Assembly (NCBI GenBank): GCA_963755025.1
Contig: CAVWIH010000007.1
Location: 1-41,676 of the forward strand
DNA length: 41,676 nt
Source of the DNA: an uncultured Actinomycetes bacterium
Lineage (GTDB): Bacteria > Actinomycetota > Thermoleophilia > UBA2241
Direction of reading: 5' to 3'
The translations under genes and the position numbers were made by a program. Below are positions 1-41,676 of this stretch, in pieces. Within the stretch, counting starts at the first letter, position 1. Each line of letters opens with the position of its first letter. Below the pieces are notes generated by a model that was not told the DNA's origin, did not search any database, and worked only from the letters and a program-made list of their open reading frames with translations.

Positions 1-1057
1 TCCACTCTCGCCAGCCCTTGCCGACACCTTCCGGGTGGAAGCACTTGCCGAGATACCGGCCATCGGGCGCCTGGCCCACGCCACACTCGTATGGGCGCTC
101 AGGGCCATGGAACGGACACGCGCGCACGTGATACCAGACGCTGCCGTTTGCGTCGGCCGGCTGCTCGCGGTAGTCGACGCGCGGCGGCCTCCAGAATCTC
201 AGCGAGCGGTCGGGCCAACTCCGGCGACTGTCACCTCTAGTCCTCCGCGAGTCGGCACGATCGCCGACGAGACTCTCGAGGAGTCCGAGCGGCACCGGCA
301 CGGACTCGGCCGGGCACGTTCAGCAAGACGCGAGCGGCGATGAGGCCGCTCCGCCGTCGGGTCGCCCTTTCTCTTGGTGGTCCCGATCAGGCAGGCTATA
401 CGTGATGCGTTGGCGACTGTGGTGTCGATTGTCGCCGCGGCCGTGTTGAACCCTGACGCGAGTGTCTCGAGCACCTTCTGAACGGTCGAGCGCGTCTCGG
501 CAGTGTTGGGCAACTCGATGGGGAAGAGGGCGTAGTAGCCGTTGCCCGATAGGCAGCTCTATGGGTGGCGGCCAGCCGAGACCAGCCAGGTAGCCAGTGA
601 CTGCGTTCAGCACTTTCTCGGCCTCGGCAAGTTCCGCCTCGGTGGCTGAGATGCCGGGACGGCCGGACCGAGTCGATGTCGAGGAACAGCCAGGTGCGTC
701 GTGCGATCTCGGCGTCTGCGGTCGTGGACTGCGCCGGGGCGACGATGCGGTTGTCGGCTCGCGCCAAGAGGTGGGGTCTGTGGCGTTGACAGTGATATAG
801 ACGTTGGCCTTACCCTCCCACGCGGCGGCGGCTTCGACGAGCTTCTCGGGTGTGTCGAAGTAGCCGGAGGCGGTGCGACCGAAGCGGTCGCACCTAAGGA
901 CGCGAACCTCGCGCACTTCGTCGGGACGCCATAGGGCCTGAACAAAGCGGAGGGAGTCTCGGGGAGTGGGGAGTAGTTGGTGCTCACTTGCCGGTTCGCC
1001 CCCAACGTCCGCTCGGGAGTACGAGCGTGCGACAGGCGGTGTAGTTCCGACTCGCAC
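1..1057 (-). CDS. Primase-like replication protein with C-terminal Zn-binding segment; frameshifted, runs off the window, start uncertain (987-1057)
   Basis: Pieces across frames join into one protein: TASGYFD...NVYITVN...ARADNR...TTADAEIARRTWLFLDIDSVRP...GISATEAE...SGNGYYALFPIELPN...IDTTVANASRIACLIGTTKRKGDPTAERPHRRSR, then WYHVRACPFH...GKCFHPEGVGKGWREW at the edge. DxD and SGNG motifs resemble AEP/RepB-type primases. Confidence 0.65.
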
Positions 1058-1062
1058 GGATG
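1..1062. mobile_element. Right end of an integrative element inserted in comM/yifB; extends beyond the left window edge
   Basis: ComM similarity starts abruptly at the CPCG motif (1061). Upstream is unrelated DNA with a phage/IME-type primase-like gene on the opposite strand. No integrase in the window. Confidence 0.8.
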
Positions 1063-1070
1063 TCCCTGCG
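1053..1070. other. Putative hybrid att site (element/comM junction)
   Basis: CGCACGGA-TG-TCCCTGCG is a 7/8 inverted repeat around a 2-bp core, exactly where ComM similarity begins. Confidence 0.65.
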
Positions 1071-1535
1071 GCTACCGGGGCGACTCGGCCACGCCTGCCG
1101 GTGCCCAGAGCATCGCCTCGCGCAGTACCGCCAGCGCCTCAGCGGACCGCTGCTCGACCGCATCGACCTGCACGTCGACGTGCCCCGCCTCCTGCCGCGC
1201 GACCGCCGCGGCTGCGTGGCCGGGGAGACGTCGGCGGTGGTGCGGGCGCGGGTCACCCGGGCCCGCGAACGCCAGCGCCGCCGCCTGGGCGGCGCCGGCC
1301 TCACCGCCAACGCCCATCTCACGGCGCGCGGCTTGCGCGAGCTCTGCACGCTCGAGCCGGGGCCATCCGCGCGCTCGACGACGCCTACGACCGGCTGCGC
1401 CTGAGCGCGCGCGCCTGCGACCGCGTGACCAAGGTCGCCCAGACCATCGCCGACCTCGAGGGCGCCGCCGCCATCGGCGAAGGCCACGTCGCCGAGGCGT
1501 TGTCGTACCGCGAGCAGGCCTGGAGACCGTCGTGA
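1061..1535 (+). pseudogene. comM: 3' part of ComM/YifB Mg-chelatase-like AAA+ ATPase, separated from its 5' part by the insertion; two indels
   Basis: CPCGYRGD / HACRCPEHRLAQYRQRLSGPLLDRIDLHVDVP / ETSAVVRARVTRARERQRRR / LSARACDRVTKVAQTIADLEGAAAIGEGHVAEALSYR; lies directly upstream of dprA. Confidence 0.92.
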
Positions 1536-2939
1536 GCGCGCCTCCCGCCACGCCGGAGCCACCGGCTGCGCAGCCCGGTGGGGAAGAGGCAGGCGGCGCG
1601 TCCGGCGCCGCTGCGGCCCGCGAGCTCTGCCTCTCGGCTGGCCGCCCAGTCCGCCGCCGACCGCGGCCTGGTCGGGCGCCTCGTCAGGGCGCACGGCAGC
1701 TTCGCTCAGGTCATGACGCTGCCGCGCTGGTCGCTGGCCCTCGCGGTGCGCAAGCAGGCCGACGCGACCGATGCCGCCGACGCCTCGTCGCCCGACCACG
1801 GCGACTCCGTAATTCTCGGCAGGAACAACCTGAGGGCGCCGAAGCCGTGGTCACCTGGGTCGACGCCGACTATCCGCCCGGCCTGCGCGAGCTGTTCGAC
1901 CCGCCGCCCGCCCTGTTCGTGCGCGGCCGGCACTGGGCGGCGATGCTGCGCGCCCTGCGCGAGCGCCCCACCGTGGCCATCGTGGGCGCCCGCCACCCGC
2001 CTACGGCCTCGAGATGGCCTGGCTGCTGGGTTCGGGGCTCGCCCGCGCTGGTGCTAACGTCGTGAGCGGCATGGCCCTGGGCATCGATGCCCAGGCCCAC
2101 GTCGGCGCACTCGACGGGCTCGGCCGCAGTCCGGCCGACGACCCGCCCTTCTGGCCCTCCGGCCGGCCCCTCGCCGACGCGCCGCCTCCCGGCCCGTCGT
2201 CCGCACGACGGCCGCCGATCCGCCTGTCGCCCTGCCGGTGGCGCTCGCCGGCGTGCTGGGCTCGGGCGCGCGGCTGAGCGTGCCGCGCACGAACAGCCGG
2301 CTGCGCCGACGTGGCGCGCTGCGGCGTGCTGCTGTCAGAGTACGGCTGGCTCCTGCCGCCGGCGCCCTGGCGGTTTCCCGCGCGCAACCGCCTGATCGCG
2401 GCCCTGGCCGACGCCGTCGTGATCGTCGAGGGCAGACACACGAGCGGCGCCCTGCACACCGCGGCCTTCGCCCTCGACCTGGGGCGCGACGTCCTGGCGG
2501 TACCCGGCGAAGCCGGCGGCCGCTGTCGGCCGGGCCACATCGCCTGCTGCGCGACGGCGCCCACCTGTGCGAGTCGCCCGACGACGTCCTCGCCCTTTTG
2601 CCGGGCTTCACGCCCGAGCCTGGGCCTCCCGGGCCGGCGGCCGGCGCCCGCTCGACGACGCCGGCGGCGCGTCAGCGGGTCCGACTCCGCCACCGGCGAC
2701 CTCTCCGGCGACCCCGACCTGAGCCTTGCCGGCGTCGCACGAGCAGCCCGCAGGGCCGTGTGCTGGCTGCGCTGCGGCGCGGCCAGCACACGGCCAACCA
2801 GCTCGAACGCAGCCTCGGGCTGGCCCCACGGCAGGTGGCCGCCGCGCTGGCCATGCTCGAGCTGGACGGTCTCCTCGACGTCCTGCCCGGCGGGCGCTAC
2901 CGCCTGCGCCGCAGGCCCCGCCCGGCGGCCCGCCCATGA
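1532..2939 (+). CDS. dprA: DNA-processing protein DprA, multiple frameshifts (sequencing errors or pseudogene)
   Basis: DADYPPGLRELFDPPPALFVRG, VAIVGAR, VVSGMALGIDAQAH, FPARNRLIAALADAVVIVEG...SGALHTA...GRDVLAVPG and a C-terminal winged helix (ALAMLELDG) are spread over several frames. GTG overlaps the comM stop. Confidence 0.9.
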
Positions 2940-3976
2940 CGGGGCAGGAGGCGTGGGGAGCCATGGCGAACTTGCCAAGCAGACAGACACGCCATCGTCG
3001 CGACCGCGCGGCGGCGGCGCGGCGCCCCACGAAGGAAGTACCGACGACACCCACGATGGCCACTCGTCCACAGCCTGCAGCAGGCCCCAGCGATCCGGTC
3101 GCTCAGTTCCTGCGCGGCCTCGAGGTGCGGGGCGCCTCGCCGGCGACGCGCCGTTCGTACGGCTCCGACCTCGCGCAGCTCACCGAATGGCTCGACACGC
3201 GCGGCCTGGCGCTCGAGGCGCTCGACCGCGGCGCGGTGCGCGCCTACGCCGCCGAACTCGGCGGGCGCGGCTACGCCCCGCGACGCTGGCTCGCAAGCTC
3301 TCGTCCATGCGCTCGTTCTGCCGCTTTCTCACCGCGCGCGGTGTGCGGCCGCCGACCCGCGCAGTATCTTCCCGGCCCGCGCCGGCGGCGGCGGTTGCCG
3401 CACGCCCTGCGGCCCGCCGAGGTCGACGCGGTGTGCGACGCGGTCGTCGGCGCCGACCCCTTCGCCCTGCGCGACCGGCTCATTTTCGAACTGCTCTACG
3501 GCTGCGGGTTGCGCAGCCAGGAGCTGGTCGACCTGAACCGCGCCGACGTCCACGCGCGCTACGGCGAGCTGCTGGTGCGCGGCAAGGGCGGCAAGATGCG
3601 CATGGTGCCGCTGGGCGACGAAGCCGCCGCGGCCCTCGAACGCTACCTCGCGTCCGGACGCGGCGAGCTCGAGCGGCGGCGCGGCGGCGCAGCCGCCGCG
3701 CCGCTCGACGCCCTCCTGCTCACGCGCGGCGGGCGCGCCCTGCAAACATCCGACGTGCGGCGCATCGTCGCCAAGTACGCCGCGGCGGCCGGGGTCACGG
3801 CGTCGCCACACATGTTCCGCCATGCCTACGCCACCCACATGCTCGAGCACGGCGCCGACCTGCGCGCCATCCAGGAGCTCCTCGGCCACAGCTCGGTCTC
3901 CACCACGCAGATCTACACACACGTCAGCGGCGCTCACCTCAAGGCCGTCCACCTGCGACATCACCCCCGGTCGTGA
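2936..3976 (+). CDS. xerC: XerC/XerD-family tyrosine recombinase (compensating frameshifts near 3280-3350; start may be 3056)
   Basis: LLYGCGLRSQE, VRGKGGKMRMVP, SPHMFRHAYATHMLEHGADLRAIQELLGHSSVSTTQIYTHV; usual position after dprA. Confidence 0.88.
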   Translation: MTGQEAWGAMANLPSRQTRHRRDRAAAARRPTKEVPTTPTMATRPQPAAGPSDPVAQFLRGLEVRGASPATRRSYGSDLAQLTEWLDTRGLALEALDRGAVRAYAAELGGRGYAPRRWLASSRPCARSAAFSPRAVCGRRPAQYLPGPRRRRRLPHALRPAEVDAVCDAVVGADPFALRDRLIFELLYGCGLRSQELVDLNRADVHARYGELLVRGKGGKMRMVPLGDEAAAALERYLASGRGELERRRGGAAAAPLDALLLTRGGRALQTSDVRRIVAKYAAAAGVTASPHMFRHAYATHMLEHGADLRAIQELLGHSSVSTTQIYTHVSGAHLKAVHLRHHPRS

Positions 3977-4110
3977 GCGGCGTGGGCGTGGGCGGCGAGC
4001 GAGGAGTTTTCCCTGCCGCGGCTCAGGCATATGGCCTTGAGCGCAGTGGTGGTAGCATGGTCATGGCGTCGCCGCCGGCGGCGCGGGCACTTGTGACGTG
4101 GTGACGTCGG

Positions 4111-4920
4111 TTGAGTAAGGTCGCGTCAATGGGTCGTCTCGACGAGAGCAGGATCAACGATCTCTGGCGCCGGTTCAAGAATGACGGCGACCAGCAGGCA
4201 CGCGACCGCCTGATCCTGGCCTACGCGCCGCTCGTCAAGTACGTCGCCGGTCGCATGGGCAGCGGGCTGCCCGCCCACATCGAAGAATCCGACCTCATCA
4301 GCTACGGCCTGCTCGGCCTGATCGGCGCGCTCGAACGCTTCGACCTGGGCCGCGAGATCAAGTTCGAGACCTACGCCATCTCGCGCATCAAGGGGTCGAT
4401 CATCGACGAGCTGCGCTCCCTCGACTGGGTGCCGCGCTCGGTGCGCAGCAAGGCGCGCGAGATCGAGCGCGTCTGCGCCCGCCTCGAGAACCGCCTGCAG
4501 CGCGCGCCGTCAGACGACGAGATCGCCGGCGAGCTCGGCGTCACGCTGCCCGAGTTCCACCACTCGCTCTCGCAGATCGCCAACACCTCGCTCGTCGCCT
4601 TAGACGAGCTGTGGGCGATCTCGGGCTCCGACGGCGACACCGCCTCGCTCATCGACACCATCGAAGACCCCAAGAGCCACGACCCCTCGCGCATGCTCGA
4701 CCTCTCCGAGATGAAGAGCCGCCTGGCGGCCGCCATCGACGCCCTGCCGCCGCGCGAGAAGATCGTGATCGCGCTCTACTACTACGAGAACCTGACCCTG
4801 CGCGAGATCGGCGAGGTCCTCGGCGTCACCGAATCGCGCGTCTCGCAGCTCCACACCAAGGCGATCCTGCGCCTCAAGGGCAGGCTGCGCGACGAGATCG
4901 AGCCCGCCGCCGTAGGGTAG
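4111..4920 (+). CDS. whiG: FliA/WhiG-family sigma-28 factor (ATG 4129 is an alternative start)
   Basis: [87 protein letters not shown]; actinobacterial dprA-whiG-rpsB context. Confidence 0.93.
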
Positions 4921-4984
4921 CCGTCGGCGCCGCGGCCGCCCGGCCCGCGCCTCACGTCGGCGTCACGCATGCCCTACGCCCCTT

Positions 4985-4995
4985 TGTGGTACCAT
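4985..4995 (+). promoter_or_regulatory. Extended -10 promoter element of rpsB-tsf
   Basis: TGTG-G-TACCAT just upstream of the structured rpsB leader. Confidence 0.55.
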
Positions 4996-5019
4996 GGAGC
5001 GCTAGTTTGTGTCCTGCCA

Positions 5020-5120
5020 ACCCCGACCCGACGGGTCCCGGGCGAGTGGCGGTGCCTCAGCTCATCCGAGGTTCCACTCGCTCTTTCCGTCGGCAGACAG
5101 CGCCACAGAAAACCGACCCC
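5020..5120 (+). ncRNA. rpsB 5' leader (t44/S2 autoregulatory leader-like)
   Basis: Nested stems CCGACGG(5028-34)/CCGTCGG(5087-93), GCGAGTGG(5042-49)/CCACTCGC(5074-81) and CCTC/GAGG, with the GGTGC element typical of S2 leaders. Confidence 0.65.
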
Positions 5121-5135
5121 TCCAAGGAGGCACCC

Positions 5136-6545
5136 GTGCCTACGGTCAGCATGAAGGACCTGCTGCAAAGCGGCGTCCACTTCGGCCATCAGACCCGCCG
5201 CTGGAACCCGAAGATGCGCAGCTACATCTTCACCGAGCGTGGCGGCATCTACATCATCGACCTCCAGAAGACCACGGTCCTGATCGACGAGGCCTACAAC
5301 TTCTTGCGCAACGTCGCCGCCCGCGGCGGCAGCGTGCTCTTCGTCGGCACCAAGAAGCAGTGCCAGGACTCCATCAAAGAAGAGGCCGAAGCGGCCGGGC
5401 AGCCCTACGTCGCCAGCCGCTGGCTCGGTGGTCTGCTGACCAACTACGTCACGCTGTCCAAGCGCATCAAGCGTCTGCACGAGCTCCGTCAGCTCGTCGC
5501 CGAGGGCTCCATCGACGTGCTGCCCACGCGCGACCAGATGAAGCTGCGCGGTGAGCTCGCCAAGCTCGAGACCAACCTCGGCGGCGTGGCCGGCATGGAG
5601 ACCCTGCCGAGCGCCGTCTTCGTCGTCGACCCCCGCAAAGAAGCCATCGTCGTCAAAGAGGCGCGCAAGCTCGGCATTCCGCTGGTCGCGCTCGTCGACA
5701 CCAACTGCGACCCCGACGAGGTCGACTACGTCATCCCGGGCAACGACGACGCCATCCGTTCCTGCTCCGTGATCGTCAAGGCCATGGCCCGCGCCGTCGC
5801 CGACGGCCGCGCGCAGGTCACCGCCGCCGAGTTCAAGGCCGCCGAAGAGCGCGCCGCTGCCGCCAAGGTGACCGCACAGGCCGAAGCCGCGCTGGCTAAG
5901 GCCGCCGCCGCCGTGGCCGCCGAATCCGGCACCGAAGCCGCCGTGGCCGACGCCGAAGCCGCCAAGGCCAAGGCCGACGCCGCCGCCAGCAGGGCCGCAA
6001 GCGACGCCGCCGCCCTCGAGCGGGCGGCCGCCAAGTTGAACCCGGTCAAGCCCGAGCCCGCCCCGGTGAAGCCCGCTGCGGTCAAGGCCGAGGCCGAACC
6101 CGCCAAGCCGGCCGCCGCTGCGGTCAAGGCCGAAGCGGCGCCGGTCAAGCCCGAAGCCGCTCGCGCCAAGGCGGAGGCCGCTCCGGCCAAGCCGGCGCCT
6201 GCCAAACCCAGCACCGCCGCGGCCGCCGAAGCGGCCAGGTCAAAGGCCGCCGCCAAGGCCGCCGTGGCCGAGGCCCTCGCCGCCCAAAAGCGGGCCGCCG
6301 AAGCCGTCGAGAACGCCATCGCCGCCGAAGCCGCCGCCGACAAGGCCTTAGACGCGGCCGCCGAGACCGAGGCGCAAGCCGAGGTCGCGGCCGTCGACGC
6401 CATCGTCGCCGAAGAGATCGCCGACGAGGTCAAAAAGACACGCAAGCCCGCCGTGCGCAAGTCGGCCAAGGCCGACAGCGACGCGCCGGCCGCGCCCGCG
6501 CACGACGCCGGCGCGAGCGACAGCAAAGACGAGAGTGAGGCGTAG
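5136..6545 (+). CDS. rpsB: 30S ribosomal protein S2 with long Ala/Lys/Pro/Glu-rich C-terminal extension (469 aa)
   Basis: AAGGAGG RBS then GTG; [58 protein letters not shown]. Confidence 0.97.
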
Positions 6546-7147
6546 TGGCTGACATCACCGCGACCATGGTCAAAGCGCTCCGCGACAAGAGCGGCGCGGG
6601 CATGATGGACTGCAAAAAGGCCCTCGCGGCCACCGGCGGCGACATCGAGAAGGCCGTCGACGAGCTGCGCAAAAAGGGCCTCGCCGCCGCCCAGAAGAAG
6701 TCGGGGCGCGCCGCCCGCGAAGGCTCGATCGACTCCTACGTGCACGCCGGCGGCAAGATCGGCGTGCTGGTCGAGGTCGGCGTCGAGACCGACTTCGTCG
6801 CGCGCAGCGAGCCGTTCCGCGAGTTCACCCACGACCTCGCCATGCAGGTCGCCGCGTCGAACCCCCTGTGGGTGCGCCGCGAAGAGGTGCCTGCCGCCGT
6901 CATCGAGCGCGAAAAGGCCATCTACCGCGAGCAGGCCAAGGGCAAGCCCGACAACGTCATCGAGAAGATGCTCGACGGCAAGCTCAACAAGTTCTACCAG
7001 GAGACCTGCCTCATGGAGCAGGCCTTCGTCAAAGACCCCGACCGCACGATCGAGCAGCTGCGCACCGACCTGGTCGGCGTGATCGGCGAGAACGTCGACG
7101 TGCGGCGCTTCGTCCGTTTCCAGCTCGGCGAGACGGCTGAGGACTGA
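6545..7147 (+). CDS. tsf: Elongation factor Ts, short (200 aa) form
   Basis: [37 protein letters not shown]. Confidence 0.97.
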
Positions 7148-7151
7148 CGTC

Positions 7152-7913
7152 GTGCTCGAGGGCGGGTCGGGCGACGCAGAGAGTCCCGGCGGACACGCGG
7201 CCTTCGGGCGGGTCCTGCTCAAGCTGAGCGGCCAGGCGCTGGCCGGCGACGGCCACTCCATCGACCCGGCGCGCACCCTCGAGATCGCCCACTACGTCAG
7301 GCGGGTGCGCGAACGCGGCGTCGAGCTCGCCATCGTCGTGGGCGGCGGCAACATCTTCCGCGGCGTCGCGGCGGCGGCCAAGGGCTTCGACCGCGCCACG
7401 GCCGACTACATCGGCATGATCGCCACCGTGCAGAACGCGCTCGCCCTGCAGGACGCCCTCGAAGACGAGAACGTCGACACGCGGGTCATGAGCGCCATCG
7501 AGATCAAGGCGGTCTGCGAGCCCTACATCAGGCGGCGCGCCCTGCGCCACATCGAGAAGGGCCGCGTCGTCATCTGCGCGGCCGGCATCGGCAACCCGTA
7601 CTTCTCTACCGACTCGGCCGCCGCCCTGCGCGCGCTCGAGCTGGGGGCCGAAGCCATCCTCATGGCCAAGCGCGAGTACGACGGCGTCTACGACGCCGAC
7701 CCCGAGAGGGTCCCCGAGGCGCGCTTCATCCCCGAGATCACGCATCTCCAGGCGATCGAGCGCGGCCTCAAGGTCATGGACACGACGGCGCTCTCGCTGT
7801 GCATGGACAACCGCCTGCCGATCATCGTGTTCAAGATGACCGGCGAGAACATCGAGCGGGTGCTGGCCGGCGAACGGGTCGGCACCATCGTGAGCACCCC
7901 GGTGACGGGCTAG
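7152..7913 (+). CDS. pyrH: Uridylate kinase
   Basis: [48 protein letters not shown]. Confidence 0.97.
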
Positions 7914-7928
7914 CAAGGAGGATGTGAC

Positions 7929-8486
7929 GTGGAGAAAGAGCTGCTCGACGACGCGACCGACCGCATGGCCAAAGCCGTCGCGGCCACACGCACCGAGTTC
8001 AACACCGTGCGCAGCGGGCGCGCCTCGACGGCGCTGCTCGACCGCATCCACATCGACTTCTACGGCGTCTCCACGCCGCTCAAGCAGATGGCGACCGTAG
8101 CCGCCCCCGAGGCGCGCCTGATCACGGTCACCCCCTACGACCGTACCTCGATGAAGGCCATCGAGAAGGCCATCATGGAGTCCGACCTCGGCCTCAACCC
8201 GAGCAACGACGGCGCCGTCATCAGGCTGCCGATCCCGGCGCTCACCGAAGAGCGCCGGCGCGACCTCGTCAAGCTCGTCCACAGGCTCGCCGAAGACGGT
8301 CGCGTGGCCGTGCGCAACATCCGCCGCGACGCCATGAAAGACCTGAAGGAGCTCAAGAACGACAGCCTGATCGGCGAAGACGCCGAGCGGCGCGCCGAAG
8401 AGCAACTGCAGCACCTGACCGACAAGCGCACCCACGAGATCGACGAGCTCCTCAAGCACAAAGAAGCCGAGATCCTCGAGGTCTAG
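7929..8486 (+). CDS. frr: Ribosome recycling factor
   Basis: AAGGAGG RBS; VRSGRAST, LGLNPSNDG, IPALTEERRRDLVK, RVAVRNIRRDA. Confidence 0.97.
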   Translation: MEKELLDDATDRMAKAVAATRTEFNTVRSGRASTALLDRIHIDFYGVSTPLKQMATVAAPEARLITVTPYDRTSMKAIEKAIMESDLGLNPSNDGAVIRLPIPALTEERRRDLVKLVHRLAEDGRVAVRNIRRDAMKDLKELKNDSLIGEDAERRAEEQLQHLTDKRTHEIDELLKHKEAEILEV

Positions 8487-8527
8487 CGACCCTTCCCGCC
8501 CGGAAAGGTCCACGGCCCTCTCACCTC

Positions 8528-9364
8528 ATGGCATCGCCCGAGCCCAAGCCGAAGCGAACGGCGCCGTCGCTGCTGCGCAAAGCGGGCACGGCCCGACGCC
8601 TGGCCCGCGGCGGCAAGTCCGACCCCGCGGCCGGCGGCGCCCAGTGCCGTTACCTGGCGGTCATCATGGACGGCAACGGCCGCTGGGCCAAACGCCGGCA
8701 CCTGCCGGTAGCCGCCGGCCACAGGGCCGGCGCCAAGGCCCTGCGGCGCCTCATCGAACGCGCCCTCGACCACGGCCTCGCCGAGGTCACCGTCTACTCG
8801 TTCTCGAGCGAGAACTGGCGACGGCCGCCCGACGAGGTCGCGGCCCTCATGGAGCTGTTCGTCGAGCAGATCGAAGCCGAGGTCCCCGAGGTGCAAAGCC
8901 AGGGCGTGCGGGTGCGTTTTCTGGGCCGCAAAGCGGGCGTCGCCCCCGAGCTGCTGCAGCGCATCGACGCCGCCGAGGCGGCCAATCCCGCTACCCCAGC
9001 CATGACCATGTACATCGCCTTCAACTACGGCGCTCGCGACGAGATCGTCGACGCCGCCCGCGCCCTTGCGGCCAGGGCGGCCGGCGAGATCGCGGCGCGC
9101 CCCGACGGCGCGCCGGGCGCCGGTCTCGACGAGCTCGTCACCGAGGACGCCCTCAAGGCCTGCCTGTACGCGCCCGAGATGCACGACCCCGAGCTCCTCA
9201 TCCGCACCAGCGGCGAGGAACGCATCTCCAACTTCCTGCTCTGGCAGCTGGCCTACACCGAGCTCTATTTCACCGACAAGCTCTGGCCCGACTTCGGTCC
9301 CGACGACTTAGACGAGGCGCTCGCGGTCTACGCCACGCGCGCCCGACGCTTCGGCGGCCGATGA
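8528..9364 (+). CDS. uppS: Polyprenyl (undecaprenyl) diphosphate synthase
   Basis: AVIMDGNGRWA, YSFSSENWRRP, AFNYGARDEI, LLIRTSGEERISNFLLWQLAYTEL. Confidence 0.96.
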   Translation: MASPEPKPKRTAPSLLRKAGTARRLARGGKSDPAAGGAQCRYLAVIMDGNGRWAKRRHLPVAAGHRAGAKALRRLIERALDHGLAEVTVYSFSSENWRRPPDEVAALMELFVEQIEAEVPEVQSQGVRVRFLGRKAGVAPELLQRIDAAEAANPATPAMTMYIAFNYGARDEIVDAARALAARAAGEIAARPDGAPGAGLDELVTEDALKACLYAPEMHDPELLIRTSGEERISNFLLWQLAYTELYFTDKLWPDFGPDDLDEALAVYATRARRFGGR

Positions 9365-9413
9365 CTCGGGCCACGGCACAGCGACCGTCACTCCGGCTCA
9401 CCTGCGGCTGCCC

Positions 9414-10197
9414 ATGCTAGGCACGCGCGTCATCGTCGGCGTGGTCCTGGCGCTTCTGGCGCTCGTGGTCACCATCCACGGCGGCCTGTTCTTCTTCGTC
9501 GTGGCGCTCGGCGTGGCGGTGGTCGGCACCAACGAGTTCTATCGCATGATGCGTCCCTACCGGCCCCTCGTCCTGGCCGGCTTCGTGGGCGTCGTGCTCA
9601 TGGCCTACTTCGGCTGGACGCACTCGCCCCAGACCCTCATGGGCGTCGTCGCCCTCACCTTGCTGCTGTCGTTCGGCCTGGCCGCCCTGCCCGGGCCGCG
9701 CCCCGGGGTCAGCGTGCGCATCGCCATCACCATGCTGGGGCTCGTCTACGTGGGCTTCGGCGTGGGCCACCTCGAGCTCATCCGCCGGCTGCCCGAAGGC
9801 CAGGGCTACGCCCTGATGGTCGTCTTCGGCGCCTGGGCCGGCGATACCATCGCCTACTTCACCGGGCGGTTCTTCGGCGCGACGCCGATGGCCCCGCGCC
9901 TCTCGCCCAAGAAGACCTGGGAGGGCTTCGTCGGCGGCTTCATCGGCACCGTGCTCATGGTGGTCTTCATCGGCCTCTACTACCACGCGCATCGGCGAGC
10001 TGCACTCGCTGCTGCTGGGCATCACGATCGGCGTGGTCGCTCCGCTCGGCGACCTCTTCGAGTCGCTGCTCAAGCGCGACGTCGAGATCAAAGACGCCGG
10101 CCGCTTCTTTCCCGGGCACGGCGGCCTGCTCGACCGCTTCGACGGCCTGCTGTTCGCCGCCGTGGCGAGCTACTACCTCATCCTCGTCCTGCACTAG
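9414..10197 (+). CDS. cdsA: Phosphatidate cytidylyltransferase; one frameshift near 9985
   Basis: WAGDTIAYFTG, APRLSPKKTWEG, then in a shifted frame GDLFESLLKRDVEIKDAGRFFPGHGGLLDRFDG ending at TAG 10195-97. Confidence 0.93.
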
Positions 10198-10490
10198 GCG
10201 CGCGGCGAAGCCACGCATGCCTGAGCGGCGACAACGGATTCCTTTCGACGGACCAGGCGCGCAGCGAAGCCACGCATGCCTGAGCGGCGACGACGAAGTC
10301 GATCGACGGACTAGGCGCGCAGCGAAGCCAGGCATGACCGAGCGGCGACAACGGATTCCATTCGACGGACCAGGCGCGCAGCGAAGCCACGCCTGCCTGA
10401 GCGGCGACGACGAAGTCGATCGACGGACTAGGCGCGCGGCGAACTCACGCATGCCTGAGCGGAGACGACGAAGTCAATCGACCTACTAGG
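10193..10490. repeat. Tandem array of five 58/59-bp units plus a 6-bp partial unit
   Basis: Units start at 10193, 10252, 10310, 10369, 10427 (partial at 10485). Core AC(T/C)AGGCGCGC(A/G)GCGAAGCCACGCATGCCTGAGCGGCGAC, followed by alternating tails AACGGATTCC(T/A)TTCGACGG and GACGAAGTCGATCGACGG. Confidence 0.97.
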
Positions 10491-10501
10491 AGGGTCTTGA
10501 C

Positions 10502-11888
10502 GTGAGCGCTCACCAGCCGGGCGGCGCAGCTCCCCGGCGCCTCGTCATTCTCGGCGCGACCGGGTCGATCGGCCGTCAGGCCATCGACGTGCTGCGCGCG
10601 CTGCCCGACATCGCGGTCGTCGGTCTGGTCGCCGGGCGCGACGCCGAAGGCCTGCTGGCGGCGGCCGCCGAGGTGGCCGGGCTCGCGGCGGCCGCTCCCC
10701 GGGCCGCGGCCGGCGCCCCGGCGCTCGCCCTGTACGACGCTGCGGCGGCAGCAAGCGCAGCGACGCGCGGCGCAGGGCGCGTCATGGCCGGCGACGAGGG
10801 CATCGCCGAGCTCATCGCCGCCGCCGGGCACGACGCCGCGCAGGCCGGCGCCGAGCTCATCGTCCTGAACGGCATCGTCGGCGCCGCCGGCCTGCGCGCC
10901 AGCCTCGCCACCCTGGCCGCCGGCGCCACGCTGGCCCTCGCCAACAAGGAGAGCATGGTGGCCGGCGGGCCCTTCGTGCTGGCCGCGGCGCGCGCCGCAG
11001 GCGCGCGCATCATCCCGGTCGACAGCGAGCACAGCGCCATCTTCCAATGCCTCGAAGGCGGCCGCTGGGGAGCGGGGAGGATGGGCGTCGAGGGCGCCGC
11101 GGCGCTGGCCGGCACGCCGGCCGCCAACGCGGCGGCCGCCGCCGACAGGCCGGCCCACGACCCGTTGCTGCACGCCGAAGAGATCCTGCTCGACCGGTTC
11201 CGGCGGTCCCTTTCGCGGCCGCACGGCCGCCGAGCTTGCCACCGTGACCGCCGCGCAGGCCCTCAAGCACCCGAACTGGGTCATGGGCCCCAAGGTGACG
11301 ATCGACTCGGCCACCCTCATGAACAAAGGGCTCGAGGTGATCGAAGCCCACGAGCTCTTCGGCGTGCCCTACGACGCCGTGCGCGTGGTCGTGCACCCCC
11401 AGTCGATCGTGCACTCGCTCGTGCGCTTCTCCGACGGCGCCGTGCTGGCCCACCTCGGCGTGCCCGACATGCGCACGCCGATCGGCTATGCGTTGAGCTG
11501 GCCCAATCGGGCGGCCCTGCCCATGGTGCCGCCGCTCGACCTGTTCGCTCGCGACCTCGCCTTTGCCGAACCCGACACCGCCACGTTCCGCTGTCTCGCC
11601 CTGGCGCGCGCCGCCGGCGAAGCCGCCGCGCGCGCCTGGGCCGGCCGCACGCCCGGCAGCGGCGGCGGCGGCGCGGGCGCCGCCGCGCCCATCGCCCTGA
11701 ACGCCGCCGGCGAGGTCGCCGTGCAGGCGTTCCTCGACGGGCGCATCGGCTTCTTGGCGATCGCCGACGTGGTCGAACGCGTGCTCGAGCGCTGCGCCGA
11801 CGCGCCCATCGCCGACCTTGGGGCGGTCTTCGACTGCGACGCCGAGGCGCGCCGCGCGGCCGGCGAAGCCGTCCGCGCGGCGCGCTAG
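10502..11888 (+). CDS. dxr: 1-deoxy-D-xylulose-5-phosphate reductoisomerase; frameshift near 11190, Ala-rich insertions
   Basis: [36 protein letters not shown], then TGSGGPFR...[31 protein letters not shown]. Confidence 0.95.
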
Positions 11889-12220
11889 CCGGTGCAGGGT
11901 GCGCGTTACCGCGGCCGGGGCGGGCCCGGTGCGGCGCCGACCGTCACCGCGAGAACGGAGTCTGCGCAGGCGTCGTCTTTTGCGCGTCGAACGCCGCGGC
12001 TCAGGGAAGGCTTGCCTTGCAAGCGACAGAGATCTCGCGCGCCTGCCGATACGTGGTGTGCGGTCCCGGAACCGTGGCCCTCAGCGTGAGGGAGATCCTC
12101 TCAGCGCCTTCTCAGGATCGGCGGGTACGGTGTCATGGAGGGCGGATGCCGAGAGACACCCGCAAGAGTGTCGTGAGACGGCTGCGAAAGGCGTGAGGTC
12201 GTAGTGCAAGCGAGCGAGTC

Positions 12221-13384
12221 ATGAGTGTGACCACCCCACGAAGGCTGGCCGACGCGCCAGAGGCGGAGCGCCGCGGGCCGTCGCCTTGGGGCGCCCTCAT
12301 GCTCGCCGTGATCGTCGTGCTGGTGATCACCGGCCACTGGACGCTGGTCGTGGCGGTCCTCGGGCTGGCGGCGCTGATCTTCGTGCACGAGCTCGGCCAC
12401 TTCGTGGCCGCCAAGGCGTTCCACATGCGCGTCGAGCGCTTCTACATCGGCTTTCCGCCGGCCGTGGTCAAACGGACCTGGGGCGAGACCGAGTACGGCA
12501 TCGGCTCCATCCCGCTCGGCGGCTTCTGCAAGATCTCGGGCATGACCCCCGACGAGAAGCTGCCCGACGACGTCGTGCCTCGGGCCTACATGAGCAAGCC
12601 GGTCTGGCAGCGCAACATCACGATCTTCGCCGGACCGTTCATGAACTTCGTGGCTGCGCTGGCCATCATGTTCGTCTTCATCCAGGTCGGCGGCGTCCAG
12701 CACCCCACGCTGACCCTGGCGACGGTCGTCAAGGGCACGCCCGCGGCCAGCGCCGGCCTGAAGGCCGGCGACCGCCTGGTCTCGGCCGACGGCGTCGCCT
12801 TGCGCACCTGGGACCAGACGACGTCGTTCTTTGAATCGCGCCCGCACAAGACCGTGAGGCTCGTCTACACTACGCCCGGCGGTCAGCAGCGCGCGGTGAG
12901 CGTCAGGCTCGCCACGCGAACCGGCGCGCCCAGCCAGGGCTTCCTCGGGGTCGGTCCGCACACCTACGCGACCTACCCGGCGCCGTGGCGCGCGGTCGGC
13001 CTGGCCGCCTCGCAGACCTGGGGCATCGTGACCTCGACCTTCAGGGGCTTCGCCTTGCTCTTCAGCGGCAAGATCAACCCCGCCGGGCCCGACGGCGCAG
13101 CAGGCCCGGTCGGCATCCTCTCGGTCTCGCAGACCGCCGTGCGGCAGAGCTGGTATCCGATCCTGCTCGCCTTCCTGTCGGTCAACCTGGGCATCGTCAA
13201 CCTGTTGCCCTTCCTGCCCTTCGACGGCGGCCACATCTTCTTCAACGTCGTCGAGAGCGTACGCGGCCGGCGAGTCGCGCCGCGCGTGTTCGAGCGAGCC
13301 ATCGCCGTCGGCGTCGTGGTGCTGATCACGCTCTTCATCCTGCTCACCTACAATGACCTGCACCGCATCTTCCACTTCGGCTGA
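12221..13384 (+). CDS. rseP: RseP/M50 intramembrane zinc metalloprotease with PDZ domain
   Basis: FVHELGHF, IPLGGFCKI, AGPFMNF, PAASAGLKAGD, NLLPFLPFDGGH. Confidence 0.95.
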   Translation: MSVTTPRRLADAPEAERRGPSPWGALMLAVIVVLVITGHWTLVVAVLGLAALIFVHELGHFVAAKAFHMRVERFYIGFPPAVVKRTWGETEYGIGSIPLGGFCKISGMTPDEKLPDDVVPRAYMSKPVWQRNITIFAGPFMNFVAALAIMFVFIQVGGVQHPTLTLATVVKGTPAASAGLKAGDRLVSADGVALRTWDQTTSFFESRPHKTVRLVYTTPGGQQRAVSVRLATRTGAPSQGFLGVGPHTYATYPAPWRAVGLAASQTWGIVTSTFRGFALLFSGKINPAGPDGAAGPVGILSVSQTAVRQSWYPILLAFLSVNLGIVNLLPFLPFDGGHIFFNVVESVRGRRVAPRVFERAIAVGVVVLITLFILLTYNDLHRIFHFG

Positions 13385-13447
13385 GCCTCGGCGCCGGCCG
13401 CCCGGCCGTCGCGCGCACGCTCTTCGCAAGAAGTCCCCGCAGACCCC

Positions 13448-13475
13448 TCCAGCAAGCCCGCCTTTGCGCCGATGA
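13448..13475 (+). promoter_or_regulatory. Putative sigma-28 (WhiG-type) promoter of the rfbF operon
   Basis: TCCAG-N15-GCCGATGA. Confidence 0.4.
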
Positions 13476-13622
13476 GTAGAGGGTTCGTCGCGCCGTCGCC
13501 GTAACCAGAGCAGACAACGGCGGCGCTCGCCGGGCGCGCGCTCCCCAGGGAGAGGGGCCGCCGCCCCGCGCGCGACGGACGCCGAACAGCAGCAGTCCAT
13601 CGACGTACTCTGGAGGCTGAAC

Positions 13623-14393
13623 GTGAAGGTCGTGATCCTGGCGGGCGGATTGGGCACGCGCCTCTCCGAAGAGACGCAGGTCAGGCCCAAGCCCATGGCC
13701 GAGGTCGGCGGCCACCCGTTGCTCTGGCACATCATGAAGATCTACGGCCACTACGGCTTTACCGAGTTCGTCGTGTGCCTGGGCTACAAGGGCTACGTGA
13801 TCAAGGAGTACTTCGCCAACTACTTCCTGCACAACGCGAACGTCACGTTCGACCTGCGGGGACGCTCGATGGAGGTCCACGACGGCAAAGTCGAGCCCTG
13901 GCGGGTGACGCTCGTCGACACCGGCGCCGACACGCAGACCGGTGGGCGCATCAAGCGCGTGGCCGAGCACCTCGCCGGCGAGACCTTTCTGCTCACCTAC
14001 GGCGACGGCGTGGCCGACGTCGACATCGCGGCGCTGCTCGCCTGCCACCGCGCCCACGGCCGCTTGGCCACCGTCACCGCGGTCCAGCCGCTGGGGCGCT
14101 TCGGCGCCCTCGAGCTCGACGGCGACCAGCGGGTCACCTCGTTCACCGAAAAGCCGGCCGGCGACGGCGCCTGGGTGAACGGCGGCTTCTTCGTGCTCGA
14201 ACCGGGCGCGCTCGACTACATCGCGGGCGACGGCACCTACTTCGAGCGCGAGCCGCTCGAGCGGCTGGCCCGCGACGGCGAGCTGCGCGCCTACCGCCAC
14301 CGCGGCTTCTGGCAGCCCATGGACGTCCTGCGCGACAAAAACCATCTCGAAGAGCTCTGGCAGTCGGGCGCGGCGCCGTGGAGAGTCTGGTGA
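13623..14393 (+). CDS. rfbF: Glucose-1-phosphate cytidylyltransferase
   Basis: GGAGG RBS; [59 protein letters not shown]. Confidence 0.96.
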
Positions 14394-15550
14394 GCCGCGC
14401 GGGCACGCACGACCCAGACTCGATCGCGGCGACGTTCGAGGGCGCCTACGCCGGCCGCCGCGTGCTGGTGACCGGCGACACCGGCTTCAAGGGCTCGTGG
14501 CTCTGCGCCTGGCTCGAACGCCTCGGGGCCGTCGTCGGCGGGTATGCCCTGGAGCCGCCGACCGATCCCAGCCTGTTCGAGCTCCTCGGCCTGCGCGACG
14601 GCGTCGACCACGTGGCCGGCGACGTGCGCGACGCGGCCGCCCTTGCTGCGGCCGTCGCCGCCTTTGCGCCCGAGGTCGTCTTTCACCTGGCCGCGCAACC
14701 GCTCGTGCGATTCTCGTACGCCGACCCCCGAGGCACGTTCGAGAGCAACGTGATGGGCGTCGTCGATCTGTTCGAAGCCGTGCGCACCTGCCCCTCGGTG
14801 CGCGCCGTGGTGAACGTGACCAGCGACAAATGTTACGAGAACGACGAGACGGCCACCCCCTTCGCCGAGACCGCGGCGCTCGGTGGCCGCGACCCGTACA
14901 GCGCGAGCAAAGGGTGCTCCGAGCTCGTCACGGCGGCCTACCGGCGCAGCTTCTTCGGCCCAGGCGTGCCGGTGTGCGTGGCCAGCGCCCGAGCCGGCAA
15001 CGTGATCGGTGGGGGAGACTGGGCGAGCGACCGCCTGGTGCCCGACTGTGTCAGGGCGCTGCGCCGCGGCGATGAGGTCGTCGTGCGCCACCCCGGCGCC
15101 GTGCGGCCCTGGCAGCACGTGCTTGAGTCGTTGGCAGGTTATCTCTGGCTGGGCGCCCGGCTGCTGGGCGACGGTCACGCCCGCGACGGCGCCTGGAACT
15201 TCGGCCCGTCCGGCGCGGCCAGCCTGGCGGTCGCCGACGTCGTGGCCGCCTTTCTGTCTGCGTGGGGCGGCGGCTCGTGGCGCGCCGCCGCCGCGGGGCC
15301 TGAGCCCCACGAAGCGGCGCTGCTCCTGCTCGACAGCGCCAAGGCGCGCGACGAGCTCGGCCTGACCGGCGTCTGGGACGTACGCACGGCGATCGCGCGC
15401 ACGGCGGCCTGGTACAAGGCGTGGGCCGACGGCGCCGCCGACCCGCGCGCGCTGGTCGATGCCGACATCTCCGCGTTCGTGACCGCCGCCCGCGCCCTGG
15501 GGCTGCCCTGGGCGACCGTTACCGCGGCCACGCCGGCCGGTGCGTCGTGA
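14390..15550 (+). CDS. rfbG: CDP-glucose 4,6-dehydratase
   Basis: [62 protein letters not shown]. Confidence 0.96.
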
Positions 15551-16920
15551 GCACGGCCGACGAGCTGCGCGAGCAGATCATGGCCCTGGTCGAGCGCTAC
15601 TACCACGAGGCCTTCGGCTCGGCCGAGCTCGCCGCTCCCGGCACCACGCCGCAGGCCTTCGAGCCGGGCGCGTCGCGGGTGCCCTACGGCGGCCGCGTCT
15701 TCGGCGCCGACGAGCTCGCCAACCTGGTCGACGCCTCGCTCGAGTTCTGGCTCACTCACGGGCGCTACGCGGCGCGTTTCGAGCGCGAGCTCTCCGAACT
15801 GCTGGGCGTGCGTCACTGCCTGCTCACGAACTCCGGTTCGTCGGCTAACCTCCTGGCGTTCATGGCGCTCACCAGCGAGCGTCTCGGCGCGCGCCGTGTG
15901 GCGCCAGGCGACGAGGTCATCACCGTGGCGGCCGGATTCCCTACGACGGTGGCGCCCATCGTGCAGTACGGCGCCGTGCCGGTGTTCGTCGACGTCGAGC
16001 TCGACACCGCCAACGTCGCCACGGCGCTCCTGCCCGCCGCCCTCGGACCGCGCACCAAGGCGGTGTTCCTGGCGCACACCCTGGGCAATCCCTTCGACGT
16101 GCAGGCCGTGCTCGAGTTCTGCCGGGCCCACGACCTGTGGCTGATCGAAGACAACTGCGACGCCCTGGGCTCGCGCTTCGACGGCCGCCCGACCGGCGCC
16201 TTCGGCGACATCGCGACCAGCAGCTTCTACCCGCCGCACCACCTCACCATGGGCGAGGGCGGCGCCGTGTACACGAGCAACGATGAGCTCGCTACCATCG
16301 CCGCCTCGCTGCGCGACTGGGGCCGCGACTGCACCTGCCCTCCGGGGGTCGACGACCGCTGCGGCCGGCGCTTCTCGCGCGACGCCGGCGAGCTGCCCCA
16401 CGGCTACGACCACAAGTACGTCTACTCGCAGTTCGGCTACAACCTGCACGCGACCGACCTGCAGGCCGCGGTGGGCTGCGCGCAACTCCCACGGCTCGCC
16501 GCGTTCACCGCACGCCGGCGCGCCAATCACGCCCGCCTGGCCGCCGCGCTGGCGCCGCTCGGCGACCTTCTCGTGCTGCCGCGCGCGACCCCCGGCAGCG
16601 AGCCGAGCTGGTTCGGGTTCCTGCTGACGCTGCGCGACGAGGCGCGGGCGAGAGGGGTGTCGCGCGACGCGGTCGTGCGCCGCCTCGAGGCCGCCCACGT
16701 CCAGACGCGCATGCTCTTCGCCGGCAACATCGTGCGCCAGCCGTGCTTCGACCCGCTGCGCGCCGCGGGCGGCGGTTATCGGGTCGCCTCTGCGCTCGAC
16801 TCTACCGACCGGCTCATGAACGACGCCTTCTGGGTCGGGGTCTATCCCGGCCTCACCGCCGAGATGATCGACTACGTGGCCGCCCAGATCACGACCTGCT
16901 GCCGCGGAGACGAGAGATGA
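15547..16920 (+). CDS. rfbH: CDP-4-keto-6-deoxyglucose 3-dehydratase (E1, RfbH/DdhC)
   Basis: NSGSSANLLAF, AHTLGNPF, EDNCDALG, SFYPPHHLTMGEGG (His-His in place of the Schiff-base Lys), RDWGRDCTCPPG, YDHKYVYS. Confidence 0.95.
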   Translation: MSTADELREQIMALVERYYHEAFGSAELAAPGTTPQAFEPGASRVPYGGRVFGADELANLVDASLEFWLTHGRYAARFERELSELLGVRHCLLTNSGSSANLLAFMALTSERLGARRVAPGDEVITVAAGFPTTVAPIVQYGAVPVFVDVELDTANVATALLPAALGPRTKAVFLAHTLGNPFDVQAVLEFCRAHDLWLIEDNCDALGSRFDGRPTGAFGDIATSSFYPPHHLTMGEGGAVYTSNDELATIAASLRDWGRDCTCPPGVDDRCGRRFSRDAGELPHGYDHKYVYSQFGYNLHATDLQAAVGCAQLPRLAAFTARRRANHARLAAALAPLGDLLVLPRATPGSEPSWFGFLLTLRDEARARGVSRDAVVRRLEAAHVQTRMLFAGNIVRQPCFDPLRAAGGGYRVASALDSTDRLMNDAFWVGVYPGLTAEMIDYVAAQITTCCRGDER

Positions 16921-16981
16921 CGCTCGCTCCGGCCGCCGGAGGCGACGCGCGCTTCCTGGGGCCGCGCGACGGCGCGACGCC

Positions 16982-18394
16982 ATGACACCGGCAACGCCGC
17001 AGCCAGACGTCGCCTCCGGCGCCCAAAGCCCGCCCGACGGCCTGCGGGCCGTGGCCCACCTGACCGTCGGGGCGTTCGTGCGCGGCGACGACCTCGACCC
17101 CCGTCAGCGCGACGGCGGCGCCCAGGTGCGCCTGCTGGGGCTGCTCGTGCTGCTGGTGACGCCGGCGGCCTTCGCCTACCACGCCGTCATGCACGCCCTG
17201 TTCCCCTACACGTTCTCGCTGCCGTCGTTTCTGTTCGACCCCTTCTGGCGGTTCAACGACTACTTCGAGCCGTACCTCGTGGCCCGCATGTATCGCCCGC
17301 CCGACGGCACCAACACGGTGTACTCGCCGCTCATGCACCTGTTCATGACGTGCCTCACGGTCGCCCCGTCGGTCGTCGGGCTGACGCTTGTCTTCGCCGT
17401 GTTCGGCGCGTCGCTCGTAGCCCTGCTCTGGTCCGGCGTGACCGCTCGCGTGGGCTCGCGGCGCCTGCGTCAGATCTACGTGGCGCTCTTCTGCGCGCTG
17501 TCGTACCCGGTGCTGTTCCTGGCCGATCGAGCCAACCTCGAGATGCTGGTCTTCGCGCTGCTCGCCGCCTTCGTCTGGCTCTACTACTGGCGGGGCTCGC
17601 GCTGGGCGTTCCTGCCTCTCGCCCTGGCCGTCGCCGCCAAGTACTACGCCGTGGTGCTGGTCGTGATCCTGGTCGCCGAGCGGCGCTGGCGGCAACTCGT
17701 CCTGTGTCTGGTGACCGCCTTCGTCGTCGAGGCGGCGGCCACCGTCGCGCTGAGCGCGGTCTCAGGTTTCACGATCACCCAGGTCATCGCCAACACCGTG
17801 CACACCTTGCGGGCCGGCGACGACGGCGGCTCCCCGAGCGGCGTGTGGTTCTCGCACAACCTCGTCGGGGCGTTCGCCCTCGCCGACCGGCTGACCGGCT
17901 ACGGGCTGCAGGTCGGCGGCTTCCATCTCGCGCTGGACATCTTCACAGTCGGTGTCTTCGCCATGGTCGTGCTCCGCGTCTGCCTGTACGAGATGCCTGC
18001 CTGGAAGCGCCTGGCGGCGCTGGTCGTCTGCATGACCGTCCTGGCCCCCGAAAGTCGCGACTACACGCTCATCCACCTGTTCCTGCCGCTCGCCCTGATC
18101 GGCCGCGACGGGTTCCGCTGCCCGCACCGCTGGCCCATCGCGGCCCTCTTCGGCCTGCTGCTGGTGCCCATGGCCTGGGTGCCCTACCAGACGCGCTTGC
18201 TGCCGCCCCACTCGTGGTTGAACTTCTCGATGATCATCTACCCGACGGTGCTGCTCGTGCTGCTCCTCGTCATCCTCTCGACAGGCGTCACGGCCAGGGA
18301 GCCGCGGCGGCGGGCCCTCGACACCGACGCCGCACGGCTCGGCGAGAATGCCGCTGAGGTGCTTGCGCGGCCCGTCCCGGGGTCGGGGGCATGA
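16982..18394 (+). CDS. Polytopic membrane glycosyltransferase (GT87/DUF2029-like, GT-C)
   Basis: Many hydrophobic segments; RFNDY, YSP, SYPVLFLADRANLEML, ALAVAAKYY, DYTLIHL pattern. Confidence 0.65.
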   Translation: MTPATPQPDVASGAQSPPDGLRAVAHLTVGAFVRGDDLDPRQRDGGAQVRLLGLLVLLVTPAAFAYHAVMHALFPYTFSLPSFLFDPFWRFNDYFEPYLVARMYRPPDGTNTVYSPLMHLFMTCLTVAPSVVGLTLVFAVFGASLVALLWSGVTARVGSRRLRQIYVALFCALSYPVLFLADRANLEMLVFALLAAFVWLYYWRGSRWAFLPLALAVAAKYYAVVLVVILVAERRWRQLVLCLVTAFVVEAAATVALSAVSGFTITQVIANTVHTLRAGDDGGSPSGVWFSHNLVGAFALADRLTGYGLQVGGFHLALDIFTVGVFAMVVLRVCLYEMPAWKRLAALVVCMTVLAPESRDYTLIHLFLPLALIGRDGFRCPHRWPIAALFGLLLVPMAWVPYQTRLLPPHSWLNFSMIIYPTVLLVLLLVILSTGVTAREPRRRALDTDAARLGENAAEVLARPVPGSGA

Positions 18395-18837
18395 CCCTGG
18401 CGGCGCGAGCCCTGGCGTTCGCCCGACGCCGTCGCGAACAGCTCCTCTACCTCGTCGTGGGGCTCTGGAACACGCTGTTCGGCTACGCTGCGTTCGCCCT
18501 GCTCTACCACGTGCTGCACGACACGGCAGGGGTCTCCAGGACCCCGGCGTCGATGACCGCGCTGATCATCGCCACCATCCTGGGTGTCGCCAACAACTAC
18601 GTGCTGTACCGCACCGTCGTCTTTCGCAGCCACGGCGACGTGCGCCGTGAACTGCCGCGGTTCCTCGCGGTCTACGCCGTCGTGCTCGCGGTCAATCTCG
18701 TCGCGCTCCCCGTAGCGCTGCACGAGCTGCCGTTCAGCCCCTACGTGATCCAGGCCGCCTACACCGTCCTTGTCGTGGTCACGACCTACGTCGCCAACAA
18801 GTACTTCAGCTTCGCCGCGAAGGGCGCGCTCTCGTGA
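18391..18837 (+). CDS. GtrA-family lipid-sugar flippase
   Basis: 148 aa, four TM segments, YLVVGLWNTLFG, NNYVLYRTVVFRS, YVANKYFSF. Confidence 0.9.
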   Translation: MTLAARALAFARRRREQLLYLVVGLWNTLFGYAAFALLYHVLHDTAGVSRTPASMTALIIATILGVANNYVLYRTVVFRSHGDVRRELPRFLAVYAVVLAVNLVALPVALHELPFSPYVIQAAYTVLVVVTTYVANKYFSFAAKGALS

Positions 18838-18850
18838 CGGCGCGCCGCCC

Positions 18851-18878
18851 TAACAAAACGGGCGGTGTAAGCCGATAG
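18851..18878 (+). promoter_or_regulatory. Putative sigma-28 promoter upstream of the GT2 gene
   Basis: TAACA-N15-GCCGATAG. Confidence 0.45.
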
Positions 18879-18976
18879 GACAACGGAGGGTCCGCCGTGC
18901 GCCACGCGACGCAAGCGTCGTCAAAGGCGCCCGGCGACCGGAAGACCGCCGAGCGTCGAAGGGACTTCTGCAAACG

Positions 18977-19909
18977 ATGCCGTTCATCAGCGTGGTTACG
19001 GGTTGTTTCAACGAAGAGGGCAACGTGCGCGAGCTGTACGAGCGCGTGCGCGCCGTGATCGAGGCGCTGCCCGACTACACCTACGAACACCTCTTTATCG
19101 ACAACGCATCGACCGACGGCACCGTCGCCGTCCTGCGCGAGCTCGCCGACGCCGACGCGCGCGTGCGCGTGATCGTCAACACGCGTAACTTCGGCCACCT
19201 GCGCTCGCCGCACCACGCCATGCTGCAGGCGAGCGGCGAAGCCGTGATCTACATCGTCGCCGACCTGCAGGACCCACCCGAGCTGATCGCCGACTTCCTC
19301 GCCAAGTGGCGGGAGGGCTACAAGGTCGTGGTCGGGGTGCGTTCGGCGAGCGAGGAGCACGCGCCCATGCGCTGGGTGCGTAGCGCCTACTACGCCGTGA
19401 TCGAACGCCTCTCCGAGGTGCCGCTCGTGCGCAACTTCACCGGCTTCGGCCTCTACGACCGCGAGGTCATGGCCAAGGTGCGCGAGATCGACGACCCGTA
19501 CCCCTACTTTCGCGGCATGATCTGCGACCTGGGCTACAAGCGCGCCGAGATCAGCTACTACCAGCCGGCGCGCAAGCACGGCCTGACCAAGAACAACAGC
19601 TACACGCTCTACGACCTCGCCATGCTGGGCGTCACCAACCACTCCAAGGTGCCGCTGCGCCTGGCCACCATGGCCGGCTTCCTGCTGGCCAGCCTGGCCA
19701 TGGGAGTGTCGATCATCTACCTCGTCATGAAGCTCATCTTCTGGCACACCTTCGACTTCGGCCTGGCTCCCGTGCTCATCGGCATCTACTTCTTCGGCGC
19801 CGTGCAGCTGCTGTTCATCGGCATCGTGGGCGAGTACATCGGGGCCATCCATACCCAGGTCTACCATCGCCCGCTGGTCGTCGAGAAGGAGCGCATCAAT
19901 TTCGACTGA
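18977..19909 (+). CDS. GT2 polyprenyl-phosphate glycosyltransferase (GtrB-like)
   Basis: CFNEEGNV, FIDNASTDGT, NTRNFGH, ADLQDPPELI, two C-terminal TMs, GIVGEYIGAI...RP. Confidence 0.92.
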   Translation: MPFISVVTGCFNEEGNVRELYERVRAVIEALPDYTYEHLFIDNASTDGTVAVLRELADADARVRVIVNTRNFGHLRSPHHAMLQASGEAVIYIVADLQDPPELIADFLAKWREGYKVVVGVRSASEEHAPMRWVRSAYYAVIERLSEVPLVRNFTGFGLYDREVMAKVREIDDPYPYFRGMICDLGYKRAEISYYQPARKHGLTKNNSYTLYDLAMLGVTNHSKVPLRLATMAGFLLASLAMGVSIIYLVMKLIFWHTFDFGLAPVLIGIYFFGAVQLLFIGIVGEYIGAIHTQVYHRPLVVEKERINFD

Positions 19910-19964
19910 GGACGTCGAGGCTGGCTTCCCCGGCAGACGGCGGCGCTTAGCGCCGCCGTCCCTG

Positions 19965-21767
19965 TTGGCCACGGCCGTGGTCGCCGTAGCCGTGGTCGCA
20001 CTCGTGCTCGCCTGGCGGCGCCTGTTCCTGGGTGTCGACCTGACCGACGAAGGCTTCACCGTGGCGGTGCCCTACCGCTTTGCCCTGGGCGCGCGCCCGT
20101 TCGTCGACGAGATGAACATCCTGCAGACGGCCGCGCTCTTCAGCTACCCCTTCGTCAAGGTCTACGTCTGGCTGCGCGGAGCCACCGGCATCGTGCTCTT
20201 CATGCGCCACCTCTACCTGCTGTGGAGCGCGCTCGTCGCCGCGGTCGCCTTCATGGGCCTGCGCCGGGTCGTGCGCTGGGAGCACGCGCTGCTCGCCGCG
20301 CTGCTGTGCGCAACGCTCGTCATCGCCCGCATCAGCGACCTGAGCTACAACACGCTGGGCGCCGGGCTGCTCGTGATCGCCATGGCCCTGGGCGCGCGGG
20401 CCCTGGTGGGCGACGGGGGCGACCGCAGCCTGGCGTTCGCCGGGGTCGCGCAAGCCCTGGCGGCCCTGGCCTATCCGACCCTGGTGCTGATCGTGCCGGT
20501 GGCCGCCGTCTGCCTGTTCGCCGCGGCCGCGGGCCGCCGCCGCCGCGCCGTAACGGCCTTCGTAGTCGGCGCCGTCGCCACCTTTGCGGCCGAAGGGTTG
20601 CTGCTGGCGAGCTTCGGCGTGGGCAACGTGCTGCGCTGCGCGCACTACCAACTCTCCGACTGGCAACGTCTCAACAGCGACTCCGGGCCGGCCAAGCTGC
20701 GGGCCATCGTCGACGGCGTGGTCGGGCACCTCGGCCTGTATCCGCTGATCGTGGTGGCGGCGCTGGCCCTGTGGCTCGCCTATCGGCGCTACCCGCTGGC
20801 GCGACTCGCGCTGGTCGCGGCGCCGCTCGCCCTGTTCCCGTTCGGTCAGCAGCTCGTGTCGGGCACCGACGGGTTCGCCGTGATCTACGGCCTGGCGGCC
20901 GCCTACTTCTACCTGTTCGTGCCCGAAGAGCGCCGCGCTCCGGCGACGACGCTGCTCGTCTGGGGCTACCTGCCGGCCCTCGCCGCAGGCCTGCTCACGG
21001 GCTACACGAGCGCGGCCGGCTGGCTGCAGATGGACGTCGGTCTGCTGCCCGCCATGGTGCTCTCCGGTGTCTTTCTGGCGCTCGCCCTGGCGCCGCGCGA
21101 CGGTGAGCCGGCCGCGCTGCGCGCCGCCCTGCCGGCGCTGGGCGTCGCCTGTCTCTCGGGCGTGCTGGCCGTCTCGCTCGTGTGCGACTACCGGTTCCTG
21201 CCGCGCGCCGTGCCGTACGCCGAGCTCACCGTCACCATCCACGGCGGCCCGTACGCGGGCGTGCGCGCCACGCCGCAGCGCGCCGCCTATCTCGACCAGC
21301 TGCGCGCCGACCTGCCCCGGGTGGCGGCGGCGTCGGACCGGCTGCTGATCTTCTACCAGGCGCCCGCCTTCTACCTGTTCTGGCCGCACCGGGTGGCCAC
21401 CAACTCGGTGTGGATCTCGAGCGCCAAGGGCCTCGACGTCAACGACGACCCCGGACCGCTGCCGCCGGCCACCACGGCCTACTACGAGCGCAGCGGCGTG
21501 CGGCCCGACGTCGTCCTGCGCGTCATCAACACGCAGGGTCTCTCGGCGAGCCAGCTTCTGGCGCGCTACTCGGCGGGTCTGGGCTCCGCCGCCAGCGGCC
21601 AGGCGTACCGGCTCGTGCTCGTGCGCGCGCAGTACGCCGTGTTTCGCCGTGTGGGCGCCGCGGCGCCCGTGGCGGCTGCCCCGCGCCCAGGCCGCGCTGC
21701 CCGACCCGGCGCCGCGGCACGCGGCGTGAGCCTCCTCTGGCGAGCCTCGGTAGCGAGGGCCTCGTGA
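19965..21767 (+). CDS. Polytopic membrane protein, probable GT-C transferase
   Basis: GVDLTDEGF acidic motif in the first loop, about ten or more TM segments, soluble C-terminal domain; adjacent to gtrA/gtrB-like genes. Confidence 0.6.
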   Translation: MATAVVAVAVVALVLAWRRLFLGVDLTDEGFTVAVPYRFALGARPFVDEMNILQTAALFSYPFVKVYVWLRGATGIVLFMRHLYLLWSALVAAVAFMGLRRVVRWEHALLAALLCATLVIARISDLSYNTLGAGLLVIAMALGARALVGDGGDRSLAFAGVAQALAALAYPTLVLIVPVAAVCLFAAAAGRRRRAVTAFVVGAVATFAAEGLLLASFGVGNVLRCAHYQLSDWQRLNSDSGPAKLRAIVDGVVGHLGLYPLIVVAALALWLAYRRYPLARLALVAAPLALFPFGQQLVSGTDGFAVIYGLAAAYFYLFVPEERRAPATTLLVWGYLPALAAGLLTGYTSAAGWLQMDVGLLPAMVLSGVFLALALAPRDGEPAALRAALPALGVACLSGVLAVSLVCDYRFLPRAVPYAELTVTIHGGPYAGVRATPQRAAYLDQLRADLPRVAAASDRLLIFYQAPAFYLFWPHRVATNSVWISSAKGLDVNDDPGPLPPATTAYYERSGVRPDVVLRVINTQGLSASQLLARYSAGLGSAASGQAYRLVLVRAQYAVFRRVGAAAPVAAAPRPGRAARPGAAARGVSLLWRASVARAS

Positions 21768-22648
21768 GTCAGACCGTCATGATCACCGGCGGTTCCGGGT
21801 TCATCGGACGCAACCTGGTCGAAGAGCTGTCCCCACGCCGCCACGTGCTGGCGCCGACGCACGCCGAGCTCGAGCTGCTCGACACCGAACGGGTCGCCGG
21901 CTATCTCGCTGCGCACGACGTCGACGTGGTGGTGCACTGCGCCGTGCGGCCCGGGCATCGCAACGCCGCCGACCCGAGCGGCCAGCTCGAACGCAACCTG
22001 CGCATGTTCGCCAACCTGGCGCGCTGCCGCGGGCGCTACCGCCGCCTGGTCTTCGTGAGCTCGGGGGCGGTCTACGACGCGCGGCACTACCGGCCGCGCC
22101 TGCCCGAGACGGCCTGCGGCGAGCACGTGCCGGCCGACGAGCACGGCTTCTCCAAGTACCTCTGCGCCGCCTACGCCGCCACGCGCCCCGACATCGTCGA
22201 GCTGCGCCCCTTTGGCGTGTTCGGCCGCTACGAGGACTACGCCATCAGGTTCATCTCGAACGCCATCTGCAAGTCGCTGCTGGGCCTGCCGGTCACGCTG
22301 CGCCAGGACCGCCTTTTCGACTACACCCCGGTCGGCGACCTCGTGGCCGTGATCGAGCGCTTCTTCACCCACGAGCCGCGGCACAGCGCCTACAACGTCT
22401 CGGCTCCCGAACCGCGCAGCCTGCTGGAGCTCGCCCGGCTCGTGGTCGGCCTCGGCACAAAGGACGTGCCGGTGGTCGTCGCGAAAGAGGGCATGGGCGT
22501 CGAGTACAGCGGCGACGGCGCTCGCCTGCACGCCGAGCTGCCCGATCTCGTGCCCACACCGCTCGACAAGGCCGTCGCCGATCTGTACGAGTGGTACGCG
22601 CAACGCGTGCCGACCATCGACCGCACGGCGCTGCTGGTCGACCGGTGA
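21764..22648 (+). CDS. NAD-dependent epimerase/reductase (extended SDR)
   Basis: MITGGSGFIGRNL, FVSSGAVYD, HGFSKY, LRPFGVFGRYED. Confidence 0.88.
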   Translation: MSQTVMITGGSGFIGRNLVEELSPRRHVLAPTHAELELLDTERVAGYLAAHDVDVVVHCAVRPGHRNAADPSGQLERNLRMFANLARCRGRYRRLVFVSSGAVYDARHYRPRLPETACGEHVPADEHGFSKYLCAAYAATRPDIVELRPFGVFGRYEDYAIRFISNAICKSLLGLPVTLRQDRLFDYTPVGDLVAVIERFFTHEPRHSAYNVSAPEPRSLLELARLVVGLGTKDVPVVVAKEGMGVEYSGDGARLHAELPDLVPTPLDKAVADLYEWYAQRVPTIDRTALLVDR

Positions 22649-22688
22649 GTCGCCGGCGGGACAGGCGCCGAGAGTCAGGAAGCGCACG

Positions 22689-24578
22689 GTGATCAAGGTC
22701 TCCGACTACATCTCGCGACGCATCGCCGAGCTGGGCGTGAGCCACGTGTTCATGATCACCGGCGGCGGCGCCATGCACTTAGACGACTCCCTGGGCCGGC
22801 GCACCGACCTCACCCTCGTGTTCTGCCATCACGAACAGGCCTGCGCCATCGCCGCCGAAGGCTACGCCCGCGTCAGCGGCCTGCCGGGCGTGGTGTGCGT
22901 CACCAGCGGGCCGGGCGGCACGAACGCCATCACCGGCGTGCTCGGCCAGTGGCACGACTCCGTGCCCGCCCTCTACGTGTCGGGCCAGGTGCGCAGCGAC
23001 ACGACGGTCGCCCTGAGCGGCCTGCCCCTGCGCCAGCTCGGCGACCAGGAAGCGCCGATCGTCGACCTCGTGCGACCGATCACCAAGTACGCGGCGCTCG
23101 TCACCGATCCGCCCAGCATCGGCCGTCATCTCGACGCGGCGCTGGCCGCCATGACCGGCGGGCGTCCGGGCCCCGTCTGGCTCGACGTGCCCGTCGACGT
23201 GCAGGGCGCCCTGGTCGACGAGGCCGAGGTCGACAGGCAACGCGCCGCCGCCGCGGCCCCACGCGACCCCGACGCCGGTTTCGCCCGCGACCTCGTGCGC
23301 CGCCAGGTCGCCGAGCTGGTCGACCGGCTGGCTCACGCCCAGCGCCCGGTCGTGCTCGCCGGCAGCGGCGTACGCACGGCCGGCGCCGCCGCCGCGCTGC
23401 TGCGCGCCGCCGACGTCCTGGGCGCCCCCGTGGTCACCGCCTGGAACGCGCACGACCTGCTCTGGGAGGGCCACCCGCTGTACGCCGGGCGTCCCGGCAC
23501 GGTCGGCGATCGCGCCGGCAATTTCGCCGTGCAGAACGCCGACCTGCTGATCAGCGTGGGTTGCCGCCTGAACATCCGCCAGATCGGCTACGAGTTCGCC
23601 GCCTTCGCCCGCGACGCCTGGAAGGTGGTCGTCGACGTCGACGCCCTCGAGCTGCGCAAGCCCACGGTGACGCCCGACGTGGCCGTGCACAGCGACGCCG
23701 GATTCTTTCTTGACGAGCTCGACCGCGCCCTGCGCGACCGCTGGCGCTACGCCGGCGACGGGCCACGCTGGGACGACTGGCTGGCCTGGTGCCGGGCGCG
23801 CCGCGCGCGCTACCCGGTGGTCCTGCCGCGCTACCGCGACGTCGCCGCCCCGGTGAACCCCTATGTCTTCATCGATGAGCTGTCAGGACGCCTCGGCGAC
23901 GACGACATCGTGGTGTGCGCCAACGGCTCCGCCTGCGTGGTGGGTTTTCAGGCGCTGCGGGTGCGCCACGGCCAGCGGCTGATCGCCAACTCGGGCACGG
24001 CCGGCATGGGCTACGACCTGCCGGCGGCCATCGGCGCCTGCTTCGGCGCCGGCGGGCGGCGCGTGATCTGCCTGGCGGGCGACGGCAGCATCCAGATGAA
24101 CCTGCAGGAGCTCCAGACCATCGTCCACCACCGCCTGCCGGTCAAGGTCTTCGTCTTCGACAACGCGGGCTACCTGTCGATCCGCCAGATGCAGGACAAC
24201 CTGTTCGACGGGCGGCGCGTCGGCGAGGGCGCCGCGAGCGGCGTCTCGCTGCCCGACATGGTCGCCGTGGCCCGCGCCTACGGCATACCCGCCGCGCGGG
24301 TCGGGTCGCACGACGGGCTGGGCGCCGCCATCGACGCCGCCCTCGCGGGCGACGGTCCGGCGCTGTGCGACGTCGTCATGACGCCCGATCTGCAGTTCGC
24401 GCCCAAGGTCGCCGCCGAGAAGCTGCCCGGCGGGCGCATCGTGTCAAAACCGATCGAGGACATGTGGCCGTTCATGGAGCGCGCCGAGTTTGCCGAGAAC
24501 ATGCTCATACCGGAGTGGCGGCCGCACGAGTCGCGCGCGCCGGGCAATGATCAGTCAGGAGAGGGGTCGAGGGCATGA
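22689..24578 (+). CDS. ThDP-dependent acetolactate-synthase-like enzyme (YerE-like carboligase)
   Basis: HHEQACAIAAEGYAR, VTSGPGGTNAITG, MGYDLPAAIGA, GDGSIQMNLQEL...FDNAGY ThDP motif. Confidence 0.9.
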   Translation: MIKVSDYISRRIAELGVSHVFMITGGGAMHLDDSLGRRTDLTLVFCHHEQACAIAAEGYARVSGLPGVVCVTSGPGGTNAITGVLGQWHDSVPALYVSGQVRSDTTVALSGLPLRQLGDQEAPIVDLVRPITKYAALVTDPPSIGRHLDAALAAMTGGRPGPVWLDVPVDVQGALVDEAEVDRQRAAAAAPRDPDAGFARDLVRRQVAELVDRLAHAQRPVVLAGSGVRTAGAAAALLRAADVLGAPVVTAWNAHDLLWEGHPLYAGRPGTVGDRAGNFAVQNADLLISVGCRLNIRQIGYEFAAFARDAWKVVVDVDALELRKPTVTPDVAVHSDAGFFLDELDRALRDRWRYAGDGPRWDDWLAWCRARRARYPVVLPRYRDVAAPVNPYVFIDELSGRLGDDDIVVCANGSACVVGFQALRVRHGQRLIANSGTAGMGYDLPAAIGACFGAGGRRVICLAGDGSIQMNLQELQTIVHHRLPVKVFVFDNAGYLSIRQMQDNLFDGRRVGEGAASGVSLPDMVAVARAYGIPAARVGSHDGLGAAIDAALAGDGPALCDVVMTPDLQFAPKVAAEKLPGGRIVSKPIEDMWPFMERAEFAENMLIPEWRPHESRAPGNDQSGEGSRA

Positions 24579-25390
24579 ACGCACTCGAGCATCGCATGGT
24601 CGAGGCGCTCGCCGACCTGCGCGAGAACCACCACGTGAGCGGCGTCAAAGCCGAGTTCGAAGCCGAGGGCACGCGCCTCGAAGAGGCGATGCGCCTGAAA
24701 GAGGTCGTCTCTCAGGCCGGCCTCGGCTTGACCATCAAGATCGGCGGCTGCGAGGCCGTGCGCGACATGTACGAGGCGCGCGTGATCGGCGTGCAGCGCG
24801 TCGTAGGACCGATGGTCGAGTCGCCACACGCCCTGCGCAAGTACCTGGCGGCGGTGCGCCTGGCATTCCCGGCCGACGAGCGCGACGACGTCGAGTTCTG
24901 CGTGAACATCGAGACGGTGACCGGCTACGAGAAGTTCGACGACATGCTCGGCCTGCCCGAACTCAGTGAGCTCGGCGGCGTGGTCCTGGGCCGCGTCGAC
25001 ATGACCGGCTCGCTGGGCATGAGCCGCGAAGACATCAACGAACCCGCCATCTTCACCATGGCGTCCGACCTCTTCAGCCGCGCCAAGGCCGCCGGGCTTG
25101 CCTGCGGCATGGGCGGCGGCGTGTCGGCGGCCTCGCTGCCCTTCATGCGCGAGCTGCCGGCCGGCTGCCTCGACCGCTTCGAGACCCGCAAGGTCATCTT
25201 CGAGTGCCCCGCCGCGCTCGAGAACGGCGCCGACGCCGGCATCCTCAAGGCAGTCGGCTTCGAGCTCATGTGGCTCAAGAACAAGCGCGACTTCTACAAC
25301 GCCATCTCGATCGAGGACTGCGTGCGCCTCGAGATGCTGCAGAGCCGCTACGACGCCCTGATCGAGGCGGCCGGCGGTGTCTACGGCTGA
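24575..25390 (+). CDS. HpcH/HpaI aldolase/citrate-lyase family protein
   Basis: GVKAEFEAEG, KIGGCEAVRD, PMVES, NIET, GRVDMTGSLG. Confidence 0.75.
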   Translation: MNALEHRMVEALADLRENHHVSGVKAEFEAEGTRLEEAMRLKEVVSQAGLGLTIKIGGCEAVRDMYEARVIGVQRVVGPMVESPHALRKYLAAVRLAFPADERDDVEFCVNIETVTGYEKFDDMLGLPELSELGGVVLGRVDMTGSLGMSREDINEPAIFTMASDLFSRAKAAGLACGMGGGVSAASLPFMRELPAGCLDRFETRKVIFECPAALENGADAGILKAVGFELMWLKNKRDFYNAISIEDCVRLEMLQSRYDALIEAAGGVYG

Positions 25391-26213
25391 GCCGCCCGGA
25401 GAGCGCGCCGTCAGGGCGGTCGCCTTCGATCTCGACGGCACCCTCTACATGGGCCGGCAGGCCGTACCGGGGGCGCCCCAGGTGGTCGCGCACGTGCGCG
25501 GCAGCGGCCTCGACGTGCTCTTCTTGACCAACACGTCGTCGGTCGACCCACGGCGCCTGGCCGAGCGCCTCGCCGGCCTCGGCATCACGGCCCGACCGGG
25601 CGAGATCTACTCGTCCGCGTCGGTCGCGGCGCGCTACGTGGCCGAGCGCGGCCACGAGGTGGTCTACGCGGTCGGACTGCCGGGGCTGCGCGACGAGCTC
25701 GTCGCGCACGGCCTGCGGCTGACCGAGCAGGCCGCCGCGGCGCAGGCCCTGGTGGTGGGCTTCGCCCCGGGGTTCGACGCGGCCACGCTGCCCTGCGCCT
25801 TTCGCGCCGAGTGCGAGTTCGTGGCCGCCAACGTAGACGCCGACTACCCGGGCGACGGCGGCCGGCGACTGCCCGCGGCGCGCGAGACCATCGACAAGGT
25901 GGCCGCCCGCCTGGGGCGCGCCTACGACTTCTGCGCCGGCAAGCCCGGCACGTACATGCTCGAGTGCGTCGAGCGCGACCTCGGCCTGGCCGCCGGCGAG
26001 ATCGTCGTGGTCGGCGACAGCGTGACGAGCGACATCGCCATGGCGCGGGCCGCCGGCTGCCGCTCCATCCTCATCGCTCCCGAGGGCTCCGCCGGGGGCG
26101 GCGTCGGCGCCGTCGTCTCGCGCCTGACCGATGTGCCGGCCGCCCTGCGGACGCTCGGCGCTCACCTGGCCGAGAGCGCCCCCGCCCCCGGCGCCGGGGC
26201 TGAGTCCGGCTGA
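25377..26213 (+). CDS. HAD-IIA (NagD-like) phosphatase
   Basis: FDLDGTLY, FLTNTS, GKP, VVGDSVTSDIAMA. Confidence 0.9.
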   Translation: MSTAEPPGERAVRAVAFDLDGTLYMGRQAVPGAPQVVAHVRGSGLDVLFLTNTSSVDPRRLAERLAGLGITARPGEIYSSASVAARYVAERGHEVVYAVGLPGLRDELVAHGLRLTEQAAAAQALVVGFAPGFDAATLPCAFRAECEFVAANVDADYPGDGGRRLPAARETIDKVAARLGRAYDFCAGKPGTYMLECVERDLGLAAGEIVVVGDSVTSDIAMARAAGCRSILIAPEGSAGGGVGAVVSRLTDVPAALRTLGAHLAESAPAPGAGAESG

Positions 26214-26242
26214 ACAGCGGACACGCCGCCGGGGCCCTGTAG

Positions 26243-26248
26243 TATCCT
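26243..26248 (+). promoter_or_regulatory. -10 element for a probably leaderless ispG transcript
   Basis: TATCCT 6 nt before ATG 26255; no Shine-Dalgarno. Confidence 0.5.
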
Positions 26249-26254
26249 CACCCC

Positions 26255-27340
26255 ATGAGCAGCGTGCGACAGATCCGCGTCGGCGCCGTGGCGGTCGGCG
26301 GCGGCGCCCCGGTCGTCGTGCAGTCCATGACCAACACCCCCACCGGCGACGCCGCGGCGACCCTCGAGCAGGTGGGCGCGCTGGCGGCCGCCGGCAGCGA
26401 GCTCGTGCGCGTCACGCTGCCGGCCGCCGCCGACGTCGACGCCTTCACCGAGGTCGTGCGCCACGCGCCGGTACCGATCGTGGCCGACATCCACTTCGAC
26501 TGGCGCCTGGCCTGCGCCGCCCTCGACGCAGGCGCCGCGGCCGTGCGCATCAACCCCGGCACCATCGGCAACGACGCCCACGTGCGGGCCGTCGTCGAGG
26601 CCGCCGGGCGGCACGGCGCCGCCATCCGCATAGGCGTGAACTCCGGTTCGCTGCCGCGCGACCTGCGTGGCCTGGCCCAGACCGACCCGGCCGCCGCCCT
26701 GGTCGAGGCCGCGCTGCGCCACGCGGCCCGCTTCGACGAGTGGGGCTTCGCCGACTACAAGCTCTCCGTGAAGAGCTCGAGCGTGCCCGACACGATCGCC
26801 GCCTACCGGGCGCTCGCCCTGCGCAGCGACGCGCCGCTGCACGTGGGCGTGACCGAGGCCGGCACCGCCTGGTCGGGCACCGTGAAGAGCGCGGTCGGCA
26901 TCGGCGCGCTGCTGGCCGAAGGCATCGGCGACACGATCCGCGTCTCGCTGACCGCCGACCCGGTCGAAGAGGTGCGCGTCGCCTGGGCCATCCTCGAGGC
27001 CCTCGAGCTGCGCCGCCGCGGTCCCAACCTCATCTCGTGCCCGACCTGCGGCCGCACCGAGATCGACATCGTCGGCCTCGCCGAGACGGTCGAGGGGCGC
27101 CTGCGTTCGTACCGCGCGCCCATCAGCGTAGCGGTCATGGGCTGCCGCGTGAACGGCCCCGAAGAGGCGCGCCACGCCGACTTCGGCATCGCCGGCGGCA
27201 GGGGAGAGGGCATCGTCTTCGCCCACGGCGTCAAGGTGGCCACGGTGCCCGAGGGGCGCCTGGTCGAAGAGCTGTTCGCCTGCATCGACGCCGAGCTCGC
27301 GCGCGGCGCCGGCGCGCCCTCGGGCAGCGCGCCTTACTGA
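26255..27340 (+). CDS. ispG: (E)-4-hydroxy-3-methylbut-2-enyl-diphosphate synthase
   Basis: VQSMTNT, VADIHFD, RINPG, IRIGVNSGSL, LHVGVTEAG, GDTIRVSLT, SCPTCGRT, AVMGCRVNGPEE. Confidence 0.97.
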   Translation: MSSVRQIRVGAVAVGGGAPVVVQSMTNTPTGDAAATLEQVGALAAAGSELVRVTLPAAADVDAFTEVVRHAPVPIVADIHFDWRLACAALDAGAAAVRINPGTIGNDAHVRAVVEAAGRHGAAIRIGVNSGSLPRDLRGLAQTDPAAALVEAALRHAARFDEWGFADYKLSVKSSSVPDTIAAYRALALRSDAPLHVGVTEAGTAWSGTVKSAVGIGALLAEGIGDTIRVSLTADPVEEVRVAWAILEALELRRRGPNLISCPTCGRTEIDIVGLAETVEGRLRSYRAPISVAVMGCRVNGPEEARHADFGIAGGRGEGIVFAHGVKVATVPEGRLVEELFACIDAELARGAGAPSGSAPY

Positions 27341-29544
27341 CCCGGCGCGCCGGCCAGGAAACGCTTGGAGAGCGCCGCGAACGGCGCGGCCTGGGCGGTC
27401 TCGCCGGCCTGGGCGAGCAGCTGCGCCCGAGCCCCCAGCAGGTCGCCATACCAGGTGCGGATCATGAGCACGTTGCGATCGAGCGGCACCGTGCCGTCGG
27501 CCAGGTGGGCAAAGTCGAAGCGCGACAGGTCGACCGGGGTCAGCCAGGCGGCCAGGGCCGCCTGTGACGTGGCCGGCACGGTGCGTCGCGCCTTGAGCGC
27601 GACCCCGACCGATTCGGCGCTGTACCCCTTCACTATGCGCGAGTCGGGCGCGTACGTGAAATAGACGTCGCGGCCGGCTTGTTCGTAGCGCGCCACGAAC
27701 GACGCGATCATGGCGTAGTAGGCGGCGTCGATGGCGGAGCCGTCGTAGGCCTTGCCCTGCTCGAAGGGCTTGACGGCCGCCAGGAAGGCGTCGACCTTGG
27801 CGCGCGAGCCGGCGATCAGCTGCGGATAGCGCTGCGCGAGGTCCTGCAGGTACCAGCTGCGGCGCAGCAGCTCCTGGTCGAGCACGATCACGTCGGGGCG
27901 CTCGTGCTCGACGTCCTGGGCGTAGTCGAGCGGAAAGCCGAACTGGTCGCGGTCGACCATGACCAGCGAGTGGGCCGAGGCGCCGCCGAGCACGTTATGG
28001 ATATAGGCGTCGGCGAAGCGGTAGCGATGCATGGTGAGGGCGGGCGCCCTGCCGGCGGCCAGCACGAGCGGCACGGCGACCAGCACCGCCGCAACGACGC
28101 CCGCGGCCGTCGTCGCGCGCCGCCCGCCGGCGCCCGCGGCGGCCGCCTCGCCGCCGCGCTCGCGCCCGCCGAGCCGCGCCAGCGCCGCGCTCGCCAGCCA
28201 CCAGGCGCCGAGGCCCATGAGCAGGCCCAGCACCAGGTAGAAGGGGATGTAGAACACCGAGGCCAGCGCCTTCTCGTCGGCGTTCGCAAGGGCGTCGGCC
28301 GTGTTGCTCGGAAAGTCGGCGATCAGGGTGATGACGGGCCAGGTGGCGACGAGCAGCGTCGCCGAGAGCCAGAAGAGCGGCCGGCGCCGCACGAAGAGCA
28401 CGACGAGCCCGACCAGCGCGAGCGAAAGGACGGCCGGCAACCATTGATGGACCAGCAGCGAGGCCGAGGTGCCGAACTCGGCGAGCGTGGTGCCCACGCC
28501 GGAGTGGCCGCTCGTCAGGTACTGGTGCCGCGTGACGACCCGCCAGAAGTTCGTCCAGGTAGTGGCGTTGCCCCAGTTCATGAGCGGCCGCCGGGCAGCC
28601 GCCACGGGCAGGTAGAGGTAGGGCAGCAGCCCCGCCAGGTAGAGGCCCGCGCCGACGGCGAGCTGCCGCCACGACGGCCGCAGCCGGCGCTCGAAGGCAA
28701 GGCCGTACAGGGCGACCGCCGGCAGCAGCACGATGAAGGTGTCGTGCGCGGTGAGCCCGAGCCCCAGCACGAAGCAGACGGCGTAGAACAGGCGTCGCCG
28801 CCCGCGCGCCGTGGCCGCGCGCGTCCAGACGAGCGTGAGCAGCAGGAGCAGGGCGACGAGGGCTGCGTTCAGCCCGTAGACCTCGGCGATGATGGCCTGC
28901 GCCCACGTGGTCGCCGCGGTCGCCGCGAGCAGGCCGGCGCCGAGGCCGGCGGCACAGACGAGCAGGCCCGACGCGCCGGGGAGCGCCGGCGCCCAGGGCG
29001 AGCCGTCGCGGCTCGCCGCCGCGGCGCGGCGCCCGGAGCCGGCGACACGCGCGCCGCGACACTCGTCGATCAGCAGCATGGTCGTCCACGCGATGAGCCC
29101 GGCCGCCACGGCCGCAAAGACGGCCGACATGAGGTTCACCCGCAACGCCACCGTGCCGAACGGCAGGAGGGTGAAGAGGTGGGCGATGACCGTCCACAGC
29201 GGGTAGCCGGGTTCGTGCGGCACACCCAGGGTGTAGGCCGCCGAGATCAGCTCGCCGGAGTCCTCGAAGGTGACTGTGGGAGCGAGGGTCGCCACGTAGA
29301 GCGCCAGGGCCAGCACGAACGTCAGGGCGACCGTGCCGCCCAGCAGCCAGCGGCTCGCGCCGCGCGCGGCCGTGGGAGCGTTGTCGGCCACGACCGCGGC
29401 CGGCATGGCGGGTTCGGCGGCCGTGGCGGCCGGCTTGCCCGGCGCGATGGCGTCGCCACGGGCCGGCGCACCGCTGCGCGCTGAAGAGCCGGTGCGCGCA
29501 GGCACGCGGGAACGCGCAGGCTTACGGCGCTTGCGAGAGCTCAC
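27334..29544 (-). CDS. DUF2723 (TMEM260-like) polytopic membrane glycosyltransferase; start uncertain
   Basis: LAPTVTFEDSGELISAAYTLGVPHEPGYPLW, WAQAIIAEVYGLN, YLYLPV...MNWGN, RPDVIVLDQELLRRSWY. Confidence 0.82.
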   Translation of the reverse strand: MSSRKRRKPARSRVPARTGSSARSGAPARGDAIAPGKPAATAAEPAMPAAVVADNAPTAARGASRWLLGGTVALTFVLALALYVATLAPTVTFEDSGELISAAYTLGVPHEPGYPLWTVIAHLFTLLPFGTVALRVNLMSAVFAAVAAGLIAWTTMLLIDECRGARVAGSGRRAAAASRDGSPWAPALPGASGLLVCAAGLGAGLLAATAATTWAQAIIAEVYGLNAALVALLLLLTLVWTRAATARGRRRLFYAVCFVLGLGLTAHDTFIVLLPAVALYGLAFERRLRPSWRQLAVGAGLYLAGLLPYLYLPVAAARRPLMNWGNATTWTNFWRVVTRHQYLTSGHSGVGTTLAEFGTSASLLVHQWLPAVLSLALVGLVVLFVRRRPLFWLSATLLVATWPVITLIADFPSNTADALANADEKALASVFYIPFYLVLGLLMGLGAWWLASAALARLGGRERGGEAAAAGAGGRRATTAAGVVAAVLVAVPLVLAAGRAPALTMHRYRFADAYIHNVLGGASAHSLVMVDRDQFGFPLDYAQDVEHERPDVIVLDQELLRRSWYLQDLAQRYPQLIAGSRAKVDAFLAAVKPFEQGKAYDGSAIDAAYYAMIASFVARYEQAGRDVYFTYAPDSRIVKGYSAESVGVALKARRTVPATSQAALAAWLTPVDLSRFDFAHLADGTVPLDRNVLMIRTWYGDLLGARAQLLAQAGETAQAAPFAALSKRFLAGAPGQ

Positions 29545-29862
29545 GTGGCGGTGTGGCAGGTGGGGGCCATGGCTGACCGGCTCAGGATATCGTGCGAGAG
29601 GCGTGGCCGCTATCGCAGTGAGCGCGACCCTCGAGCGCACCCTTCGCAACAGCCTCCCGTCGGCACGTCCGCTGCCCGGGCCGACCCTCTGCGCTTCGTT
29701 GCGGCGCGGCGCGACGGTGCCGTATCATGGCGTAGCCCTTGCGAGCCTCGATCGGTCGCGCCGTCACCGTGGCGAGCGCCCGAACGACGCCGGGGGCGAC
29801 GGCCGAGCGACAGCCCGCGCCGGCCCGCAACCTTAGAGCGAACAGATCCGGAGTCCTGCCCC

Positions 29863-31560
29863 ATGCGCGCAAGTCAGCTGCTGCTTCCCACAGTCAAAGA
29901 AGACCCGGCCGGCGCCGAGGCCGCCAGCCACAAGCTCATGGTGCGAGCCGGCCTCATCCGCCAGCTCGCCGCGGGGGTCTACGTGTTCCTGCCGGCCGGC
30001 TGGCGGGTCATGCGCAAGATCGAGGCCGTCATCCGCGAGGAGATGGAGGCGATCGGCTGCCAGGAGATGCTCTACCCCGTGATCAACCCCGCCGAGATCT
30101 GGCAGCAGTCCGGGCGCTGGGACGCCATCGGCGACGAGCTGTTCCGCTTCAAGGACCGCAAAGGCACCGACATGGTGCTGGCCATGACCCACGAAGAGGT
30201 CGTCACCTGGCTGGCGGCGCACGAGGTGCACTCGTACAAGCAGCTCCCCCAGCTCTGGTTCCACATCCAGACCAAGGAGCGCGACGAGGCGCGGCCCAAG
30301 AGCGGCCTGCTGCGCACGCGCGAGTTCATCATGAAGGACTCCTACAGCCTCGACGTCGACTTCGACGCCCTGCAGGTGAGCTACGACAGGCACATCGCCG
30401 CCTACGACCGCATCTTCGCGCGCTGCGGCCTCGACGTGAAACGCGTGCTCTCCGACCCCGGCATGATGGGCGGCAAGATCGCTCACGAGTACATGGCGCC
30501 CAGCGAGGCCGGCGAAGACGAGATCGTGTTCTGCCCCGCCTGCGGCTACGCCGCCAACGTCGAGCTCGCCGAGGCGGGCGCCGACGCCGACCTCGCGCCC
30601 GCCGCGGCGGGGAGTGGGAGCGACCGCCGCGAGATCCACACGCCCGACCAGCGCACCATCGACGACGTCGCTGAGTTCCTCGCCGTGACGCCGCGCGAGC
30701 TCGTCAAGTCGCTCGTCGTCATGAGCGCCGACCGCGGCGCGCTGCTCGTGCTTTTGCGCGGCGACCACGACCTCCACGAAGCCAAGCTGCGGCGCATCGT
30801 CGGCGAGTTCCGGCTGGCCACGCCCGACGAGGTGCTCGAAGCCCAGGGCGTGCTGCCCGGCTTCGTCGGCCCCGTCGGCACCAAGCTGCCCGTGCTGGGC
30901 GACGAGACCCTGCGCGGCGGCACCTACACGGGCGGCGCCAACAAGCCCGACTACCACCTGGCCGGCATCGCCGCCGACGAGGTGATCGGCGAGTACTACG
31001 ACCTGCGCATGGTGCGCGGTGGCGACCCCTGCCCCGCGTGCGGCCACGCCCTGGTGGGCGAGCGCGTGATCGAGGTGGGCAACATCTTCCAGCTCGGCGC
31101 CAAGTACTCCGGCCCCATGGGGGCCACCTACTTAGACGAGCAGGGCAAAGAGCACGACATCGTGATGGGCTGCTACGGCATCGGCCTCTCGCGCATCGCC
31201 GCGGCGGCCGTCGAGCAGCACCACGACGAGCACGGCATCTGCTGGCCGGCGGGCATCGCGCCCTTCCAGGTGCACCTGGTCGTGGTGCGCGTCGCCGACC
31301 CGGTGCAGGCCGCCCTCGGCGACGAGCTCTACGCCGCCTTGCGCGACGGCGGTCTCGAAGTGCTCTTCGACGACCGCGAGCTCTCGCCCGGCATCAAGTT
31401 CAAAGACGCCGACCTGCTGGGCTGCCCGGTGCAGGTGGTGGTCGGCAAACGCGCGGCCGAGCGCGTCGTCGAGGTCAAGCCGCGCGTCTCGGGTGCCCGG
31501 GCCGACGTCGCCGTGGCCGACCTCGCCGCAGCCGTCACCGCCGCCCTATCCGCATCGTAA
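29863..31560 (+). CDS. proS: Prolyl-tRNA synthetase with editing domain
   Basis: MRASQLLLPTVKEDP, SHKLMVRAGLIRQ, RDEARPKSGLLRTREFIMKDSYS, IEVGNIFQLGAKYS, MGCYGIG. Confidence 0.97.
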   Translation: MRASQLLLPTVKEDPAGAEAASHKLMVRAGLIRQLAAGVYVFLPAGWRVMRKIEAVIREEMEAIGCQEMLYPVINPAEIWQQSGRWDAIGDELFRFKDRKGTDMVLAMTHEEVVTWLAAHEVHSYKQLPQLWFHIQTKERDEARPKSGLLRTREFIMKDSYSLDVDFDALQVSYDRHIAAYDRIFARCGLDVKRVLSDPGMMGGKIAHEYMAPSEAGEDEIVFCPACGYAANVELAEAGADADLAPAAAGSGSDRREIHTPDQRTIDDVAEFLAVTPRELVKSLVVMSADRGALLVLLRGDHDLHEAKLRRIVGEFRLATPDEVLEAQGVLPGFVGPVGTKLPVLGDETLRGGTYTGGANKPDYHLAGIAADEVIGEYYDLRMVRGGDPCPACGHALVGERVIEVGNIFQLGAKYSGPMGATYLDEQGKEHDIVMGCYGIGLSRIAAAAVEQHHDEHGICWPAGIAPFQVHLVVVRVADPVQAALGDELYAALRDGGLEVLFDDRELSPGIKFKDADLLGCPVQVVVGKRAAERVVEVKPRVSGARADVAVADLAAAVTAALSAS

Positions 31561-31665
31561 CCGCATCGTTCCAGCGATAACTGTCGCGGCGCTCCGTACT
31601 GCCGTACGGGCAGGCCGAGCGGCGCCGCGTTGTCAGGACTGGCGACAAAAGGCCGGGTCTGCCGC

Positions 31666-31693
31666 TCAAGTTAGCGTCGTCTTTGGGCGATAA
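31666..31693 (+). promoter_or_regulatory. Putative sigma-28 promoter of the XRE gene
   Basis: TCAAG-N15-GGCGATAA, 11 nt before ATG 31705. Confidence 0.55.
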
Positions 31694-31704
31694 CGTTAAG
31701 CGAA

Positions 31705-32124
31705 ATGCAGACTATGCTCAAAGCTACTCGGCCGCGGTACACACGCGAACGCTTTCAGGCTGCCCTCAAGGGGCTCATGGAGGAGCGTCACCTGAGCTAC
31801 CGCCAGCTCGCCTACAAGACGCAGCTGTCGGCCGGCTACCTCAACCACCTCACCAAGGGCACGAGGCCCGTACCGGCCGATCCCGTCATTCGCACCATCG
31901 CCACCTCGCTCTGCGTCGAACCCGACTTCTTCCTCGAGTTCCGGCTGCGCCAGGTGGCCGACGTCCTCGACGCCTCGACCCAGCTGATCGACGCGCTCTA
32001 CAGCGTCCTGCTGCTGCACACGCCGGTCTCCGACGACATGAAGGCCATGCTCGAGCGTCCCGCCAACGGCAACGGTAACGGCAACGGTCACGGCGAGCCG
32101 CGTTCGCAGGTGCTCGCGGTCTGA
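31705..32124 (+). CDS. XRE/Cro-C1 helix-turn-helix regulator
   Basis: ALKGLMEERHLSYRQLAYKTQLSAGYLNHLTKGTRPVP...IATSLCVEPDFF. Confidence 0.85.
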   Translation: MQTMLKATRPRYTRERFQAALKGLMEERHLSYRQLAYKTQLSAGYLNHLTKGTRPVPADPVIRTIATSLCVEPDFFLEFRLRQVADVLDASTQLIDALYSVLLLHTPVSDDMKAMLERPANGNGNGNGHGEPRSQVLAV

Positions 32125-32152
32125 CCCCCGACGACACTTCGCGTGCTCCCCG

Positions 32153-32178
32153 CGACCGGCACAAACCGGTCGTTTTTC
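32153..32178 (+). terminator. Intrinsic terminator
   Basis: CGACCGG-cacaaa-CCGGTCG followed by TTTTT. Confidence 0.75.
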
Positions 32179-32354
32179 GTTGTGCCGCCGGCCCTCGGTC
32201 GCCACGCAGCTCACGCTCCGGTCCATGGCGCCGCGGCGTTCCCGTTGGCAGACTGAGGCCCTGCTTTGGCCGACGACGGTCGGCGAGTCCAGACAATGGA
32301 GGAGCGAAGCGATGAAGATGCCGAGGAGTAAGAAGCTCGTTTGTCGGCATCACT

Positions 32355-33164
32355 GTGGCCGTCTGGATAGTGGTCTGCGCGCTGGCCGCCCTGGCGGCGG
32401 TGTTCGTCGACGGAGCGGTCGCGGCCGTCATCGTCGGCACGGCCGTCTGCGTATCGACGGCCCTCTACCTCTACCGCCGCCTGCTCAAGCGCATCATGAC
32501 CACGCTCAAAGACGGTCGCGCCTACAGCGAGCGACGCACCGAGGCGCTGTTCAGCCTCCACGAACTCTGTCGCCCGACTGTGGCGCTGCCGTTCCTGCGG
32601 GGCTGGGCGGCCACCCCCGACTTCGTCCTCGACGTCATCCTGCGCGCCCAGCGCTTTGCCGAACCGACGATCGTCGAGTGCGGCTCCGGCGTGTCTACGC
32701 TCTGGCTTGGCCTGTGGCTGCAGCGGCGGGGCCAGGGGCGCCTCGTGTCGCTCGAACACGACGGGCCGCATGCCGACCACATCCGCGAACTCGTAGCCGA
32801 GGCCGGCGCTCAGCAATTTGTCGAGGTCGTCCACGCGCCGCTCGTCGACCACACCATCGGCGGCACCAACTGGAGCTGGTACAGCCTCGACGCGGTGCCC
32901 GACATCCCCATCGACGTGCTTATCGTCGACGGCCCGCCCAATTGGATCCATCCTCAGGTGCGTTTTCCGGCCGTGCCGCTGCTCGACTCCCGCCTGACGT
33001 CGCGCAGTGTCGTGTTCTTGCACGACACCGGCCGACCGGGGGAGCAACGCGTGCTGGCCGACTGGCTCGCGTCACACCCGCAGTGGCATGCCGAGAAGAT
33101 CGACACCGAAAAGGGTGGCGCCGTCGTGACCAGCGCCCCCGTCGGCTCGGCCGTCGGGGGCTGA
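32355..33164 (+). CDS. Membrane-anchored class I SAM-dependent methyltransferase; true start may be 32312 with an indel near 32340
   Basis: N-terminal TMs; IVECGSGVST, LVSLEHD, IDVLIVDGPP, FLHDTGR; GGAGG precedes ATG 32312. Confidence 0.8.
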   Translation: MAVWIVVCALAALAAVFVDGAVAAVIVGTAVCVSTALYLYRRLLKRIMTTLKDGRAYSERRTEALFSLHELCRPTVALPFLRGWAATPDFVLDVILRAQRFAEPTIVECGSGVSTLWLGLWLQRRGQGRLVSLEHDGPHADHIRELVAEAGAQQFVEVVHAPLVDHTIGGTNWSWYSLDAVPDIPIDVLIVDGPPNWIHPQVRFPAVPLLDSRLTSRSVVFLHDTGRPGEQRVLADWLASHPQWHAEKIDTEKGGAVVTSAPVGSAVGG

Positions 33165-33354
33165 CGGGCGGACCCCTGCCGGGCGCCGGTCGCCTGGTCC
33201 TGAGAGATAGAGCGTGCGCCGCCGGGCCGACGCACGGTGGCGCGCAGGAGCAGGGCACAGGTTTGCGGGCCGAGAGGACCGGCCGGGCCGGCAAAGATCT
33301 TCCTGGGGCGCTCGGCGGTCGCTGACGAGTCGTGGGCGCCGGAGGGGGAGAGGT

Positions 33355-33432
33355 TGGTCGGCGTGGCCAGATTCGAACTGGCGACCCCTAGTCCCCCAGA
33401 CTAGTGCGCTAACCAGGCTGCGCCACACGCCG
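33355..33432 (-). tRNA. tRNA-Pro (GGG)
   Basis: Minus strand CGGCGTGTGGCGCAGCCTGGTTAGCGCACTAGTCTGGGGGACTAGGGGTCGCCAGTTCGAATCTGGCCACGCCGACCA: cloverleaf, TTCGAAT T-loop, anticodon GGG, encoded CCA. Confidence 0.97.
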
Positions 33433-33449
33433 ACCGCAATCGAGGCCGT

Positions 33450-33460
33450 AGTGTAGCACA
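33450..33460 (-). promoter_or_regulatory. Extended -10 promoter of tRNA-Pro
   Basis: Minus strand TGTG-C-TACACT, about 18 nt before the tRNA 5' end. Confidence 0.6.
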
Positions 33461-33570
33461 TCGGCTGGGGGCTCCGGCACCCGTGTGAGCCTGCGCTACG
33501 TACGATCGGCGGCCGCGAGCGACAGGGCGCCGCCCGGTGTGCGGCAGGGCGCTGCGCCGCGTGCAGCAAG

Positions 33571-33650
33571 CCGCCGCGCCCACGTGAGCTTACCGCCGCA
33601 ACCCCCACGTGAGCTTACCGCCGCGACCCCCACGTGCGCTTACCGCCGCC
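33571..33650. repeat. Three 25-bp tandem repeats
   Basis: CCCACGTG(A/C)GCTTACCGCCGC with CACGTG at 33581, 33606 and 33631. Confidence 0.92.
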
Positions 33651-33679
33651 GCGCCCGCTGTCCTGTACACTACGGTGCG

Positions 33680-34234
33680 ATGTCGCGTCGCATGATCCCC
33701 AATGCCATCACCATCGCGCGGTTGTCGTGCCTGCCGCTCTTTCTCTGGGTATACAGCCTGAGCGCGCCGGCCGCGAGCTGGCCGGCAGCCATCATCGTGC
33801 TCGTGCTCGCGCTCTCCGACGTGCTCGACGGCTGGCTCGCGCGGCGCTACGGCTGGCAGACCGAGCTCGGCCGCGTGCTCGACCCGGTGACCGACCGCAT
33901 CCTCTTTCTCTTCCTGGTCGGCGCCCTGCTGCTGTTCGGCGTGCTGCCGTGGTGGGCGGTCGTGCCGCTCATCGTGCGCGACGCGCTCATGCTGGCCGGC
34001 TCCGCGCTCATGCTGCTCCAGTTCAACGAGAAGCCGCGCATCATGAGGGGCGGGCGCCTGGCCAACTTCACGCTCGTGTGCGGCATCCAGTTCTTCATCA
34101 TCGACACGCGCCGCATCGCCTGGCCCGTCTACAGCGTGGGCGCCGCGCTCTACCTCGTCGCCGGCTTCCGCTACATCTGGCGCGAGGTGCTGCGCTGGCG
34201 ACAGGCCCGGCCGAGCTCGGCGGCGGCTTCCTGA
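33680..34234 (+). CDS. CDP-alcohol phosphatidyltransferase (PgsA-like)
   Basis: [38 protein letters not shown]; TACACT at 33666 suggests a leaderless mRNA. Confidence 0.9.
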
Positions 34235-34439
34235 CGCGAAGCCCCGTGGATACCGCCGCAAGGCACGAGTCACACGCGCCTCGCACACACCCGCGGCGCC
34301 CGCCGCTCACGCCCGCAGCGCCTGCGACTCACGAACGGCTCACGCACGGCTCACGCCCGTGGCGCGCCGATGTTCTCTGGTACTATCAGCGCATGGTGAG
34401 CGAGCCACAAGCGCTCTACAGCCGACCGATCGGAGCACG

Positions 34440-36956
34440 GTGCGCGCGGTCGTGATGGCCGGGGGAGAGGGCACGCGCCTGCGGCCCCTCACCAGCAACC
34501 AGCCCAAGCCGATGGTCTCGGTCGCCAACAAGCCGTGCATGGAGCACATCATCGAGCTGCTCAAGCGCCACGGCATCGAAGACATCGTGGTCACCCTCGC
34601 CTTCTTGCCCAAGGCCATCCGCGACTACTTCGGCGACGGCAGCGCGCTGGGCGTCAACATCAACTACTCGGTCGAGCAGGTGCCGCTGGGCACCGCGGGC
34701 AGCGTGAAGAACGCCGAAGAGCTGCTCGGCGAGCGTTTCATCGTGATCTCGGGCGACGCCCTCACCGACTTCGACCTCACGACCGTGGTGGCCGAGCACG
34801 AGCGCCGCGGCGCCATGGTCACGATCGTCTTGAAGCACGTCGAGAACCCGCTCGAGTTCGGCGTCGTCGTGGTGAACGACGAAGGCCGGGTCGAGCGCTT
34901 CCTCGAAAAGCCGACCTGGGGGCAGGTGTTCTCGGACACCGTCAACACCGGCATCTACGTGCTCGAGCCCGAGGTCTTCAACTACATCCCCGCAGGCCAG
35001 CCCTACGACTTCAGCCAGGAGCTGTTCCCCAAGCTGTTCGAGCTCGGCAAGCCGCTCTTCGGCACCATCGCCGACGGCTACTGGCAAGACATCGGCAGCC
35101 TCAGCCAGTACCTGGCCGCCAACCGCGACGTGCTCGACGGCAAGGTGCAGACCTCCATTCCGGGCATCCGCCTCGAGAACAACATCTACATCGGCGAGAA
35201 CGTCAGCATAGAGTCGCTCGAGCACGTGACGGGCCCGGCGGTCATAGGTAACTACGCCAAGATCGACCGCAACGCGCGCATCGGCGCCTACACGGTGATG
35301 GGCAGCAACGTGGTCGTCAAAGACCACGCCGAGACGCGCTTCAGCGTGATCGACGCCAACACCTACATCGGCTCGGGCACCAAGGTCTACGGCGCCATCC
35401 TCGGCAAGAACTGCGACGTCAAGCCGGGCGCGACCATCAGCGAGGGCGCCGCCATAGGCGACGAGTGCGTGATCGGCGAGCAGGCCTACATAGCCCCCGA
35501 CGTCAAGATCTACCCGTTCAAGACCGTCGAGTCGGGCGCCCAGGTCAACTCGAGCATCATCTGGGAGTCGCGCGGCACGGCGCAGCTCTTCGGCAAAGAC
35601 GGCGTGGTGGGGCTCATCAACGTCGACATCACGGCCGAGCTCGGCCTCAAGCTGGCGCTGGCCTACGGCACCACGCTGCCCAAGGGCGCCAAGGTGGTCA
35701 CCAGCCGCGACGCCCACCCGGCCTCGCGGGTCATCAAGCGCGCCATCATCAGCGGCCTCAACTCGACCGGCGTCGACGTGCGCGACCTGCGCGTGAGCTC
35801 GGCGGCGGTCAACCGCTTCGAGATCAAGGGCGGCAACGCGGCCGGCGGCATCCACGTGCGCATCTCGAGCTGGGACCCCGAGGTCATTCAGATCCAGGTC
35901 TTCGAGCCGCCCGGCATACCGGTCAGCGAGAAGACCCAGAAGAACATCGAGAAGTACTACGGCCGCCAGGACTTTCGCCGCGCCTTCTACACCGAGATGG
36001 GCCGCATCCACTTTCCCGACAGGGCTCACGAAACGTACATGCGCGGCCTCACCAAGTCGTGGGACACCGAGCTCATCCGCTCGCGCGCCTACCGCCTGGT
36101 GATCGACTACTCCTACTCGCCGGTGGCGCTCGTGCTGCCCCTCGTGCTGCCCTACCTGAACGCCGAGGTCATCTCGCTGCACGCCTTCACCGACGAGCAG
36201 AAGACGACCGTGGCGCCGAGCGAGCTGGGCGTCAACATCGCCGACGTCCAGCGCCTGGTCAAGGTGATGGGCGCCGACCTCGGCGCGGTCATCGACCCCG
36301 GCGCCGAGCGCCTCTACCTGGTCGACGAGCTCGGCCAGGAGATCCCGCTCGAGAAGGCGCTGCTGCTCTTCGTGCGGCTCGTGGCCGCCCGGCTGCCCCA
36401 GGGCCGCACCATCGCGCTGCCGCTCACCGTCACGCGCCTGGCCGAGCAGATGGCGGCGCCCTTCGGCATCGAGATCGAACGCACCAAGGTCTCGCTGCCG
36501 GCCCTCATGGAGGCCTCGACCGCCGACAACGTGGCCTTCGCCGGAGCCATCGGCGGCGGCTACATCTTCCCCGAGTTCCTGCCCGCCTTCGACGCCCTCA
36601 TGAGCCTCGGCAAGCTGCTCGAGCTGCTGGCGCCCAGCGCCGTGCCGCTCTCCGAGCAGGTCGCCCAGATCCCCTCGAGCACGCTCGTCCACAAGACGGT
36701 GGGCTGTCCCTGGTCGCTCAAGGGCACCGTCATGCGCACCGTCACCGAGGAGCTGCAGCGCAGCGACGGCCACGACCTCAGCCTGCTCGACGGCATCAAG
36801 GTCTTCTACCCGGGCGGCTGGGCGCAGATCCTGCCCGACGCCGACGAGGCGCTGTTCCACGTCTACGCCGAGGGCGTCGACCCCGACGCCTCCGAGCAGA
36901 TGGCCGAGGGCTTCGTGGGCAAGGTCCGCGCGGTGATCGCCGCCAAGACCGGCTAG
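34440..36956 (+). CDS. Mannose-1-phosphate guanylyltransferase fused to LbH and phosphomannomutase-like domains
   Basis: [16 protein letters not shown]...[29 protein letters not shown], hexapeptide region, [12 protein letters not shown]-like C-terminal half. Confidence 0.88.
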
Positions 36957-36986
36957 CCTGCCCCCGCCCTCGCGGACCGCCGGCGG

Positions 36987-37013
36987 TCAAGGCCTGCGCG
37001 GAGCGTCCGATAC
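36987..37013 (+). promoter_or_regulatory. Putative sigma-28 promoter upstream of the VanW gene
   Basis: TCAAG-N14-TCCGATAC. Confidence 0.4.
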
Positions 37014-37053
37014 ATACCTGAGCGGGCTCATTTCCAAGGAAACCGCGCGTCGC

Positions 37054-38868
37054 GTGGTGAACCCTGTGACGACGCCGGCCCGTGCCCGGCCGACCGACGT
37101 GAACGGATCTCTCGAAACGACAGTCGCTCCACCAGGCCCCGTCGCGCGGCGACGGCGGCGGGCGCTCGCCGCCGCGAGCGTGGCGCTCGGTGTCGTCGTG
37201 GTGGCGCTCGTCGCGGGCGCCGTGGTCCAGGTGCTGCTCTACGGCCGCGTGCCCTACGGGGTGACGGCGGGCGGCGTGAGCCTCTCCGGCGACCACCCCG
37301 CCCAGGCCCGCGCCGCGCTCTCGCGCGAGCTCGCGGCAGGCGACCTGGCGAGCGTCGTCATCGGCACGAGGCAGGGTCCGCTCAAGCTCACGCTGGCCCA
37401 GCTCGGCATCTCGGTCGACGTCGCGGCGACGGCCCGCCAGGCGGCGGCGCGCGGCCGCCACGACGTGCTCGGCCTGCGCCTCTGGACAGGCGGCGGCGGC
37501 GCGGTCGCGCCCGTCGTGCGCTTCGACGGCGCCGCCTACCTGGCCGCCCTGCAGAAGATCGCGCCGGCCGCGGCGAGCGCGCCGCGCGACGCCACGCTGG
37601 CCCTGGCCGGCGACACCATCGCCGTGCGCCCTTCGGCCACGGGCCTCGCCATCGACGCGGCGCGCCTCAAGGCGCAGGTCATGGCCGCGCTCGCGGGCTG
37701 GCGGCGTTTCACCGGGACCGTGCCCCTCATGGTCGCCCAGCCCACCGTCGACACGGCTGCCGCCCAGACGGCCGCCGCCCAGGCCGACGCCTACCTCGCT
37801 ACGCCGCTGTACCTGCGCTTTCGCGGCCGCGAGATCGTCTTGAGCCCGGCCCGCATGGCGACCATGCTCTCGGTCAACACGGGCGCCGACGCCACGACCA
37901 CGCCGCTCACCTTCGACAACCCCCGGGGACGCGCCGCCCTGCTGCACCTGTTCGCCTTCGTCGAGGAGCCGGCGGTCAACGCCACGGCGGTCCTCAAGGG
38001 CAAGCAGGTGCAGATCAAGCCCAGCAGGGCGGGCTTCGGGCTCGACATGCCGCGCCTGCTGTCCGACATGGACTACGTGGCCAGCCAGCCGGGGCTGCGC
38101 CAGGTCGTAGTGCCGCTGACCGTGCTCGAACCCACCATGACGACCGATCAGCTCACGGCCCTCGGGATCGACGGCCTCGGCTCGCAGTTCACGACCTACT
38201 TCGACCCCGACAACAAGGCACGCACGCAGAACATCACCCAGGCCGCGAAGCTCGTCGACGGCACCATCATCAAGTCCGGCGCCGTCTTCTCGCTGAACGA
38301 CACGCTCGGACCGCGCACCCTGAACCGCGGCTTCGACTACGCTCCCGTCATCGACGACGGCGTGCTGCGCCCGGGAGTGGGGGGTGGGCTCTGCCAGTTC
38401 GCCACCACGCTCTTCAACGCCGCCTTCCTGGCCGGGCTGCCGATCGTCGAGCGCCACCCCCACGACTTCTACATCGATCACTACCCGATCGGCCGCGACG
38501 CCCAGGTCGCCTACGGCTCGCAGGACCTGCGCTTTCGCAACGACACCGGCCACGCCCTGCTGCTGCGTTGCTGGGCGGACGACGGGCAGGTGACCGTCGT
38601 CCTCGTAGGCAGCACCGGGCGCACGGTGACCTTCACCACGAGCGCGTTCTACGACATGCAGCCGTCGGGCACCTCGCGCAGCCACCCGCGCGTCATCACC
38701 GACGACACGCTGTCCAAGGGCATCGTCGTGTTCGAGCAGGGCTTCGACGGCCGCACGGTGCGCGTCGTGCGTACCGTCAGGCAGGGGGGCACGCTGTTGT
38801 CGCGCGACATCTTCGTCTCGACCTATGCGCCCAAGGACTGGATCAAGCGCATAGGGACGAAGGGCTAG
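37054..38868 (+). CDS. VanW-family envelope protein (TM anchor, PG-binding region, VanW, G5-like tail)
   Basis: RTQNITQAAKLVDGTII, FSLNDTLGPRT, GVGGGLCQFATTLFNAA, VERHPH, YPIGRDAQV, DLRFRNDT. Confidence 0.88.
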   Translation: MVNPVTTPARARPTDVNGSLETTVAPPGPVARRRRRALAAASVALGVVVVALVAGAVVQVLLYGRVPYGVTAGGVSLSGDHPAQARAALSRELAAGDLASVVIGTRQGPLKLTLAQLGISVDVAATARQAAARGRHDVLGLRLWTGGGGAVAPVVRFDGAAYLAALQKIAPAAASAPRDATLALAGDTIAVRPSATGLAIDAARLKAQVMAALAGWRRFTGTVPLMVAQPTVDTAAAQTAAAQADAYLATPLYLRFRGREIVLSPARMATMLSVNTGADATTTPLTFDNPRGRAALLHLFAFVEEPAVNATAVLKGKQVQIKPSRAGFGLDMPRLLSDMDYVASQPGLRQVVVPLTVLEPTMTTDQLTALGIDGLGSQFTTYFDPDNKARTQNITQAAKLVDGTIIKSGAVFSLNDTLGPRTLNRGFDYAPVIDDGVLRPGVGGGLCQFATTLFNAAFLAGLPIVERHPHDFYIDHYPIGRDAQVAYGSQDLRFRNDTGHALLLRCWADDGQVTVVLVGSTGRTVTFTTSAFYDMQPSGTSRSHPRVITDDTLSKGIVVFEQGFDGRTVRVVRTVRQGGTLLSRDIFVSTYAPKDWIKRIGTKG

Positions 38869-38902
38869 CGGGCTCGCCAGGCGGCCACCGGCGACGGCGG
38901 CC

Positions 38903-39481
38903 TCAGGCGGTCTTGGCGATGACCTGCTTGCAGACGATCTTGAGGGTCTCGAAGACACCCAGCCCGCTCACGGCGCAGGCCTCGATGACCGGCGACTGGG
39001 TGTGGTTGAGCAGCTCGTTCAAGTCTTCGACCGAGAAGATGTCGCTGAGGTCGCGCTTGTTCATCTGGATGACGAAGCCGAGCTTGCTCAGGTCGTCGCC
39101 CTGGGCCATGAGGTTGTCCCAGAGGTTGAGGTAGCTTTCGACGTTCTCGTCTAAGCGCGTGATCTGCGAGTCGGCCGCGAAGATGACGCCGTCGACGCCC
39201 TGCAGCACGAGCTTGCGGCTCGCGTTGTAGTAGCTCTGGCCCGGCACCGTGTAGAGGTGGAAGCGCGTCTGCATGCCCTTGACGGTGCCCAGGCTGAGGG
39301 GCAGGAAGTCGAAGTACAGGGTGCGCTCTTCTTCGGTGGCGATCGACACGAGCTTGCCGCGCGCCGAAGGGTTGATCTTGCGGTGGATGTACTGGATGTT
39401 GGTGGTCTTGCCGCAGAGCCCGCAGCCGTAGTAGACGATCTTGTAGTTGATCTCGCGGGCGGCGAAGTTGATCAGGGGCAT
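38903..39481 (-). CDS. mglA: MglA-like small Ras-family GTPase
   Basis: INFAAREINYKIVYYGCGLCGKTTN, ERTLYFDFLPL, FHLYTVPGQ, LQGVDGVIFAADSQ, NKRDL. Confidence 0.93.
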   Translation of the reverse strand: MPLINFAAREINYKIVYYGCGLCGKTTNIQYIHRKINPSARGKLVSIATEEERTLYFDFLPLSLGTVKGMQTRFHLYTVPGQSYYNASRKLVLQGVDGVIFAADSQITRLDENVESYLNLWDNLMAQGDDLSKLGFVIQMNKRDLSDIFSVEDLNELLNHTQSPVIEACAVSGLGVFETLKIVCKQVIAKTA

Positions 39482-39482
39482 A

Positions 39483-39983
39483 TCAGGGTTGTCCTTCGAG
39501 GTCGGCGAACAGGTCGTCGATCGCCTTGCCGGCGGTGACCTCGTAATCGGCGTCGACCGACAGCGCCTCGTTTTCTTCGTCGGAGCCCTCGAAGATGGGC
39601 CGCAGGACCTCGATGGCGCGCTGCGTGTAGAGGCGCACCTTGCCGACCTGGGTCTCGCGCCCGAAGGTGATGATGAGCAGGACCTGGTCGGATACCTGCG
39701 AGACGTGCAGGTTGGAGGTCTTGCCTTCGTGAAAGAGCAGCGTGAACTCTTTTTCGTCGAGGATGCTGGCGAGCTGCTGGGTGGCGGCGAACGAGCTCGC
39801 GGCCAGCGAGGCAAGCGACAGCGTCTCGGGGTGATAGTCGTCGGAGGCCGTGGTGATGGGCTGGCCCGATGTGGAGATCAGCGCGAGAAAGGTCGACCCG
39901 GTGACGTCTTTCAGCTTGCGCAGAAGGTCGTCGCAAAGGTCGAGCTGGCGATCGTTGATGACGAGGCCCTTGCGCTTCGCCAC
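39483..39983 (-). CDS. mglB: MglB roadblock/LC7 GTPase-activating protein
   Basis: AAGGAG RBS; ALISTSGQPI, SLASLAASSFAATQQLASILDEKEFTLLFHEG, VGKVRL; directly upstream of mglA. Confidence 0.9.
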   Translation of the reverse strand: MAKRKGLVINDRQLDLCDDLLRKLKDVTGSTFLALISTSGQPITTASDDYHPETLSLASLAASSFAATQQLASILDEKEFTLLFHEGKTSNLHVSQVSDQVLLIITFGRETQVGKVRLYTQRAIEVLRPIFEGSDEENEALSVDADYEVTAGKAIDDLFADLEGQP

Positions 39984-40183
39984 TCGGGTTCTCCTTTCGG
40001 CACGGCGCGCTTACCCGCGGAGTATATCAGTAGGCCCGCGGCAAGAGAGCGCCCGCTCACACACGCTTGTATTGCGAGTATCGTCGTTTCCGGCCGCCAA
40101 CATGAGCGTGAGGGTCACGAAAAGCGTGGGGGAGAGACGCGCATGGTAGAATCGAGCGTCGTGTGGGGGGATTGGACCGACCA

Positions 40184-40723
40184 ATGAGCTTTACGGGGAC
40201 TTTGTCCGAGCTCGGCTTGTGCGACCTCGTCGAGATCACCACGCTGGGCGCCAAGACCGGGGTGCTCGACGTCGTGCACTCAGACGGCGCGCCCGCCGGG
40301 CGTCTCGCCTTTCGCGACGGCGCGCTCGTCAGCGCCTCGTGTGGCGCGCTCAGCGGGGCGCGCGGGTTTTACGCCTTGCTCGCCCTCGAGCAGGGCGCGT
40401 TCGTGTTCGATCCCGAGCGCGACCCCGGCGAGAGCGTCGGCGACACCCTGCCGACCCGCTCGCTGCTCATGGAGGCCATGCGCCGCGTCGACGAGATCGG
40501 CCACCTGCGCACCGCCCTGCCGGCCGCCGCGCGCGTCGCGGCGCGCGCCGACGACCCTCGCGACGACGTCGAGGCGGCCGTCCTCGCCCGTCTCGCGCCG
40601 GGGCCGCTGGCGGTGAGCGAGGTCGTCGCCGGGGTGGTCGCCGATGGTCGCGCCGACGACTACGACGTGTTGCAGGCGCTGGCGCGGCTGCGGGAACGCG
40701 GTATCGTCGACCTGCCCGGCTGA
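40184..40723 (+). CDS. DUF4388 (PatA_N-like) domain protein
   Basis: MSFTGTLSELGLCDLVE...KTGVL...GRLAFRDGALVSA...GAFVF...LLMEAMRRVDE; TG-G-TAGAAT at 40144-40152. Confidence 0.85.
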   Translation: MSFTGTLSELGLCDLVEITTLGAKTGVLDVVHSDGAPAGRLAFRDGALVSASCGALSGARGFYALLALEQGAFVFDPERDPGESVGDTLPTRSLLMEAMRRVDEIGHLRTALPAAARVAARADDPRDDVEAAVLARLAPGPLAVSEVVAGVVADGRADDYDVLQALARLRERGIVDLPG

Positions 40724-40806
40724 CCACGGCAGCACGGGCACTCAAGGCTGTTTGCCAATAGACCAAGCGTGGTGTGCAGGGTCGTGGGGAACATCTCAAC
40801 GTGAAG

Positions 40807-40835
40807 TTGAAGGTTGCCCCGGTGTCCTGTAAGCT
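40807..40835 (+). promoter_or_regulatory. Sigma-70-type promoter of the rsiG-FHA-merR operon
   Basis: TTGAAG-N17-TAAGCT. Confidence 0.5.
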
Positions 40836-40869
40836 CTCCACCCTGGTCGCTATCACGGAAGGACAAGCG

Positions 40870-41160
40870 ATGGACGACTTCATCGACCTCGTTTCGCTGT
40901 CCGACGAGGAGCTCAAGGCGCTCATCGGCACGCTCACTACCGAAGAGCACGAAGTCTCACGGCAGCGACGCATCCTGCACGGCAAGATCGACATCCTGCG
41001 GGCCGAGCTCGTGTTGCGCCTGCAGCGCCACCACCTCGAAGGCGAATCGATCATCACGGCCGACGACGTCAGCCGGCTCTCCGAGATCCTCGCCGGCAAG
41101 CGCGGCGCCACCGACCCCGGTCACGGCAAACCCGACGACCCGGCCGGCGGCAAGGACTAG
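40870..41160 (+). CDS. rsiG: Single-motif RsiG-type c-di-GMP-binding anti-sigma factor
   Basis: LSDEELKALI...EHEVSRQRRILHGKIDILRAEL gives ExxxSxxRxxxHxxxD; GGAAGG RBS. Confidence 0.8.
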   Translation: MDDFIDLVSLSDEELKALIGTLTTEEHEVSRQRRILHGKIDILRAELVLRLQRHHLEGESIITADDVSRLSEILAGKRGATDPGHGKPDDPAGGKD

Positions 41161-41163
41161 GCC

Positions 41164-41619
41164 GTGTTCTGCCCCAACTGCGGGTACCGCAACTCCCAGG
41201 GCGTGAACTTCTGCGTGCGCTGCGGCGCGAGCCTGATCGCCGATCAGCCCGATCCCCAGAACACCATGAACTACTCGCCGGGCGAGACACCTGAGCGGCT
41301 CGAACCGCTGGCGGGCGACGTGCCCGACAGCGCCACGCTCGTCATTCGCAGCGGCGGCGGTCGCGCCGGCGAGACCTACGGCCTCGCCGCGCAGCGCACC
41401 ACCATCGGGCGCCACCCCGACTCCGACATCTTTCTCGACGATGTCACCGTCTCCCGCAACCACGCCGTCGTCACCCGCGAAGACGACGCCTGCGTCATCG
41501 CCGACCAGGGCAGCCTCAACGGCACCTACGTCAACCGGCGGCGCATCGAGCGGCAGACCCTGCTCGACGGCGACGAGCTGCAGATCGGCAAGTACAAGCT
41601 CACGTACATCACGCCGTGA
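41164..41619 (+). CDS. Zinc-ribbon plus FHA domain protein (GarA-like)
   Basis: FCPNCG...NFCVRCG; TTIGRHPDSDIFLDDVTVSRNHA, DQGSLNGTYVN, GDELQIGKYKL. Confidence 0.92.
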   Translation: MFCPNCGYRNSQGVNFCVRCGASLIADQPDPQNTMNYSPGETPERLEPLAGDVPDSATLVIRSGGGRAGETYGLAAQRTTIGRHPDSDIFLDDVTVSRNHAVVTREDDACVIADQGSLNGTYVNRRRIERQTLLDGDELQIGKYKLTYITP

Positions 41620-41676
41620 ACGAAAAGACGGAAGTCCTGTTCGACATCGGCGACGAAAAGCTCATGACCATCGGGG
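41616..41676 (+). CDS. Start of a probable MerR-family regulator (truncated by window end)
   Basis: GTG overlapping the FHA stop, reading NEKTEVLFDIGDEKLMTIG; MTIG and the position after an FHA gene fit MerR. Confidence 0.5.
   Translation, partial: MNEKTEVLFDIGDEKLMTIG

Follow-up and report, generated by a model that had tools for sequence, protein, structure and literature searches.

A putative mobile element integrated into comM next to a large serine recombinase gene in an uncultured soil actinobacterium of the class Thermoleophilia

Introduction

Serine integrases such as those of phiC31, Bxb1, A118 and SPbeta are composed of three domains and use an attP site of about 50 bp in which imperfect inverted arms surround a 2-nt crossover. 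The system presented here resembles them in its three-domain integrase, its inverted attP arms and its proposed 2-nt crossover, all of these being read from the sequence. It has been reported that homologues of Mg-chelatase and ATP-dependent protease are the targets of 12.4% of predicted site-specific large serine recombinases (LSRs), and that the target genes of LSRs are enriched in DNA competence genes (Durrant 2022, PMC10083194). Among the known landing sites of such integrases comM is the commonest, insertion of a serine-integrase element into it has already been published, and the case described below is an ordinary new example. Like the elements in ComM/YifB genes described in that survey, it has the LSR at the element end and the site inside the Mg_chelatase domain, and attL and attR together allow an exact reconstruction of the target gene (PMC10083194). 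It differs from the elements as they are described there in its host, an uncultured member of the Thermoleophilia of soil and peat, and in its integrase, which is about 32% identical to the nearest phage integrases.

Two other groups of elements strike the same gene family. Prophages of the sr1WO group of phage WO integrate into the magnesium chelatase gene of Wolbachia (PMC9203015), and the likeness extends to the serine recombinase and to the gene halves flanking the element. As portrayed in that source, phage WO is a complete tailed prophage of an alphaproteobacterial endosymbiont, whereas no structural genes were seen in the approximately 9 kb available here. In Acinetobacter baumannii comM is interrupted by AbaR/AbGRI islands and other elements, and here too the Mg-chelatase domain is the part that is interrupted (PMC11472951). 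A benefit proposed for AbaR in the same source is that the element is less often removed by recombination of incoming DNA. The AbaR/AbGRI islands are described there as Tn7-like transposons with TniABC-type genes, in contrast to serine-integrase elements.

The junction and the divided comM gene

The window, that is the whole stretch of 41,676 nucleotides which was analysed, is an entire contig (C7) of genome G000, a draft bin (39 contigs, 5% contamination) that belongs to an uncultured soil actinobacterium of the Thermoleophilia. The following features were assigned in it.

1..1060, minus strand: right end of the element, containing a primase/helicase gene of which the contig end leaves the first ~1 kb
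1036..1060, no strand: P arm of attR, a half-site contributed by the element, with 20/25 positions complementary to the element arm of attL on contig C9 of the same genome
1061..1062, no strand: TG, proposed as the crossover dinucleotide; these two bases open the first Cys codon of NPCPCG
1063..1087, no strand: B' arm of attR, the host-derived half-site, continuous with the intact comM of relatives
1061..1535, plus strand: comM 3' fragment, about the last 157 codons, assigned by Pfam matches and by tblastn with residues 359-510 of the G002 ComM
1532..2939, plus strand: dprA (context), whose GTG start overlaps the comM stop, frameshifted in the assembly; its end is estimated from the G004 alignment and from ORF 2238..2939

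The rest of the assembled element lies on contig C9.

C9:1-5207: left part of the element, with the integrase, an XRE-type HTH protein, a 447-aa protein without a family and a HAD hydrolase
C9:3632-5234, in two frames, reading into the junction: LSR gene with Resolvase, Recombinase and Zn_ribbon_recom domains

A preliminary description of this DNA had proposed that comM starts abruptly in the window directly upstream of dprA, and that its 5' half and a large serine recombinase should be found on the other side of an inserted element; all of these expectations were borne out. Pfam Mg_chelatase is matched in the window from 1090 onwards, with profile positions 169-202 at 1090-1191, followed by Mg_chelatase_C at 1222-1511; the 3' part of comM therefore begins abruptly at 1061, and the codons of the junction are read in the frame of ORF 977..2065 (by translation). 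The overlap of the dprA start with the comM stop places the two genes next to each other. In a profile search of the genome, positions 1-169 of PF01078 were found at C9:5176-5685 on the minus strand, where the comM 5' half ends in ...AAMNPC(PC) and then diverges to RSQLHRRTDTG and a stop, and the integrase gene lies directly beside it.

The split was observed to be exact. G002 is a genome of the same genus with a 95% identical ComM; residues 1-355 of this protein align with C9:6264-5200 and residues 359-510 with window 1078-1532, while the three residues between 355 and 359 coincide with a 1-nt deletion in the window. When the host sides are joined at TG, the reading is in frame, ...NPCPCGY..., with no residue lost or gained, and it matches the intact comM of G002. 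The 3' fragment of the window is broken by 1-nt deletions near 1086 and at 1357-1362, seen against both G002 and the sister species G004, in which the corresponding fragment is a single open frame (L033:5173-5733). The dprA orthologue of G004 (L033:3848-5200) carries the DNA_processg_A and DprA_WH domains and is 87-90% identical in alignment with dprA of the window.

As predicted from the sequence, ComM with the element integrated would stop after residue ~355 and 11 element-encoded residues, and the truncated protein would have lost the last part of the AAA+ module and all of the Mg_chelatase_C domain. ComM is presumably inactive while the element is in place, and, judging by orthology, the element would thereby knock out natural transformation. 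Because the GTG start of dprA overlaps the comM stop, dprA expression may be affected by the insertion as well. A ComEC homologue is present in G000; it does not establish natural competence of the lineage, since ComEC is found also in non-competent control genomes.

Reconstructed attachment sites

The preliminary description had taken a short dyad at the junction, CGCACGGA-TG-TCCCTGCG, as the mark of a hybrid att site with a TG crossover. The dyad is present at 1053-1070 and its two 8-mers are complementary at 7/8 positions, yet dyads of this 8-2-8 form with at least 7/8 matches occur at 75 of the 41,658 centres in the window; taken alone it is thus no evidence, and it belongs to a hybrid P/B' site. 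The hybrid site itself and its crossover are supported in another way, by the reconstruction of attB and attP which had been suggested: attB restores comM in frame, and the element sides joined to each other give an attP whose 25-nt arms are complementary at 20/25 positions around TG. The same 25-nt arm score is 5 for attB, 8 for attL and 10 for attR. A dyad of at least 20/25 has no centre in the window and 99 among 3,366,596 centres genome-wide. The attP rebuilt from the G004 copy is likewise a 20/25 dyad, and TG is kept in the attB of all relatives that were read.

In G000 five nucleotides, TGTCC, are common to attL (on C9) and attR (in the window), which would look like a 5-bp target duplication as well. 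In a related island of genome G176, described below, attL and attR have only TGT in common, therefore the crossover is narrowed to TG or GT. TG was named because the centre of the attP dyad falls there, rather than because of the common 5-mer; a crossover at TG is supported, and from the dyad we infer the cut site itself.

Both the attP form and an empty attB were sought in the G000 assembly, and only the two halves, on C9 and C7, were found; the attP form was also absent from the three informative metagenome contigs. Among the matches listed for the Logan contigs of four runs there was no loose end at 1060/1061. Runs X1-X4 consist of Logan contigs, which cannot reveal rare attB or attP forms, so excision is neither supported nor excluded by them. 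Rfam and tRNA scans of C9:1-5300 gave nothing, and the insertion site is therefore not of the tRNA type.

The serine integrase

In G000 the integrase is read in two frames, while that of G004 is intact (533 aa) and has the same three domains, with a match to the phrog_95 integrase family at E 7.7e-90. PF00239 covers positions 2-145 of the 145 in the profile in both proteins, and PF07508 and PF13408 are present in the second frame of G000 as well as in the intact G004 protein. The two integrases are 76% identical over residues 216-533 and 67% over residues 1-225. Compared with G004 and with the 89%-identical metagenome contig L040, the G000 gene has one extra G in a run of G at C9 ~4279-4282, which is likely an assembly error like those found in the window.

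Solved structures are matched by the catalytic domain alone, namely the catalytic domains of resolvase and of TP901-1 integrase. The closest integrases in GenBank phage records are about 32% identical (Paenibacillus phages Harrison and Paisley), and recombinases of Wolbachia phage WO are among the tblastn matches with 25-26% identity. No relatives were obtained when IMG/VR was searched with the integrase and with the primase, and a scan of genome contigs with the integrase returned the G004 contig itself as the sole match.

The integrase ORF runs across attL and extends into host DNA for 8 codons before its stop. In a G004 circle formed by excision the ORF would have 550 aa, compared with 533 in the integrated state, and would overlap the beginning of the primase/helicase ORF, which is on the same strand, by ending 19 nt within it.

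Gene content of the element

The primase/helicase gene starts with TTG at 1005 and reads towards position 1. Window 1..1060 is 90% identical to contigs C148 of G004 and C62 of G003, another genome of the genus, where the gene is intact and encodes 819 aa (G004) and 815 aa (G003). In the G004 protein the domains D5_N, DUF5906 and Pox_D5 are recognised, together with similarity to phage primase PHROGs (E~1e-116). In G003 the gene is followed by an SSB gene and then by a ParB-like N-terminus. The order of features in the direction of comM can be given as follows.

Left: comM 5' half (C9), attL, integrase (3' end into attL), XRE-type HTH, 447-aa protein, HAD hydrolase
Right: unassembled gap, ParB-like protein, SSB, D5-type primase/helicase, attR (1036-1087), comM 3' part, dprA

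The element has at least ~9 kb, its middle being absent from the bin. An integrase, an XRE HTH protein and a D5_N primase/helicase are seen in the assembled ends, and no virion genes (terminase, portal, capsid, tail) were encountered in the available sequence of ~9 kb (G000 C9:1-5207, window 1-1060 and G003 C62). By its gene content the element looks like the early or replication part of a temperate phage, a satellite or an integrative plasmid. Phage satellites and small integrative replicons of the P4 or PICI kind measure about 10-15 kb and combine an integrase, a repressor-type HTH protein and a primase/helicase, a complete virion module being absent from them. An extension through G003 and G004 with C9:1-3600 as the query yielded just a 69%-identical HAD paralogue and dispersed short repeats.

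The HAD-family hydrolase gene (C9:31-687, L007) occupies the inner end of the left part as assembled. It looks more like cargo than like DNA of the host, because the nearest G004 copy is the 69%-identical chromosomal paralogue on another contig. The left part of the element also holds two short dispersed repeats, at C9:1316-1456 and C9:1509-1673 (L007). Copies of the first, ~140 nt long, occur at 76-87% in G000 (twice on C11 and once on C21), in G004 (at least 7 contigs) and in G003 (2 contigs), and copies of the second, of 163 nt, at 96% in G000:C22:17045-17207 and at 88% in G003:C97. Neither repeat matches an Rfam family or a tRNA.

Recurrence at the same site

The 5' part of comM is present in all 11 other genomes of the genus, and in nine of them the gene is intact through the site (G001, G002, G005, G006, G007, G008, G009, G010 and G011). 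The sister species G004 has the same attL on contig C172 and the same attR on contig C148, the latter with ~88-90% nucleotide identity to window 1-1599. In G003 three contigs meet at the site: C29 terminates exactly at ...AACCCGTGTCC, C204 starts 25 nt before the C29 end and continues as intact comM, and C62 ends in attR joined to the comM sequence of G003 itself, so that both the empty and the occupied site are present in that sample. The breaks of the three contigs at the att core (C29 end, L036; C204 start, L035; C62 end, L034) are the assembly-graph signature of a polymorphic insertion. Contig C62 holds a masked run of N at about 330-430.

The base that follows TGTCC in G003 is G in the attR contig and C in the empty-site contig. 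If the crossover is at TG, two strains that occur together must differ here by a synonymous base, and because of this difference G003 is read as two strains and is no proof of excision. Owing to the same difference a second TG, four bases downstream, was considered as the crossover and was rejected, since there is no dyad around it and C29 ends right after TGTCC, as expected for a branch there.

Searches with the integrase at E<=1e-20 detected it in 2 of the 89 family genomes, and at E<=1e-40 in 4 of 401 genomes sampled from the class, G000 included. Relatives occur on six metagenome contigs, of which the three that reach the integrase 3' end (L039, L040 and L044) all abut comM at the same point; L039 is probably not independent, as it is 100% identical to the G004 integrase. 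G176, from another family of the same class, has an integrase 48% identical to that of G004 over residues 10-376 and carries at the same comM codon an island of 62,364 bp (C6:2564910-2627274; L054, L055, L056, L050 and L051), whose attP arms differ and whose attL and attR share 3 nt. In the present genome and likewise in G004, L040, L044 and G176, the insertion is located inside a ComM-family gene (ChlI, Mg_chelatase, Mg_chelatase_C) and an LSR adjoins one junction. The conserved stretch of comM fits a shared landing pad for such elements. The cargo of the G176 island is mixed and includes a terminase-like GpA ATPase, two hybrid sensor kinases, an HD-domain response regulator, an ECF-type sigma factor, a type ISP-like methyltransferase and a 1394-aa protein without a family.

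Frameshifts near the contig end

Dense 1-nt indels are seen in window 1-4100 in the coding sequence of the primase, the comM 3' part, dprA and xerC. Compared with G004, window 1-1100 has seven 1-nt insertions (181, 221, 236, 312, 327, 560 and 656) and three 1-nt deletions (771, 959 and 1086), and the primase/helicase is scattered over several frames. Indels of one nucleotide against both G002 and G004 occur also in dprA (2304) and xerC (3276, 3347 and 3356). Logan short-read contigs of runs X1-X3 have one base fewer at 181, 229, 236, 312, 328, 456, 560 and 657. One X1 record matches window 249-537 with 0 substitutions and 4 gaps, and a second X1 record of 432 nt bridges the junction over window 915-1344 with 2 substitutions and 2 gaps. 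The runs containing parts of the window sequence are labelled soil and peat. As the short-read contigs do not have the extra bases, the indels of the window are regarded as consensus errors, therefore the primase, the comM 3' part, dprA and xerC are not to be called pseudogenes.

Origin of the insertion and alternative explanations

Window 1-1060 very probably represents the right-hand end of a mobile element that was integrated into comM at TG by its own LSR. The event would be a conservative recombination of attP with attB, carried out by the element-encoded LSR at the first Cys codon of NPCPCG. According to established LSR biology, integrase dimers would bind attP and attB, both strands would be cut at the central TG, and rotation and religation would then give attL and attR, which would be inert without a directionality factor; excision in the presence of such a factor would restore comM because the integration is exact. 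That this particular LSR made the insertion is what we infer; a further recombinase or transposase could lie in the unassembled middle. One alternative is that the assembly joined unrelated DNA at a short repeat and the junction is a chimera; a chimeric mis-assembly was already considered in the preliminary description. The two junctions are close to the ends of their contigs (at 1.06 kb and 5.2 kb) in a 39-contig draft bin and the region has many consensus errors; against this, the same junctions recur in the independent assemblies of G004 (C148 and C172) and G003 (C62) and in metagenome contigs L040 and L044, and a Logan contig spans 915-1344, so that a chimera has a negligible probability. 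It is highly unlikely that the element is a Tn7/AbaR-type or other DDE transposon with terminal inverted repeats and a 5-bp duplication, TGTCC. Five nucleotides are indeed common to attL and attR, the attP dyad formally equals terminal inverted repeats of ~25 bp, and comM is described as a target of Tn7-like elements (PMC11472951). The ORFs scanned from the assembled ends, however, hold no transposase domain (TnsA/B/C and TniA/B/C included), in every copy the junction coincides with the end of an LSR gene, the 3-nt common stretch of G176 is unlike a fixed 5-bp duplication, and the dyad is centred on TG and not beside the 5-mer.

Two further readings concern the fate of the element. The G000 copy could be a fixed, decaying remnant in which the integrase is a pseudogene and the fragments of the element and of comM are degenerating, immobile. 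The two frames of the integrase and the frameshifts of the primase, comM 3' part, dprA and xerC in the window are what such decay would leave, but the short-read contigs of X1-X3 are free of the extra bases, host genes (dprA and xerC) show the same kind of indels, the genes are intact in G004 and G003, and the single indel of the integrase lies in a run of G; decay is accordingly considered improbable. Active lysogeny has been described for comK in Listeria, and a similar switch may be imagined here, in which conditional excision restores comM, together with comM-dprA co-expression, and is followed by re-integration. In its favour the comM 3' fragment is still one open frame in G004, the integration is exact and hence the gene restorable by excision, and in G003 the empty site and the occupied site are each represented by contigs. 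On the other hand these G003 contigs differ next to the core, which indicates two strains rather than excision, no attP form appears in the assembly or in the three informative metagenome contigs, and no candidate for a directionality factor was found, which makes a switch of this kind unlikely.

An extension of the preferred reading, integration by the element's own LSR, concerns the order of the genes. In the integrated form the element has the integrase at one end and the primase at the other, and 56 nt separate the primase start from host DNA. It is conceivable, if doubtful, that integration splits an integrase-primase unit and that the element is accordingly a small satellite or plasmid capable of self-replication, with a replication module that is expressed after excision only, and that the same event rebuilds comM and the overlap-coupled dprA. 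If true, this would be a two-way switch between the recombination capacity of the host and the replication of the element.

Significance

The insertion in comM opens no new question. It adds a Thermoleophilia lineage of soil and peat to the hosts whose comM is struck by serine-integrase elements, and the natural attP/attB pair obtained from it, marked by a clear 20/25 dyad, is a candidate recombination tool for high-GC DNA. The same TG of the NPCPCG codons serves two integrases that share 48% identity and whose attP arms differ. There is also a practical lesson, namely that the frameshifts at this contig end are assembly errors and not signs of pseudogenes.

Further downstream in the window, the frame of rpsB (ribosomal protein S2; 4611-6545, plus strand) has a C-terminal extension of ~300 residues of low complexity, rich in Ala, Lys and Glu, which differs in length from G002 and G004 by multiples of 3 only.
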